Assembly: GCA_965367755.1 (NCBI GenBank) | Contig: CBDUKH010000002.1 | Location: 21,471-85,470, forward strand | Length of the DNA: 64,000 nt | Direction of reading: 5' to 3' | Origin: an uncultured Rhodothermales bacterium | GTDB taxonomy: Bacteria; Bacteroidota; Rhodothermia; Rhodothermales; JABDKH01 | In this document: positions 1 to 64,000 of the stretch, piece after piece | Layout: every line of letters starts with the position of its first letter | How positions within the stretch are numbered: the first letter of the stretch is position 1 | Program-made: the position numbers and the translations under genes | Notes under the pieces: generated by a model | The model's database searches: none | The model's input: only the letters and a program-made list of their open reading frames with translations | Told to the model about the DNA's origin: nothing

Positions 1-441
1 TTCGACCTTAGCAGCGTTGTATATGGAGGACGAACAGTCGAATGTTCAGACGAACATTTCGGCAAGATGAGTAACCTTCTTCTTCCCGACACGTCGATAA
101 ATATGGGTGACGGCTGGGAAACGCGACGACGACGTGGGCGCGGTAACGATTGGGTGATCGCGCAGCTCGGTTGCACTGGAATGATTGACCGGGTCGAGAT
201 TCATACGACGCACTTCAAGGGCAATTATCCTGCTTCCTGTTCGCTCGATGCAGCTTTTACAACGAAGCTGGATGAAAACACCCGGTGGGTCACCGTTTCT
301 GACGAAATACCGCTGGAAGCCGACGCGGTACAGGTTGTCAACGAGCTACAATCTCGTGGGCCGTTCTCACATGTACGACTCAATATCTTCCCTGACGGCG
401 GTGTAGCGCGGCTTCGGGTGTTCGGAACTCGGGGTGGATGA
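1..441 (+). CDS. alc: allantoicase, C-terminal part (5' end lies outside the window)
   Basis: Frame 1 is open from nt 1 (FDLSSVVYGGRTVECSDEHFGKM...) and runs into ORF 67..441. MGDGWETRRRR and HTTHFKGNYP are typical of the allantoicase repeat. The stop overlaps the next start (ATGA). Confidence 0.8.
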   Translation, partial: FDLSSVVYGGRTVECSDEHFGKMSNLLLPDTSINMGDGWETRRRRGRGNDWVIAQLGCTGMIDRVEIHTTHFKGNYPASCSLDAAFTTKLDENTRWVTVSDEIPLEADAVQVVNELQSRGPFSHVRLNIFPDGGVARLRVFGTRGG

Positions 442-953
442 TGAGCGGTTTGGCAGCACTCAATTCTATGGGCATGGGCCCTGCCATTGAAAATCTTCTG
501 CACTGCTGTGGAAGCTTGATCTGGGCGCACAAGATGAGCACGTCTCGGCCCTTTCCGTCCGAAGCAAGCCTGCACGAGAATGCCGACCTGTTCTGGTCGG
601 AAGCATCCTATGAAGACAAACTGGAAGCATTCGACGCACATCCGAGGATTGGGAATCAGGAAATTGGCAGCTCCACGCCACATGAGAAGTGGTCCGCCCA
701 GGAGCAGCAAGGTGTCGGAGATGCGTCCGATGAACGTCTCGCTGATTTCAGGGCAAAGAATCTGGAGTACGAACAAAAGTTTGGATTTACCTTTATCGTG
801 TGTGCTACCGGAAAGTCGGCCGACGAAATGTATGATCTCTTGACGCAGCGGCTTGAGCGCTCGTTGGATGAAGAGGCAGAGGAAGCGTCGGAACAACAGC
901 GCCAGATAATGCACCTTCGCCTGGATAAACTCTTGCAGGAACTCGATGCCTGA
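438..953 (+). CDS. uraD: 2-oxo-4-hydroxy-4-carboxy-5-ureidoimidazoline (OHCU) decarboxylase
   Basis: 171 aa. It has the EAFDAHPRIG motif and FGFTFIVCATGKSADEM, characteristic of the OHCU decarboxylase family. It sits in an operon with HIU hydrolase and allantoicase. Confidence 0.8.
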   Translation: MMSGLAALNSMGMGPAIENLLHCCGSLIWAHKMSTSRPFPSEASLHENADLFWSEASYEDKLEAFDAHPRIGNQEIGSSTPHEKWSAQEQQGVGDASDERLADFRAKNLEYEQKFGFTFIVCATGKSADEMYDLLTQRLERSLDEEAEEASEQQRQIMHLRLDKLLQELDA

Positions 954-2328
954 TTTATTGACGATAACAGAAATCGCGGACATGATGGCAGCACTATCGC
1001 CTGCTAATCAGAGGTTTGTGCAGCATAGACCCGGACAGCGATCGGACCGGCAGCCCGTTCATACGGTTTATGGCGGGGCACAAATATTCAGGGCTGGCAC
1101 GGCTGGGAAAATGGGTGAGGTCGCACTTCGAAGTTTGAATACGTACGCTCCGGACTACGCAACATTTGCCAGAGCTTTCCAGCTTCCCGGCTTTCGTGGA
1201 GATTCTGCCGGTGCAACTACCTCCGAATCAGAAATCGCCAACAAAATCTACCAGCGCGTTGTCACCAAACTTGAGCAAGAACCTGTAGAAGATTTTCGGA
1301 TTGATTTTGAAGATGGCTTTGGTGTCCGGCCGCAACAGGAAGAGTTGGATTATGCTGTAAGTTCAGCTCGAGAGGTGGTGATGGGGATGCGGGAGAACAC
1401 TCTTCCGCCTTTCATTGGCATCCGTATCAAGCCTCTTAATGATGAATACGGGAAACGCTCTTTAAAAACGCTGACTACTTTCATCAGTACGGTACTGGAA
1501 GAGGGAGATGGCACATTGCCAGACAATTTCGTTGTTACCCTGCCAAAGATTACGATCCCGGAGCAGGTGACCGTTGCGGCAGCAGCACTTTCTCGAATCG
1601 AACACAGTGCCGGCCTTCCTGACAAGTCGATCGGGCTGGAGCTGATGATTGAAACGCCGACATCTATTGTCGATCTGAAAGGAGCTGTGGCGGTCAATCA
1701 ACTCGTCAAAGCGGCGAGTGGTCGCTGTAGTGCCGTTCATTTCGGAGTTTACGACTACACCGCCCTGTTGGAAATCACAGCGGCGCATCAAGGGATGCGC
1801 CACCCGGTTTGCGACTTCGCCCGCATGTCAATGCAAGTTGCCTTGGCCGGCTCTGACATTTGGCTCTCGGATGGCGCGACCAACGTGATGCCAGCACCTC
1901 CACATAAGGGAGCCGACTTGACGGATCACCAGCTGGCTGAAAATATTGCTGTCGTTCACAGGGCGTGGCGGGTCGCCTTCGGCGATTCAAGGCATTCTCT
2001 GGTCAATGGTATTTATCAGGGATGGGATCTGCATCCGGCCCAGTTACCAGCACGATATGCGGCCGTCTATTACTTTTTCCTCGACGGGTATGAGCAGGCT
2101 GCGCTTCGCCTGAAGACGTTTGTCGAAAAAGCGGCACATGCGACTCTTGTGGGAGACGTGTTTGATGACGCCGCAACTGGCCAGGGCCTGCTCAACTATT
2201 TCCTCCGCGCGTTCAACTGTAGCGCCATCACAGAAGCTGATCTTGAAAAGACCGGACTCTCTATCGAAGAGATACAAACCAGGTCTTTCAGCGCAATCAT
2301 TGCTGGAAGGGTAGCAGACAATGGGTAG
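946..2328 (+). CDS. CitE/malate-synthase-like TIM-barrel protein of unknown specificity, embedded in the ureide operon
   Basis: 460 aa. FRIDFEDGFG (the D-x-E-D motif of HpcH/CitE/malate synthase folds), LMIETP, and GWDLHPAQL, which resembles the G-x-W-V-A-H-P of malate synthase. Both ends overlap the neighbouring genes by 8 nt. Confidence 0.5.
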   Translation: MPDLLTITEIADMMAALSPANQRFVQHRPGQRSDRQPVHTVYGGAQIFRAGTAGKMGEVALRSLNTYAPDYATFARAFQLPGFRGDSAGATTSESEIANKIYQRVVTKLEQEPVEDFRIDFEDGFGVRPQQEELDYAVSSAREVVMGMRENTLPPFIGIRIKPLNDEYGKRSLKTLTTFISTVLEEGDGTLPDNFVVTLPKITIPEQVTVAAAALSRIEHSAGLPDKSIGLELMIETPTSIVDLKGAVAVNQLVKAASGRCSAVHFGVYDYTALLEITAAHQGMRHPVCDFARMSMQVALAGSDIWLSDGATNVMPAPPHKGADLTDHQLAENIAVVHRAWRVAFGDSRHSLVNGIYQGWDLHPAQLPARYAAVYYFFLDGYEQAALRLKTFVEKAAHATLVGDVFDDAATGQGLLNYFLRAFNCSAITEADLEKTGLSIEEIQTRSFSAIIAGRVADNG

Positions 2329-2668
2329 TCCAATTACAACACATGTTCTCGACACGTCTGCAGGCAAGCCGGCTCAGGGCATTGTAGCAATACTGGAATT
2401 CCGCGAACCTGATGGCACGTTAAGAGCGGCAGGGCGTGGCACGACAGATGAGGATGGCAGAATTCAGGAGCTCATGGCGGCCGATTTCCAATGGAAGACA
2501 GGTTCGTACCGCTTGACGTTCGACGTCGGGGCTTATCAGGACAAAATGCTCGGTGCGTCTTTCTATTCAAGCGTCAGCGTTGACTTTAATGTTGTCAACC
2601 TGGATCAACATTACCACATCCCGCTGCTGCTCAGTCCATTTGGATATACGACCTATCGAGGGAGTTAG
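2321..2668 (+). CDS. uraH: 5-hydroxyisourate hydrolase (transthyretin-like)
   Basis: 115 aa. Begins ITTHVLDTSAGKPA, has HYHIPLLLSPFGYTTYRGS, and ends in the family-diagnostic YRGS tetrapeptide. Confidence 0.9.
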   Translation: MGSPITTHVLDTSAGKPAQGIVAILEFREPDGTLRAAGRGTTDEDGRIQELMAADFQWKTGSYRLTFDVGAYQDKMLGASFYSSVSVDFNVVNLDQHYHIPLLLSPFGYTTYRGS

Positions 2669-2973
2669 TCGAAAAGAAAGCCGAACAACTGAACTCCGTT
2701 AGAGCAACGGGTATCTATTAACATCGGTTAACAACTTGTTAACAACGTTAATTTCACCGTGCCGTCACTTGCATTTTGTTCGGGACTTTTTTTGCAGGGA
2801 TTGCTACGAAATATCGTAGTACCATTAAACCGGTCCTTGTTTGTTGAAAACCATTGGATTGCGGTCATGTAATGATGTCAAGCACGATCTGAATGGCATT
2901 CAATCTACACAAAAACGCCACTTCTAAGCAGCGCATTTGCAAGATTACAGCCATGTTAACACGTTGATACCTT

Positions 2974-2982
2974 GTGGATAAC
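2974..2982 (-). promoter_or_regulatory. perfect DnaA box (TTATCCACA on the minus strand) upstream of dnaA
   Basis: The plus strand reads tgtggataa at 2974..2982, about 210 nt upstream of the dnaA start. A degenerate copy (tgtgggaaa) follows about 30 nt downstream. Confidence 0.5.
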
Positions 2983-3193
2983 TGTTGAGAACTGGGGATT
3001 CCTTGTGGGAAAAACGACTACATGAAGTGCTTGCAATTGGGGCGGTTTCGGGGCTAGACTTGGGTACTCGTTCGTCCCGGCCAAGGGCGTTCCATCCGCA
3101 CATTCGTCACGGTAAATGCCGTCATGGTAATTACTTGGCTTTTAAAAATTGCATGGTTCTGCCCAATGGCACTCGAAACATATCTCAACTATA

Positions 3194-4663
3194 ATGCACA
3201 TGCTGCCCACTGCAGACAAAATTTGGGAAGATTGCCAATCAGTTCTATCCGATAAACTAGCTCCTCCGATTTACAAAGCATGGTTTGAACCTGTTAAGGC
3301 AGGTTCGCTAACCACCACCGACGATCAGACAGTTCTCACTCTTGAAGTCCCAAACAGGTTCTTCTATGAGTGGCTGGAAAAGAGATATAGTGATTTGCTC
3401 GGTCAGACCGTCGACGGTGTCGTCGGCTTAAAGACTACGATTTCGTTTGATATCGACGAAACGAGCAGCGTCGATGAAGAGAACATTGAACAGGCTCCTC
3501 CTCCAATCTCGAATCAGTTCAACGGCATCGGCCGGGCCGCTATGGCTCCTGCCGCCGGACACCAGAATTTCCGGGTTCCTGTTAGCGGTCATAGACCGGC
3601 GCACCTTCAGGCCGATGTTCGCCATAAACATGAGCTAAACGAATCTTACACGTTCGACACCTACATCGAAGGTGATTGCAACCGCCTCGCGCGAAGCGCG
3701 GCCCTGGCCATTGCTGAAAATCCTTCGTCGTCCTCGTTCAATCCGTTCTTGATTTACGGAGGTGTTGGACTAGGAAAAACACACCTTGCCCAGGCGATTG
3801 GAAATCACGCTCTGGCAAATGGCTGGAGAGGCAAGATTCTTTACGCGTCAAGCGAGAAGTTTACAACTCAGTTCGTTCAAGCGATCCAGCAAAATCGTAT
3901 TGGAGATTTTACGCAGTACTATCGCAATATCGACTTGCTCATCCTTGACGACATTCAGTTTTTTGACGGGAAAGAAAAAACTCAGGAAGAGTTCTTTCAC
4001 ATTTTCAACACCCTCCATCAATCCGGTAAGCAAATCGTTCTCTCGGCTGATCGCCCACCTCGCGATATTAGCGGAATCGAAGAACGATTGTTGTCTCGGT
4101 TTCAGTGGGGCCTGACGGTCGACGTTCAGCCTCCCGACCTGGAGACGCGCATCGCTATTCTCCAGGAAAAGGCAGAAGTCAACAATCTCGTTTTCGATAC
4201 TGACGTTGTCGACTACATTGCGCGAAGTGTGAAAACGAACGTTCGAACACTTGAAGGCGCACTCGTGAGACTGATTGCACATTCGAATCTGCACAACAGA
4301 CGAATTGATCTGGCGTTCACGAAAGAGATCCTGACGGACCTGGTAGATCATAAACCTGCTCCCCTTGATATCGAGGAAATAAAACGAATAGTAGCGAACT
4401 ACTACCGCCTCGACGTAGATCTTCTTTCTGCAAAGACACGCAGGCGCGAAGTTGTCCAGGCCAGACAAATTGCTATGTACTGCTGTAAACAGTTCACGCA
4501 GCAATCACTGAAGACAATAGGCCTGCGTTTTGGTGGGCGGGATCACTCGACTGTTATCCACGCCTGTCGCTGTGTGGAAGACAGGAAGTCTGTAGAACCT
4601 GGCTTCGGCGAGGAGATGGAGCACGTCTTATCAATGGTTTCTAAAGGAAAAGTTGCTGCCTAG
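3194..4663 (+). CDS. dnaA: chromosomal replication initiator protein DnaA
   Basis: Walker A GGVGLGKTHL, the DDIQFF box, RTLEGALVRL, and the C-terminal DNA-binding helix region (VQARQIAMYC...GGRDHSTVIHA). Start chosen at ATG 3194 (MHMLPTADKIWE); 3149 and 3200 are alternatives. Confidence 0.95.
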   Translation: MHMLPTADKIWEDCQSVLSDKLAPPIYKAWFEPVKAGSLTTTDDQTVLTLEVPNRFFYEWLEKRYSDLLGQTVDGVVGLKTTISFDIDETSSVDEENIEQAPPPISNQFNGIGRAAMAPAAGHQNFRVPVSGHRPAHLQADVRHKHELNESYTFDTYIEGDCNRLARSAALAIAENPSSSSFNPFLIYGGVGLGKTHLAQAIGNHALANGWRGKILYASSEKFTTQFVQAIQQNRIGDFTQYYRNIDLLILDDIQFFDGKEKTQEEFFHIFNTLHQSGKQIVLSADRPPRDISGIEERLLSRFQWGLTVDVQPPDLETRIAILQEKAEVNNLVFDTDVVDYIARSVKTNVRTLEGALVRLIAHSNLHNRRIDLAFTKEILTDLVDHKPAPLDIEEIKRIVANYYRLDVDLLSAKTRRREVVQARQIAMYCCKQFTQQSLKTIGLRFGGRDHSTVIHACRCVEDRKSVEPGFGEEMEHVLSMVSKGKVAA

Positions 4664-4715
4664 CAGTTACGATTCCTCCATCGTCGATATGACAGTGATA
4701 TTCCCGGCGCCGTAA

Positions 4716-5303
4716 ATGATCACGTATGTAGAAGGAAAACTCGTCGAGAAAAAGCCGACTGCCATTACCATCGATGTGCAGGGAATTGGCTACAGCTTGC
4801 TGATTACGACATCGACGTTTGAGGTTTTGCCAGCCGTAGGCACGAACATTAAATTGCATACGCACTTTCATGTTCGAGAAGAATCTCAGTCGCTCTTTGG
4901 ATTTGCTACGCTCGACGAGCGCGCGGTTTTTCGAATCTTGATCAGTGTGTCTGGAGTCGGACCCAAGTTGGCGCTGGCTGCTCTTTCAGCAATGAGCCCG
5001 AACGAACTTCGTTCTCATGTGGTCTCTCGCAACCTTTCGATCCTGACGAAAATTCCCGGAGTTGGAAAAAAGACTGCCGAGCGAATGGTAGTTGAACTCA
5101 AGGACAAACTGGAACCCGTAGAGTTGTCCAATACGTCCGGAACCATCCACGGTAGCGCTCCCTCGGTGAGATCCGATGCTATTGCAGCACTACAGGCTCT
5201 CGGACTCTCCCGGACGAACGCTGAAAAGAACGTCGACAAAGTCATGTCTCAGAATAGTGACGTAAGCGTCGAGCAAGTCATTCGAATGGCATTGCGAGAC
5301 TAA
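4716..5303 (+). CDS. ruvA: Holliday junction branch migration complex subunit RuvA
   Basis: MITYVEGKLVEK...IDVQGIGY N-terminus, HhH motifs (VSGVGPKLALA, IPGVGKKTAERM), 195 aa. Confidence 0.92.
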   Translation: MITYVEGKLVEKKPTAITIDVQGIGYSLLITTSTFEVLPAVGTNIKLHTHFHVREESQSLFGFATLDERAVFRILISVSGVGPKLALAALSAMSPNELRSHVVSRNLSILTKIPGVGKKTAERMVVELKDKLEPVELSNTSGTIHGSAPSVRSDAIAALQALGLSRTNAEKNVDKVMSQNSDVSVEQVIRMALRD

Positions 5304-5405
5304 ATCAGTAGCCTGGCAGACGGTACTTGTACGTTGCTTGCTTTACTCGTCTGTTATCCCGATGCTTTTTATGGTCAGGATAATTCGGAGTCTGATGGAG
5401 ATAAC

Positions 5406-7184
5406 ATGTCGTATCCAAACGAAGTAGATCGGAGCTTGAATCCGATTAAGTGCGTCCCTCTCATACTCTGCTGTTTCTGCCTCATTTTGACTCCTCGGGC
5501 GCACGGGCAGGAATACGCATTGACAATCGGGTCTTCAGGATTTGATAACGGAATTGCGGCTGCAACAGACAAAAGTGGGAATGCATATTTCGGAGGCACT
5601 TTTGCCGGGACCGTCGATCTCGATCCGGATTCCCTCGTGCATAACCTTACCGCTACCTCGGCAGACATTTACGTAGCCTCTTATTCAGCAGCTGGTTCGC
5701 TCAGGTTCGCGTTCAACATCGGAAACCAGTTCGCCGTAAGCGAAGAACTTGGTGACATGACTGTCGATGACACGGGTCGCATCCTGCTTACAGGTCGGCA
5801 GCCATTCGGAGAAATTGACTTTGATCCAGATTCTCTCAGCCAGGCCTTAAGAACCGGAATCCTTTATGTCGCAGCTTACGACACGTCGGGCCATTTTATT
5901 TTTGCCTCTAATGCATACGCGATAGATGGAGGTACAGGCACGGGAGAAGCTGTAGCGTCAGATTCTGACGGCAACGTGTACATAGCGGGATCCTTTGCAG
6001 GTTCTGTTGCTTTCGGAACCAACCCACCCGACTCATTATCATCGGAGGGAGGGACCGATGTTTTTGTCGCCGGCTATGACGATTCCGGAAACTTGTTGTA
6101 CGCATTTGCTCTCGGCGGTGCAGGTGAAAGCAGCGGGCTCGCTGTAGGTGTGGACTCTAACAACAATGTCTTTGTGGCGGGACGGTTTACAGATACAATG
6201 ACTTTCGACCCGTCCGATTCTAACGGCGATCTTGACCTCGAATCACGTACATCTTCAGGTGGAGCTGACATGTTTCTGGCAAGCTACGATCCGACCGGCG
6301 TTTTTCGGTTTGCCCACACATTCGGCGCACCGGGTTCGAGCACAGATGACACGATCTTTGATCTTGCGGTAGATGAATCTGACAATGTCTTCGTTACCGG
6401 ACAATTTAATGGAACAGTAGATTTCGATCCGTCAGTGGGCGTCGTCGATCAAACAGCGACAGGTAACGGAAGTGCATTCTTTGCATCGTACTCAGCGACC
6501 GGCGAACTTAACTGGGTGAGCGTACTTGCCGGCGGAAGCAGCGAAAGCCTCGCAATTCAGGTAGATCCTCTCGGAAAGCTGGTCGTCTCTGGCTCGTATT
6601 CCGGTACTATAGATCTTGACCCCGGGATCGGGGTCGTCTCGTTTGAATCCAGCGGAGGTACCGACCCCTTCATGGCGAGATACACGACAGACGGACAGTA
6701 CAGTCTCGCCTTCGTACTCGAAAGCTCCGGTCTTTCCAGAGCGAATGGCGTTGCACTTGGACCCGATGGTTCTATTGTTGTTACTGGTACGTTCTCTGGA
6801 AACCTCGATGTCGATCCAGATCCCACTGTCGACAACCGAACTGCCGTCGGGCAGTCCGATATTTTCATGGCACAGTATTCATCGTCGAGAATTGTCCCGA
6901 TTGTTCCGCAACCAACGCCTGGTCCCGGCGCACTTACCGTTGCCCAAGCCTATCCTAATCCGTTTACTGCAAGCATCACCATTCCAATACATTTGCCGAC
7001 CCCGGCTGTCGTTTCGGTTGAGCTATTCGACATTGTTGGGAGGTCAGTATTCAAGAGAGCGGGCAAGTATTTGAACGTCGGCGAGAATTCGGTACAGATA
7101 AGACCTTCAATTGCTTCAGGATACTACCTGGCAGTAGTGACAAGTGGTAGTTACACTGTAGCACAGGTAGTCGTCAAGTACTGA
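5406..7184 (+). CDS. secreted beta-propeller-repeat (SBBP-like) protein with a T9SS C-terminal sorting domain
   Basis: Signal peptide (LILCCFCLILTPRAHGQ). Many repeats of the type G..D.G..VA.D..GNVY.AG.F.GTVDFDP. C-terminus is AYPNPFTASITIPIHL...VELFDIVGR...GYYLAVV, typical of type-A T9SS tails. ATG 5406 is preferred over the upstream TTG 5334. Confidence 0.8.
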   Translation: MSYPNEVDRSLNPIKCVPLILCCFCLILTPRAHGQEYALTIGSSGFDNGIAAATDKSGNAYFGGTFAGTVDLDPDSLVHNLTATSADIYVASYSAAGSLRFAFNIGNQFAVSEELGDMTVDDTGRILLTGRQPFGEIDFDPDSLSQALRTGILYVAAYDTSGHFIFASNAYAIDGGTGTGEAVASDSDGNVYIAGSFAGSVAFGTNPPDSLSSEGGTDVFVAGYDDSGNLLYAFALGGAGESSGLAVGVDSNNNVFVAGRFTDTMTFDPSDSNGDLDLESRTSSGGADMFLASYDPTGVFRFAHTFGAPGSSTDDTIFDLAVDESDNVFVTGQFNGTVDFDPSVGVVDQTATGNGSAFFASYSATGELNWVSVLAGGSSESLAIQVDPLGKLVVSGSYSGTIDLDPGIGVVSFESSGGTDPFMARYTTDGQYSLAFVLESSGLSRANGVALGPDGSIVVTGTFSGNLDVDPDPTVDNRTAVGQSDIFMAQYSSSRIVPIVPQPTPGPGALTVAQAYPNPFTASITIPIHLPTPAVVSVELFDIVGRSVFKRAGKYLNVGENSVQIRPSIASGYYLAVVTSGSYTVAQVVVKY

Positions 7185-7236
7185 GCCGGGGAAATACAAC
7201 CCGACTAACTAGTTATCCCATAGGTGTAAACACGTC

Positions 7237-7899
7237 ATGGAGTTCGCGTTCACAGCAGCGATAGTTCTCGGTTTTATCACAGGGTTCAAACACGCGTTCG
7301 AACCGGATCACATCTCTGCCATCTCGACACTACTGCATCGCGAACCCAAACTGTCTAGCGCTTTGCGAATCGGCCTCGCGTGGGGTGCCGGACATACAAC
7401 CATGCTGATGATTGCCGTTCTAATCGTCGGTGTTCTCCGTCTCCAGATCTCGCCTCGCTATATGAGCTACCTCGAAGGCATTGTGGCTTTCATGCTCCTT
7501 GTCCTGGGTGTCTGGGCAATTTACGTTGCCATCTCTGCGATTCTTGCTGAACGGCGAAGCCCGGACAAAGTAACTCGTCATCATGACCATGAACAACGCA
7601 ACGGCCCTGTCCGAAATGGGTGGACAAGCTATGCAGTAGGCCTTATTCACGGACTCGCTGGTAGCGGCGCATTGCTCCTGCTCGTGGCCGCCAGTCTTAC
7701 CACGCTGGGTGAAAGGGTTTTCTACACTGCAGTTTTTGGAGCAGGATCAATTCTGGGCATGGGGATGGTGACAATCGCCATCGCGATTCCCTTTCTGGCA
7801 TCTCGCTCGCGACCTGTACTTTTCCATTCGCTGACGGGATTATCTGGTGCCCTCAGCATTGTTGTCGGTTATGGACTGTTTCAATCACTGCTGATGTAG
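7237..7899 (+). CDS. NiCoT/RcnA-like nickel/cobalt transporter family membrane protein
   Basis: GFKHAFEPDHISAIS matches the HA-x-x-x-DHI signature helix of the nickel/cobalt transporter superfamily. It has a His-rich loop (TRHHDHEQ) and several predicted TM helices. Confidence 0.6.
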   Translation: MEFAFTAAIVLGFITGFKHAFEPDHISAISTLLHREPKLSSALRIGLAWGAGHTTMLMIAVLIVGVLRLQISPRYMSYLEGIVAFMLLVLGVWAIYVAISAILAERRSPDKVTRHHDHEQRNGPVRNGWTSYAVGLIHGLAGSGALLLLVAASLTTLGERVFYTAVFGAGSILGMGMVTIAIAIPFLASRSRPVLFHSLTGLSGALSIVVGYGLFQSLLM

Positions 7900-7926
7900 A
7901 AGCTAGTCTCAACGCACATACAACGT

Positions 7927-8874
7927 TTAGTCGTCGTCAGTCACCAATCCGAGTTTCTTGCCGAGTGCGACGATTGCCTTCTTATCCGAATCCGACAAGT
8001 CTTTCGGCACCTCGACCTGAATCTCTACAAAAAGATCTCCTTTAGATTTCTTCGTCTCTATTCCCTGATCTCTTACGCGTAATTTTTCTCCCGGCTGAAT
8101 ACCGGCAGGAATCGAAAGCTTGATCTGCTTACCGTACGCGTTTTCAACATTCCGCTTCGTTCCAGCGATTGCTTCGAACATGTTTATCGTCTCGGTGACG
8201 TAAAGATTGTTGCCACGCCTGGTAAATCGCGGATGTCCTGCGACTTGAAACGTTACGAATAAATCTCCGCGACCGCCTGTTCCCTTTTCGCCTCGATCTC
8301 GGATCCGAATCTTGAAACCACTCGACACTCCCCTCGGGATATCGATACGGACACGTTCGTTCGAAGGTAATACGACTTCGGTTTTACCTCCTTCCAGGGC
8401 CTGCAGGAAGCTCAGATTGACGGTTGTCTCGAGGTCGCGACCTTTTGTCGGGCGGGTATATTGTTGCTGGGATCCGGTTGAACCAGGTGCCGCCCTGCCA
8501 CCAAAGATGCGCTCGAAGACGTCTCCGAAACCGTTGAACTCGTCTTGATGCCCGGTACCCCCGCGCTGTGATTCAAAGCGAACGTAGGTACCATCCGGGG
8601 CCCGATAAAATCGCCCTCCGGCAGCAGTATCGTGTCCGTCACCAAACCCAAACGGGTTCTTGCGCTGAAGGTCGTACTGCTTTCTCTTTTCGGCATTGCC
8701 AATAACATCGTTCGCTTCCTGGATTTCCTTGAAACGTTCCTCGGCCTTCTTGTCACCCTGATTCTTATCCGGGTGGTGCTTTCGAGCCAGTTTGCGATAG
8801 GCTTTCTTGATTTCATCCTGGGTCGCATCTTCTTTAACACCCAGGATCTTGTAGTAATCTTTGACTTCAGCCAT
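7927..8874 (-). CDS. cbpA: J-domain co-chaperone, CbpA-like (no zinc-finger domain)
   Basis: DYYKILGV...[17 protein letters not shown]-domain with the HPD motif, a G-rich linker and a DnaJ C-terminal beta domain. It lacks the CxxCxGxG repeats of DnaJ. Confidence 0.85.
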
Positions 8875-9033
8875 TGCCGAACGACATATTTAACTCCTAT
8901 TATCTCTGTGAACAGGACATTTTCACTGACACAAGGTAGCAACAACTGCCAAATCTTCCTGTTTCACGCTACTGTAGCTGCACTATGCACTCATAATACG
9001 ATCTGCAGAGATCGTGCCACAGCCTGAGTTTAT

Positions 9034-10563
9034 ATGGCCATAAAGCCCATTACAAAAGTCCTGATTGTCAACCGCGGGGAGATTGCGCTCCGCGTCATCC
9101 GAACGTGCAAAGACCTGCAGGTTAAAACAGTCGCGGTTTTTAGTACACCGGACCGAACTGCGCCCCATGTGCTACACGCTGACGAGGCGTATCATATCGG
9201 GCCGGCGCCCTCGTCTGAATCCTACCTGAACATCGATAAGATCCTTGAAGTCGCTGACGCATCTGGAGCTGATGCAATTCATCCCGGCTATGGATTCCTT
9301 TCTGAAAACGCAGACTTCGCCGAGGCCTGCGAAAATGCTGGTATCACTTTCATCGGTCCGTCCGCGAGTGCGATTCGATCTATGGGGGACAAGACGGCTG
9401 CCCGGGCGCTCATGGAAAAGGCTGGTGTCCCTATGGCTCCAGGAACGACGGATGCTGTAAAAAATGCCGAGGAAGGTCAGCGTGTCGCTGAACAGATCGG
9501 TTTTCCCGTGTTGATCAAGGCCGCCGCTGGTGGTGGTGGTAAGGGAATGCGCATCGTATCGTCGAGTGATGAGTTTGCCGGGGCGATGAGAACAGCGCAA
9601 TCCGAAGCACGCTCTGCCTTTGGGGACGACCGCGTGTTCATTGAAAAATATATCCTTAATCCACGGCACATCGAATTCCAGATCCTTGCAGACAGTCACG
9701 GAAATACGATCCACCTTTTCGAACGTGAGTGCTCCATACAGCGGCGACATCAGAAAGTCGTTGAAGAAGCCCCATCCGCTGTTCTGAGCGAGCAGTTGAG
9801 AACCACCATGGGTAACGCTGCTATCGCGGCTGCCGAAACCGTGGACTATACCGGAGTCGGAACTGTCGAATTCCTCGTTGACGACGACCGGAATTTCTAC
9901 TTCATGGAAATGAATACGCGCCTCCAGGTGGAGCACCCGGTTACAGAGTTGGTCACCGGAATTGATCTGGTGGAAGAACAATTACGAGTTGCCGAAGGGC
10001 ACCCTCTACGCTACCGACAAGACGACATATCTTTGAATGGCCACTCGATTGAGTGCAGGGTCTATGCTGAAGACCCGTCAAACAACTTCCTGCCCGACCC
10101 CGGTCATTTGTATCGACACTCTCCTCCGATGGGACCCGGTGTGCGTGTTGATTCGGGAATTGAAGAGGGCGACGACGTGCTGATGCACTACGACCCTATG
10201 ATCTCCAAGCTCGTCACCTGGGGAAGCGACCGCGACCAGGCGATCCGGCGTATGGTTCGAGCACTCGATGAGTACCAGATCAGCGGCGTTAGCACCACAA
10301 TTCCCTTTTGCCGATTTGTGATGACACACGCGGACTTTGTCGCAGGAGATTTCTCGACTCACTTTGTTCAAACATCTTTCAATGCTGACGAGCTGTTTGC
10401 GTCTTCGACCGAGCAACTGGATACGGTAGCGGCACTGGCGGCAGTCATTAATCCAGGTCAGTCAAACGGTTCGTCCAATGGGGGCGGGGCGGATGATGGA
10501 AAGCAGACAGTAACTTCGATTAAACCTTCCTCAAGGTGGACCAACCGCATCGTACGTCGGTAG
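9034..10563 (+). CDS. accC: biotin carboxylase subunit of an acetyl/acyl-CoA carboxylase
   Basis: KVLIVNRGEIALRVIRT, an ATP-grasp glycine loop (AAAGGGGKGMR), EMNTRLQVEHPVTE, and a roughly 55-aa S/G/N-rich C-terminal tail. No accB is adjacent. Confidence 0.9.
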   Translation: MAIKPITKVLIVNRGEIALRVIRTCKDLQVKTVAVFSTPDRTAPHVLHADEAYHIGPAPSSESYLNIDKILEVADASGADAIHPGYGFLSENADFAEACENAGITFIGPSASAIRSMGDKTAARALMEKAGVPMAPGTTDAVKNAEEGQRVAEQIGFPVLIKAAAGGGGKGMRIVSSSDEFAGAMRTAQSEARSAFGDDRVFIEKYILNPRHIEFQILADSHGNTIHLFERECSIQRRHQKVVEEAPSAVLSEQLRTTMGNAAIAAAETVDYTGVGTVEFLVDDDRNFYFMEMNTRLQVEHPVTELVTGIDLVEEQLRVAEGHPLRYRQDDISLNGHSIECRVYAEDPSNNFLPDPGHLYRHSPPMGPGVRVDSGIEEGDDVLMHYDPMISKLVTWGSDRDQAIRRMVRALDEYQISGVSTTIPFCRFVMTHADFVAGDFSTHFVQTSFNADELFASSTEQLDTVAALAAVINPGQSNGSSNGGGADDGKQTVTSIKPSSRWTNRIVRR

Positions 10564-10571
10564 AGCGCCAC

Positions 10572-11510
10572 TTAGAACCAGGTGTCAACAACTTCCATAC
10601 CCGCGGATTCAAACGTCCCGGTGAGTATTTTTACTGCATCCGCGACGCCTCTGGTCAGGACAGGAGACCCAAAGCGCTTCAATCCCAGGTGATATCCTTC
10701 CTTGTGAGGTCGAATCTCAATCAGGATATCCTGGCGCAAGCCGTCTTCTTCAACGAGGACCACGAAGACGTATCCCGGGCTGTCACCCGATCGCAGGATG
10801 TCGAGAATAACAATTTCTCCTGCATCCGTCTTTACGACTTTCTTTTGATCCTGTGATATTTCGGGCAATTGACCCTTCAAAAAAGCGTGATGCATATCCC
10901 CTTGCGGAAGGTTGGTATCGATGGCGGGTGCCCGCTTGAGTAGTCCGAACTCGATGTAATTTATGTCACGGTTTTCTTCGAGCCACTTCTGTGCATAACG
11001 CGTGGTCAGGCATTCAGGTGGAGGATCCTTGATCGTCTCATCGAAGAGCGTTGTCTCCCGGGCTTCATCACGAGCAAACTCGAAATAATTTTTGTCGTCT
11101 GTCGCCAGACACAGCTTGCCATCTTCAGTCAGGCGTGTTGATGTCAGCTCAAAGAATTCTCTGGTCAACAAGCGCCGTTTTTTATGGCGTTGCCGAGGCC
11201 AGGGATCGGGAAAATTAACAGCGACCTTTTGTATCTCGGCCGACCCGATCAAATTTTGAACAAGGAATCGGCCGTCGCAACGAAACAGGCGGACGTTTTT
11301 CACACCACTGCGCTTCAGCCGTTTATAGGCGCGATTCAGTGATGACAACGACACTTCGGCTCCGATGCAATTAGCATCGGGGTTGCTTACAGCCATCTCC
11401 TCAAGAAACGACCCGTTGCCGAAGCCTATCTCGACAAATAGCGGTGCCTCTCTCCCGAATTCTTTCTGCTGAACGATCGGAATATCAATCTCTCCAAGCC
11501 TCTTCAGCAT
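10572..11510 (-). CDS. trmB: tRNA (guanine46-N7)-methyltransferase TrmB with an unassigned C-terminal extension of about 100 aa
   Basis: EIGFGNGSFL SAM-binding motif, FPDPWPRQRHKKRRL. The protein is 312 aa, which is longer than I remember for typical TrmB proteins. Confidence 0.85.
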   Translation of the reverse strand: MLKRLGEIDIPIVQQKEFGREAPLFVEIGFGNGSFLEEMAVSNPDANCIGAEVSLSSLNRAYKRLKRSGVKNVRLFRCDGRFLVQNLIGSAEIQKVAVNFPDPWPRQRHKKRRLLTREFFELTSTRLTEDGKLCLATDDKNYFEFARDEARETTLFDETIKDPPPECLTTRYAQKWLEENRDINYIEFGLLKRAPAIDTNLPQGDMHHAFLKGQLPEISQDQKKVVKTDAGEIVILDILRSGDSPGYVFVVLVEEDGLRQDILIEIRPHKEGYHLGLKRFGSPVLTRGVADAVKILTGTFESAGMEVVDTWF

Positions 11511-11521
11511 TCGCTTTCAGA

Positions 11522-12028
11522 TTATGCCTGTGCGTCGGCCGCAGGAGTACGAGCACCCATTTCCCGGTCGAGCATAAACAAGCCAGGACCGGAATTACCT
11601 ACGAGAGTAAGAGCATCGATTGCTCCCCGGGCATTCTCTTCTTCTTCAACCTGTTCGTCGATGAACCACTGGAGCAGAGACTGCAGCGGATAATCGGCTT
11701 CCTTGACGGATAGGGTGTAGAGCTTATTGATCTTGCCTGTGATATACTGTTCGTGCTGCAGAACCTGCTCGAAACACTCGAGAGCAGTCTCGAATTTTGC
11801 ATCTGGCTTTTCGATAGCAAGCAAGGTGACGTCTACATCCCGCTGGATCAAGAAGTCATAAAATTTCATGGCATGATCCAACTCTTCCTGCCACTGCAGC
11901 TTTAACCAGGAAGCCATTCCCGGAAGTCGCATTTGCTCCATCCTGGCTGACATCGCCAGATATATGTAGGCTGATTGCAGCTCGGCCTGAATCTGCTCGT
12001 TAATAGCTTTTTGAACTTCCTGCTTCAT
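11522..12028 (-). CDS. ftn: non-haem ferritin
   Basis: INEQIQAELQSAYIYLAMS...EELDHAMKFYDFL ferroxidase-centre ligand pattern, 168 aa. Confidence 0.88.
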   Translation of the reverse strand: MKQEVQKAINEQIQAELQSAYIYLAMSARMEQMRLPGMASWLKLQWQEELDHAMKFYDFLIQRDVDVTLLAIEKPDAKFETALECFEQVLQHEQYITGKINKLYTLSVKEADYPLQSLLQWFIDEQVEEEENARGAIDALTLVGNSGPGLFMLDREMGARTPAADAQA

Positions 12029-12083
12029 AAGTTTGTACTGATGGAACTTTGATATTTTAAAAAGTTACCCGCCGATAGTACGA

Positions 12084-12854
12084 ATGTCACGATACACCTG
12101 TTCACCATTGATCATGGATTTATTTGAAAGAAATCGGTTGCCACACTTTTTCCAGCTGGCCAGTGCTGTCCTATTCGCTCTCCTGATTGTCACAGGCTGC
12201 AATTCGCCGGAGGCCGATTCATCTTCGGAACCGGAAGCTACATACCTCTTCCCGATTCTCGATGGCGGACAGTGGGGCTACATCAATCAGTCTGGCCACC
12301 TCGTAATTCCCCCGGCGTTTGAAATGGCATGGGATTTTTCTGAAGATCGTGCCCTCGTTCGATCAGGCGGCAAGTATGGCTTTGTAAATAGCCGCGGCGA
12401 ATTGGTTATTGAGCCTCAATTTGAGGATGCCTGGCATTTCGCAGAAGGCCTCGCTCCGGTCCAGATAGATTCCAAGTGGGGATACATCGATCTCGACGGT
12501 AACGTAGTCGTTGACCCTCAATTCGACCTCACTACGAAAGATCTGGAATGGACAACGTATGAAACGGATGCCCCCGGTCGGATTAAAGTAAATAATCGGT
12601 ATGGCTACGATGACGAAGACGGCAATATCGTTATCGACCCTGACTTCGACCAGGCGTGGTTGTTCTCCGAAGGTAGAGCACGTGTCCAGGTGGATGGCAA
12701 GTGGGGATTCATTGACCGGCAGGGTAATGGAATCGTTGCTCCGACGTTCGACCTGGCATGGGATTTCCGTAATGGACTCGCTCGCGTGAAGGTCGGCGAT
12801 CGCATAGGGTACGTTAACCGTGATGGAGACTACTTGTGGCCGCCGACCATGTAA
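12084..12854 (+). CDS. WG-repeat (KWG) lipoprotein
   Basis: Lipobox LIVTGC. Repeated (K)WG(Y/F)I(D/N)..G..VI.P.F(D/E).AW.F.EG.A units. The start could instead be ATG 12114. Confidence 0.75.
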   Translation: MSRYTCSPLIMDLFERNRLPHFFQLASAVLFALLIVTGCNSPEADSSSEPEATYLFPILDGGQWGYINQSGHLVIPPAFEMAWDFSEDRALVRSGGKYGFVNSRGELVIEPQFEDAWHFAEGLAPVQIDSKWGYIDLDGNVVVDPQFDLTTKDLEWTTYETDAPGRIKVNNRYGYDDEDGNIVIDPDFDQAWLFSEGRARVQVDGKWGFIDRQGNGIVAPTFDLAWDFRNGLARVKVGDRIGYVNRDGDYLWPPTM

Positions 12855-13045
12855 TGCCAGCTGCCCAGGCCAATCGTTCGGATCAACTTACTGATTATTA
12901 GGCATGAGGCGGCGGCCGGTGAACCTGCTCCGTGGCCGACCGTACAACCCATCACCATATTTCAGCCGACTATTCAATACGACCTATCGAGAACAGCTAC
13001 GGTAATCCCACGTATCCATTCTAATACCGTATAACTACTTTTCGA

Positions 13046-14608
13046 ATGTCTAATCCTCGAATTCTCTGGGCCGATGATGAAATCGACCTGCTCCAACCTC
13101 ACATCCTCTTCCTTGAATCCAAAGGATACGATGTAACGAGTGTTTCCAACGGCTCCGACGCCGTCGATCGTGTTCGCAATGAACGATTCGAGATTGTTCT
13201 TATTGATGAGCAGATGCCTGGAATGGGAGGGCTCGAAACGCTCTCGGAGATCAACAAAATCTCTCCCGAGATGCCGGTGGTGATGATCACCAAGAGTGAA
13301 GAAGAGCGCATCATGGAAGAAGCGCTTGGATTCAAAATCAGTGATTATCTCACCAAGCCTGTGAACCCTAGCCAGGTACTGCTAACGTGCAAGCGGATCC
13401 TCGATCGTGCGCGCTTGCGCAATCAGAAAGTATCGCAGTCTTACCTGCAGTCGTTTGCAGAGATTACCAGTTCTCTCGGCGGTCGCCTCAATCACGAAGA
13501 CTGGGTCGATTTGTACCTCGAACTGGTGCGTTACGATGTTGAGCTAGAGGGTGACGATGGTGTTCGACAAATCCTACAGGACCAGTTTCGCGAAGCGAAC
13601 AGGGCGTTCGGAAAATATATCGAGGAACACTATCCACGTTGGATAAAGAATATCAAGAGCCCGCCCGATGAGGAGAGGCCAGTATTGTCCAACGAGGTGG
13701 TCTCGCAATTCGTGTTACCCAAAATGGACAAGGGAAAGCCGGTCATCTTTTTTGTTATTGATTGTATGCGATACGATCAATGGCTTGCGTTCGAGTCCCT
13801 GTTGTTTCCATACTTCGACATCGAACAGGACTTCCACTTCTCGCTCCTCCCTACCTCTACACCGTACTCCCGAAATGCCATTTTCAGTGGATTGCTGCCA
13901 GCAGAGCTTGCCCGAAAATATCCTAAAATCTGGCAGGATGGTGAGGAAGACGAACATTCCAGAAATCGTAACGAAGAAGAATTTCTAGGCGCATTGCTTG
14001 AGCGCCACCGGAAGTCTGCCAGATTGCGCTATGACAAAGTGATCACCACGAACGATGGTCGCGAGTTCGAAAAGAACGTCAACGAACTTACCGGGCATGA
14101 CCTCAGTGCGGTGGTCATCAACTTTGTCGACATCCTGGCGCATTCGCGTTCGGATTCTGCGGTCTTGAAAGAGCTTGCTCCTGATGAACGTGCTTACCGC
14201 GCGCTTACGCGCACATGGTTCGAACACTCCTGGCTATTTCAGGCATTTCAACAACTTGCAGCTCAGGATTGCACGATCGTCATAACCAGCGATCATGGCG
14301 CGATTCGAAGTTTGCATGCGACAAAAGTTATCGGCGACAGACAAACATCGACAGCACTGCGTTACAAGTATGGCCGCAACCTGAAGTGCGACTCAAAGCA
14401 TGCCATCTTTATCAAGGACCCGGAGAAGTATGGATTGCCAAGTGCCGGTATGAATCAGAACTACATGGTTGCGAAGGAGGACTATTATTTTGTCTATCCT
14501 ACGAACTACAACCAGTATCTCAATAAGTATCGGGATACCATGCAGCATGGTGGCGCCTCTCTTGAAGAGATGATTCTTCCGGTCCTGACCTTGAAACCGA
14601 AGAAATAG
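13046..14608 (+). CDS. porX: PorX-like response regulator (REC domain fused to a PglZ/alkaline-phosphatase-like domain)
   Basis: ILWADDEIDLL...VLIDEQMPGMGG...KP receiver motifs, followed by a long PglZ-type domain (FFVIDCMRYDQW, ITSDHG). This is the architecture of the T9SS regulator PorX. Confidence 0.8.
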   Translation: MSNPRILWADDEIDLLQPHILFLESKGYDVTSVSNGSDAVDRVRNERFEIVLIDEQMPGMGGLETLSEINKISPEMPVVMITKSEEERIMEEALGFKISDYLTKPVNPSQVLLTCKRILDRARLRNQKVSQSYLQSFAEITSSLGGRLNHEDWVDLYLELVRYDVELEGDDGVRQILQDQFREANRAFGKYIEEHYPRWIKNIKSPPDEERPVLSNEVVSQFVLPKMDKGKPVIFFVIDCMRYDQWLAFESLLFPYFDIEQDFHFSLLPTSTPYSRNAIFSGLLPAELARKYPKIWQDGEEDEHSRNRNEEEFLGALLERHRKSARLRYDKVITTNDGREFEKNVNELTGHDLSAVVINFVDILAHSRSDSAVLKELAPDERAYRALTRTWFEHSWLFQAFQQLAAQDCTIVITSDHGAIRSLHATKVIGDRQTSTALRYKYGRNLKCDSKHAIFIKDPEKYGLPSAGMNQNYMVAKEDYYFVYPTNYNQYLNKYRDTMQHGGASLEEMILPVLTLKPKK

Positions 14609-15061
14609 TTGGCACCTATCGACACTGAGAGTCTTGATTCTCTGCTCCCGCTGGTCACGAATACCGTAGACGAAACAGTCGAGGTTGGCAGAAGGCTTGG
14701 TGCACTTCTACAAGGTGGCGACGTAGTCGCCTTGCTGGGAGATGTCGGAGCAGGCAAGACGCATCTTACGAAAGGTATTGCAGCTTCGAAAGGAGTCGCC
14801 ACGTCGGATGTGACAAGTCCGACCTTTGCAATCGTCAATATCTATTACGGTAGCGAGGAGATTTATCATATCGACACCTATCGGGCAAAGTCCATCGCGG
14901 ATCTTCTGGAAATCGGAATTGACGAATACCTTTACGGAGAAGGTATTTGTATCATTGAGTGGCCTTCAATCGTGGAGGAGTTATTGCCTGAAGATTGCCT
15001 CCGGGTAGAGCTCACCCACTACGATTCGACCAGAAGAAGAATAGCGGTATACCAGCGGTAA
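14609..15061 (+). CDS. tsaE: tRNA t6A37 biosynthesis ATPase TsaE
   Basis: P-loop GDVGAGKTHLTKGI, SPTFAIVNIY, HIDTYR. There is no ATG upstream of the P-loop. TTG 14609 directly abuts the porX stop. Confidence 0.85.
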   Translation: MAPIDTESLDSLLPLVTNTVDETVEVGRRLGALLQGGDVVALLGDVGAGKTHLTKGIAASKGVATSDVTSPTFAIVNIYYGSEEIYHIDTYRAKSIADLLEIGIDEYLYGEGICIIEWPSIVEELLPEDCLRVELTHYDSTRRRIAVYQR

Positions 15062-16369
15062 TTGCATCTGAACAGTTCTGAGAAATACCTGGTTTCTCTG
15101 CCCCGATTCAGTCAGCTCGGTGTTGCCGCATACAAGCCCGGCCTGCAGCGGATTGAAAACATTTTGTCCGGTATCGATAATCCGCATCGAGACTTATCCG
15201 TTATTCACGTAGCTGGAACGAATGGGAAAGGCAGCACGTCTTCGATGATCAGCGCAATGCTTACCGCCCAGGGCTACAAGACCGGGCTCTACACTTCTCC
15301 ACACATCTCGTCCGTCCGAGAAAGGTTCCGAATTGACGGGAAGCCTATTCCTGATAGTGATGTTGGAGCATTGGTCCATGAGTTACAACCATATTTTGAT
15401 CGCGTGCAGCCATCGTTTTTTGAAGGCATGACGGCCCTCGGCTTCCTGTATTTCAAACGGGAAAAAGTAGATGTGCTTGTAGCAGAAGTTGGACTCGGCG
15501 GGCGTCTCGATGCGACGAATGTCGTAAACCCTGTTGTCAGTGTAATCACGTCAGTCGGGCTGGACCATACCTCATCTCTTGGGGACAACCTCACGTCCAT
15601 TGCGGGTGAGAAAGCAGGAATTATTAAGCATGGCGTCCCGGCGGTGGTGGGGTTCAATACGGAAGGGATTAGTGCGATCGTGGAGCATGCAGTAGCTGTG
15701 GGCAGCGACTTGCATATCGTTCCTGAAGAAACCGAGCACACCGTCCTGGATCACGGACTGTCTGGAACCACGTTCGACCTCTCGACTCCGGAAGACATCT
15801 ACAGATCGCTCCGTATTCCTCTTCCTGGCAATCACCAGATTCAGAATGCGTCTACAGCCATTCGGGCGCTTGAGGTAGCCGGAGAACGTTTTCCTGTCAG
15901 CGCTTACAGCATTCGTAATGGCCTGTTGAATGTTCACGGACTGGCAGGGCTAAGAGCGCGGCTCGAGGTAGTTCGCCACGAGCCGGCCATCATCCTGGAC
16001 GTCGCCCACAACCCGCAAGGTATTCATGCTGCGTTGCAACACGTACGGAGCGAGATGCCAGGCGCCCCAGTATTTGTTGCCCTCGGCATCATGGCTGACA
16101 AAGATCTTCCTGCGGTAATGCAATCGATTGCAGACTCCGGAGCCACGTTAATACCCATAGAGCTTTCTTCAGAGCGAGCAGCGAAAGTACATGACCTGGC
16201 TAGCCTGGCCGTTTCGAACAATGTGGAGGTAATGCTGGTCGATTCCCTGGAAGAGGCCGTGCGATATGTCCGGCAAAAAGACACCGAAAGTGTGCTTCTG
16301 ATCACGGGATCGCACCAAACGGTTGAGCAAGCATTCGAAAAAGAGGTCTGGGATACGATTTCTGCCTGA
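15062..16369 (+). CDS. folC: bifunctional folylpolyglutamate synthase / dihydrofolate synthase
   Basis: HVAGTNGKGST P-loop, EVGLGGRLDATNV, Mur-ligase-like layout. TTG 15062 directly abuts the tsaE stop. Confidence 0.88.
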   Translation: MHLNSSEKYLVSLPRFSQLGVAAYKPGLQRIENILSGIDNPHRDLSVIHVAGTNGKGSTSSMISAMLTAQGYKTGLYTSPHISSVRERFRIDGKPIPDSDVGALVHELQPYFDRVQPSFFEGMTALGFLYFKREKVDVLVAEVGLGGRLDATNVVNPVVSVITSVGLDHTSSLGDNLTSIAGEKAGIIKHGVPAVVGFNTEGISAIVEHAVAVGSDLHIVPEETEHTVLDHGLSGTTFDLSTPEDIYRSLRIPLPGNHQIQNASTAIRALEVAGERFPVSAYSIRNGLLNVHGLAGLRARLEVVRHEPAIILDVAHNPQGIHAALQHVRSEMPGAPVFVALGIMADKDLPAVMQSIADSGATLIPIELSSERAAKVHDLASLAVSNNVEVMLVDSLEEAVRYVRQKDTESVLLITGSHQTVEQAFEKEVWDTISA

Positions 16370-16752
16370 ACTCTTTAAAATGCCTGTTTACGGTCGATTT
16401 TAAATATATTCGGCGTTCAGAGGCTTCTTGGTGTTGAACACGCAGTAAACTTTTTGCGCACAGGCAAGAACCGACGTTGATATTAGCCGTTTATGTCCTA
16501 TCTTGGGAGCTGTACCCCGTCGCGGGTACCTGTAGTTTTAACCCTAAGTTAGGTCGTGGTGCCCTTTGTGTGGTAATACACACTCTCCTCTCGGCACCCA
16601 TTAATTCCTAGAAATCCCGCCTTAACGTACCGCAAGTAACACGCGTAATAGGCTCCGACTAAGCAGGATTTTATTTGTCCTGAATAATCCTCGACTCAAA
16701 TCAAAAAAGTACGCCATTCTATCGACGCTCGTCGGTATGCTACCTCTAGCTT

Positions 16753-18726
16753 ATGAACATCTCTGATCTCAAAGACCAAAAACTCCCTGAACTGAAAGAA
16801 GTCGCCCGCAATATGGGTCTGACCGGTTTCTCTACCATGAGAAAAAAGGAGTTGATCTATCTCATTCTTGAAGCCAATGCCGATCGCGTTTCGGGCAAGG
16901 CGAAAAATGGCAGCGCCGACACTTCTCGGGCGCCGCAGGAATCCGGGGATAGCGATGCTGGGAAATCCGCGAAAGCGAATCCTGAAGCATCGTCAATAGC
17001 TAAACCCGACGTCAACAAACAATCAGACCGGAATAAACGCTCAAACAGAAGCGACCGATCCGAGGATCGATCCCGAGATAAGAAAATGGAATCAGACTCT
17101 GAACAAAACGAGAAGACGAGCAGGTCGAACGGCGACAATGATCGTCAACCGTCATCATCTGAAAATCGGGACAGTCGGGATAGCCGGGATAGTCGGAATA
17201 ACCGCGACCGCGACAATCGACGGGATCGTCAGGGCGGCGGACGAAAACCAAAGAATAGCAACCGGGATCGAGATCGAGACAATCGAGATCGAGACAACCG
17301 CGGCGACAGGGACAACCGCGGCGACCGAGATACCCGAGATCGAGACAATCGCGGCGAACGCGATAATCGCGACCGCGACGGTAACAAAGAAGGCGGCAAT
17401 CAGGACAACAAGAGATCGTCGAACCGAAACAACAATCGCAGACGTAACGATCGTAGAAGCGGACGCAATCGCAACGACAGGGACAACAACGGCAATAACA
17501 ACCGCCGGTCGCGCGACCAGAAGCGTGCAGAGCGTGAGGAGCGCCGCAAAAAAGTATATGAAGGGCGCCCGGACTACATGTCGAAGTACGACCCGAATTC
17601 CACCGAATTAGATGGGATGATTAGAAAGGTCGGCGTCCTCGAGGTTCTGCCAGACGGATATGGATTTCTCCGATCCGCGGAATACAACTACCTCCCGAGT
17701 CCGGACGACATCTATGTATCCCCTTCGCAGATAAAAAGATTTTCTCTCAAACTGGGAGACACCGTTGACGGTGAAGTTCGACCTCCGAAAGAAGGCGAGC
17801 GTTTCTTTGCCCTTATCCAGGTCAACTCGGTTAACGGACGACAGCCTGCTGAGCTTGAAGAGCGAGCCACCTTCGATTATCTGACGCCTCTGTACCCGGA
17901 GACGCATTTGAATCTGGAAACAGATGCCTCGGAATACAGCATGCGGGTTCTCGACCTGTTCGCTCCAATCGGAATGGGACAGCGTGGCCTCATTGTCGCT
18001 CAGCCGAAAACGGGTAAGACCGTGCTACTGCAAAAGATGGCAAACGCCATCGCCAAGAATCATCCAGATTCCTACCTCATTATCCTTCTTGTTGACGAGC
18101 GACCGGAGGAAGTAACCGACATGGTTCGAAACGTCCCCGACGCTGAAGTAATTGCTTCTACGTTCGACCAGGACCCGGAACGACACGTTGAGGTTGCTGA
18201 GATCGTCCTGCAGAAAGCCAAGCGCCTGGTGGAAGCTGGTCAAGATGTCGTCATTCTACTCGACTCTATTACGCGACTTGCCCGGGCTCATAACGCTGTT
18301 ATGCCAAACACCGGAAAAACACTTTCTGGTGGTATTGAAGCCGGCGCTCTACGTGGACCAAAAAGATTCTTTGGCGCTGCTCGTAACGTCGAGGAAGGCG
18401 GATCCCTGACTATCATCGGCACTGCCTTGATTGATACCGGTAGCCGAATGGATGAGGTGATCTTCGAAGAGTTCAAGGGTACAGGTAATTCTGAGCTTGT
18501 TCTGGATCGCAACATGTCCGATAGACGAGTTTTCCCTGCTATCAACGTCATCAAGTCTGGTACACGACGCGAAGAACTGTTGATACCTGAGGCCATGCTC
18601 CAGCGAATATGGATCTTGAGAAAGCTGCTCGCCGACATGGATCCACTTCAGGCCATGAACTTCATGCTCGATAAGATGAGAGGAACTCGTAACAACGAAG
18701 AATTCCTCATCGTTATGAATTCGTAA
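16753..18726 (+). CDS. rho: transcription termination factor Rho with an N-terminal insertion of about 240 aa of low-complexity sequence
   Basis: Rho_N ([25 protein letters not shown]), an RNA-binding CSD ([14 protein letters not shown]), Walker A (QPKTGKT), and [12 protein letters not shown]. Residues about 43-285 are R/D/N/S-rich. Confidence 0.95.
17161..17379 (+). repeat. degenerate in-frame RD(N/S) coding repeats inside rho
   Basis: The DNA shows reiterated cgggat/cgagat/cgagac/aatcgc units. They translate to [23 protein letters not shown]...[39 protein letters not shown]. Confidence 0.8.
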
Positions 18727-18812
18727 CTCTTGCGGCAGACGAACGACCCGCAAGGATCTCCTTGTCCGGCTCGTCCCGTAGCCTGATCACGTCTTGAATA
18801 CATCGACCTGAG

Positions 18813-20048
18813 CTACGGGGAGACGACTTTTCTGTACGGTTCTGTCGCAACCCCAAGACTTTCATCTTTGGGTTCGGGCAGCAATTTCCAGACCAGCAGC
18901 GCCATTGCAAAGATGGCAAGGGCGCCCAGGTACGTATTGCTAACATATCCGTATCGAGTATAAGCAGGACCAGCGATGGCAGAACCGATGCCCATTCCGA
19001 CCTGGCCGATTGCAATAGCCAGGCTCATGAGCATGCCACGACGTTCCGATGTTACCAGCGCCGTCATGAGTGATTGAAGTGGACTGAATCGTAGAGCGAA
19101 CATTACCATGGCCATCGCGAACATGATGTACGCATACCACGCATTCGTAACGAAGTAGGTAGTCGCCACCATGATTATTCCAAGGCCAATGCACGAAATA
19201 ATGATTAGCGGCTTCCGACCGACCTGATCGGAAAGTCTTCCAGCAACAGGGCTCGACAGGACATTAGCGACACCGCCCACAACAAAAAGCACTTCCACCT
19301 GCCATGCCTTGAGGCCAATCACGTTTTCCAGCCACGTCGGGAAAAAGATGACGTAGAGTCCCAGGCTCAGAAACATGAGAAAGTACACCATCGAAGCTGC
19401 GAAGACTTCCGGTTTCTTGATCAGGTTGCCATACCGAAGAAAGACGCTGGAAAATGTAAGTTTCGACGTATCCCGTTCGACGTCCGGTTGTGGGACGAAG
19501 AACCACACCAGAAAAGCAGATACGGTCATTGTTATTGCGAACATCAGAAACGGCCACTTGAATCCGAGATTGTTCGCCAGAAACTTCCCGGCAGGAATTC
19601 CGAGAATCTGTCCGACCGCGACGCCGGACACGACCCAGCCGTTGGCCCACCCGCGCTTCTCATACGGAAAATAGTCGCCGACGTAGGCAACAGCGGCACC
19701 GCTCAGCATTCCGGCAGCAGCGCCTGCCAGGGCACGCATCGTTAGCAGGGAGACAAAACTATTTGCGACGCCGTGCAGGTACAGGGTTGCGGCGAGACTT
19801 GTAGTGCCAAGCAGCAATATCCGTCTCCGTCCGACTTTATCCGAGATAGGACCGATGAGCAGCGCCATCAAGCCAAGCATCACGGTATACGAGGTAATCA
19901 GCGTCCCCTGGAGTGATGACCTGATCGCCAGCTCCCTCGAAATCTCAGGCAGGATGGGCGCTACGATGATAACCTGGGCGCTGGCCGAAAACATCATCAG
20001 CCATAGCGCTAAAAGAATCAGGTTAGGATTGGATTTTTTACCCGGCAA
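18813..20048 (-). CDS. MFS transporter
   Basis: 411 aa with about 12 hydrophobic segments. GPISDKVGRRR and GRLSDQVGRKP loops match the MFS D-R-x-G-R-(K/R) motif in both halves. Confidence 0.85.
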   Translation of the reverse strand: MPGKKSNPNLILLALWLMMFSASAQVIIVAPILPEISRELAIRSSLQGTLITSYTVMLGLMALLIGPISDKVGRRRILLLGTTSLAATLYLHGVANSFVSLLTMRALAGAAAGMLSGAAVAYVGDYFPYEKRGWANGWVVSGVAVGQILGIPAGKFLANNLGFKWPFLMFAITMTVSAFLVWFFVPQPDVERDTSKLTFSSVFLRYGNLIKKPEVFAASMVYFLMFLSLGLYVIFFPTWLENVIGLKAWQVEVLFVVGGVANVLSSPVAGRLSDQVGRKPLIIISCIGLGIIMVATTYFVTNAWYAYIMFAMAMVMFALRFSPLQSLMTALVTSERRGMLMSLAIAIGQVGMGIGSAIAGPAYTRYGYVSNTYLGALAIFAMALLVWKLLPEPKDESLGVATEPYRKVVSP

Positions 20049-20295
20049 ATGTTTCTGACGGACTCGTCTAAGCCGGCCGCGTCGCTATTCTGAAAAAGCT
20101 GGTGTTCGGGGATACGAATATAGAAAGATTTGTTTCTTTCCGACTACTAATGATAAATACTCATTAAAACTCCCAATCTCGATGACGTCAATGCCTCGCC
20201 CGGACAGAACTTTTCCGATTCGGACGTCCTGCCGATACTACCAGTTGACTCACGCCCGCGCCTTCATTTTCGTATATTAACCACTCCCCACCACC

Positions 20296-20886
20296 ATGAA
20301 CATTCTCGACATGGCTGTTCAACCCGAGATCACCCAGCTCCTTGACCAACTCGCTGGCGGTAATAAAACTGTTGTAGACGAACTCCTGCCGAAAGTCTAC
20401 GAACAGTTGAAGTTGTTGGCTCGCAAGCAGTTGTCAGGTGAACGCAACGACCATACGTTGAACACGACGGCACTGGTTCACGAAGCCTATGTCAAACTCA
20501 TCGGGCAGAAGGAGGTGGACTGGCAGGGCCGTTCGCATTTTTTCGGCGTGGCCTCTCTGGCGATGCGCCGAATACTCATCAACTATGCGAACCAGCGATT
20601 GACGCAGAAGCGAGGTGGTGACGCTGTTGTCGCCACATTCGATGATGAGTTGATGGTCGCCGACTTCACCAGGGCAGAACATCTGGTGCAACTTGATGAC
20701 GCGTTGAACAAGTTGGAGAAAATCAACGAACGCGCGGCCAATGTTGTCACCATGCGCTACTTTGGTGGACTGAAGCAAACGGAAATCGCAGACGCCCTTG
20801 GCGTATCCGAAGTCACCGTTCGTCGTGATTGGCGATTTGCAAAAGCCTGGCTCACTCGAGAACTGCAGGAATCGCCCCAGAATTGA
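20296..20886 (+). CDS. ECF-type sigma-70 factor (kinase-associated, TIGR02999-like)
   Basis: LLPKVYEQLKLLARKQL...TALVHEAYVKL...WQGRSHFFGVASLAMRRILINYA...KRGG, with a region-4 HTH (QTEIADALGVSEVTVRRDW). No anti-sigma gene is adjacent; a Ser/Thr kinase lies immediately downstream. Confidence 0.85.
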   Translation: MNILDMAVQPEITQLLDQLAGGNKTVVDELLPKVYEQLKLLARKQLSGERNDHTLNTTALVHEAYVKLIGQKEVDWQGRSHFFGVASLAMRRILINYANQRLTQKRGGDAVVATFDDELMVADFTRAEHLVQLDDALNKLEKINERAANVVTMRYFGGLKQTEIADALGVSEVTVRRDWRFAKAWLTRELQESPQN

Positions 20887-20978
20887 TGTTTTTAGAATCT
20901 CATGACCGGTCGGCCCTGGTTTTCCTGCGTTAAATAGTTGGTAGGCAATCCCAAACGCTTTCAGAAACCGAATTCGCA

Positions 20979-23675
20979 ATGACCGCAAAATGGTGGGATG
21001 AGATCCAGAATATCTTCGAGGATGCGTTGGAATTACCTGCAGACCAGCGCGCCTCGTTCGTCGAATCGCAGGCCGGTGGCGACCGGAAGCTGATTGACGA
21101 AGTGATGTCTCTCCTTCAGGCGTATGAAGGCGATACTGATATTCTTTCAGGGAATGCATTTTCCATTCTTGTCCCCGAAGCGTCGGAAGTCGCCGAAGAA
21201 GGTGAAATCTTTGGTCCATACCGAATTCTGAAAAAGGTCGGCATCGGCGGCATGGGTACAGTGTACCTCGCAGAACGTGCGGACGGGTCGTTCGACCAGC
21301 AGGTTGCTATCAAGGTTGTCAAAAAAGGGATGGATAGCGAACTGGTATTGGAGCGCTTCAAATTCGAACGACAGGTCCTTGCCAAACTCCAACACCCGAA
21401 CATTGCACGCCTCCTCGACGGCGGCGTCACTACCGATGGCCGTCCATTCTTTGTCATGGAGTACGTGGTTGGCGAAACAATTACCGCGTACGCAGACCGA
21501 TTACAATTGTCAATCGGGGATCGCCTTCGACTCTTTACACACGTTTGTAAAGCAATCCATCACGCGCACAAGAACCTGGTTGTTCATCGGGACTTGAAGC
21601 CCAGCAATATTCTGGTTAACCCCGATGGTGTCGTCAAACTTCTGGACTTCGGTATCGCTAAAGTTCTTGACGAAACTGAAGATCCTTCTCTCACGCGCAC
21701 TGGACAGAATGTACTCACGCCCGCGTACGCATCCCCCGAGCAACTTACGTCGGCAGACATCACAACCTCTTCAGACGTCTATTCACTTGGTGTAATCCTC
21801 TACGAACTACTGTCAGGAAGGCGACCATTCGAAGTAAAACGGTCACGCGAAGAGTTGCGTCAGCTGGTGCTGTCTACTGATCCCGACCGCCCCAGCACGG
21901 CGATCCTAAAGACGGGAGCCGCCGAGGAACTGGACGCCGACCCGCTATCACCCGAGACGGTCTCCAGGTCGCGTGGCACAAAAATCGAAAAGCTCAAGCG
22001 ACAACTGTCTGGAGACCTGGATAAGATTTGCCTCATGGCTCTTCGCAAGGAACCGGAGCGTCGCTATACATCCGCCGAAGAGTTTGCGTCGGACATCAAG
22101 AGGCACCTCGATGGTCTTACCGTATACGCGCAGCCCGACTCCGTCAGCTATCGGACACAAAAATTTCTTGCCCGACATAAAGTAGGTGTCGGCATTGCAG
22201 GAGCCGTCTTCGTTGGGTTCCTGACGCTCGTGGCTTTCTACACAAATCGCGTGGAGAATGAACGCGACATCGCGCTCGATGAGCAAGCCAAGACCAACGA
22301 GGTCGTCAAGTTTGTCACTGGCCTGTTTGAGTATGCTGACCCCGACAATTCTCGTGGCGAAGAAATTACGATTCAGGAAATTCTCGACGAAGGTGCCGAG
22401 CAAATAAGAACCGACCTTAACGACCGACCAGAAATTCAGTCGACGCTCAAACGCGTCCTTGGTGAAGTCTACTACGGAATCGGCAACATCGATGCGGCGG
22501 ACAGTCTCTTAAATGAAGCTCTTGATCAGCAAAATAACCAACCGAATATATCACCTCTTGAACTGGCTCAAACGCAGATCGCTCTCGGCATCATCAGACA
22601 AGATCTCGGGGACCTGGACGTTGCGGATTCACTCTTTCGGGAATCTCTCAAAATACGCCTGGACGAAAATGGGCCATTGGATGCGGACGTCGCTGAAAGC
22701 AAGAGCGCCCTCGGCTACCTGTATGAAACGAACGGTCGATACGCTGCTGCTGAATCGTTATATCTGGAAGTGCTGACTGCGAACCTGGCAGTTGCTAACG
22801 GAGCACCCGACAATCGGGTAGCCGAATCGTATCAGTTCCTTGCTGGCTTGTATCGATTGTCCGACCGTTCCGACGAGGCAGAAACCTACCTCCGGGCGGC
22901 ACTGGATGTACAGAACGAATTGTTTGGTGGGGACCACCTGGAGATTGCTGAGACCAAACGTCACCTCGCCGCTGTTCTGCGGGACAGCGATCGCTATGTT
23001 GAATCGGATAGCCTATTCAAACAGGTGCTTGAAATGCGAACGCGAATGCTGGGTCCCACCCATCCCGAAGTCGGTAACACCTGGAACAGCTATTCGACTC
23101 TCCTGGCAAAAATGGGCGACGACAGCGGAGCGATCGCAGCCAACAAGAAGATGATGGATATCCTGATGGTCAACACGTCTGGCCCTTCCGCCAGCCTCGC
23201 CGCAGCGTATAACAATCGAGCGGTATTGTTGAGAGATTCAGGAGATATCGAGGGTGCTCGCGAGCATTACAGAAAATCCATCGAGATACAGGACGCGATT
23301 GGCCTCGACGCCAGACATCCCAATAGAGCTTTTCCACTAATAGGAATTTCCGGACTGTACGAGCGCGAGGGTAACTACGAAGCAGCGATCCGCATTCAGC
23401 GCGACGTCCTCGCACTACGCCGTGAAGCCCTGACTTCGGCGCATCGTCACACCATGGATACTGCAAGTGACCTCGCTGCCAATCTGACGTCGACAGGTGA
23501 GTTTGACGAAGCTGAAGCGTTGCTTACAGAGGCGTTTAAATACTTCTCAGCCAAGAGGGGTATCGAGGACTGGCGAACACAGCGCACCGTTTCTCGACTT
23601 GTTACTCTGTACGAGCAACAGGAACGTGGCGACGAAGCTGCGGAGTACCAGACGTTGCTGGTTCAGAAACAGTAA
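20979..23675 (+). CDS. Ser/Thr protein kinase with one TM segment and a long C-terminal TPR region
   Basis: Hanks kinase motifs GIGGMGTVYLA, AIKV, HRDLKPSNIL, DFGIAK, SPEQ. TM helix VGVGIAGAVFVGFLTLVAFY. About 450 aa of TPR-like repeats follow. Confidence 0.9.
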   Translation: MTAKWWDEIQNIFEDALELPADQRASFVESQAGGDRKLIDEVMSLLQAYEGDTDILSGNAFSILVPEASEVAEEGEIFGPYRILKKVGIGGMGTVYLAERADGSFDQQVAIKVVKKGMDSELVLERFKFERQVLAKLQHPNIARLLDGGVTTDGRPFFVMEYVVGETITAYADRLQLSIGDRLRLFTHVCKAIHHAHKNLVVHRDLKPSNILVNPDGVVKLLDFGIAKVLDETEDPSLTRTGQNVLTPAYASPEQLTSADITTSSDVYSLGVILYELLSGRRPFEVKRSREELRQLVLSTDPDRPSTAILKTGAAEELDADPLSPETVSRSRGTKIEKLKRQLSGDLDKICLMALRKEPERRYTSAEEFASDIKRHLDGLTVYAQPDSVSYRTQKFLARHKVGVGIAGAVFVGFLTLVAFYTNRVENERDIALDEQAKTNEVVKFVTGLFEYADPDNSRGEEITIQEILDEGAEQIRTDLNDRPEIQSTLKRVLGEVYYGIGNIDAADSLLNEALDQQNNQPNISPLELAQTQIALGIIRQDLGDLDVADSLFRESLKIRLDENGPLDADVAESKSALGYLYETNGRYAAAESLYLEVLTANLAVANGAPDNRVAESYQFLAGLYRLSDRSDEAETYLRAALDVQNELFGGDHLEIAETKRHLAAVLRDSDRYVESDSLFKQVLEMRTRMLGPTHPEVGNTWNSYSTLLAKMGDDSGAIAANKKMMDILMVNTSGPSASLAAAYNNRAVLLRDSGDIEGAREHYRKSIEIQDAIGLDARHPNRAFPLIGISGLYEREGNYEAAIRIQRDVLALRREALTSAHRHTMDTASDLAANLTSTGEFDEAEALLTEAFKYFSAKRGIEDWRTQRTVSRLVTLYEQQERGDEAAEYQTLLVQKQ

Positions 23676-23694
23676 CGTCTTCGAAGGTAGAGAG

Positions 23695-24294
23695 CTAGTC
23701 GTTGCCGTCGTAGCGTTTCTGCATCCACGTCTTCATCGCCTTACACTGATCGGCACTCCAGCCTCGCGCGATAAAGATATCGAAATCGGCGACTGCGCTG
23801 TTCAGCTCTTCACGGGATTGCATTCGATACAGAGCCCAACGGTAAAATTCTCTCGCCTTCTCAATATCGCCAGAGAGCAGCTTCGCATGCCCCATATTTA
23901 ATGGCCATGAATATACCGAGTTATCCAGATTCATTGCTTTCTCGGAAATGGCGTATGCGTCGTCAAAGCGTCCAGCGAGAAGAAGTGAATATCCGTAGTT
24001 GCCGAAGCCTCCGTCAAAAAGAGGAGCTAGTTCGGTGACTCTGCGATAATCTTCCAGGGCTCGATCGTTCTGATCTTCTGACCATAAATTTCCCCTGTTC
24101 CAGTAGGCATCCGCATGCTCCGGATCTGCCTCGATCACCTTCGTATACAACTCAATTGCCTTGTTAAACTCACCACTATCGTGTGCTTCTACCGCTTTTT
24201 GATACGCAGCATCTACTGTCGACTGTGCAACAGCACCAGTTGTCAAGAGAATGGCCATGAACGGCACGACTTTCCAAAACTTCATCAAATTCAT
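23695..24294 (-). CDS. secreted TPR-repeat protein
   Basis: Signal peptide MNLMKFWKVVPFMAILLTTGAVAQS, followed by TPR units (AIELYTKVIEADPEHADAYWNRG...). The ORF extends to 24315; ATG 24294 is preferred. Confidence 0.7.
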   Translation of the reverse strand: MNLMKFWKVVPFMAILLTTGAVAQSTVDAAYQKAVEAHDSGEFNKAIELYTKVIEADPEHADAYWNRGNLWSEDQNDRALEDYRRVTELAPLFDGGFGNYGYSLLLAGRFDDAYAISEKAMNLDNSVYSWPLNMGHAKLLSGDIEKAREFYRWALYRMQSREELNSAVADFDIFIARGWSADQCKAMKTWMQKRYDGND

Positions 24295-24385
24295 CCTTCC
24301 GGGGTTTTCCTGCATTGATTATCAGACAGACGTCAACGCGCAAGGACGTTTCAGGATTCAACAATGAAATTGCCCCGTGGTAAAG

Positions 24386-26674
24386 CTATCGGGTTGGCGG
24401 AATAGCTTCGGGCCGACTGAAGGGTGTGGTACCAGGTACATTTCTGGACAGTTTGCGAGCAGGTAAGTCTCTCGAGTTGGTGTCGTCCCGGAAAGACGTC
24501 AGTCCGGAAGGAGCTGAGTCTCGACTCTCACTCACAAGTGGAAGCGTAACTGTAAATATTGAACCTTCTCCTTTCCTGCTGCTGACCTCAATAGTGCCGT
24601 TCATTACCTCGATCAATTTTCGAGTAATCGACAGCCCCATACCTGAGCCTTCGTAAGAGCGAGATGGACCGTTGGACTCCTGTTTGAAGTCATCGAAGAT
24701 GAACGGGATGAATTGATCTGAAATACCGATGCCGGTATCTTCGACTTCGATCCTCATGGTCGTTAGCGTACTGGAGAGTCGAACCACCACCCCTCCCCGG
24801 TCCGTAAACTTGATGGCATTACCAACAAGATTATTAAGAATCCGATCCAGGCCTGCCTTATCTATCTCGCCGAGTAGAGGTGTTTCAGTACCTTCCGTCG
24901 ACAAACCAATGCCACGTCGGATTGCCAGGGGCTGCAGCAATGCGACTGAATCATTTATCATCGTGGCGATGTCGAGAGATTCGGGTTCGACCTGGACATT
25001 GTTTGATTCGAGTCGAGCCAGGTCGAGGACAGAATTGATCGTCTCCAAAAGCCTCTTACCACTTTGTTCGATGAGCTCGAGAAATTCGCTTTGACTGCCT
25101 TCGATTTCTTCACCGAGGATCTGAGCAAACCCGATGATTGAGGTCAGCGGTGTTCGAATCTCATGACTCATGTTTGTGAGGAAGGCCGATTTCAGGCGAA
25201 CCAGCTCTTCGGCATGTTCTTTAGCCGAAAGGATCTCGGTTTCGTAGTTCTTGCGCTCCTCAACAATCCGATGCTGATTTATTCCGAGGGCGAGGAGGTC
25301 GGCGAACTCCGAGATAGTTTCTACAACTTCGCCTTTGAAGGAGACTGGCTTGTATGCACCAAAAATCATGACACCCAGTATCTCGTCGCGCGCCGCGAGC
25401 GGTACACACGTATAAGATTTTATGTCCAGCGTACGAATCCAGGCGTCCAGCTGAGGGTCTCCTACCACGATATCTATGTGATCCGAACATACGGGATCGG
25501 GCCAGTTCCATTGACGCCGTTTGAACGGACTATTTGCAAGGGCCTCGTCCGGATTGTCGATTCCCAGCGTGGCCAGCTGACCGACGTGCCCAGTTAGCTG
25601 ATTAAACTCAACTACGAGGGCGATGTCGAAGTCGACGAGGTCGACCAGGCGGGTTAATGTCTCACCGGCGATGGCCTCGACGGGTTCTGACAGAAGAGTC
25701 ATTCGTTCCAGTTCTACCATTGTCCGAAGTCGCTCGGTATAGCGGCGCAAGGATTGCTCAGATTTCTTTCTCTCGGTAACATCGCGAAGGACGCTTTGTG
25801 CTGCCTGTTGCCCCCTGAAGACGGCGGGTACGGCGTGGAGCTCGACGTTACGGACGACACCGTCGATACCTTCGATCTCGAATTCGAGGGGCGGCTGAGA
25901 CTCCGATCCGATTGACTGGGCCGCCAGTTGATTTGAGACCTCCTCGCGCAAATTCTCAGGGAGAAACTTACTCAGCGGGACGCCTCGAACGCGGTCCAAT
26001 GTTTCTCCTCCGAGTATGCTTAGCCCGGATGGATTTACATACGCGATTGTTTCGCCTACTGTTATCACGATGGCATCGGGATTCTTCTCCACCAGTTTCA
26101 TCCAACGCAGTTCGCTTTCTTTTAGTGCGGCCTCCGTCTCCTTGTGCTTCTCAATTTCGTCAGCAAGATTTCCTTGCTTCTCTTTCAGATTCGCGTTCAG
26201 TTTTTCGAGGTCCAGATACGCCGCATGCATCGCGTCTTCAAACAACGTTTTGTATCGTTGTTCACTTTCTCGAATCTCTTTGTTGCGACCTCTGTGGAAC
26301 AGAATTTCCTTATCTCGATTCTCTACCTCGCGTACGATCTTCCGATTTGATTGCCTCTGCTTGATGTAAGAAATGATCAAGAGGACGCTGGAGAGTGCCA
26401 GCAGAAACACGGCTGCGTCGGGCCGGAGAATATTCGCCACAGTTCGAAATCCTTCGACCACCTCGGCTCGAAAGAACACCCCGGCAACAATCGCCGTTAG
26501 TACAATTGTTGCAATGCTAATAAGTGAAGGCAGCATCCCACTGGCGCGGATGAAGCCCTGACCCCTGTCAGTCATCGGGAGGTTTATTTGTTCGTTGTTT
26601 TTACCTCGTTTAGCGTGATCTGCAGGGTTACATACCGCCAAATTTGAGGTCTTCAATGTATCGACTAACTTCAA
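24386..26674 (-). CDS. membrane sensor histidine kinase (TM-coiled coil-PAS-GAF-HisKA-HATPase)
   Basis: H-box SHEIRTPLTSIIGF, N-box LNNLVGNAIKF, G-boxes DTGIGI and GSGMGL, with PAS-like and GAF-like segments upstream. No cognate response regulator is adjacent. Confidence 0.88.
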   Translation of the reverse strand: MKLVDTLKTSNLAVCNPADHAKRGKNNEQINLPMTDRGQGFIRASGMLPSLISIATIVLTAIVAGVFFRAEVVEGFRTVANILRPDAAVFLLALSSVLLIISYIKQRQSNRKIVREVENRDKEILFHRGRNKEIRESEQRYKTLFEDAMHAAYLDLEKLNANLKEKQGNLADEIEKHKETEAALKESELRWMKLVEKNPDAIVITVGETIAYVNPSGLSILGGETLDRVRGVPLSKFLPENLREEVSNQLAAQSIGSESQPPLEFEIEGIDGVVRNVELHAVPAVFRGQQAAQSVLRDVTERKKSEQSLRRYTERLRTMVELERMTLLSEPVEAIAGETLTRLVDLVDFDIALVVEFNQLTGHVGQLATLGIDNPDEALANSPFKRRQWNWPDPVCSDHIDIVVGDPQLDAWIRTLDIKSYTCVPLAARDEILGVMIFGAYKPVSFKGEVVETISEFADLLALGINQHRIVEERKNYETEILSAKEHAEELVRLKSAFLTNMSHEIRTPLTSIIGFAQILGEEIEGSQSEFLELIEQSGKRLLETINSVLDLARLESNNVQVEPESLDIATMINDSVALLQPLAIRRGIGLSTEGTETPLLGEIDKAGLDRILNNLVGNAIKFTDRGGVVVRLSSTLTTMRIEVEDTGIGISDQFIPFIFDDFKQESNGPSRSYEGSGMGLSITRKLIEVMNGTIEVSSRKGEGSIFTVTLPLVSESRDSAPSGLTSFRDDTNSRDLPARKLSRNVPGTTPFSRPEAIPPTR

Positions 26675-26741
26675 GTGGCCTAAACCGACCGGTTTGGCGC
26701 CATGAACACCCGCAATCGCCGTTTAACTTGATTTTTGCAGT

Positions 26742-28526
26742 ATGAAGTACAGATGGTTACATCGTGGAATTGAAGACAACGAACCGGTGTCCCGTCTCCA
26801 AGAGCAGCTTAACGGCCTTCCGGAGCCTCTCGTTAGATCTCTGGTGCTGCGGGGAATAGATTCATTCGAGCGCGCGCGACTCTTCTTTCGGCCTGACAGA
26901 TCTGCCCTGCATGACCCGTTTCTTATGGCAGATATGCATGTTGCTGTCGCACGGATTATCAAAGCACGCGAAGATGGTGAGAAGGTCCTTGTCTACGGGG
27001 ATTACGACGTTGATGGCACGACATCTGTCGCACTCCTCAGTTCCTTCCTGACGTCGATTGGCATCGAGAGCACGTATTTTATCCCGAATCGAATCACACA
27101 CGGCTACGGGCTCTGCAATGCAGGTATCGACCGTGCCACAGAAAATGATGCGAGCCTTGTAATCGCTCTTGACTGCGGTATTACCGCAATCGACCAGGCA
27201 GCTTATGCCAGTGAAAAAGGGTTGGAATTGATTATCTGCGATCATCACACTCCGCCGGAAATTTTACCGGAAGCGGTCGCCATATTGAATCCCAAACGCG
27301 TTGACTGCTCCTATCCTTTTAAAGAACTCTCGGCTTGCGGAGTCGTCTTCAAACTAGTTCAGGCGCTGACTTCAGAACTGGGGCTTCCGGAGGAAAATGC
27401 AGACGAATATCTGGACCTCGTTGCGCTGTCAATAGGTGCTGACATCGTTCCAGTGCAGGATGAAAATCGAATCCTGATGTCTCTTGGTATCGATCGCATA
27501 CGAAAGGGGCCACGTGAGGGAATCAAACAACTTGCAGTAGTCAGTGGATTGAACGTCGCTGAGTGCAGCACGGGTCAGGTTGTCTTCGGATTTGCGCCGC
27601 GCATCAACGCAGCTGGTCGCGTCGATGATGCATCAATCGCAGTAGACCTGCTCATGACCCGGGATCTGACAGAGGCCCGCGTAAAAGCGAATGTTCTGGA
27701 AGAATTGAATGATCAACGACGGGCAATAGACCAGACTACGTTACTGCAGGCAAATACCATGGCCGAGCGGATGGTGTTGTCGCGAGAGCGGCACGGGTTG
27801 GTTCTCTTTAACGACTGCTGGCATCCCGGTGTCATCGGTATTACGGCGAGCCGGATTGTAGAGAGATTCTACCGACCGGCAATTTTATTAACTGAAGTGG
27901 ATGGTGTCGTAAAAGGTTCTGCCCGATCAATTTCGGGAATCAACATTTACGATGCACTCGCAGCCTGCAGTGATTTGTTGCTTCAGTTCGGGGGTCATGA
28001 TTTCGCGGCCGGGATGTCGCTTGAAGTGGGCAATGTAGATGAGTTTCGCGACCGTTTCAATGATGAGGTTGGCAAGAGAATGAAGGCGGAGTTGATGATA
28101 CCGTCTATTCGGATTGATGCTGATCTGGACCCGGCGAATATCTCGCCCCGCTTCTGGGCGGTCCTCAAGCAGTTTGAGCCGTTTGGTCCCGGGAATAGTC
28201 GGCCTATTTATCTTGGTACAGGATTGGAGGTTGTCGGCAAACCCAAAGTAATAGGCAAATCAAAGAGTCACCTTAAGTTTAACGTCAGGGGTGGAGCGAG
28301 TTCGTCTCGCCCGTATTCGGTAATCGGGTTCGACATGGGTGGTCATCTGCAGACATTACAGCGATGTATGGAATCAGGCAGCGGTATCGACCTGTTATTT
28401 TCAATAGAGGAGAATGTCTGGAACGGAACCCGTAGCCTTCAACTGCGAGCTCGCGACATCAAGGCGAGTGATCTGTCAACCACGGTGGGGCACGGTCAGC
28501 AGGAGGTTGGTGAGGTTACTACCTGA
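26742..28526 (+). CDS. recJ: single-stranded-DNA-specific exonuclease RecJ
   Basis: DHH motifs (VYGDYDVDGTTS, DCGI, ICDHH) and a DHHA1 motif (GGHDFAAG), 594 aa. Confidence 0.92.
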   Translation: MKYRWLHRGIEDNEPVSRLQEQLNGLPEPLVRSLVLRGIDSFERARLFFRPDRSALHDPFLMADMHVAVARIIKAREDGEKVLVYGDYDVDGTTSVALLSSFLTSIGIESTYFIPNRITHGYGLCNAGIDRATENDASLVIALDCGITAIDQAAYASEKGLELIICDHHTPPEILPEAVAILNPKRVDCSYPFKELSACGVVFKLVQALTSELGLPEENADEYLDLVALSIGADIVPVQDENRILMSLGIDRIRKGPREGIKQLAVVSGLNVAECSTGQVVFGFAPRINAAGRVDDASIAVDLLMTRDLTEARVKANVLEELNDQRRAIDQTTLLQANTMAERMVLSRERHGLVLFNDCWHPGVIGITASRIVERFYRPAILLTEVDGVVKGSARSISGINIYDALAACSDLLLQFGGHDFAAGMSLEVGNVDEFRDRFNDEVGKRMKAELMIPSIRIDADLDPANISPRFWAVLKQFEPFGPGNSRPIYLGTGLEVVGKPKVIGKSKSHLKFNVRGGASSSRPYSVIGFDMGGHLQTLQRCMESGSGIDLLFSIEENVWNGTRSLQLRARDIKASDLSTTVGHGQQEVGEVTT

Positions 28527-28595
28527 TGTCCTTTCTTCGCGTTGACTGGCATTTCTCAATCTAATGTCCTTAATTCGGGGATGCTTTTTGCCAAA

Positions 28596-28615
28596 AAACC
28601 CGAGTTTACGGGTTT
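28596..28615 (+). terminator. weak hairpin downstream of recJ
   Basis: aaacccg-agttta-cgggttt is a 7-bp stem, but only a short T run follows. Confidence 0.3.
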
Positions 28616-28652
28616 AGGTCTACAATATTTGACAACCATACCGTTTTAAAAC

Positions 28653-29045
28653 ATGAAAAACGACAAACTGTCACGGCGCGATTTCTTTGTTCGCGCCACC
28701 GCTGTCGGTGCAGTTACCGTCGGTTCGGGTACAATACTGGCTGCTTGTGGTGGTGGTGACTCACAGTCTGCTGACAATGCTCCGCCGCCACCTGCCAATG
28801 ACACTTCTGGTGATACAATGGCTTCCGCCGATTGTACGGATGTCTCCGCACTCACGGATGCTGAAAAGCAGACGAGGACGTCATTGCAATATGTTGATCA
28901 AACGGCTAATCCGGATCAGCGTTGTGATAACTGCCAGCTATATGTGGCGGCTACTGGCGATTCAGCGTGTGGCACCTGTCAGATTATTAAGGGCCCGATT
29001 AACCCGGCGGGGTATTGTATTTCCTGGGCTGCCGTACAGGCTTAG
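28653..29045 (+). CDS. high-potential iron-sulfur protein (HiPIP) with a Tat signal
   Basis: Twin-arginine signal SRRDFFVRATAVGA, and a C-terminal Cys pattern CDNCQLY...CGTCQ...GYCISWA typical of HiPIP. Confidence 0.8.
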   Translation: MKNDKLSRRDFFVRATAVGAVTVGSGTILAACGGGDSQSADNAPPPPANDTSGDTMASADCTDVSALTDAEKQTRTSLQYVDQTANPDQRCDNCQLYVAATGDSACGTCQIIKGPINPAGYCISWAAVQA

Positions 29046-29072
29046 GTAATCGATAATATTAGATCAGGCAAA

Positions 29073-29106
29073 GGGTCGAACCGGAACGGTTCGACCCTTT
29101 TCGTTT
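29073..29106 (+). terminator. Rho-independent terminator after the HiPIP gene
   Basis: gggtcgaaccg-gaa-cggttcgaccc is a perfect 11-bp stem, followed by ttttcgtttt. Confidence 0.85.
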
Positions 29107-29204
29107 TCTTAACATCCTTTAATAGCCCCCTTCGCGGCGCCGACTCCATTTCTTCTGCGCAACATCGCTGGTAAGCGCTATATTCAGAATCATCGAATTT
29201 CATT

Positions 29205-31469
29205 TTGAAGATGGCAACGAGTAGTACCACTCAAGCAGGACAATCGAGCGAAACGTCTGGCCACGGTTTCGGAACGCTCCCTGTTTTCCTCGCGGGCATC
29301 AGCACCATCCTTGGTGCTATCATGTTCCTGCGCTTCGGCTATGCGGTCGGACACGCAGGACTGATCGGTGCGTTCGCCATCATCCTTATTGGTCACCTGG
29401 TAACGATACCGACTGCACTCGCCCTGGCCGAAATTGCCACCAACCGCAAAGTCGAGGGTGGTGGAGAGTACTTTATTATTTCCCGATCGTTTGGAAAGAC
29501 AATCGGCTCGGTAATCGGTATTTCCCTGTATCTGTCGCAGGCTATCTCCGTTGCCTTCTACATGATTGCGTTTGCAGAAGCATTTCGCCCGATCGCACCG
29601 TGGTTTGAAAATTTTGCCGGCATTGGGTTCGACCCACGTTTTGTATCCATACCCGCTACCCTTGCCCTGATTGGGCTTGTGCTGACGAAGGGTGCCGATC
29701 TCGGCGTCAAGGCACTCTATATCGTCGTTAGTGTTCTGCTCGTCTCGCTAGTAATGTTTTTCGCCGGCGGACCAGTAGACGGTTTCGACCCGGCTACGGC
29801 CACAATCAATGCCAAGACTCCCGATGCAGATCCCTTCTTTGTCGTCTTTGCCATCTGCTTTCCTGCTTTCACCGGGATGACCGCCGGAGTTGGATTGTCT
29901 GGCGACCTTGCGAACCCGAGGAAGTCGATTCCCCGCGGTACGCTCGCAGCGACTATCGTGGGCATGGTTGTCTACGTTGCCATTGTTATTAAGCTGGCGA
30001 CGTCCGCTCCTACCGCGATGCTAGCCGATGAGCCGCTTGTCATGGGCGACATCGCCCTCTGGTCGCCGATCATTCCGATCGGCCTCGGCTGCGCTACACT
30101 TTCGTCTGCTATCGGATCAATTCTCGTCGCCCCCCGAACGCTACAGGCTATCGGTGCCGACCGTAATCTGCCACTTTCCAAAATCAATGGCTGGCTTGCC
30201 AGTGGCATCGGTTCGGTGAATGAACCGCGCAATACGACACTCGTAACCGGAGGCTTTGCGCTCGCTATCGTTCTTCTGGGTAATGTCGACTTCGTTGCAC
30301 GCCTCATCTCCATGTTCTTCATGGTAACTTACGGAGCTCTCTGCGCTATCAGTTTCCTCGAACATTTTGCCGCCAGGCCCAGCTATCGACCCAGCTTCCG
30401 GTCGCGATGGTATGTAAGTCTCTTCGGTGCGCTGATGTGTCTGTTCATGATGTTTCAGATGGATCCTGTTTTTGCCATCCTCGCAATTCTCGTGATGGCC
30501 ATGCTCTATTTAGTCGTCGTTAGAACGTCGGGAGCAAAGGGTGGAGACCTCGCGGAAATGTTTGAGGGCGTGATGACTCAGCTTACCAGGTATTTGCAGA
30601 TTCGACTCCAACCGCGTCGGTCTCGTATCGCGATCCGTGAATGGCGCCCGAGTGTAATCATGGTCGATAGTCGAACGTTCGATCGCCGCTCTCCGCTCGA
30701 GTTTTTGCGCTGGCTGTGCCATCGACATGGCTTCGGGACGTACCTGCACATGATCCCCGGTGTGCTAAACGCCGAATCGTTACGACAATCGCGGGTCGTC
30801 AAAGAGAAACTTATCCGTCTGGCAAGAGATCAGAATTCCACGGTGTACATGGATACCATCGTGAGCCCGTCCATGATCTCTGCCCTTGCTCAGAGTCTAC
30901 AGGTTCCGGGTGTTTCGGGTTTGCCAAACAACACAGTCATGTTTGAATTCTCCGAGCACGATGGAGAAAATGTACTGAAAGAAGTTGTTGAGAGTGCACT
31001 CTTTGCAGCCGAAACGCGTAAGACATTGTTGGTACTGAGACACGGTGATCTTCACTTTGGCGAGAAGAAAAAAATACACATCTGGCTGAGCTGGAACGAC
31101 CAGAGCAACGCCAACTCGATGATCTTGCTGAGCTACATTCTTCTTGGCCATCCTGACTGGACTCATGCCGAGATAAGCGTCTATGCCGCTCTGCCACGCG
31201 ACCAGGTCAATGAACAAAAAGAGGACTTCAAGAAACTCATCACGGAGGGCCGGCTTCCAGTTGCGGAAAGCAATGTCCGCTTCCTCTCTGTCGACGACGT
31301 TGAATCATTTCGAAAGCTTGTTGCTCGATTGTCCGCTGAAGCGGACCTCGTGTTGATAGGCTTTAATCTTGGCGGCTTGAAAACACGCAAGGAAGAAGTA
31401 TTTTTAAATCATCCGTCACTCTCTGACGTTTTGTTCGTACACGCTCCGCATGAAATAGCCATCGAGTAA
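29205..31469 (+). CDS. cation-chloride cotransporter-like APC-superfamily permease with a large cytoplasmic C-terminal domain
   Basis: 754 aa. An N-terminal half with about 12 TM segments (FGTLPVFLAGISTILGAIMFLRFGY, as in SLC12-type carriers) plus a soluble C-terminal domain of about 270 aa. Confidence 0.7.
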   Translation: MKMATSSTTQAGQSSETSGHGFGTLPVFLAGISTILGAIMFLRFGYAVGHAGLIGAFAIILIGHLVTIPTALALAEIATNRKVEGGGEYFIISRSFGKTIGSVIGISLYLSQAISVAFYMIAFAEAFRPIAPWFENFAGIGFDPRFVSIPATLALIGLVLTKGADLGVKALYIVVSVLLVSLVMFFAGGPVDGFDPATATINAKTPDADPFFVVFAICFPAFTGMTAGVGLSGDLANPRKSIPRGTLAATIVGMVVYVAIVIKLATSAPTAMLADEPLVMGDIALWSPIIPIGLGCATLSSAIGSILVAPRTLQAIGADRNLPLSKINGWLASGIGSVNEPRNTTLVTGGFALAIVLLGNVDFVARLISMFFMVTYGALCAISFLEHFAARPSYRPSFRSRWYVSLFGALMCLFMMFQMDPVFAILAILVMAMLYLVVVRTSGAKGGDLAEMFEGVMTQLTRYLQIRLQPRRSRIAIREWRPSVIMVDSRTFDRRSPLEFLRWLCHRHGFGTYLHMIPGVLNAESLRQSRVVKEKLIRLARDQNSTVYMDTIVSPSMISALAQSLQVPGVSGLPNNTVMFEFSEHDGENVLKEVVESALFAAETRKTLLVLRHGDLHFGEKKKIHIWLSWNDQSNANSMILLSYILLGHPDWTHAEISVYAALPRDQVNEQKEDFKKLITEGRLPVAESNVRFLSVDDVESFRKLVARLSAEADLVLIGFNLGGLKTRKEEVFLNHPSLSDVLFVHAPHEIAIE

Positions 31470-31485
31470 TAACAGCAACAGAATC

Positions 31486-31989
31486 ATGTTTAAGAAACCG
31501 ACCTCCATTTCAATTATCATCGTTACAGCACTGCTCATCGGAAGTGGTTTTGGCTGTGCAAATGCTCAATCACAATCGTCTGAAACGGCTGTTCGAGCAG
31601 TAATCGACAACCTTTTTGACGCGATGAGAAAAGGTGATGGAACGGCGGTAGGAGACCTCTTCCACAGTTCTGCCAGGTTGAGTTCGATAGGTGTCAGGGA
31701 GGGGCAACCGTTCATCCAGGTTTCTGCAATAAGTGACTTCGTCAATGCCGTGGGTTCACCACATGACGAGGTTTGGGATGAGCGTATTTGGGATGTTGAA
31801 ATCAAGGTAGATGGCAACATGGCGTCAGCCTGGGTGCCGTATGCTTTTTATCTCGGTGATTCGTTTTCACACTGTGGTGTCAACAGCATTACCTTCTTTA
31901 ACGGCACTGATGGTTGGCAGATGACCTCGATCACCGATACCCGACGACAGAACGATTGTGGTATTCCTCCGGAAGTTGCCGGACAATAG
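31486..31989 (+). CDS. secreted NTF2/SnoaL-like (DUF4440-type) protein
   Basis: Signal peptide and a lipobox-like GSGFGC. AVRAVIDNLFDAMRKGD is a typical NTF2-like opening helix, 167 aa. Confidence 0.5.
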   Translation: MFKKPTSISIIIVTALLIGSGFGCANAQSQSSETAVRAVIDNLFDAMRKGDGTAVGDLFHSSARLSSIGVREGQPFIQVSAISDFVNAVGSPHDEVWDERIWDVEIKVDGNMASAWVPYAFYLGDSFSHCGVNSITFFNGTDGWQMTSITDTRRQNDCGIPPEVAGQ

Positions 31990-32010
31990 ATATCTACTTG
32001 TGGAAATTCA

Positions 32011-32047
32011 AAAAAGGGGGTGCAGTTCGCTGCATCCCCTTTTTTGT
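32011..32047. terminator. bidirectional Rho-independent terminator between convergent genes
   Basis: aaaaaa-gggggtgcag-ttcg-ctgcatcccc-tttttt: a GC-rich 10-bp stem flanked by an A run and a T run. Confidence 0.8.
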
Positions 32048-32146
32048 TTGAGTCGATTCGCAGTTTACGTTCGCACTCCAACAGTGACACGACTCCGGGA
32101 TGATTGTCGTCGATCATGTTTTTAATTGAAATCCTGCGCGGATGTC

Positions 32147-34285
32147 TTATTCAAAATCCTCGACTAACATCAAGTCGCTATTCCGGCTCTCCATCTGCCC
32201 GAACAGTAGCCACTTTCCATCTGTAGAAACCGTAAACGAAGGATCCATTCCCGGGACATGCTTCGCCGGTGTAAAGAGCGTATCCGTTCTGCTTGTCGCA
32301 AGGTCGTAGAACGCAAGCACGGTCGGGTTGCCTCTACTGACGTAGAAAACTCCTTCGCCACTGACTTCCCAACTCCCCCAGTCGCGTGGATCGAAGTCGT
32401 CGATGATTCGCGTTGCGGAACCTCCTGTTGCCGGAGTTCGCCATAAACCTGTTTCGTTGTGCCGCGTATGGTAGATCCACTTTTTATCAGGAGACTCTTT
32501 CGGTCCGAAGCCTCCGCCAGTCATTACCATGGTAGCATCCCCGCCCTCGGAAGGCATTTTCCAAACCTCCCATGAGCCGCTACGATTAGAACTAAAATAA
32601 ATCGACTTGCCATCCCGGGACAAACTTGCCGCCATTTCATCGGATGGATCTGATGTCAGCCGGCGTGGCATGGTCCCTTCTGCCTCGATGATGTACAGAT
32701 CAGCCTGGCCTCCAGGTCGTGAAGTGAACACCAGACGTGTGCCATCCGGTGACCACCGCGGCGTACTCGTAAACGGCCCACCGAACGATGTCAACCGCAT
32801 CGCCTCGCCACCGTCGCTGTCGCTTGTCCAGATTTCAAAGGAGCCCGATCGATTGGAAGTAAACGCAATCTTTGATGCATCCGGAGAAAACGCTGGATGT
32901 AGGTCCCATTTTGTTGAGGCAATAACTGGCGCGGCACTATCCGGCTGGTCGACGCGCATCCGCCAGATATTTGTCTCACTCGAGTGATTGACGTAACCGA
33001 GTCGATTACCCTGCCTTGAGATATCAGGGAAAAGTGCCTGCCCATCGACCAGGCCCAACCATCGCGGCTCGCCACCTGAAATGTCAAGCTCCCATAGACC
33101 GGCGCGCCCGGTTCGATTGGAAGAGAAAACAAGATGCTCACCATCAGGCTTCCATGTATGACCCAGAATATTCCGACTATCGCTAGTCAGCCTTTGTTCA
33201 TTGTTGCCATCCACGGATATCAAATAGATATCTTGCATGCCTTCGCTAACACTGCGAGTGAAGCTCAACTGCCCACCGTCCGGCGAGAATGCAGGGTCAT
33301 GGTCTCCCCAAAAATCAGATCGCGGCGCTGTGAGTTTCCTCTTTTCGAGTGTCGTGGGCGAGAGCAAATAGAGTCCATACGCGTCTCCAGGCGACTCCTT
33401 GTCATTGAATGCTAGCCACGCACCATCGGGTGACCAGGCCAGGTCGCCGTAGATGTTCGATCCGCACGATGCAATTTTTTGCGAGGGTCCGCCGAGAGCT
33501 GAGACAATGTAAATTGAGCACCCATCCGTGTCACTCTGCATATATGCGATTTGTGATCCGTCTGGTGACCATGCCGGGTTGTGATCGTGGGCTGGATTAT
33601 CGGTCAGTCGGAGCGGCGTCTCCGAGCCAACCAGTTTCACATAAATGTCTTGATTGTCGTTCTCAGTGCCACCCCACGTGAAAGCGATTTGGCGTCCGTT
33701 CGGAGAGAACGTGAGACCACCTTCCGAACCGGGAAAGGAGGTTAGGGGAATCGGCTGATACACCGCTTGTTTGGGTGTATCATTTCGCTGTGCGAATACT
33801 ACTGCCCCCGCAATAATGATTGCAACCACAACCAGGCTCCACAAGACGACAGGGGCCCGCCGTGCAGGTGCGGGTGCAGCAGCGACGGTTTTTTGAGTTT
33901 CAGTCGAAACCAGTTCCAGTGCGGGTACGTGAGGCGGGACACTGTCACCTCGATAGTCCGGAACGACGGGAGCAATCAATCGATAGCCCGTCTTGGGAAT
34001 CGTCTCTATGACTTCGGAACGTCGCGGGTCATCACCAAAAACTTTTCGAAGCTCCGATATCGAGCGCGTGAGTACATCGTCGGACACTATCGTTCCTTCC
34101 CAGACGATGCTGAAAAGCTCTTCACGGGTGACAACCTCGCCTGCGTTCGCAGCCAGGCATCGAAGAACGTCCATCATCTTAGGTTCGATTCGGGTAACTC
34201 CCTCTGGCCCCCGAATACGATTCTGCCGCGGTTGGACCAGGCACTCACCAATGTAGAAAGGATCTTCCAACTCAGGCCGTATCAC
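32147..34285 (-). CDS. ToxR/CadC-like transmembrane transcriptional regulator with a periplasmic TolB-like PD40 beta-propeller region
   Basis: N-terminal OmpR/CadC-type wHTH (EPKMMDVLRCLAANAGEVVTREELFSIVWEG...IETIPKTGYRL), a single TM (VVLWSLVVVAIIIAGAVVFA), then many PD40 units (P.(F/W)SPDG..(I/L)AF.S.R.G...I(W/Y)). Confidence 0.8.
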   Translation of the reverse strand: MIRPELEDPFYIGECLVQPRQNRIRGPEGVTRIEPKMMDVLRCLAANAGEVVTREELFSIVWEGTIVSDDVLTRSISELRKVFGDDPRRSEVIETIPKTGYRLIAPVVPDYRGDSVPPHVPALELVSTETQKTVAAAPAPARRAPVVLWSLVVVAIIIAGAVVFAQRNDTPKQAVYQPIPLTSFPGSEGGLTFSPNGRQIAFTWGGTENDNQDIYVKLVGSETPLRLTDNPAHDHNPAWSPDGSQIAYMQSDTDGCSIYIVSALGGPSQKIASCGSNIYGDLAWSPDGAWLAFNDKESPGDAYGLYLLSPTTLEKRKLTAPRSDFWGDHDPAFSPDGGQLSFTRSVSEGMQDIYLISVDGNNEQRLTSDSRNILGHTWKPDGEHLVFSSNRTGRAGLWELDISGGEPRWLGLVDGQALFPDISRQGNRLGYVNHSSETNIWRMRVDQPDSAAPVIASTKWDLHPAFSPDASKIAFTSNRSGSFEIWTSDSDGGEAMRLTSFGGPFTSTPRWSPDGTRLVFTSRPGGQADLYIIEAEGTMPRRLTSDPSDEMAASLSRDGKSIYFSSNRSGSWEVWKMPSEGGDATMVMTGGGFGPKESPDKKWIYHTRHNETGLWRTPATGGSATRIIDDFDPRDWGSWEVSGEGVFYVSRGNPTVLAFYDLATSRTDTLFTPAKHVPGMDPSFTVSTDGKWLLFGQMESRNSDLMLVEDFE

Positions 34286-34492
34286 ATTTCAGGATCAGAT
34301 AAGAAGTTGTATCAGACGCACGTCTGGGGATCAAAAATACGAAACCCTGTCCTTCCGGTTGCCGCGCGATCGCCAAAATGTCCTTGTTTAGCAATCTTAT
34401 AGGAAAACCTCAGTTTTTTTTCGTGTCCTGACACCACATCATGTCGTACATAACGGGAAGATTGATCATTTAACTTTGATGCAGAGAAAACA

Positions 34493-36643
34493 ATGAATCG
34501 CCGGTCCTTCCATTTCATATTATGCTCTCTCGTCTTCGCGATACTCATTCAGTGTCGCACATCAGCCCAGTCAATTGACTATCCGGAGGCACGTCGCGCA
34601 GATCAGGTAGATACCTATCATGGTATCACTGTTTCCGATCCGTATCGATGGATGGAGGACCTGACATCTCCGGAGCTGCATAGCTGGCTCCAGGCTCAAG
34701 ATGAGCATACCACCGAATATCTTGACAATACGAGACTTGCAAAATGGATTCAGGAGCGCATTCGTGTCACTACAAGCTTTTCCAGAGAAACCACGCCTAC
34801 CCGTCGCGGTGACAACACGTTTGTAACGAGGATAAAAGCGGATGAGTCGTATGGAGCTCTGTACGTTTATCAAAAAAATCGGTCTGACTCACGCAAGTTG
34901 TTAGACTTCGAGATCTTGCGCAAACGTGGCAATGTTTTCGTTAACTCGTACAGCCCGGCAGGAAAGTATTTGACCTATTATACGACCGAGGGTCAGTCTC
35001 GCTGGATGCATGCGCACGTACTTCGCGTTGTTGATGGAGTCACACTCGACGATGATCTTACAGGCATATACACGGGCGGCAGCAGCGTAGCTTGGACCGT
35101 GGACGAAAAGGGTTTTTTCTATACCCGCTACCCGGTGCCCGACTTACAAAACGACCCGTTGGGAAGGCCGCAGATATACTATCACGTGGTGGGGACTCCA
35201 CAGGCTAGTGACCGTCTCGTTTACGAACGGAAGAACGACCCGAATCTTACCTTCTCACTCAGGGTCACGCATGATGGTCGGTATCTCATAATTGAGGCGT
35301 CTGAAAGTGGAGGATCCTTCAATGGGACGTACGACCGTATTTTTTTTAAGGACCTTCACTCACCTGCGTCTTCTGTTCGAGAACTTTTCCCTGGCCTCGA
35401 GGCGGCTGTCGCATTTGAGGGAAGTGTTGGCGGCGACTTCTGGATCCGGACATCGCACGAAGCTCCGCAGTTGCGAGTAGTGCGGGTCAATCCCGAACAG
35501 TCAGATCCGAGCCATTGGAAAGAAATCATCCCGAACGATCCTGCAGCAATACAGGCTGTCAGCGAAATTGGAGATCGACTTGTGTTGCAGTACGTAAAGG
35601 ATGCGCGGACTCTCGCACGGGTATTTGATTTCGAGGGTGCATTGAAGTATGAGATTGATCACACCTCACCGTCGATGTCGGGTTTTTCGGACGACCCGAG
35701 CAGCCCCTTAACATATTATACTGCTTCACAGCTATACGACCCTGGAACCATCTATCGACTTAACGTCGAAACTGGTGAGAAGGAGATATTTTTTCGTCCG
35801 ACGCTCCAATACGATCCTGAAGATTTTGTTACCGAGCAGGTGTTTTTTGACAGCAAGGATGGCACACGCGTACCGATGTTCTTGTTGTACAAAAAGGGAC
35901 TCACACGAGATGGTACCAATCCAGTTTTCATGTATGCCTATGGTGCGTGGGCGTGGTCAGCATTTCCCTGGCAGACGTATATGTTGCCGTGGATGGAAAT
36001 GGGCGGAATTTATGCCGTCGCTAATATCAGGGGTGGTGGCGAATACGGCGAGGGATGGCACCAGGCTGGTATCAGGCATAATAAGCAAAACGGTATTGAT
36101 GACTTTATCGCCGGCGCGGAGTGGCTAATTGAGAACCACTACACATCGTCGCAGCGCCTTGTTGGAAACGGAGGCAGTGCGAGTGGTGTAGTCCCCGCGG
36201 CAGCAGCAATCCAACGCCCTGATCTTTTTGGTGTCAGCGTGATCAATTTTCCCACACTGGATCAAATTCGATATATAGAGTTCGGCTCTGCAAACTCGTG
36301 GATTCCTGAATTCGGAACGCCCGAGGATCCGGACGACTTCGCCGCCCTGTATGCATATTCTCCATATCACAACCTGGAGCCGGGCGTGTGCTACCCTCCT
36401 ACATGGATACAGGTAGGAGAAAAGGACGAGACGACTACTCCGATGCACGGTTACAAGTTTGCTGCGGCCCTGCAACACATCCAGAGCTGCAACAACCCTG
36501 TGCTACTGAAAACTGTTTGGGGAGCAGGGCACAGCTACGGACTTACGCCGGAACAAAGTCGCGAAACTCAATCCCATGAGTTGGCTTTCGTTGTTAAGGT
36601 TCTAGGATTAGACGTATCTCGTGTCCTGACGGAAAATTTCTGA
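34493..36643 (+). CDS. prolyl oligopeptidase family (S9A) serine peptidase, secreted
   Basis: Signal peptide, DPYRWMED N-terminal motif, beta-propeller region, catalytic domain with the GGSASG nucleophile elbow and GAGH near the C-terminus. Confidence 0.88.
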   Translation: MNRRSFHFILCSLVFAILIQCRTSAQSIDYPEARRADQVDTYHGITVSDPYRWMEDLTSPELHSWLQAQDEHTTEYLDNTRLAKWIQERIRVTTSFSRETTPTRRGDNTFVTRIKADESYGALYVYQKNRSDSRKLLDFEILRKRGNVFVNSYSPAGKYLTYYTTEGQSRWMHAHVLRVVDGVTLDDDLTGIYTGGSSVAWTVDEKGFFYTRYPVPDLQNDPLGRPQIYYHVVGTPQASDRLVYERKNDPNLTFSLRVTHDGRYLIIEASESGGSFNGTYDRIFFKDLHSPASSVRELFPGLEAAVAFEGSVGGDFWIRTSHEAPQLRVVRVNPEQSDPSHWKEIIPNDPAAIQAVSEIGDRLVLQYVKDARTLARVFDFEGALKYEIDHTSPSMSGFSDDPSSPLTYYTASQLYDPGTIYRLNVETGEKEIFFRPTLQYDPEDFVTEQVFFDSKDGTRVPMFLLYKKGLTRDGTNPVFMYAYGAWAWSAFPWQTYMLPWMEMGGIYAVANIRGGGEYGEGWHQAGIRHNKQNGIDDFIAGAEWLIENHYTSSQRLVGNGGSASGVVPAAAAIQRPDLFGVSVINFPTLDQIRYIEFGSANSWIPEFGTPEDPDDFAALYAYSPYHNLEPGVCYPPTWIQVGEKDETTTPMHGYKFAAALQHIQSCNNPVLLKTVWGAGHSYGLTPEQSRETQSHELAFVVKVLGLDVSRVLTENF

Positions 36644-36738
36644 CAAGCACCTGGTCAATGAAGTTAAACGTTGCTCTTTTAGCCTGGCGTCGACCCTATC
36701 GATTACGGTATTGGCACGATCCAGGAGGCACTCGTCGA

Positions 36739-38109
36739 TCAAGTAAACGCGCTCTCACCAGTGATTGCCCGCCCGACGATCAGACTGTTGATTTGTTTGG
36801 TACCCTCGTACGAATACAGGGCCTCTGCATCCCCGAGGAATCGAGCGACGTTCTCCGAGATCAAGATCCCGTTCCCTCCCATCAGCTCGCGAGACATGCT
36901 CGTAACCTGCTTGCAACTTACCGTACAGAAGACCTTCGCAAGCGAGGCCTGCTCGTCCGACATCCTGCCTTCGTCAAGCAAACTGCTTAACCTGGCAACC
37001 ATCGTCTGCATTGCGGTGATATGAGATAGCATTTGCGTCAGCAGGTCCTGCGTCATCTGAAATCCGGCAATAGGGCGGCCGAATTGTTTTCTTTCCATTA
37101 CGTACTTGAGGGTGTTCTCATAGGCTCCACGTGCACATCCTACAGCCTGCCAGGCCACTCCAGCGCGCGTAAGTTTGAGAACCCTTGCGGTGTCTTTAAA
37201 TGAGTTTGCATTCTGGAGTCGACGAGCTTCAGAGACCTTCACGTCTTCCATAGTTATAAGCGCATTCTGAACAATGCGCAGTGCAATTTTGTCTTCTATT
37301 TTTTCGGTTGTTAGCCCGGGCGTTTCTCGGTCGACGATAAATCCTTTTACCTGATGATCTTCTTCGTCTCGGGCCCAGATAATAATATGGTCCGAGAACG
37401 TGGCATTCCCGATCCACTTCTTTTGACCGTTCAAGGTCCACGTGTCGCCATCACGCTGACATGAAGTCTGCATCCCCATTGATATCGCAGAGCCAACCTC
37501 AGGCTCTGTCAGGCCGAAGGCACCGATCTTCTCAAGTCGCGCCATTGGAGGCAGAAATTCCTTCTTCTGATCTTCCGAGCCGCACAGGTAAATGGAGTTC
37601 ATGGCCAGTCCTGAATGAACTCCGAAAAATGTGCAGATAGATACGTCTGTCCGGGCAATCTCTGCTCCTATCATCCCGTCCAGGAGATTCGACCGGCCGT
37701 GGCCGCCATACTCTTCCGGGAGTGCTATTCCACAGATGTTGAGGTTCTTGAGGCCATCGAGTACCTGGAAAGGGAATTCTCCTTTCATCCAATACTCTGT
37801 TACGATTGGTGCTACTTCGGCCTGCATGAATTCGCGAACCTCGTCAATCTTTGCGCGATCCTCAGCATCCAGAAAGGATGCCGTGTCATAAAAATCCGCG
37901 TTGATGGGTGGTCGTTTGGGATTCCGTCTCTTCTTTATCTTTCGCGCCTGGTCAAGAAGGAGCATCATGTCTTCGCCGCTCATATCTCTTAAATACGAGA
38001 GTACACCAGGCAAATTCTTGATGGTGGCAAATTCTTTCTTGCGCCGCTTTTCAGCATCTTCAAACGATCGCTTGAGCTTCCCTCCGATGTCGTTCCAGAA
38101 TTTTTCCAT
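36739..38109 (-). CDS. acyl-CoA dehydrogenase (glutaryl-CoA dehydrogenase-like) with an N-terminal extension
   Basis: Acyl-CoA dehydrogenase-like regions (GAFGLTEPEVGS, KKWIGNA, MGGNGI...YEGT), 456 aa. Confidence 0.85.
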   Translation of the reverse strand: MEKFWNDIGGKLKRSFEDAEKRRKKEFATIKNLPGVLSYLRDMSGEDMMLLLDQARKIKKRRNPKRPPINADFYDTASFLDAEDRAKIDEVREFMQAEVAPIVTEYWMKGEFPFQVLDGLKNLNICGIALPEEYGGHGRSNLLDGMIGAEIARTDVSICTFFGVHSGLAMNSIYLCGSEDQKKEFLPPMARLEKIGAFGLTEPEVGSAISMGMQTSCQRDGDTWTLNGQKKWIGNATFSDHIIIWARDEEDHQVKGFIVDRETPGLTTEKIEDKIALRIVQNALITMEDVKVSEARRLQNANSFKDTARVLKLTRAGVAWQAVGCARGAYENTLKYVMERKQFGRPIAGFQMTQDLLTQMLSHITAMQTMVARLSSLLDEGRMSDEQASLAKVFCTVSCKQVTSMSRELMGGNGILISENVARFLGDAEALYSYEGTKQINSLIVGRAITGESAFT

Positions 38110-38290
38110 GTATCCTCGTAATGAAATTCAGTTCATACTGCGCGACTGATTATTCTTACGACTAAATCGAAGGAGAAGTCCCCGAATGGGATTGGATTTT
38201 GCAAAGGGACCCCGGACGCTCGTTAGCACCGTTGACTGATGTGACAAAATCTGTGATATTGGGCTTCCCTCATCAGATGCTAACATCGAT

Positions 38291-39721
38291 ATGAAATCGT
38301 TATTTGCCTTACTTGTCCTTTTTCTTTCGCTTTCAATTGTAAGATCGTCGGTCGGTCAGGACGCGATTGTTATCGACGGCGGTACGTTGATCGATGTTGT
38401 GACTGGAGGTATTAACCCTGATAGCAGAGTTGTCATTAATGGCGGTGTGATTACACACGTAGGCCGCGATGTAGATATTCCCGCCGGCGCGATGGTGATC
38501 GATGCTGCGGGAAAGTATATCATTCCAGGGCTTGCGGACATGCATGTTCACTTTAGTCTTGGGCTGCCTCAACCGCGGATTGATGATGAAACCAAGATAG
38601 TCCTGCACCGCTTACTGTATTACGGAGTAACTTCCGTGTTAAATCTGGGCGCGTCTGACGGGAGTTCGGACAATATCAAAACGTACCGCCAGTTGATTGA
38701 CGCCACCTCTATTGCCGGTCCATACATATACGGAACTGGTGGTCACATTAATATTCCCGGGACCCATCCTATAGAGACAATCTTTCCTCCCCATGTCCGT
38801 GATTTTGCAGACAAGCTTGTCCTGGAGACACCCCTGGATTCTCCGGCAGACCTAACCGCGATCGGCATCGCCATTTCACTTGTGCGGACGGAAGCCGCTG
38901 CCCGCAAAGCGGTTCGCGAACGTGCAACAGGAGGTATGAATGCCATTAAGATCACGATTGAGCGCGGTCCAACGGAGTTCGGCAATCACCATCCTATCAT
39001 GCCGGACTCAATTATTACCGCCATTGTAGATGAGGCGGAAAAATATGGTCTCCCTGTTTTTGCCCACGTATCTTCGCTCGTGGAATTTGAAGCTGCTCGC
39101 CGCTGCGGTGTCAGCGGTATTGTCCATGCCGTCGCCGAACCGCCATACCCATCGGTTTCTGCGATTGCGGAAATGGTTAGATCAAATTTCTATGTGATGC
39201 CTACACTGGCGCTATACGAAACGTTTATCCGGTACCTCGAGGACGAACAATTATTGAACGACTCGTTTCTACTGAACGCAATCACCGACAATGAGATTTC
39301 GATCTATCGTGATGCCGGATTCCTTGACGCCGTGCCGGAGGATTCGCTGAAACTATGGCGGTGGTACAATGAGCAAACCATTGCAAGCATTGGCGACATG
39401 CACGAGGCAGGCGTAAATATTGTCGCCGGAACTGACGTGGGGAATCCCATGGTATTTGCAGGCTGGGCGATCCACCTTGAACTCCAGAAGCTGGTTGACG
39501 CTGGGCTTAGTCCTCTCGAAGCGTTGCGGTCGGCAACAATTCGGGCTGCGGCAATGATCAGTAAAGAAATGGAGTTCGGGTCGATTGAAGTCGGAAAGCG
39601 TGGAGACGTGTTGATTCTAGATGCGAATCCTCTGGAGAATATTGCCAACACTAAACGGATCTCTACTGTAATCGCAAACGGACGTGTAGTCCAACGCGAT
39701 GCCCTGCAGATTTCTTTCTAA
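38291..39721 (+). CDS. secreted amidohydrolase-family metallohydrolase
   Basis: Signal peptide, GLADMHVHF (H-x-H metal site), a late GTD motif, and the C-terminal GKRGDVLILDANPLENI typical of the amidohydrolase superfamily. Confidence 0.8.
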   Translation: MKSLFALLVLFLSLSIVRSSVGQDAIVIDGGTLIDVVTGGINPDSRVVINGGVITHVGRDVDIPAGAMVIDAAGKYIIPGLADMHVHFSLGLPQPRIDDETKIVLHRLLYYGVTSVLNLGASDGSSDNIKTYRQLIDATSIAGPYIYGTGGHINIPGTHPIETIFPPHVRDFADKLVLETPLDSPADLTAIGIAISLVRTEAAARKAVRERATGGMNAIKITIERGPTEFGNHHPIMPDSIITAIVDEAEKYGLPVFAHVSSLVEFEAARRCGVSGIVHAVAEPPYPSVSAIAEMVRSNFYVMPTLALYETFIRYLEDEQLLNDSFLLNAITDNEISIYRDAGFLDAVPEDSLKLWRWYNEQTIASIGDMHEAGVNIVAGTDVGNPMVFAGWAIHLELQKLVDAGLSPLEALRSATIRAAAMISKEMEFGSIEVGKRGDVLILDANPLENIANTKRISTVIANGRVVQRDALQISF

Positions 39722-39760
39722 TCCAGAATCGACTTTGTGTTTCTGCAGTTAGCAGGTCGA

Positions 39761-40552
39761 CTAGCTCTGGCAGGGAGTGTCGTCTTTATTTGCATCCCAG
39801 CATGCCGGCTCGCCACCATTGTAGTTGGGAGCAATCAGTGTGCCTTCGCCAGTATTGGCATCCCAGACCACAACTGTCTCCGACGTTGCCGATACCTGGT
39901 CCCAGGTAAACACACGTGTTGATTGTACAACATCGTATACGACGCTATCGCCCGGGTTATTAGTCGCACTTTGCGGAATGGAAAATTGAAGGCTTTTTTG
40001 AGATGAGCTACTCCGCGTAAAGCTGGCATTCAGTACATTTTGACTGGTGCCATTGATGTCGTAGAAAAGAGACCAATCGCCTTCCGACCCGTTGTTCCGG
40101 GTCTGTGCTGTGTAGAGCACATGGTTGTCATAAATCTGATCCGTCCCTTGATCGTAGTAGGTTACCGTCATCTCCCAGTCGGTATTCAGCCCTCTGGTAT
40201 TTGCCGTCAATACAAAGTCGATAGCCTGATTGTTGAAAGTGGCTGTAGATCTCCAGGTCCACAAGTTGCCTTCCAGTTCCGGATTCGCTTGCAGCGCCGC
40301 ACCGGTAACCAAAGACGGTATGACTAAATGTGCCCCGAGAACTATAGAAACGGGGATCACTCGCAGGGCTGCATTCGTGTAGTTCGGGCCTACCTGCTTT
40401 GTTGACGCGGTAGAGGTAAAGAAATTGGTATTGTAGGAGAACACGTCAGCAGATATTGGATCTGGGGCCTGCGTGTCTGTATTCGCAAGATCACATGCCG
40501 ACAACATCAGACTAGATGTAGCCAGCAGCAACAATGGTACAATTCGCATCAT
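39761..40552 (-). CDS. hypothetical lipoprotein
   Basis: Lipobox LMLSAC. T/N/S-rich composition predicted to be beta-rich. I recognise no motif. Confidence 0.55.
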   Translation of the reverse strand: MMRIVPLLLLATSSLMLSACDLANTDTQAPDPISADVFSYNTNFFTSTASTKQVGPNYTNAALRVIPVSIVLGAHLVIPSLVTGAALQANPELEGNLWTWRSTATFNNQAIDFVLTANTRGLNTDWEMTVTYYDQGTDQIYDNHVLYTAQTRNNGSEGDWSLFYDINGTSQNVLNASFTRSSSSQKSLQFSIPQSATNNPGDSVVYDVVQSTRVFTWDQVSATSETVVVWDANTGEGTLIAPNYNGGEPACWDANKDDTPCQS

Positions 40553-40760
40553 CCGGGTATAGTTGTGAAGGTGGATCGGTGGGGGATCGGGGATAGTATC
40601 GGCTGATCAAGGTATTTGTTTACAGGCATTTTAGGCGTTTCAGCCAAGATAATCTCCTGTCTCCGACTCCTGGTTTCAGGTAAGATGTGGTGAAACGATA
40701 TGACAGCTGAGAGGTTAATTCCGTTCTCACGCTGAATACTCACCTCCGGCCCTCGCCATC

Positions 40761-41420
40761 ATGTCAAAGACTCGGACGTACACCTCGGAAGATATAACGG
40801 TTACCTATGACGTCGGAAAGTGTATCCATGCGGCTGAATGTGTTCGTGGGGTCCCGGCTGTCTTTGACCCGAATGCCCGTCCCTGGATTCAACCGGAGAA
40901 TGCAACGGCGAAAAGTATTGCTGCTGTAATCGCAAGATGTCCGACCGGGGCGCTGCACTATGAATCTGCCATCGACGGACTGGTCGAGGTATGCGACTCA
41001 AGGAATTCGATTACTACTATTCAAGATGGACCCCTGTACGTTCGCGGTGATGTGGTTATCAACAATAGCGACGGTGACGAAGTGGAGCGCGGGCCGCGGT
41101 TTGCCTTGTGCAGGTGTGGCGCTTCCGGCAACAAGCCATTTTGCGACAACTCCCACAAAGAAATTTCATTCCGTGCACCTCCTTCCCTCGGAGACGGTGG
41201 TATCAAAGAAGTTGAGTATCCTGATTCTCAAGAAGAATTGTGCATCACTCCGTCGCACAATGGACCTCTTCTCCTGAGCGGACCGGTGACGATCAAATCA
41301 GCTGATGGAACCCGGAAGCGTACGGGCTTGAAAACGGCGCTTTGCCGATGTGGGCATTCCTCCAACAAGCCATTCTGTGACGGTTCGCATCGGACCGTAG
41401 GGTTTGACTCAGAGAAATAA
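40761..41420 (+). CDS. iron-sulfur protein: divergent 4Fe-4S mono-cluster-like N-domain plus two CDGSH [2Fe-2S] domains
   Basis: The N-terminal part is CIHAAECVRGVP...ARCPTGAL. Two CDGSH signatures follow: CRCGASGNKPFCDNSH and CRCGHSSNKPFCDGSH. Confidence 0.85.
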   Translation: MSKTRTYTSEDITVTYDVGKCIHAAECVRGVPAVFDPNARPWIQPENATAKSIAAVIARCPTGALHYESAIDGLVEVCDSRNSITTIQDGPLYVRGDVVINNSDGDEVERGPRFALCRCGASGNKPFCDNSHKEISFRAPPSLGDGGIKEVEYPDSQEELCITPSHNGPLLLSGPVTIKSADGTRKRTGLKTALCRCGHSSNKPFCDGSHRTVGFDSEK

Positions 41421-41429
41421 GCTAGACAC

Positions 41430-42221
41430 ATGCCTATAGACACTAGCTTTCAGGCGATAGCCGCTGTGACTGGCCTGGTACTTTTGGCTGCGTGGGAATC
41501 TCTTACTCCATTCTTCAGTTTTTTTCGTAAGCGGGAGCGCGGAATTCATTTCGCGAGAAATATCGTTCTGGGTGCTGTCAACTCGCTCGCCATTGCGTTT
41601 GGTTTTGTGTGGTTGTGGGCTTTGGCTGCCCAATGGTCCGCAGAAAACAATTTCGGGTTTTTGTACCGAATAGACTCGACCGCTATTCGTCTTTTGTTGG
41701 CCATCATTCTGATGGATATATGGACGTATTTGTGGCACATGTTAAATCACCGAGTACCATTCCTGTGGCGATTTCACAGAGTGCATCATTCTGACAACAA
41801 GATGGATGTTTCGACTGCGAGCCGATTCCATCTTGGCGAAATAATCCTGTCGTCTGCGCTTCGAGTGCCGTTAATAGCGATACTTGGGGTGACGCTTCAG
41901 CAGCTAATCATTTATGAGACACTCCTTTTTGCTGTCGTCCAATTCCATCATGCAAATATTGCACTCCCGCCTGCTCTCGACCGTTTGTTGCGGTTGGTGA
42001 TAGTGACACCGGCAATGCACAAGGTCCATCACTCGCGACTTCAGCCAGAAACGGATTCCAACTACAGCTCTCTATTGTCGCTTTGGGACAGGGTTGGCAG
42101 GACGTTCCGACTGCGAGCAAAACTAAATGAAATTGACTTTGGCCTCGAAGGATATGACGATGATGCGTCGCAATCTATCCGTGGCCTTGCCGAGATGCCC
42201 ACCCGGAAAGTTGAGCGTTAG
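41430..42221 (+). CDS. fatty-acid hydroxylase / sterol desaturase-family integral membrane di-iron enzyme
   Basis: His boxes HMLNH, HRVHH, HHANI, HKVHH with 4-5 TM segments. The start lies 9 nt after the CDGSH gene stop. Confidence 0.8.
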   Translation: MPIDTSFQAIAAVTGLVLLAAWESLTPFFSFFRKRERGIHFARNIVLGAVNSLAIAFGFVWLWALAAQWSAENNFGFLYRIDSTAIRLLLAIILMDIWTYLWHMLNHRVPFLWRFHRVHHSDNKMDVSTASRFHLGEIILSSALRVPLIAILGVTLQQLIIYETLLFAVVQFHHANIALPPALDRLLRLVIVTPAMHKVHHSRLQPETDSNYSSLLSLWDRVGRTFRLRAKLNEIDFGLEGYDDDASQSIRGLAEMPTRKVER

Positions 42222-42748
42222 TGCTCGCTGGTTTTGGCTTGGTCCCCGTAGTCTCTCAGGTCTTCACGGAGAAGTCGTGCCCATGTCGAATTGTAAGGGT
42301 GCGCAACTCGAACTAGCTCCCCTTCTCTTTCTAACGGCCGGCCTTCATTCGCCCATCGAAAGATGGATCCTTCCAGATTGGCCACATTAGTGAAGCCGGC
42401 TTCTTGCAGGCGATTAGCAATCTCGGATGATCTGTAGCCTACGGAGCAATAGGCGACGATTCGCGCCGAGGAATCTATGTTCGCCAACTCTGGAAAGTCG
42501 GTGGCGTCTGGAGAAATCTGGATTGCCCGGGGAAGATGGCTCACCGCAAACTCCTCAGGCGTTCGCGTGTCCAGGACTACTATCGTTGAGTCGACCAGAA
42601 GTTGATCAGCAAGCTCTTGCGTTGATATCTGCGTCACATCCGGATATTGGGTCCGGACCAATTTCTCGACTGCCGTAAGACCCCGATCTTGTGAACAGCC
42701 GGATAGCGTAAATGTGGATAGTAGTATCAAGAGGAGTAGGTTCTTCAT
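42218..42748 (-). CDS. rhodanese-domain lipoprotein (exported sulfurtransferase-like)
   Basis: Lipobox FTLSGC and a rhodanese active-site loop AYCSVGYRSS. The start overlaps the upstream radical-SAM stop (ATGA). Confidence 0.8.
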   Translation of the reverse strand: MKNLLLLILLSTFTLSGCSQDRGLTAVEKLVRTQYPDVTQISTQELADQLLVDSTIVVLDTRTPEEFAVSHLPRAIQISPDATDFPELANIDSSARIVAYCSVGYRSSEIANRLQEAGFTNVANLEGSIFRWANEGRPLEREGELVRVAHPYNSTWARLLREDLRDYGDQAKTSEH

Positions 42749-43851
42749 CGGTCTACGGAGTGGTTTGTCGACGGTCGCGATGCCAGGACCGGGAGTGAAA
42801 GGTACGCGCCCTTATTCTCCGAGGTAGTGCCGGTACTGGTTTCCTGATGTCTTTGCCGGTTTGGAAGCGAAGCGGGGCGTATGCCGCCACTCACAAATCG
42901 TTGTGTGACGTATTTCGTCCAACCGTAATCTATTTTCGAAGGAAGGCTCTTCCAAAAGTATTTAGACCCTGGAGAAGTCGCAAAACTAGGTTCGAAATAG
43001 CAATTGATCGAACATCCCTTGCAGACACTATGACGCCCTTCCATTTCACGATGATTGGCGACGGTGTCTCCGTGCCATACGTCAAAAAGGTCGCCATGAA
43101 GTTTAATCTTTTCGAGACCGTAGTGATAGCAAGGAAGCACCAGCTCGTTGAATGGTGAAACGACAACACAGGTAGAGACTGCTTTGCACAGAGGTTTCTC
43201 AGGGTCGTTACCGCCGTTTCTTCTGAGTTCGAGAAACGAGGGATTCAAGTATGTATATGGTCGGGAGGCCATCGACTCCATGCGAGTCATCACTTCTTCC
43301 GAAAGGGAATCGCCGAGAGTCGCATACTCGAAGAGTGGATTGAGAATGAGTACGAGTTTATTCGGGAAAGAGATGGTTTGATATATCTCCTCCATGTGGT
43401 GGAAATTGTCGTTCGTTACGGTGAACAAGATATCCGGGTTCTCGCCCAGGGACAATGCTACTTCGATTGACTCCATCAATTTGTCAAAGCAGGCGACACC
43501 ACGAGAAGTGTTGTGTTCGTCGGCGATTGGAGAGTCGATCGAAAAATGTAGGAGGTCGACCTTTCCAGCGAGTTCGGTTGCACGTTTGGGATAGAGCAGG
43601 CCGTTGGTCGTAACGCTGGTAGCCAGTCCAATTTCTTTCGCCATTCCTAGCATCTCGTGCAAGCGGGTATGCAATAGCGGTTCGCCACCGGTAAAGTCTA
43701 CAATTTTGACACCGAGGCGTTTTAGATCTCGAAGGTTGACAGCAACATCTTCCAGCTCGACCATGGGTGATGGTTGTTCCCAGATGTCACAGAAGCCACA
43801 TTTCGCATTACAGCGATACGTTACATAGTAGTTGCAGAGTAGCGGCGACAT
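42745..43851 (-). CDS. radical SAM enzyme with a C-terminal Cys-rich (SPASM/twitch-like) region, specificity unknown
   Basis: CNYYVTYRCNAKCGFCDIW (the CxxxCxxC cluster), FTGGEPLL, and C-terminal cysteines (CKAVSTC...PCYHY...CKGCSINCY). ATG 43851 is preferred over the upstream ATG 43962 because homologous enzymes start close to the cluster motif. Confidence 0.8.
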   Translation of the reverse strand: MSPLLCNYYVTYRCNAKCGFCDIWEQPSPMVELEDVAVNLRDLKRLGVKIVDFTGGEPLLHTRLHEMLGMAKEIGLATSVTTNGLLYPKRATELAGKVDLLHFSIDSPIADEHNTSRGVACFDKLMESIEVALSLGENPDILFTVTNDNFHHMEEIYQTISFPNKLVLILNPLFEYATLGDSLSEEVMTRMESMASRPYTYLNPSFLELRRNGGNDPEKPLCKAVSTCVVVSPFNELVLPCYHYGLEKIKLHGDLFDVWHGDTVANHREMEGRHSVCKGCSINCYFEPSFATSPGSKYFWKSLPSKIDYGWTKYVTQRFVSGGIRPASLPNRQRHQETSTGTTSENKGAYLSLPVLASRPSTNHSVDR

Positions 43852-44234
43852 GATGATGCAGTGGGGTTGTCTGGATATGATGGCCTGTACCTTGTGACGT
43901 CTTATTTGTTCGTTTCCCGTCGTCAGCGTAATAGTGCAGCGATTGCGAAACCGGAGTTCCATGGCCGAGGTGACGTATGTATCGGCGGTCTATCGTGTGT
44001 TACTAATTGTCTGACGCGACGAGAGACGCGCGGCCCCGGCGTTGCGGACAGGTAGCAATTTGGACGAAAATGTCGGCGGGGGCCTCCACTTCCTCCTCCC
44101 CGTCAGCAACTTAACCACAATTCGCTCACTCCGCCAATGACTTTTTGCTAGAAACTTCCTAGGAAAAAATCTAGGAAAATAACCCCCTTGACAATTCGCA
44201 GCGAAAGCCCGACGTCGTGATCAGAATGGTTGCG

Positions 44235-45158
44235 CTAGCCCTTCTCCATACCGCTAAAAATAAAGTCTCTTACCGCCGTCGACGTGATTCCACCGTCCTT
44301 GCTCAACAACAATATCATACGAGCATGTTTCCTGCCAGGCACCTCAACAAGCTTGCTGTCGACACCACATCCGACAAGGGCGTCATGCAGCATCCTCGAC
44401 TGACGTTTAAGACTGGCGAATTCAGAACCTCCGTACATAATCAAGAACGGTGGAGCGTCTGCTGTTGCATACTGCAGTGTGGAAGCAGCAACAGGCCAAT
44501 TTTCCGACCTGTCTACGAGGCTGAATCGTCTTTCCAAATAGGTGGTCATCAACCCTGACCGGTTCGTTTCTTCATCCGTCATATCGTATCCGGCCCCACT
44601 CACAGCAATGACTCCGGCGATATCGGTGTATCGCCCTCCGGCACGAGTCAGGACCGCCGGGTCCAACGCAACCCGGGAGATCAGGTGAGAACCTGCAGAG
44701 TGACCGGCAAGAAATACTGTCGACGAGTCGGCGCCGAACGATCCTGCATTGTTCTGAACCCAGGCCACAGCAGTCGCAACGTCATTCACCTGGGATTCCC
44801 AATGCACGCCCGGAATTAATCGGTAATTGATTACAGCCGTTGCGATGCCCTTCGATGCATAATATCGACCGATATTCAGGTAGATGTCTTTTCCGCCGAA
44901 AGTCAGATCTTTGTCACCACTCGTCCACCCCCCACCGTGGACAAAAATCAGGACAGGCCACGATGTCCCCGTATCCGGAAGGTAGAAGTTGAGTCTATTC
45001 TTCCTGTCTGTCTCACCCAGCGGCGAGTATGGTATGTCAGCGAACGTTCTAGTCGATTCTATACTGTCATACACCAGAGGCATCCCCGCATAGTACACGA
45101 CGACACAGCCCTGCATGATGACGCAGGATAGAATTACCAAGATCGTCCTTTTGATCAC
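44235..45158 (-). CDS. alpha/beta-hydrolase (esterase/lipase-type) lipoprotein
   Basis: N-terminal hydrophobic segment with MQGC, HGGGW oxyanion motif, GHSAGSH nucleophile elbow, late His (GRKHA). Confidence 0.8.
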   Translation of the reverse strand: MIKRTILVILSCVIMQGCVVVYYAGMPLVYDSIESTRTFADIPYSPLGETDRKNRLNFYLPDTGTSWPVLIFVHGGGWTSGDKDLTFGGKDIYLNIGRYYASKGIATAVINYRLIPGVHWESQVNDVATAVAWVQNNAGSFGADSSTVFLAGHSAGSHLISRVALDPAVLTRAGGRYTDIAGVIAVSGAGYDMTDEETNRSGLMTTYLERRFSLVDRSENWPVAASTLQYATADAPPFLIMYGGSEFASLKRQSRMLHDALVGCGVDSKLVEVPGRKHARMILLLSKDGGITSTAVRDFIFSGMEKG

Positions 45159-45271
45159 GATAGAATGTCAGATAGATGCCGAGATTGCGAAATCCGATGC
45201 CGTGTTTATTCTGAAAGAGATATAAAAGTTGCGTAAACTCTTATCCGGTATCAATAATCCACGAGGGAGTC

Positions 45272-47794
45272 GTGTACAGTCACTATTTCAAGACAATTTT
45301 CCTGAGCGCGACATTATGTTTGGGCACAACTCACTTGCTGGTCGGGCAATCGCTTTTATCGCCTACAGAATTTCTTGGATATGAGCCCGGCGAACGGTTC
45401 ACGCGACATCACGATGTTGTCTCTTACTTTCAACATCTTGATGCCAATTCAAGCAATCTGGTTTTGTCCCAGTATGGAGAAACTAACGAGGGCCGACCTC
45501 TCCTGACGGCATTCATTTCAACGCCGGAAAATCTTGAGCAGTTGGAATCCCATCGGATAAACAATCTTAGTCTTACGCGACTCGCCGAGGGTCCTCGGGA
45601 CGTGACCGGTCCGGTAATTGTCTGGTTAAGCTACGGTGTTCATGGAAACGAAAGCTCGTCTACCGAAGCGGCCATCAAGACTGCCTACGAACTGGTTGGA
45701 GGATCATCTGACGAGGTTGCATCATGGCTTGAAAACACAATCGTCGTTATCGATCCATGCCTCAATCCTGACGGTCGAGACCGCTACGTCAACTGGTACA
45801 ACATGATGGTGGGCAAGTATCCCAATCAAAATCGAGATGCTATTGAACACAATGAACCCTGGCCGGGTGGCCGCACCAACCACTACTATTTCGATTTGAA
45901 CAGGGACTGGGCCTGGTTGACGCAAAAGGAATCCGTACAACGCCTGGCTGCCTACAGCGAATGGATGCCCCACGTACATGTTGATTTTCATGAACAGGGT
46001 ATCAATAACCCGTATTACTTCGCTCCTGCAGCCGAACCTTATCACGAGCTGATCACTGAAAGTCAGCGCCATATCGAAGGCCTGATTGGTGCACACAACC
46101 GACAGTACTTTGATGCCAACGACTGGCTCTATTTCACCCGCGAGGAATTCGATTTGTTGTATCCCGGTTATGGGGATACATGGCCTGTTTTCAACGGAGC
46201 GATAGGAATGACTTACGAACAGGCCGGATCGGGACGTGCCGGCCTAAGAATTTTAAACGACCAGGAGCACGTGTTGACACTGGAGGACCGAATTAATCAC
46301 CACTATACGGCGGGATTGTCTACCATCGAGGCTGCATGGCAGAACCGCAGTACCATTCTTGAGGAGTTCGCCAACTATTACGAAACTGCCGTCCAGGGTG
46401 TTGGACCTTTCGCAAACTATATCATAGACGCAAGCTCAAACTCTGACGATGTGCGGGCGTTAACTCAATTGCTCGACAGCCAAGGAATCCGCTATGCCTA
46501 TGCATCCAATGCGACCAGAATATCGGGCTTTTCCTATTCGTCAGGAAACACTGAAACGACCACCGTTGAGGCCGGGGATATCGTTATTGCGTCCGCGCAA
46601 CCCAAGTCTCGCCTGCTGTCGGTTTTAATGGAACCTGAAACAGCTCTCTCAGATTCGTTGACATACGATATTACCGCATGGGCTTTACCGTACATGTTTA
46701 ATGTTTCTGCAGTTGCCACGAATGCCAGAGTCGCGACGAGTGACAATCCCGGGACTTCACAACCAAGCCCGACCGAGGCCGAACCGTACGCCTACCTCCT
46801 GACGTGGGAGAGTGATTCAGATGTTCGCGTTCTAACAAGCCTGCTCGCTGAGGATGTCCATGTCAGGTATTCGACAGGCCCTTTTAGGGTCGGTGGAAAA
46901 ACATACCCGCGCGGTACTATTATCGTTACCGGCGCCGACAATCGTCACCTGGAGTCGACTCTCGGCGGTATAGTCCGCAGTGCTACAGAGAAAGAGACTC
47001 AACCGCTCGCTACACTAAGCAGTGGATTTGTCGACGATGGGTCTGATCTCGGCTCGAACACCGTGTCGTATCTAAAAGCACCAAGAGTCATGTTACTCTC
47101 CGGTCCGTCTCTCTCAAGCAGCTCCGTTGGCGAGCTTTGGAACTACTTTGACAACCAAATTAATTACCCGGTGACGATTGTCGATGAAAGTGATTTTGGC
47201 AATTTAAATCTTAGCGATTATGATGTAGTAATTCTTCCGGCCGGGTCGTACTCGGGACTCCTTGCAGATAATGCATTGCAAGATCTGACGTCCTGGATAC
47301 GGAGCGGCGGGACTGCTGTCGCCATCGAATCGGCTGCCTCCTTTTTCGCGGGCAAAGAAGGATTCGAACTCAAAATGCGCGAGGCTGAAAAAGAACCCGA
47401 CTCTACGAAAGCATCTCTGCTTAAACCGTACGGCGAGCGCGGCCGAGACCGGCTCGGAGATCGAATAACTGGCGCCATCTACAAAGCTAGAGTTGATGAA
47501 ACGCATCCGCTCGCCTTCGGATATGGTAGTTCCTACTACACCCTCAAACGATCCAATCGTTCGTTTGAATATCTCACCGACGGATGGAACGTTGCAGTAA
47601 TCGAAGATGGCGAACCGGTCAGCGGCTTCGTCGGACACAAAACGGGATCCAGTACTAAAGAGAGCCTCGTTTGGGGCCATCAGACGATGGGACGCGGTGA
47701 CATAGTCTTCCTTATCGATAACCCTGTCTACCGAGGATTCTGGCACGGCGGCAAATTGGTACTGGCCAACGCTGTATTTCTCGTAGGCCAGTAA
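45272..47794 (+). CDS. large M14-family zinc carboxypeptidase-like protein, secreted
   Basis: Signal peptide, YGVHGNESSS (H-x-x-E zinc site), NPDGRD, VDFHEQ, 840 aa. GTG start preceded by gagggag. Confidence 0.8.
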   Translation: MYSHYFKTIFLSATLCLGTTHLLVGQSLLSPTEFLGYEPGERFTRHHDVVSYFQHLDANSSNLVLSQYGETNEGRPLLTAFISTPENLEQLESHRINNLSLTRLAEGPRDVTGPVIVWLSYGVHGNESSSTEAAIKTAYELVGGSSDEVASWLENTIVVIDPCLNPDGRDRYVNWYNMMVGKYPNQNRDAIEHNEPWPGGRTNHYYFDLNRDWAWLTQKESVQRLAAYSEWMPHVHVDFHEQGINNPYYFAPAAEPYHELITESQRHIEGLIGAHNRQYFDANDWLYFTREEFDLLYPGYGDTWPVFNGAIGMTYEQAGSGRAGLRILNDQEHVLTLEDRINHHYTAGLSTIEAAWQNRSTILEEFANYYETAVQGVGPFANYIIDASSNSDDVRALTQLLDSQGIRYAYASNATRISGFSYSSGNTETTTVEAGDIVIASAQPKSRLLSVLMEPETALSDSLTYDITAWALPYMFNVSAVATNARVATSDNPGTSQPSPTEAEPYAYLLTWESDSDVRVLTSLLAEDVHVRYSTGPFRVGGKTYPRGTIIVTGADNRHLESTLGGIVRSATEKETQPLATLSSGFVDDGSDLGSNTVSYLKAPRVMLLSGPSLSSSSVGELWNYFDNQINYPVTIVDESDFGNLNLSDYDVVILPAGSYSGLLADNALQDLTSWIRSGGTAVAIESAASFFAGKEGFELKMREAEKEPDSTKASLLKPYGERGRDRLGDRITGAIYKARVDETHPLAFGYGSSYYTLKRSNRSFEYLTDGWNVAVIEDGEPVSGFVGHKTGSSTKESLVWGHQTMGRGDIVFLIDNPVYRGFWHGGKLVLANAVFLVGQ

Positions 47795-47814
47795 CCAGCT
47801 GCCAAGTCTATCAC

Positions 47815-48312
47815 TTACATAGCGACGAGCAGCTCGTCCAGTCGGTCAAGCGTCGAGGCTAGCCCCTCTTCCATTCCCATCTTGAGGATGGATTCCAGAT
47901 CATCCAGGGATTTGTACGAGACAATAGTCTCCACCAACGTGTTCGCTCCCTTGTCTGCAAACTTTACTTGCCAGTCCGCAGCAGGCATTTCCGGATTTAT
48001 ATTCCCGCTACTATCGCAGAACGCATCTGTCGTTTCATAGAAATCGATAGGAGATATTCGGGTGTAGTCGGTCCATCCCCAGTACTCCGTACCATCCGGA
48101 TCAACCATCGCGTAGTGCCAGTGGCCTCCTTCCTTGAAGTCCATAGACTTCGTTTTTGTTGTGAACGGCTTGGGAGCAAACCAGCGGTTGAGTAATTCGG
48201 CCCGCGTGTAACAATTCCAGACCGTCTGGCGGTCTGCGGCGAACTCTCGGCGTACCGTGATTTTGTTGTTAACTCGATCTGCGAGGAATTCGAATTGGAG
48301 CGTGTTTTTCAT
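47815..48312 (-). CDS. SRPBCC/AHSA1-domain protein
   Basis: 165 aa. VWNCYTRAELLNRWFAPKPF and the overall pattern are typical of Aha1/START-like SRPBCC proteins encoded after ArsR regulators. It overlaps the arsR-like stop by 4 nt. Confidence 0.7.
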   Translation of the reverse strand: MKNTLQFEFLADRVNNKITVRREFAADRQTVWNCYTRAELLNRWFAPKPFTTKTKSMDFKEGGHWHYAMVDPDGTEYWGWTDYTRISPIDFYETTDAFCDSSGNINPEMPAADWQVKFADKGANTLVETIVSYKSLDDLESILKMGMEEGLASTLDRLDELLVAM

Positions 48313-48653
48313 TTCTGTGTATTTTTCATTTTCAGTAGCACATCGTCGAGCTGATCGAACCGGTCTTCCCAGATCTTTCTGAACTGCTCTAGCCAGTGGT
48401 CGATCTCGTTCAGCTTGTCGACTCTTAATTCGTACAGTATCTCACGGCCGTCTTTTGTTGATGACACCAGCTCACATTCAGAGAGGATCTGTACGTGTTT
48501 GGAGATTGTCGGACGGGCAACATCGAAATGCCCTGCGATCGACCCCGCGGTCATAGACTGTGATGCCAGGAGCACCAGTATGGCGCGACGGGTCGGGTCG
48601 GCAATGGCCTGGAATGGATCTCGTCTCAGTTGCACTATAAACCTGCTGTTCAA
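48309..48653 (-). CDS. ArsR/SmtB-family winged-helix transcriptional regulator
   Basis: FQAIADPTRRAILVLLASQSMTAGSIAGHFDVARPTISKHVQIL is the canonical ArsR HTH. Confidence 0.88.
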   Translation of the reverse strand: MNSRFIVQLRRDPFQAIADPTRRAILVLLASQSMTAGSIAGHFDVARPTISKHVQILSECELVSSTKDGREILYELRVDKLNEIDHWLEQFRKIWEDRFDQLDDVLLKMKNTQK

Positions 48654-48663
48654 TCTATTGATA

Positions 48664-48681
48664 CGTAGCCACTTGGCTACG
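48664..48681. promoter_or_regulatory. perfect 8-2-8 inverted repeat, candidate ArsR-family operator
   Basis: cgtagcca-ct-tggctacg begins 11 nt upstream of the arsR-like start. A related half-site pair (cgtag...gctac) lies about 25 nt further upstream. Confidence 0.5.
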
Positions 48682-48967
48682 CAAGTATAATCGATCCGTA
48701 GTTAAATAGCTACACGTTTGTTTATTTTTTTGAAAAAGCTGTTCTGGTGCAATCACGGGCCTGATTTTAGGATATGGTCGGGTTGGACTCCTTCGTGTTC
48801 TGACGACCATCCAAGGAAACGGATGGTTTCGCTCAAAGCACAACCTGCGAACAGGCTCTGGATTTCGGCGCAACCGGACGGATTACTGTGTCCCGTTTTC
48901 CCAATTGACCAGCCGGCTCGGGCCGAGGCATGCGATTAACTCAACAGAAGCCGGAGCGCCTGTCGTG

Positions 48968-49636
48968 TCACGTATCTTCTCTGATAAGATCTTCAACGTC
49001 AATCAGGAGATCACTTAGTGAGCTATAGCCCACTTTGTCGATAGCTTTCTCCCACTTCACCCACTTCACTTTTTCAATTCCCTCCGCCGCTTCCGGGATA
49101 AACTCGGTAGCGTTGGTTTGCATCTGATACCAGTGGGTTGTTTTGATCCTGTAGAAATTTGACTGCGTAAAGCCATGCAGTGTTGATCCGAGAGGTTGGA
49201 CAATTTTCAAGTTCTCGATGCCAAGTTCTTCCCGGACTTCGCGCAGGGCACACTCTTTATTTGTCTCGCCGCGATTGCGCTTGCCCTTTGGGAGGTCCCA
49301 CCTGTTGCGTCTGTAAATCAGAAGAACTTGAAGCTTCTCTTTTTTCCATCGCGTGATAATGCCACCACCGGCTACCACTTGTCGCAATTCTTTGAACGGC
49401 CTGGTGTTGAGCACGGCCTTCCCGGGAATCCGCTTTGTGATAATCGTTCCATCCGGCGACTCACGTACCTCGCCAGTAAGTTTCGTGGGGGCGATGGCAA
49501 TCACGTTCGCTCCCCGTCGCTTGCGGGCTCGTCGCAAACTGGTGTCCAACTCGAACGGGGCCCCATTCATTTGGAGATCGTAACCCTGTTCTATCTTGCG
49601 GAGCTGCTTCTCGCTCGCACTGAAATAGTAAAGCAT
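48968..49636 (-). CDS. NUDIX hydrolase with an unassigned N-terminal domain of about 90 aa
   Basis: Nudix box GKRNRGETNKECALREVREELG. Confidence 0.8.
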   Translation of the reverse strand: MLYYFSASEKQLRKIEQGYDLQMNGAPFELDTSLRRARKRRGANVIAIAPTKLTGEVRESPDGTIITKRIPGKAVLNTRPFKELRQVVAGGGIITRWKKEKLQVLLIYRRNRWDLPKGKRNRGETNKECALREVREELGIENLKIVQPLGSTLHGFTQSNFYRIKTTHWYQMQTNATEFIPEAAEGIEKVKWVKWEKAIDKVGYSSLSDLLIDVEDLIREDT

Positions 49637-49670
49637 TGTGAGCGTTATGCCAGGTGATTATTCGCGGATA

Positions 49671-50294
49671 TTACCGATTGCTTACTCTCTTTATCGTACA
49701 TCCTATCGCCTTCTGAATTGGCGCCTCTACCGTGCCTGCGCGAGCTACCGTTTCCATGGCATCCCTCAGATACGACGACTCGACGCTAGCGGCTTGCCGT
49801 GCGTTGTCATCGATTGCACCACGATAGGCAAGCTTCATGTTGGCATCGAACAGAAACGAATCGGGAGTTCGAGACGCGCCAAACGCATCCGCTAGAATAT
49901 GGTTCGCATCGACAGCATAGATAAAGGAATAGCCCATTTCTTCCGCATGAGCCTTCATGGCCTCCGGGGATTCCTCGGTTTCACGAAGCGCCTCATTCGG
50001 ATTAAGAAAAATTACGCCGAAACCAAGTTCTCCAGCGCGTTCGGCGAGCGGGTTAAACCGGTCTTCCCATTTTCGTACCCAGGGACATGTGTTGCAAATA
50101 AATACTACCAGCAGCCCCTTGTCACCCGCAACCGTCGTCAGCGTGTGTACGTCGTTATTAATATCCACTACGACATGATCGACGAGCGGTGCGGCTGCAC
50201 CAATGTCCAGAGGCTCGGCCTGTCCGTTCACATATTCAGGATGGAAGACACAGGCTGTGACGACCAGTAGTACGCATGCAATTTTCTGTATCAT
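49671..50294 (-). CDS. secreted thioredoxin-fold (TlpA/redoxin-like) protein
   Basis: Signal peptide and FICNTCPWV (C-x-x-C in a thioredoxin-like context), 207 aa. Confidence 0.7.
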   Translation of the reverse strand: MIQKIACVLLVVTACVFHPEYVNGQAEPLDIGAAAPLVDHVVVDINNDVHTLTTVAGDKGLLVVFICNTCPWVRKWEDRFNPLAERAGELGFGVIFLNPNEALRETEESPEAMKAHAEEMGYSFIYAVDANHILADAFGASRTPDSFLFDANMKLAYRGAIDDNARQAASVESSYLRDAMETVARAGTVEAPIQKAIGCTIKRVSNR

Positions 50295-50312
50295 GGTTTC
50301 GGTACGACTGAG

Positions 50313-51521
50313 TTATTGGAGTGACCACGCAAGTGGGGTTATCTGAATCAATTCTCCCGCTTCAATGACATCGCGGTCTTCTGGCAAGTGGGCAATACAA
50401 TTAGCACGAGCCATGGTCGAATATATGTTCGACGCCTGTGGGCCAGCCAGTTCGATGGATGCAACACCATCCCTTATCGAACTTATGGCACGTGCAAAGT
50501 AGTGCAAGCCCTTTTTCTTTGTAATCTTACTTATGGCCCGCATACTTTGTTGCCCGACGGGGCTGGCACCAAGAGCCTTGCGAAGCAGTGGGCGCACATA
50601 CATCTCAAAACATACGCTCGCCGATACCGGATTCCCCGGCAGGCCGAAGACTGGCTTACCCTGCATCGTACCGAACAGCAGCGGCTTTCCAGGACGTTGT
50701 CGCACTCTCCAGAACACGGTTTCCATCCCCCTTTTTTCCAGAGCTTCCTGAACAAAATCATAGTCTCCGACCGACACTCCACCTGCGAAGACAAAGACAT
50801 CTGCTTCGTGGATAGTGTCCAGAACCTCCTCCACGGCAAGGCGCGAATCTCGCGCGACAACCGGTCCAAGAACATGCGCGCCCGATGCAAGCACCTGCGC
50901 CGCCAGCGCGGGCCCGTTCGAGTTTCTAATCTTACCCGGGCCGAGATCTTCTCCCGCATCCACAATCTCGTCTCCGGTCGCAACGACGGCAACGACCGGG
51001 CGCACCGCTACTGAAACCATGCTGTGTCCCGTCGCAGCGAGCAGACCGGAAACCGGCGGTGTGATACTTGTTCCCGCCGACAGTACCACCTGGCCACTAC
51101 CTATGTCCGCACCGGCAAGCCGGACGTGCTGGCCATCTTCCGGAGCGGTATGTATCGTGACCGAGTCGCCCTCTACGTTGGTCCACTCAATGGGAACTAT
51201 GGCCGTGGCGCCTTCGGGTATCGGGGCGCCGGTCATTATTCTGGCGCAGAGCCCGGGAGCGATTGCGCGTGAGGGTAGTCCTCCGGCAGGGATATCATCT
51301 ACAATGGTGAGCGTTGACGGTGTGTTTGCCAGATCTGTGTGGATGACGGCGAACCCATCCATGGCAGAGTTATTAAAGGGAGGCACGTTGTCGCGCGCTG
51401 TAACGTCTTCCGCAATGACGCGACCGAAGGCTGAGTAACTGGAGATTGACTCGGTGGCTACCGAAGGCGCGGCCGCAAGAACTGCCTGCAAAGCTTCGGT
51501 GTAAGAGATAAGTTCTCTCAT
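50313..51521 (-). CDS. moeA: molybdopterin molybdotransferase MoeA
   Basis: PPFNNSAMDGFAV, VATGDE, GGVSVGDYDF, GLPGNPVS motifs, 402 aa. Confidence 0.9.
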   Translation of the reverse strand: MRELISYTEALQAVLAAAPSVATESISSYSAFGRVIAEDVTARDNVPPFNNSAMDGFAVIHTDLANTPSTLTIVDDIPAGGLPSRAIAPGLCARIMTGAPIPEGATAIVPIEWTNVEGDSVTIHTAPEDGQHVRLAGADIGSGQVVLSAGTSITPPVSGLLAATGHSMVSVAVRPVVAVVATGDEIVDAGEDLGPGKIRNSNGPALAAQVLASGAHVLGPVVARDSRLAVEEVLDTIHEADVFVFAGGVSVGDYDFVQEALEKRGMETVFWRVRQRPGKPLLFGTMQGKPVFGLPGNPVSASVCFEMYVRPLLRKALGASPVGQQSMRAISKITKKKGLHYFARAISSIRDGVASIELAGPQASNIYSTMARANCIAHLPEDRDVIEAGELIQITPLAWSLQ

Positions 51522-51595
51522 ATAGTTATAATACGTTCGTCGAATAATATTGCTCAGTATATATACTGCACTGTTCCTAAACTTCTATCCCAACT

Positions 51596-52876
51596 ATGAT
51601 CCGACTGGATACGTCTTACGCTGACTCGTTTCTGAATACCGACCAGGACCTCGTCGACCGATCAATTGCTGCTCATCATGCAGTATTGAACAAAACCGGG
51701 ACCGGATCTGAGAATCTTGGCTGGCGCGATCTGCTCTTGAAGCCGAACGACGCCCTGCTTGAAGACATCACCGAAACTGCCAGAAGGATCCGCGACAACG
51801 CTGATGTGCTTGTATGTATCGGCATTGGAGGATCGTACCTGGGTGCCCGCGCTGTCATCCAGGCGTTAAGTCCCTACTTTCCTGGCGACGAAGACTCCGG
51901 TCCGGAAATTATCTTTGCCGGCCACCAGATCAGTGAAGAGTATATGCGCGAGCTCCTTGCGTATCTGGAAGGCAAATCTGTTTATGTGAACGTAATTTCA
52001 AAGAGTGGGACCACGCTTGAGCCCGCTCTTGCTTTCAGGTTTCTCCGAACGTGGATCGAGAAACGATTTCCGGATGCTGACAAACGAATTATCGTCACAA
52101 CCGATCCTGAAAAGGGCGCACTCAATATCCTTCAGTCTTCCAAGGGATACACCAAGTACGTAATCCCGGCAGGGGTCGGCGGGCGCTTCTCCGTGCTCAC
52201 GCCGGTGGGCTTGCTTCCGATTGCCGTTGCGGGCATTGATATCCAGGCCCTCTTCTACGGTGCTGTCTCCATGCTGAAGACGATTGATGCGTCGGATGAC
52301 AATATTGCTGTCCGATATGCCAGTACAAGAATTAACCTTTTCGAGCAGGGATATTCTAACGAGGTGCTGGCTGTCTTTGAACCACGACTGAGTGGAATTG
52401 GCGGCTGGTGGCAGCAGCTTTATGGTGAAAGCGAGGGCAAGGAGCTTACCGGGGTCTTTCCTACGTCACTTCAGTATTCGACTGACCTACATTCCATGGG
52501 CCAGTATATGCAGGAGGGCCTCCGCATGATTATGGAAACGTTCCTGATGATCGAGAAGAACACTGACAGCCTGACTGTCCCTGCTTCAGATGACGATCTC
52601 GACGGCCTGAATTATATCGCCGGCAAGAGCATCTCTTACGTCAACCAGAAGGCGTATGAGGGCACCTCGCTCGCCCATCGAGAAGGAAATGTTCCAAACA
52701 TGACGGTTTGGATGGACTCACTATCTGCAGAAACCCTCGGTGCAGTAATGTACTTTTTTGAACACGCTGTTGCGATATCTGGATACCTTTTGGATGTTAA
52801 TCCGTTTAATCAGCCGGGCGTCGAGGCGTACAAGAAGGAAATGTTTCGCCTGCTGGGTCGGCCCGGGCATGGTTAA
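51596..52876 (+). CDS. pgi: glucose-6-phosphate isomerase (short bacterial type)
   Basis: GIGGSYLGARA, ISKSGTTLEP, GGRFSVL, GESEGK motifs, 426 aa. Confidence 0.9.
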   Translation: MIRLDTSYADSFLNTDQDLVDRSIAAHHAVLNKTGTGSENLGWRDLLLKPNDALLEDITETARRIRDNADVLVCIGIGGSYLGARAVIQALSPYFPGDEDSGPEIIFAGHQISEEYMRELLAYLEGKSVYVNVISKSGTTLEPALAFRFLRTWIEKRFPDADKRIIVTTDPEKGALNILQSSKGYTKYVIPAGVGGRFSVLTPVGLLPIAVAGIDIQALFYGAVSMLKTIDASDDNIAVRYASTRINLFEQGYSNEVLAVFEPRLSGIGGWWQQLYGESEGKELTGVFPTSLQYSTDLHSMGQYMQEGLRMIMETFLMIEKNTDSLTVPASDDDLDGLNYIAGKSISYVNQKAYEGTSLAHREGNVPNMTVWMDSLSAETLGAVMYFFEHAVAISGYLLDVNPFNQPGVEAYKKEMFRLLGRPGHG

Positions 52877-53284
52877 GCAGCCTGAGGAAATGTCGTTAGT
52901 AACCGCGGTAAAACCCTGGTGTTTGTGAACAACGCAGAAGGCGTGTTAATATCTCTCTCCAACCCCGAACTTACTACCGGCTTATGCACACTCGTTTTGG
53001 CGTGGACTATTATTTTAAGTCTACCCCCAAAAGATGCCTCCGCTGTTGATTAATGTTGACAAGAAGTCGTATCCGCCCCAATCATAGCAAATACACACTT
53101 CTTAACGATAATAAGTTGTGCATAACAGCGTGCGCTTTTCAACATTGATGAGTCAAGCAGTTTGATAACTCTTTTTCTAACATTCTAACACCCCCTACAA
53201 CTACAAGGTTATATTTATATAATTACTTTTTTATAATAACACTGTGTGTAAAACCCGGCTAGGCATCTTCAAACTGATTCTTCT

Positions 53285-54124
53285 ATGATTAAGAAAATTA
53301 TCGTCGCTCTTGACCCGGATACAGATACGAGAGTGGCTACACGCTATGCAGTCGAAATTGCCAAACGATCGGATGCACAGGTAACAGGCCTCGCTGTTGT
53401 TGACACGGGTAGTATCGATTCGAGCGCTCGGGGTGGCGGTATCGGAAGTTTTTATTATGCGGAAAAGCTCAAGGAGAAGCTAACCGAAGAGACCAGGGCC
53501 ATCGCCCAGGAACTAATCAGTAGTTTTGAGAAGGACATTGAGAGTTCCGGTGTAGAATTTGCCGAGAGTGTCGAAGAAGGTGTACCCTTCGAACGGATTG
53601 TTGAAGATCTGAAGTTTCATGACATGCTGATCATCGGAAAGGATCCACATTTCTTTTATGCCCATCCTGAGAAAGATACTCAGACGCTGGCGCGGGTCGT
53701 CAAAAAAGCAGTCTGCCCGACGCTCGTCGTTGGTGAGAGTTTTTCAAAGGTTAAGAATGTGTTGATTGCATACGATGGAAGCTCTGCCTCCGCCCGCGCA
53801 CTCCAGCGGCTCGCCCAGTTGAGGCCCTTTGGAGATGACATCACTGTGACGGTCTTGAACGTCCATCACAACAACAGGGATGATTCAAAATTGACGTTAG
53901 AATTGGTGTCCAAGTATCTGGCAGGACATGGAATTGAAGCGAAGACAACAAGCCTCGATAGTAGAGATCCTAAAAAGGAGATTATGAATACTGCTGATCA
54001 AGTGGAGGCTGACGTAATTGTTGCAGGTGCCCACTCCGTTTCCGCAATCAAAAAGATGGCTTTCGGTTCGACGACGTCTGGCTTGTTGAATGACAGCAAC
54101 ACTCCACTTTTTCTCGACAGCTAG
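53285..54124 (+). CDS. tandem universal stress protein (two UspA domains)
   Basis: Two Usp-like halves (KKIIVALD... and VLIAYDGSSAS...), with the ATP-binding-type motif VIVAGAHSVSAIKKMAFGST. Confidence 0.8.
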   Translation: MIKKIIVALDPDTDTRVATRYAVEIAKRSDAQVTGLAVVDTGSIDSSARGGGIGSFYYAEKLKEKLTEETRAIAQELISSFEKDIESSGVEFAESVEEGVPFERIVEDLKFHDMLIIGKDPHFFYAHPEKDTQTLARVVKKAVCPTLVVGESFSKVKNVLIAYDGSSASARALQRLAQLRPFGDDITVTVLNVHHNNRDDSKLTLELVSKYLAGHGIEAKTTSLDSRDPKKEIMNTADQVEADVIVAGAHSVSAIKKMAFGSTTSGLLNDSNTPLFLDS

Positions 54125-56583
54125 TTTCTCTTTTTCCACTCCCGCTCAAAGACGATGCGCCCTTCGGTGCGCATCCATACAGCTCCCGAATCTGCAGTTT
54201 GCTTAACGGTGAACCCGTATTCTTTCCAGCGGATGACGACTTCCGGGTCTGGATGACCAAACCGATTATTTGCTCCACTGCTGATCACCGCAAAAGGTGA
54301 ACTTCCAACCTCCTGGATGTGCTGTACGAATGTTCGAGATGAACTCGTCTTCGATCCGTGGTGAGGTACCTTGACAACGTCACTCGAAAGAAGTGAATTA
54401 TATTTTCTCGCTAGAAACATTTCCGAGTTCTTCTCCACGTCTCCTGTAAAAAGGAATGAAACGTTTCCATACTCTAGCTTTAAAATTATCGACGCATCAT
54501 TTGCGCCTGAATCTGAAAGATTGCTACCGAGGATGTAGGCTCTGATACAATCTCGTCTGGTAGGAAGTTTTACGGAGTCGCCGACCTCCAGTAGATTCAC
54601 CCCGGCCGATTTAATTGTTCTGACACTCAGTCGGTAGAGATCAGAGTCATAAGTCTGTCCGTTCGTGACCACCGTCCCTATCTTCATCATATTAAGGATA
54701 CCCGGCAAGCCACCGAGGTGATCACTGTGTGGATGAGAAATAATCACGTAGTCGAACTTTCGAACACCGAGCGATCGAGCAACGTTATTAACATCAACGG
54801 CTCCTGCCGAATAGTTAATGTTTCCCGGACCGGTGTCGACAAGGAATGTCGTTCCACATGGACCCCTGATAACCGCTGCATCTCCCTGTCCAACGTCGAC
54901 GAATACCACGTCCATACCTGGACCCATCGTGTCGCTGAAAATTCTGATCCCTAGAAAAAGCACATGAATTAGCACCCACATAATGACCATTTTTCCGCGG
55001 TAACGGGCGACATTCCAGCAGGACACTCCGATCGCGACAACCCCCATCGTAATCCATGTGAGATCAAAAAAATGATCCGCCAGGATTTCTGCCGGTATGT
55101 TTTTACTGCCCCAGTCGGTCACCCCGATCAGGAGGTCAGCAAAAAATGACGCGCTGTTTCCGGCTACCGATCCTAGTGGTGTTGTCGCCAACAGTGCGGC
55201 CTGCAGCCCGCCCAGTAGCGTCAACGCAGTGAGGGGAATAGCAATAGGGTTGAGCAGGAATCCGGACAAAGAAAACGATCCGAAATGTTTTAACAGTACA
55301 GGCGCCGTACCTAGAGTTGCCGCCAGAGTAACGATTAACGGAGCTATCAACCGTTTTAATCGTGGGTGTTGTAATGTGAATGATGGTACAATTAGTACAA
55401 TGGATGTGACTGCGGAGAAGGACAGTTGAAACCCCGGATCGAACAACTGGTGCGGCGCTGCGAGGAGAATAATCAGTGCTGCGATACACAAACTGTTAAT
55501 TGAATTGGGTTGCCTCGATGCTACATGCGACGCCATGAGGAGCAGGGTCATTATGGACGCGCGAAGGATTGATGGACTTCCCCCCGACAACAGGCAATAG
55601 GTCAGGAGTAAGCCGACGCCTCCCGCGAGACGTATCCATTCAGTCTGTAGCCAGGTTGCTCGCAGGCGCAAGAGCAACGGTCGCATTGAGGAAAAGGCGA
55701 TCATTACCACGAGCATGACATGTAGCCCGGAGACAGCTAATACGTGCATCAACCCAGTGACCCTGAAATCTCGCTTAGTCTCGTGTGACAGGCCCGACCG
55801 GTCTCCAAGTATCAAGGCGTTGAACAGCGGAAGATGTGCACTGTCGCGAATAGAGACCGCCAATCTCCTGCGGACCTCCCGCCGGAGCGGCGATGTGAAT
55901 ACAGAACTGATTGTATGTCGTGTTGAACTTGTTCTGGACGAGTTGTCAATGCACCGCGCAGTAAAGGCCGAGTTTTCACGGCGCAAATAGGCGATATCGT
56001 CAAAGCCTCCCGGGTTCCGAATACCCCTTGGGAATGTCAGCGTAGCGCGGCAAGAAAAAAATGCTCCGGGCACGATGGCAGATGCGTCAAGATCAGTCGT
56101 TACGAGAGCGCCAGCAGCGACAACAGTATCTGTTGGCGAGGCGACAAGAACATTGCGGGCGGGGAAGCGGGTTGAGAACATTCCCGTTGAAGGCCAATCT
56201 GCGACACTCGCGAAGATTGTCACTGGTTCTGCGAACTTTCGGAAGTCAAACGACGAACCGTGCTTCCTCGATTGAAAAAGCGTAACCATGCAGAGTGCCG
56301 CTAGCAACATTGCACACGATGTTCGTTGTTTTCGCAAACAGAAGAAGGCGAATCCGAAGATGCCGAATCCGACAGCTGCTGACAAACATACAGGTGAGGA
56401 AAAGTTTAGAAACCTACCTAAAAGAGCACCCATCGCGACGGCGAGAGTAGGGCACAGCGCGGGTATTCGCGAAAAACTATATGGATGGAGTGTCGGCAAC
56501 GGGATGAAAAAGGCGCAAAGGATAAACCCATTGGCGAGCTTAACGTAACTCGAGGATGAAAATTGGGCGCGAGCCTTGGACAA
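54121..56583 (-). CDS. comEC: DNA internalization competence protein ComEC/Rec2
   Basis: Multi-TM competence domain (GLMHVLAVSGLHV) plus a C-terminal metallo-beta-lactamase domain (DVGQGDA, ISHPHSDHLGG), 820 aa. Confidence 0.9.
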   Translation of the reverse strand: MSKARAQFSSSSYVKLANGFILCAFFIPLPTLHPYSFSRIPALCPTLAVAMGALLGRFLNFSSPVCLSAAVGFGIFGFAFFCLRKQRTSCAMLLAALCMVTLFQSRKHGSSFDFRKFAEPVTIFASVADWPSTGMFSTRFPARNVLVASPTDTVVAAGALVTTDLDASAIVPGAFFSCRATLTFPRGIRNPGGFDDIAYLRRENSAFTARCIDNSSRTSSTRHTISSVFTSPLRREVRRRLAVSIRDSAHLPLFNALILGDRSGLSHETKRDFRVTGLMHVLAVSGLHVMLVVMIAFSSMRPLLLRLRATWLQTEWIRLAGGVGLLLTYCLLSGGSPSILRASIMTLLLMASHVASRQPNSINSLCIAALIILLAAPHQLFDPGFQLSFSAVTSIVLIVPSFTLQHPRLKRLIAPLIVTLAATLGTAPVLLKHFGSFSLSGFLLNPIAIPLTALTLLGGLQAALLATTPLGSVAGNSASFFADLLIGVTDWGSKNIPAEILADHFFDLTWITMGVVAIGVSCWNVARYRGKMVIMWVLIHVLFLGIRIFSDTMGPGMDVVFVDVGQGDAAVIRGPCGTTFLVDTGPGNINYSAGAVDVNNVARSLGVRKFDYVIISHPHSDHLGGLPGILNMMKIGTVVTNGQTYDSDLYRLSVRTIKSAGVNLLEVGDSVKLPTRRDCIRAYILGSNLSDSGANDASIILKLEYGNVSFLFTGDVEKNSEMFLARKYNSLLSSDVVKVPHHGSKTSSSRTFVQHIQEVGSSPFAVISSGANNRFGHPDPEVVIRWKEYGFTVKQTADSGAVWMRTEGRIVFEREWKKRN

Positions 56584-56647
56584 GAATTGGGATCAGAGTA
56601 TTATGCTGTTTCGCTGCAAGGATCAGCAATAACCAGGTATTTGAAAT

Positions 56648-57145
56648 ATGAGCAGCAGACGCGAAGTCAGAGAGAGGGTGATGCAGGCACTGTATGCCTT
56701 CGAGATCGGTGGAGATTCTGATTCGCACGTGATGGAAACGATTCTTGATCCGGCCTTTTCTACGGATTCCGTGAATCTGCTTTTCGCTCGTCAGCTTTTC
56801 AAGGCAACTATTGCAAATCGCGCCGAACATGACGAGTTGATCGCCCGACATGCTCAGAACTGGGATGTTACACGCATTGCCCTGATTGATCGGCTCCTCT
56901 TGCGAATTGCTCTAACCGAAATACTACATTTCGAAGACATACCACCGAAGGTGACCATCAATGAAGCTATCGAGGTCGCCAAGAAATACAGTACACCCAA
57001 GAGTGGACAATTCATTAATGGGATACTAGACGCAAGTCTAATTGCATTACATTCCGACGATCGGGTTAAGAAAAAGGGACGGGGCCTTGTTGGTATTGAA
57101 TCGATTGAGGACAGAACTTCTACGAGCGGTGATTCACAGGGTTAA
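56648..57145 (+). CDS. nusB: transcription antitermination factor NusB
   Basis: RREVRERVMQALY, IDRLLLRIALTEI, INEAIEVAKKY, INGILD motifs. Confidence 0.9.
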   Translation: MSSRREVRERVMQALYAFEIGGDSDSHVMETILDPAFSTDSVNLLFARQLFKATIANRAEHDELIARHAQNWDVTRIALIDRLLLRIALTEILHFEDIPPKVTINEAIEVAKKYSTPKSGQFINGILDASLIALHSDDRVKKKGRGLVGIESIEDRTSTSGDSQG

Positions 57146-57169
57146 CCAGGAATATTTTGTTGCCATGCC

Positions 57170-57838
57170 ATGTCGTTGATTGCAATCGGAGATATTCACG
57201 GGTGTGCCTCGACGTTGACCGCATTGATCGACAAACTGGCTCTCAAAAAGTCGGACCATCTGGTCTTCATTGGAGACTACATCGATCGGGGTCCTGATTC
57301 CCGCGGCGTAATTGATATTCTGAAAGGGCTCGAGGACATAGTCACTTGTACGTTCCTTCGCGGAAACCACGAGCAGCTGCTCTTGAATTATCTTGATGAG
57401 GGTGAATACGACCTGTGGGCAATGAATGGCGGAATCGCCACTCTGCTCAGCTACTCCGATGCCGGCTTCTCAGAAATTCCGGAAGAAGACATCGATTTCA
57501 TCCGCCGAACTGTGTCCTTCTTCGATACCGAAGACTTTTTCTTCGTGCATGGCGGACTCAAGGCCGGTTACACGATACAAGAAAACATCGATCGCTTCGA
57601 CGACGACACATTCCTCTGGGAGCGCTCGCACCTGAAAGCGGACGAGTATGCCTGGGAGAAAACAGTAGTTTGTGGGCACACTCCTGTAGATGAGCCGCTA
57701 AACACAGAAAAGCTTATCAACATTGACACCGGCTGTGTGTATTTCCAGTATCCCGGCCGCGGGCAGCTCACGGCAGTAAGATTACCCGAGAGAGAGTTCG
57801 TCATTGTGCCGTATTCCGAAGCGGCGCTTACAGGCTGA
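57170..57838 (+). CDS. metallophosphoesterase (PrpA/ApaH-like Ser/Thr phosphatase family)
   Basis: GDIHGC, GDYIDRGPDS, GNHE, VCGHTP motifs. Confidence 0.85.
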   Translation: MSLIAIGDIHGCASTLTALIDKLALKKSDHLVFIGDYIDRGPDSRGVIDILKGLEDIVTCTFLRGNHEQLLLNYLDEGEYDLWAMNGGIATLLSYSDAGFSEIPEEDIDFIRRTVSFFDTEDFFFVHGGLKAGYTIQENIDRFDDDTFLWERSHLKADEYAWEKTVVCGHTPVDEPLNTEKLINIDTGCVYFQYPGRGQLTAVRLPEREFVIVPYSEAALTG

Positions 57839-58370
57839 TCAGAGCCCCCATTCGGATGGATGGTCTCACGATTCCTGTTTCCAGGTAATACCTGCGACTT
57901 CCGATTTCTTTGATCATCCGCAGCGTAGGCTCCAGCGTCAGACTGAATCGCTGGTTCTTCTCCAGTGGAGTCTCGCTGAAACCAAACGTCAAGCCGGGCC
58001 CGAGGCGAGCGCCTATATCAATGTCGTATCCACGATCCGAGATGGCTCCCGTTGTAACCAGGATTCCAATGATGCGCACGGAAAAACCAAGAGCGCCGCT
58101 TACCTGTACGCTCCCGTCGTTTTCAAAAAATCCGGGCTGCACATGGCCGTAAAAAACTGCATCGCGGGTATACATTCTTCGCTGGTCAATGTATGCGGCT
58201 TGCATTCCCACGCCTGGCAGGACACCTATTCCCAATTGTAGCAGGACGTCTTCGCCGGTGACCTGCGCCCACCCATCCGTCGTGCCGACCACGGAACACA
58301 CAAGCACTACCAGCGAAAGGAGGCCCGGGCGCCAGCACGTAATTTGATTTATTGAACGAATCTGAAACAA
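57828..58370 (-). CDS. hypothetical small secreted/outer-membrane protein
   Basis: Signal peptide ending GWAQ, with an alternating G/aromatic beta-strand-like pattern. No motif recognised. The 3' end overlaps the convergent phosphatase gene by 11 nt. Confidence 0.5.
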   Translation of the reverse strand: MFQIRSINQITCWRPGLLSLVVLVCSVVGTTDGWAQVTGEDVLLQLGIGVLPGVGMQAAYIDQRRMYTRDAVFYGHVQPGFFENDGSVQVSGALGFSVRIIGILVTTGAISDRGYDIDIGARLGPGLTFGFSETPLEKNQRFSLTLEPTLRMIKEIGSRRYYLETGIVRPSIRMGALISL

Positions 58371-58452
58371 CTAGGAACAAAAAGTCGAGATTTTTCGATA
58401 AGGGCGTCGGCCCCGCCGTATTCTTGTCCAATAATACAATTAAAAAGTTTAG

Positions 58453-59547
58453 ATGGCTCTTCGTTGTGGAATTGTAGGACTACCCAATGTTGGGAAGTCA
58501 ACCTTGTTTAATGCCCTGAGCAGCGCAGGTGCCGAAGCGGCCAACTATCCGTTTTGCACGATCGAACCCAATGTTGGCGTGGTCCCAGTACCGGATGCCC
58601 GACAGGTCCGGCTCGCCAGCCTCGCCAACTCCGAATCGGTTGTGCCGGCGACAATTGAGTTCTACGACATCGCAGGTCTAGTCGAGGGAGCATCGAAGGG
58701 CGAGGGGCTTGGCAATCAGTTCCTTTCACACATCCGCGAAGTTGACGCAATTGTTCATGTCATTCGATGTTTCGAGAATGAAGACGTAGTCCATGTGTCA
58801 GGCTCAGTGGACCCGGCTCGGGATATCGAAATCATCGACACTGAACTGATGCTGAAAGATCTGGAGTCGATCGAAAAACGAGTCGACAGACTGGTTCGAC
58901 AGGCGAAAAGCGGCGACAAGAAAATCAAAGACGAATTGGCTTTCGCCGAAAAAGTCCGCGATCATATCGGTGAAGGCAAGCCGGGTAGGACCCTTGAAAT
59001 CCGGAAAGACCAGGAAGAAGTGCTTAGAGATCTTTTTCTGTTAACGACAAAGCCAATACTCTATGTTGCGAACGTGAGTGATGACGATGTGGTTAATGGT
59101 AATGAGCACACCAAGGTGGTAGCGGATATCGCCGAACGAGAGAACGCACTGTCCATCATCGTGTCGGCAGAAGTCGAGGCACAGATTGCAGACCTTGATG
59201 CCGAAGATCGTGCTGAGTTCCTGCAGGACCTGGGTCTCGAAGAATCGGGACTGGACAGGCTGGTGCAATCAGCGTACTCGCTCCTCGGGTTGATAACATT
59301 TTTTACATGTGGTCCGAAAGAAACTCGTGCCTGGACGATTACCCGCGGCACACGTGCCCCCGGGGCCGCCGGACAGATTCATACGGATTTTGAGCGCGGA
59401 TTCATCCGTGCCGAGACAATCAAGTACACCGACTACGACAAGTATGGCTCGGAGGCTGCTGCCCGGGATAATGGCGCCATGAGATCCGAGGGGAAGGAAT
59501 ACGTAGTACAAGATGGCGACGTAATGCTTTTCCGATTCAACGTCTAG
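58453..59547 (+). CDS. ychF: ribosome-binding ATPase YchF
   Basis: [35 protein letters not shown], and the C-terminal TGS-like [18 protein letters not shown]. Confidence 0.95.
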
Positions 59548-60374
59548 AATATCGGCCCGAAAAATATTGTGACCGTCGGTGTCGCGAAAAAGTGCTGCCG
59601 TTTTTTTATTGACTGCTCGAGCAATTGTATCCCTTTTACAAAGTAAGTAAAGGAGTATTCGATCCGAATACCAAGGACGCCTCGCTTGGAATAGCCAAAA
59701 TATGCGCCGGCCCCGAGCGCTCCGCCGGCTCCGACTCGCATCCGTCCCTCTGGCAAGGCGTCTAAAGATCCCAGTCTCCTCTCGCCTTCATCTTCATCGA
59801 TAACATCATCGCCATTGCAGTCGACTTCTATTTCAAAGATGCCGTTGTCATTGCAGTCTTCGAAGTATGGATATTCCCATCCGAGGGTGGGTCCGCCTGA
59901 CACCTGTATAAAGGGCCGGAAAGAGTCCTCAATTCTATTAGCAAAAATACGCATCTGACTTCCGGCAGAAATCGGCGCCATCAACAGGTAGTTTGCCTTT
60001 CCCGGAATTGTACGACGACCGAAGCGATCGAAGAAGGCCACTTCGCGTTCATCCTTACCTGTCGTGATCCTCACTTCACCAATGAATGTGAATCGAGTAT
60101 TCACCGAGTCGCGTAGATAGCCCCCGAGTCCGAATCCGCTGTTTGTCAAGACGAGTTCAAGCCCACCGGGCGATTGTTTCTCACGAGGATCCAGAGGGTC
60201 CTGCTGGGCGATTGCGGGAATGACCGTGACGATGGAAACAGCAAAAATTAGAGCACAGCGATATGTTAGTGTATAGATCGAGATAGTAACAGGGCCGAAG
60301 AATGCATTTAAAATCAAAACATTTCGTATTTCAGAAAGTTCTTTTGAAGCACTCTTCCCGAACAGGTAAACCAC
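59544..60374 (-). CDS. hypothetical outer-membrane beta-barrel-like protein with an acidic Ca-binding-like insert
   Basis: Signal peptide ending AIAQQ, an acidic DCNDNG...[14 protein letters not shown] stretch, and a C-terminal ...TIFFGPIF (terminal aromatic residue). The true start is probably internal (for example a TTG near 60320). Confidence 0.5.
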
Positions 60375-61187
60375 ATGTCTATCAAAGCGCTCGCGTCCAA
60401 TGTGAGTCTGTTAATTTTACTGGCCAGTTTCGCTGCATGCGAATCGCCTGATGGCGGGCAGGATACCCCTGTTGCGCGGCAAATTGAACTTACATCGGCT
60501 GCCGACTCACTCGCGATGCGCGTAATTGATGCCTTCGGTGGAATGGATACGTGGCAGCGTATTCCGTATATGCAATTTGACTTTGCAGCGCAGTCACCAA
60601 ATCGTAGTAGTCGACGCCGACATCTTTGGGATCGAAATACCGGCCGCTACCGCGTGGAGTATGCGATTAATCAAGATTCTTCTGCTGTTGTCTTATTTAA
60701 CGTTCATTCCAAAGAAGGGACGGCATACATAAACGGCAATCCTGTTGACGAAGAAACGTCATCGCAGATGGTTGCGAGAGCTCATCGATTGTTTATCAAT
60801 GATACGTACTGGTTGATGGCGCCCACAAAACTTTTCGACGATGGCGTGAATCGCTCGATCGAAGACACTACACTGGTCGACGCGCAGATGCTCGCGTTGT
60901 CGTTTGACTCTGTCGGATACACTCCTGGCGATCAGTACTGGTTAACAATTGACAATTCCACCGGTCGGGTCGCGAAATGGGAATACGAACTGGAAGGATC
61001 CAATGGCAACCGCGGGTCGTGGGTCTGGGAAGATTACCGCACATACGAAACGCCGGCGGGTGATGTAGTGATGGCGAATGCGAAGCGGTCCGGCGCGAGC
61101 GAGACCGTCATCATGACCGACAATATTGCTTTTCCTGCAGCGGTCGACGATGCCTATTTCACGGACGCCTCCCATCGAATCAACTAG
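60375..61187 (+). CDS. hypothetical lipoprotein
   Basis: Lipobox LLASFAAC. No recognised catalytic motif. Confidence 0.55.
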   Translation: MSIKALASNVSLLILLASFAACESPDGGQDTPVARQIELTSAADSLAMRVIDAFGGMDTWQRIPYMQFDFAAQSPNRSSRRRHLWDRNTGRYRVEYAINQDSSAVVLFNVHSKEGTAYINGNPVDEETSSQMVARAHRLFINDTYWLMAPTKLFDDGVNRSIEDTTLVDAQMLALSFDSVGYTPGDQYWLTIDNSTGRVAKWEYELEGSNGNRGSWVWEDYRTYETPAGDVVMANAKRSGASETVIMTDNIAFPAAVDDAYFTDASHRIN

Positions 61188-61196
61188 CTCGGCTTG

Positions 61197-62459
61197 ATGA
61201 ACATCAAAGCCCTCATTGCACAGCGATACCTGGTCAGTAGAAAACGGTTTTCGATGATAACCGTGATCACTGGAGTGTCTGTTTGTGGCGTTACGCTGGG
61301 GGTGGCAGCACTGATCGTCGTACTGTCGGTCATGAACGGGTTCTACGACTTTGTTCGCGAAATGCTTGTTACGATAGACCCCCACGTTCGCATCGAGGCG
61401 AGTACAAGTTCTGATGGATTGACAAATGTCGATTCACTGTTAACAGTCTTGCGAAGGAACCCTGACGTCGTGGGAATTGCCCCGGTCGTAGAAGGCAAGG
61501 CCCTGCTCCGCGGCGATGGCCAGCGCATCAACAAGGTCGTTATCGTAAAGGGTGTTGATGTCGAGCAGACTCGGACAGTGAGCGCTGTTGTAGAGCGTGT
61601 CGACTTTGGGGAATTCAATCTTGTGCGTGAAGAATCGACTCCGGGTGTCGTGATTGGCACATCCCTGGCAAGGAGGTTTGGATTGTTTCCAGGGGGTGGT
61701 GGAAGAGCAGCTGCAGCAGTATCGCTGGTTTCCTCCCAGGTCCTTGAACGGAGCCTCTCGACAGTCCTTGGTCCTCCACAGCTAAGCAGATTCGACGTTC
61801 GCGGGTTGTTCGAGCTGCAGTCGATTTATGATGAAAGCCACGTCTTTATCGATTTGAAGGAAGCGCAGCGCCTGTTTGGAATGGGAGATAGAGTAACGGC
61901 AATTGAACTCAGGCTTTCGGATATTCACAGAGCCGATCATGTCAAGACCGTCCTTCAAAATGAGCTAGGAGACGGACTTCGCATTGAGACGTGGTACGAC
62001 CAGCAGAAATCCCTCTACGATGTTATGAAACTGGAGAAGTGGGGGGCGTCGATAATACTGGGGCTCATTGTACTCGTTGCCGCTTTCAATATCGTTGGAT
62101 CGCTAACCATGGTCGTTATCGAGAAACGCCAAGACATCGGGATACTCCGGTCAATGGGGTTCACTCGTAAAGATGTACGCCAGGTGTTCCTGCTGGAGGG
62201 CCTGTTCATCGGTCTTCTTGGAGTTGCGTCAGGCCTGATCGTTGGGCTCGGGCTTGCACTGGGTCAGAAGTACTTTAAGTGGGTCCCCCTGGCCGAATCA
62301 GAGTCGTTCTTGATCGATGCCTACCCTATCGCAATCCGCTCTCTCGATGTCGTCGTGGTCGTCGTTCTCGCCGTTGTTGTATGTATGCTGGCTTCAATTT
62401 ATCCCGCCGTTCGTGCGGCCTCTGAGCAGCCGGCAGACGCAGTACGCGATATGGGTTGA
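61197..62459 (+). CDS. lolE: lipoprotein-releasing system permease LolC/LolE (FtsX-like ABC permease)
   Basis: ALIAQRYLVSRKRFSMITVITGVSVCGVTLGVAAL opening, a periplasmic MacB-like domain, and a C-terminal FtsX 3-TM bundle. TTG 61194 is an alternative start. Confidence 0.85.
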   Translation: MNIKALIAQRYLVSRKRFSMITVITGVSVCGVTLGVAALIVVLSVMNGFYDFVREMLVTIDPHVRIEASTSSDGLTNVDSLLTVLRRNPDVVGIAPVVEGKALLRGDGQRINKVVIVKGVDVEQTRTVSAVVERVDFGEFNLVREESTPGVVIGTSLARRFGLFPGGGGRAAAAVSLVSSQVLERSLSTVLGPPQLSRFDVRGLFELQSIYDESHVFIDLKEAQRLFGMGDRVTAIELRLSDIHRADHVKTVLQNELGDGLRIETWYDQQKSLYDVMKLEKWGASIILGLIVLVAAFNIVGSLTMVVIEKRQDIGILRSMGFTRKDVRQVFLLEGLFIGLLGVASGLIVGLGLALGQKYFKWVPLAESESFLIDAYPIAIRSLDVVVVVVLAVVVCMLASIYPAVRAASEQPADAVRDMG

Positions 62460-62782
62460 TGCCCGGCCGGTAAAACCAAATATTGGCGGACTCGCCTCCG
62501 ACGGGAAACATGGTCAGGGATAGATCATTCCTTTACGCCCTCCAAGATGGAAAGTGGGCCGAACATCACCGCCGCACGATTTCAGGCGCCTGAACGGTTG
62601 GATCGGAGAATCAGCTCCTCTGAAATCTCTCGAATGCAGTGGATTCACGGTTTATTAGAACCCAAATCCTTTCAATTCGGCTATGATGTTTTGTATATTT
62701 CTCGACTTTGGCCGATTCGCGGCCGAACGATGTTAGAAAAGACGGGAAATGCGCTCATGTGCTGCACCCTGACCAAAGGACG

Positions 62783-63019
62783 ATGGCAAGAAAAGACCAA
62801 ATAACGGGAAAAGGTCCGATGTCGGGCAATCACGTTTCCCATGCGCACAACAAGGCTAAGAGACGTTTTGAAGTCAATCTTCAAAAGAAGCGATTTTACG
62901 TTCCAGAAGAAGACCGTTGGGTGACGCTTCGTGTTTCGACACAGACCATAAAAACGATTAACAAGAAAGGCATTAAGGCTGTGCTGGACGACGCTAAAGC
63001 GCGTGGCATCAAACTTTAA
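62783..63019 (+). CDS. rpmB: 50S ribosomal protein L28
   Basis: [34 protein letters not shown]... The internal ATG of ORF 62708..63019 gives the canonical 78-aa protein. Confidence 0.92.
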
Positions 63020-63034
63020 TGTAGGTAGAGACCA

Positions 63035-63205
63035 ATGGCGAAAGGAAAAGACACACGAATTCAGGTCATCCTGGAGTGCACAGAAGCACCCGGCACATCG
63101 CGCTATGCGACAAAAAAGAATCGGCGCAACTCGCCGGATCGACTTGAGCTAAAAAAGTATAACGCGAAATTGCGTAAGCACACCGTTCACCGCGAAATTA
63201 AGTAA
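63035..63205 (+). CDS. rpmG: 50S ribosomal protein L33
   Basis: Hand translation gives [56 protein letters not shown] (56 aa). It is below the ORF-track size cut-off. Confidence 0.9.
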
Positions 63206-63211
63206 ACTGAA

Positions 63212-63385
63212 ATGGCAAAGAAGCAATCATTTGGAGATAAGGTTCTCAGGCAGAAAGCCGAGGCCAAGAAAATGGCAAAGGTCATCGTTTCTACCAAGAA
63301 GGAAAATGGCCATTACAGCTTCCAGCAGCGCATGATTGAAGCGAGTGATGTTCGCTCGTTTGTTGCTGAATCCAAGAAGTCGTAA
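63212..63385 (+). CDS. DUF4295-family small basic protein
   Basis: Hand translation gives MAKKQSFGDKVLRQKAEAKKMAKVIVSTKKENGHYSFQQRMIEASDVRSFVAESKKS (57 aa). Position directly after rpmB-rpmG is typical for this family in Bacteroidota-like genomes. Confidence 0.7.
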   Translation: MAKKQSFGDKVLRQKAEAKKMAKVIVSTKKENGHYSFQQRMIEASDVRSFVAESKKS

Positions 63386-63398
63386 GTCCGATTTACTT

Positions 63399-63473
63399 CG
63401 GGGTGTAGCGTAGCCCGGTTAGCGCGTCTGCTTTGGGAGCAGAAGGTCGCAGGTTCGAATCCTGCCACCCCGA
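63399..63473 (+). tRNA. tRNA-Pro (anticodon TGG)
   Basis: Hand-folded cloverleaf: acceptor CGGGGTG/CACCCCG, anticodon arm TCTGC-TTTGGGA-GCAGA, T arm GCAGG-TTCGAAT-CCTGC. 75 nt, no encoded CCA. Confidence 0.9.
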
Positions 63474-63485
63474 CAGGTACTAGAG

Positions 63486-63560
<75 letters not shown>

Positions 63561-63601
63561 CGCTGAGCGTCGATCAGAGGAATCGTTTCGTTCGATGCAT
63601 C

Positions 63602-63672
63602 GGTGACGTGGCCGAGTGGTTAGGCAAAGGTCTGCAAAACCTTGTACGGCGGTTCGATTCCGCCCGTCACCT
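63602..63672 (+). tRNA. tRNA-Cys (anticodon GCA)
   Basis: Acceptor GGTGACG/CGTCACC, anticodon arm AAGGT-CTGCAAA-ACCTT, T arm GGCGG-TTCGATT-CCGCC. 71 nt. Confidence 0.88.
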
Positions 63673-64000
63673 CTTCATTTCTCCTCTCGGGGACCATTCC
63701 CCGTGCCTTTTGGCTACCCGCAATTCATTCTCGGTCGGTTTTAACCGCCTCACGCGAAGTCTATTGAAACCAAGATTTTCGGGCAGGTCCGCGCACACTC
63801 GGGCGGTAGATATAAAATGCTCGAATCTTCAATAAAGCGGTCAAATTCGCCAACCAGCCCCTTTAACCCGTACCGGTTTTCTGCCGATACCTTGTGCATA
63901 TGCCCATCGAATCCGGTGATATAATGAATTCTCAAGACGAAACAAGAAAAGACCTTATTGGACGCATTGAAGCTCTTGTAGAGGAGTCCTCCTCCCTCGT

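Follow-up and report, generated by a model that had tools for sequence, protein, structure and literature searches.

A radical-SAM (rSAM) gene that overlaps the gene of an exported rhodanese raises the question of whether the two proteins act together, and of what the rSAM enzyme acts on. The preliminary description of this locus, which lies in a 64-kb stretch of Rhodothermales DNA (the whole of which is called the window here), proposed an uncharacterised rSAM/rhodanese module behind a long leader and placed the rSAM enzyme outside characterised families, MoaA, LipA, BioB, and MiaB among them. The latter placement is borne out by Pfam, NCBIfam, structure, and Foldseek searches.

The rSAM gene (42745..43851, minus strand) encodes a 368-amino-acid protein. 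Its start at 43851 is backed by 25 homologues (alignment A1), and the public gene call P0001 (405 amino acids), which starts at an upstream in-frame ATG at 43962, is probably wrong. The protein matches Pfam Radical_SAM (PF04055) with 70 bits against a cutoff of 29.5. As first described, it carries GGEPLL and the CxxxCxxC motif CNAKCGFC (C14, C18, and C21; 43789..43812, minus strand), whose cysteines are the predicted ligands of the SAM-cleaving [4Fe-4S] cluster, and a cysteine block follows toward the C terminus (C222, C241, C277, and C280, with C284; 43000..43188, minus strand). Comparison of 73 representatives supports the suggested twitch-type auxiliary-cluster region, with C222, C241, C277, and C280 kept in nearly all of them at a spacing of C-x18-C-x35-C-x2-C, but not the C-x6-C pair proposed within it, because C229 is variable. 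All seven cysteines, the triad and the four auxiliary ones, are retained by almost every relative down to 22% identity, and Pfam SPASM is detected in the distant relatives P0187 and P0203. Judged from the alignment, the four extra cysteines are arranged as in a fully ligated auxiliary cluster and resemble the twitch cluster of sugar-modifying enzymes. The C-terminal region (42745..42966, minus strand; alignment A1 and AF2 model) had been read as a tail of about 70 residues rich in S, T, P, and R. It is indeed predicted to be disordered from about residue 335, where the pLDDT of the AF2 model (pTM, 0.80) falls below 50, but it begins with a conserved aromatic/basic helix (residues 297 to 320), which is not strongly amphipathic; short motifs, A-x-LP and LPVL, are found in the disordered part. 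The protein has no signal peptide, and the gene product is predicted to be a cytoplasmic twitch-type rSAM enzyme.

Pfam assigns the protein to the generic Radical_SAM family only, and every NCBIfam match is far below its cutoff. The best of these, TIGR03961 (the archaeal PTO1314 family), aligns over nearly the full length but scores 92 bits where the cutoff is 306, so that the protein is not a member. MoaA models reach 55 to 60 bits against cutoffs of 231 to 325, with alignments ending at about residues 150 to 190, and the peptide maturase models StsB (68 bits) and WgkB (58 bits) are likewise far below cutoff and match mostly the core. Homologues amounted to 3,445 matches, with 60 to 79% identity within the best 120, and more than 587 matches came from reference genomes of Rhodothermales, Cytophagales, and Chloroherpetonaceae. 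More distant members include those of Calditrichota, Latescibacterota, KSB1, and Mcinerneyibacterium. Sequence comparison places the enzyme in an uncharacterised family that is compact and highly conserved and spans the FCB superphylum.

No close solved structure was found for the protein. The top Foldseek match of the AF2 model is BlsE (E value, 7.5e-14; TMq, 0.60), and the leading matches, with TM scores of about 0.5 to 0.6, also include SuiB, MoaA, viperin, anSME, AbmM, and DesII; SpeY, SkfB, and CteB were matched as well. The modelled fold is closest to the sugar-, aminosugar-, and nucleotide-modifying twitch/SPASM enzymes. BtrN is another twitch rSAM enzyme acting on sugars or aminosugars, and AbmM acts in thiosugar formation. 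In the model, the protein shares with BlsE, DesII, AbmM, and SpeY a partial TIM barrel and a C-terminal auxiliary-cluster domain, although identity to these enzymes is 13 to 22% and sequence models align with the N-terminal core alone. Unlike the rSAM gene of the window, theirs lie in antibiotic gene clusters, and their substrates are soluble. The superfamily fold and a C-terminal auxiliary cluster are also shared with MoaA (GTP 3',8-cyclase).

The gene neighbourhoods of other lineages suggest a possible substrate. In four deep-branching loci (L086 to L089), the rSAM gene is the last gene of a same-strand cluster of overlapping or nearly overlapping genes for GT2 glycosyltransferases, a NodB-type deacetylase, and a flippase-like protein of the LPG_synthase_TM type. 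The same cluster, again with the rSAM gene last, was found in a Bacteroidota metagenome-assembled genome (MAG) (L079), whose rSAM protein is 55% identical to that of the window. The linkage thus recurs in four phylum-level lineages and one Bacteroidota MAG, though in five loci only. The GT2 proteins have weak matches to HpnI and HpnB, and the cytoplasmic NodB-type deacetylases lack signal peptides. A PHP-type phosphoesterase gene lies directly 3' of the rSAM gene in L087, L088, L089, and L173, the last of which has no glycosyltransferase cluster at the locus; in L086 the downstream gene is instead that of a TrmI-like methyltransferase. No GT2, NodB, or PHP genes were found within the window. 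The preliminary description had seen neither a substrate peptide nor partner genes near the rSAM gene; the former observation holds, whereas the latter does not extend to these other lineages, where GT2, NodB, flippase-like, and PHP genes adjoin it.

Two known lipid-modifying systems come close. HpnJ, of the first, is a member of another rSAM class, and HpnL is LPG_synthase_TM-like. In the assembly of hopanoid side chains, a GT2 enzyme adds N-acetylglucosamine, a deacetylase converts it to glucosamine, and an rSAM enzyme turns bacteriohopanetetrol (BHT)-glucosamine into the cyclitol ether (PMC13459092). The order of glycosyltransferase, deacetylase, and rSAM enzyme in the HpnI/HpnK/HpnJ route (with HpnL) is shared by the deep-branching clusters; in contrast to that route, the deacetylase here is of the NodB type and the models of HpnI, HpnJ, and HpnK all score below cutoff. 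None of the rSAM loci showed hopanoid genes. The archaeal calditol synthase Cds is an rSAM enzyme that makes a carbocycle from a lipid-linked hexose head group (PMC13459092). Homologues of Cds occur mainly in acidophiles, and TIGR03961, the nearest model to the rSAM enzyme of the window, is named after the acidophile Picrophilus torridus; the hosts of the present family, however, are bacteria without GDGT lipids. The reading we favour, to which we give about an even chance of being right, is that this is a sugar-modifying twitch rSAM enzyme that has parted from its glycosyltransferase partners and has been set beside an unrelated rhodanese/hydroxylase unit.

The competing view, that rSAM enzyme and rhodanese, possibly joined by the esterase encoded upstream, act on one substrate, turns on how the three genes are conserved. 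The rhodanese gene (42218..42748, minus strand) encodes a 176-amino-acid single-domain lipoprotein (Pfam PF00581, 65 bits; alignment A5) and shares a 4-nt ATGA stop/start overlap (42745..42748, minus strand) with the rSAM gene. Such overlaps are common at operon junctions and in themselves unremarkable. The first gene (44235..45158, minus strand) encodes an exported esterase/lipase-type alpha/beta-hydrolase lipoprotein (BD-FAE, 99 bits; Abhydrolase_3, 77 bits) that carries the motifs HGG and GHSAG. Its lipobox cysteine, followed by VYYxGMPxVYD, is conserved in the trio loci; the divergent gene for an M14 peptidase (45272..47794, plus strand) is a conserved neighbour of these loci. In favour of a module, the order esterase-rSAM-rhodanese is kept in about nine loci, at an rSAM identity as low as about 64%, and the 4-nt rSAM/rhodanese overlap recurs in L083, L090, and L092, with gaps of 15 nt in L081 and 64 nt in L091. 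In L092 the genes overlap at both junctions, by 4 nt at that of esterase and rSAM. This tight conservation could reflect a shared function, and the rhodanese might deliver persulfide sulfur for radical sulfur insertion, as the fold match to AbmM and an invariant active-site cysteine would allow, or the trio might remodel a membrane-crossing lipid.

Beyond these loci the pairing dissolves. Of 80 reference loci only one has it, as does one of 80 loci sampled starting from the rhodanese; at the Pfam level, a rhodanese was the immediate downstream neighbour of the rSAM gene in none of 75. The pairing falls on two neighbouring branches of the rSAM tree, which is consistent with a single origin, and tight pairing is a trait of one Rhodothermales lineage and not of the rSAM family. 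The arrangement proposed as a module is kept within that clade but not family-wide. The two proteins also belong to different compartments, the rhodanese being exported. Its signal peptide has the lipobox LSGC (42695..42706, minus strand), within a G-C-[ST]-Q-D motif kept in most family members, and its active-site loop CSVGYRS (C101 to S107; 42428..42448, minus strand) lies in YCSVGYRS, which is invariant in 29 members (alignment A5). The overlap, the rhodanese with its two motifs, and the upstream lipoprotein were all present as originally described.

The recurrent partner of the rhodanese subfamily is an FA_hydroxylase, not the rSAM enzyme. Here the gene for this membrane hydroxylase (41430..42221, plus strand; PF04116, 102 bits) is convergent with the rhodanese gene, with 4 nt shared between their 3' ends, and about 10 of 80 metagenome loci have an FA_hydroxylase next to a member of the subfamily. 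In metagenome locus L117 the two are fused, with a transmembrane segment between the domains, in keeping with export of the rhodanese. Nine nucleotides before the hydroxylase gene ends that of a CDGSH/Fer4_19 iron-sulfur protein (40761..41420, plus strand; zf-CDGSH, 130 bits; Fer4_19, 79 bits), a possible electron donor, and a protein of this type is also encoded in the neighbourhood of L092. The rhodanese aligns over nearly its full length with NF045521 (rhoda_near_glyco), with 118.8 bits, below the cutoff of 145, and in some genomes the subfamily is associated with a TIGR04282/TIGR04283 glycosyltransferase pair. It has in common with GlpE and PspE the rhodanese fold and an active-site cysteine in a six-residue sulfurtransferase-type loop (CSVGYR); it differs from them in its lipoprotein anchor and its association with the FA_hydroxylase. 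PspE is periplasmic. The rhodanese is best read as belonging functionally with the convergent FA_hydroxylase, and a true three-gene module is improbable.

It is equally doubtful that the rSAM enzyme has a housekeeping role in RNA modification or cofactor biosynthesis and that its glycosyltransferase context in a few phyla is coincidental. Very high conservation, a single-copy and stand-alone gene in most genomes, weak similarity to MoaA and TYW1, and one NCBI record that labels a family member cyclic pyranopterin monophosphate synthase would fit such a role, as would the SpoU methylase gene next to the rSAM gene in L028 and L049, the TrmI-like gene in L086, and Sua5/YrdC in L173. These RNA-related neighbours, however, vary between lineages, Pfam detected no RNA-binding domain in the protein, the MoaA scores are far under their cutoffs, and the linkage to overlapping GT2/NodB genes recurs in each of the lineages described above.

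Between the esterase and rSAM genes lie 383 nt (43852..44234, minus strand). Only three intergenic gaps of the window are longer, and the median is 52 nt. The G-rich tract and CTAG palindromes seen there initially are present: three CTAG motifs, including the 10-bp palindrome TTCCTAGGAA, fall within 27 nt (44148..44174, minus strand), the sole cluster of three within 40 nt in the 64 kb, and possibly form a protein-binding site. These features, and the lack of a terminator-like site between the two genes, might suggest a riboswitch or leader RNA that controls the rSAM and rhodanese genes. Conservation of the leader was not found, however: spacing in relatives ranges from a 4-nt overlap to a 57-nt gap, the long region occurs in no relative examined, and neither the window nor the compared loci hold a further copy. 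Rfam gave no match at an E value of ≤1, and the folding energy does not differ from that of shuffled controls (z = -0.05). A conserved regulatory RNA is thus very unlikely. The region, in which no promoter-consensus match was found, is best read as a strain-specific insertion that probably provides a local promoter or operator.

That the enzyme is a SPASM/twitch maturase of a ribosomal peptide (RiPP) with a small unannotated precursor, possibly encoded in this long gap, is barely credible despite the subthreshold maturase scores and the fold matches to SuiB, SkfB, and CteB, as the protein begins directly at its cluster motif and lacks an N-terminal peptide-recognition domain (alignment A1), the gap holds no conserved ORF and is absent in relatives, and transporter, protease, or precursor genes do not recur near the rSAM loci.

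If the rSAM enzyme is a sugar-modifying enzyme separated from its partners, as we favour, its 5'-deoxyadenosyl radical would abstract hydrogen from an amino-sugar unit that has lost its N-acetyl group and is part of a glycoconjugate or glycolipid associated with the membrane. GT2 enzymes and the NodB-type deacetylase would build this unit at the cytoplasmic face, after which it would be flipped outward. By analogy with the HpnI-HpnK-HpnJ route and archaeal Cds, the chemistry may be an oxidation, an epimerisation, or a ring contraction. In Bacteroidota and Rhodothermota, the rSAM gene would have moved away from its GT2/NodB partners, and in a single Rhodothermales lineage, to which this genome belongs, it would have landed between the genes of the exported esterase and the rhodanese lipoprotein, with which it is probably co-transcribed.

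The 368-aa radical SAM protein of the window (42745..43851, minus strand) carries the cluster motif CNAKCGFC (C14, C18, and C21), a GGEPLL motif, and a C-terminal cysteine block. By its CxxxCxxC motif, its GGE motif, and a PF04055 score of 70.1 bits (gathering threshold, 29.5), it is a member of the radical SAM superfamily. All of the genes and motifs claimed in a preliminary description of this DNA were found, and Pfam recognized Radical_SAM, Rhodanese, and BD-FAE/Abhydrolase_3 domains in their products. Alignment with 25 homologues places the start of the radical SAM protein at 43851. The identical protein in the public record (P0001) was called at 405 aa, from an upstream in-frame ATG that none of the homologues supports; because they support the start at 43851, the 37-residue N-terminal extension of this entry (43852-43962, minus strand) is probably false.

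Pfam detected the generic superfamily domain alone in the radical SAM protein, and every NCBIfam match was far under its cutoff. The best of these, and the sole strong one covering most of the protein, was TIGR03961 (the archaeal "PTO1314 family"), at 92.2 bits over residues 3 to 291; the curated cutoff is 306, and the protein therefore falls outside that family. Among the distant relatives tested, the top TIGR03961 score was 164.6 bits, and none reached a curated family cutoff. A literature search on TIGR03961/PTO1314, or on radical SAM with Rhodothermales or Cytophagales, gave nothing relevant. MoaA models (TIGR02666, TIGR02668, and NF001199) scored 55 to 60 bits against cutoffs of 231 to 325, with alignments stopping at residues 151 to 187, and LipA, BioB, and MiaB were absent from the 25 best NCBIfam matches, the Pfam matches, and the listed fold matches. 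The earlier view that the protein lies outside the MoaA, LipA, BioB, and MiaB families is thus borne out by Pfam, NCBIfam, and fold searches. One family member (P0286, L089:6001-7014, from the BMS3Abin05 locus) is labelled "cyclic pyranopterin monophosphate synthase" in its NCBI record, a name that looks like an over-annotation because the family is far below the MoaA model cutoffs.

A PDB search with the family profile found no close solved structure by sequence, only the N-terminal core being aligned. In the AlphaFold model (pTM, 0.80), a partial barrel and a C-terminal domain are accompanied by a helix (residues 297 to 320) and a disordered tail. Its Foldseek neighbours are twitch/SPASM enzymes, namely, BlsE (E value, 7.5e-14; TMq, 0.60), SuiB, MoaA, viperin, anSME, AbmM, DesII, and SpeY, none of them close; the folds of BlsE, SuiB, and anSME match the model across about 300 columns. 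In 73 representatives with identities down to 22%, C14, C18, and C21 as well as C222, C241, C277, and C280 are essentially invariant, and C229 is not. The spacing C-x18-C-x35-C-x2-C fits a predicted, fully ligated twitch-type auxiliary cluster. The SPASM domain (PF13186) was detected in some distant relatives, and the window protein itself has no Pfam match to it. The C-terminal helix was considered as a membrane-binding amphipathic helix; its hydrophobic moment is unremarkable. The tail (residues ~325 to 368; window 42745-42870, minus strand) retains R-x-A-x-LP, GDGA, and LPVL in Rhodothermales-type proteins and is otherwise disordered and variable in length; GDGA is unrecognizable in the window protein, and the Cytophagales proteins (~326 aa) are without the tail. 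These short motifs could be docking sites.

A protein search returned 3,445 matches, the best 120 of which have 60 to 79% identity and bear generic names throughout. More than 587 species-representative reference-genome stretches encode a relative, in the Rhodothermales, the Cytophagales (Hymenobacter, Pontibacter, Spirosoma, Dyadobacter, and Rufibacter), and the Chloroherpetonaceae, and divergent members (30 to 45% identity) occur in Calditrichota, Latescibacterota, KSB1, Mcinerneyibacterium, and others. An exhaustive profile search yielded just 143 representatives (50% clustering) below 1e-30, and the family is therefore compact. Its recurrent neighbours are lineage-specific housekeeping genes, for gamma-carbonic-anhydrase-like hexapeptide proteins, HhH-GPD glycosylases, AccD, RidA, and OmpA. 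The high conservation of the protein and scattered SpoU, TrmI, and Sua5 neighbours suggest an RNA-modification or cofactor enzyme; these neighbours are, however, inconsistent between lineages, and the protein is without an RNA-binding domain.

A different association was found on the deep branches of the tree. In four such loci, from Latescibacterota (L086), Calditrichota (L087), KSB1 (L088), and BMS3Abin05 (L089), a GT2/Glyco_transf_21 cluster runs on the same strand, and the radical SAM gene overlaps its end or lies almost against it. The L086 and L089 clusters also encode a Polysacc_deac_1 deacetylase and an LPG_synthase_TM flippase-like protein, in place of which L087 and L088 have DUF3108. 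The GT2 proteins are closest to PgaC/IcaA, HpnI, and NodC, and the deacetylases are closest to NodB/PgdA, all under cutoffs. A Bacteroidota metagenome-assembled genome (L079) has the order glycosyltransferase, flippase, glycosyltransferase, deacetylase, glycosyltransferase, and radical SAM gene, the product of the last being 55% identical to that of the window, and so bridges the clustered and unclustered arrangements. Directly after the radical SAM gene, four phylum-level lineages encode a protein of ~520 to 555 aa with a DLHWHS motif that passes the CehA/McbA metallohydrolase domain model and has a weak PHP-domain match (L087:6998-8611, L088:7073-8695, L089:7085-8749, and, in the further locus L173, L173:7626-9191, all plus strand). 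The Bacteroidota and Rhodothermota loci lack this PHP-type metallohydrolase, as does the window, and none of the GT2, NodB, flippase-like, or PHP partners is encoded within the 64-kb window. Because the clustered loci sit on deep branches, the linkage to the GT2/NodB cluster is probably ancestral. The NodB proteins lack a signal peptide, which places them in the cytoplasm, like the radical SAM protein. The esterase encoded beside the window gene was considered as a substitute for the NodB deacetylase and rejected, since the former is exported as a lipoprotein and the latter stays in the cytoplasm.

The rhodanese of the window (176 aa; 42218..42748, minus strand) has a CSVGYRS loop, an LSGC lipobox, and a Rhodanese domain (PF00581, 65.1 bits against 22.2), and its start shares an ATGA overlap with the stop of the radical SAM gene. 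In one Rhodothermales lineage, the gene order is M14 peptidase (divergent), esterase, radical SAM, rhodanese, and FA_hydroxylase (convergent), complete in the window, L081/L082, L083, L085, L090, and L092; L009, a short contig, has the trio of esterase, radical SAM, and rhodanese genes alone, and L091 lacks the esterase. The radical SAM proteins of these clade loci are about 64% to about 79% identical to that of the window (tblastn). The window, L083, L090, and L092 share a 4-nt overlap of the radical SAM and rhodanese genes, which lie 15 nt apart in L081 and 64 nt apart in L091; in L092, the esterase/radical SAM junction overlaps too. In a neighbour-joining tree, the paired loci fall on two adjacent basal branches of the Rhodothermales group, and the pairing is missing from about 20 other Rhodothermales loci, a distribution that fits a single origin followed by vertical inheritance. 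The adjacency proposed in the preliminary description is accordingly conserved within one Rhodothermales clade and not across the family: 1 of 80 reference loci (L009) has a relative of the window rhodanese near the radical SAM gene, no rhodanese was its immediate downstream neighbour in 75 loci at the Pfam level, and, from the rhodanese side, 1 of 80 sampled metagenome loci (L099) has an adjoining radical SAM gene. The esterase (44235-45158, minus strand) and its counterparts in all trio loci keep G-C-x-x-[VI]-Y-[YF]-x-G-M-x-x-V-Y-D directly after the lipobox cysteine; such strong conservation right at a lipoprotein N terminus is unusual. Elsewhere in the window, two small genes (47815-48653, minus strand) overlap by 4 nt; judged by eye, the product of 48309..48653 looks like an ArsR/SmtB-type HTH regulator and that of 47815..48312 looks SRPBCC/AHSA1-like.

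The rhodanese has a more general partner. Across its subfamily, YCSVGYRS is invariant and the lipobox is mostly G-C-S-Q-D, and FA_hydroxylase (PF04116) adjoins the rhodanese in ~10 of the 80 metagenome loci in which its context was sampled, in various orientations (among them L093, L107, L132, L137, L149, L152, and L165). In L117, the two domains form one 480-aa protein with a transmembrane segment between them (L117:5005-6447, plus strand), and the FA_hydroxylase gene of the window (41430..42221, plus strand) converges on the rhodanese gene, the 3' ends overlapping by 4 nt. This adjacency, fusion, and convergence assign the rhodanese to the membrane hydroxylase rather than to the radical SAM protein, and the hydroxylase association looks the more general of the two. 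A CDGSH/Fer4_19 iron-sulfur protein, a type also encoded in the neighbourhood of L092, ends 9 nt before FA_hydroxylase on the same strand (window 40761-42221, plus strand) and may supply electrons to the di-iron hydroxylase.

The window rhodanese does not belong to NF045521 (rhoda_near_glyco; 118.8 bits against 145), whose name we read as "near TIGR04282/TIGR04283 glycosyltransferases." GT2 proteins near the rhodanese pass the TIGR04283 cutoff in L107, L149, and L157, and that of L149 passes TIGR04282 too; such neighbours would explain the model name. NCBI names both models "arsenosugar biosynthesis glycosyltransferase," and these genes lie within a few kilobases of the rhodanese (L107:8600-9613, minus strand; L149:6688-8343, plus strand; L157:59-1288, minus strand). 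A literature search on TIGR04282/3 gave nothing relevant. There is no TIGR04283-type glycosyltransferase in the window or the trio loci, and ArsS-like chemistry, which the "arsenosugar" name had prompted, was rejected because these also hold no ArsS-type match.

A true module of radical SAM enzyme and sulfurtransferase, as suggested by the shared ATGA, is disfavoured, since the rhodanese is exported and has its own partner, the radical SAM protein is cytoplasmic, and the distribution of the pairing speaks against it. A sactipeptide or other SPASM peptide maturase is dismissed, as the protein begins 13 residues before the cluster motif and lacks an N-terminal recognition domain, maturase models score 58 to 68 bits against cutoffs of 625 to 650, and no recurrent small open reading frame, precursor peptide, or RiPP genes lie near the gene.

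Between the alpha/beta-hydrolase gene (44235..45158, minus strand) and the radical SAM gene lie 383 nt (43852..44234), a spacing exceeded by only three other intergenic regions of the window (median, 52 nt). In the relatives, the esterase and radical SAM genes overlap by 4 nt (L092) or stand 6 nt (L090), 8 nt (L009), or 47 to 57 nt (L081, L083, and L085) apart, and the extra DNA of the window is a strain-specific insertion. The earlier observation of a gap with CTAG palindromes and no convincing open reading frame holds, and the leader read into it does not, as the gap is absent from every relative compared. A cis-regulatory RNA leader or riboswitch was rejected on that absence, on the lack of an Rfam match at an E value of ≤1 in 41000-46500, and on folding no better than that of shuffled sequences (z = -0.05). 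The gap has no second copy in the window or in the loci fetched by then, and its internal repeats are short and imperfect. An apparent similarity of its G-rich tract to the short spacers of L081 and L085 was not picked up by blastn, and sigma-70 and Bacteroidetes-type promoter patterns had no match. Three CTAG sites fall within 27 nt at 44148-44174, including the perfect 10-bp palindrome TTCCTAGGAA; at a CTAG rate of 0.86 per kb, there is no other cluster of three within 40 nt in the window. This cluster may be a protein-binding site, and the insertion may carry a promoter or operator of its own, for which the palindrome is a candidate position. Overall, there is mostly no support for a coupled radical SAM/sulfurtransferase module preceded by a regulatory leader.

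The radical SAM protein has two cluster-type cysteine sets and a twitch-like fold, and its gene is linked to GT2, NodB, flippase-like, and PHP genes in deep lineages. In the mechanism we propose, the enzyme would cleave SAM reductively to a 5'-deoxyadenosyl radical, which would take a hydrogen from a de-N-acetylated amino-sugar unit built on the cytoplasmic face; the auxiliary cluster would handle the electron, and the product would then be processed and flipped outward. HpnI, HpnK, and HpnJ make up the route to the hopanoid cyclitol ether, and Cds turns GDGT hexose into calditol (PMC13459092). The order of glycosyltransferase, deacetylase, and radical SAM enzyme in HpnI, HpnK, and HpnJ is the same as in the deep-branch clusters, the likeness to HpnJ and Cds being one of pathway logic alone: the HpnJ model is not among the reported NCBIfam matches of the window protein, and the loci examined contain neither shc nor other hopanoid genes. 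A speculative and rather improbable extension is that the family radically transforms, for example, by ring contraction to a carbocyclic pseudo-sugar as with HpnJ and Cds, the glucosamine head group of an undescribed FCB envelope glycolipid or glycan, and that in the Rhodothermales clade it was recruited into an operon with the exported esterase and the rhodanese/FA_hydroxylase unit, all of them jointly remodelling that lipid on both membrane faces.

The rhodanese coupling and the long leader are not to be taken as a sulfur-insertion module or a riboswitch. The exported rhodanese and the membrane FA_hydroxylase, fused form included, are a second, separate, and firmer association. The most useful result is an FCB-wide radical SAM family linked to a glycosyltransferase/deacetylase pathway. 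This large and strongly conserved family is unstudied, and common bacteria of soil, marine, and sediment habitats carry it throughout the FCB superphylum, aerobes included. Its link to GT2, NodB deacetylase, flippase-like, and PHP proteins provides a concrete, testable hypothesis of a radical step in envelope glycoconjugate synthesis, which would parallel the synthesis of the hopanoid cyclitol ether and of archaeal calditol.
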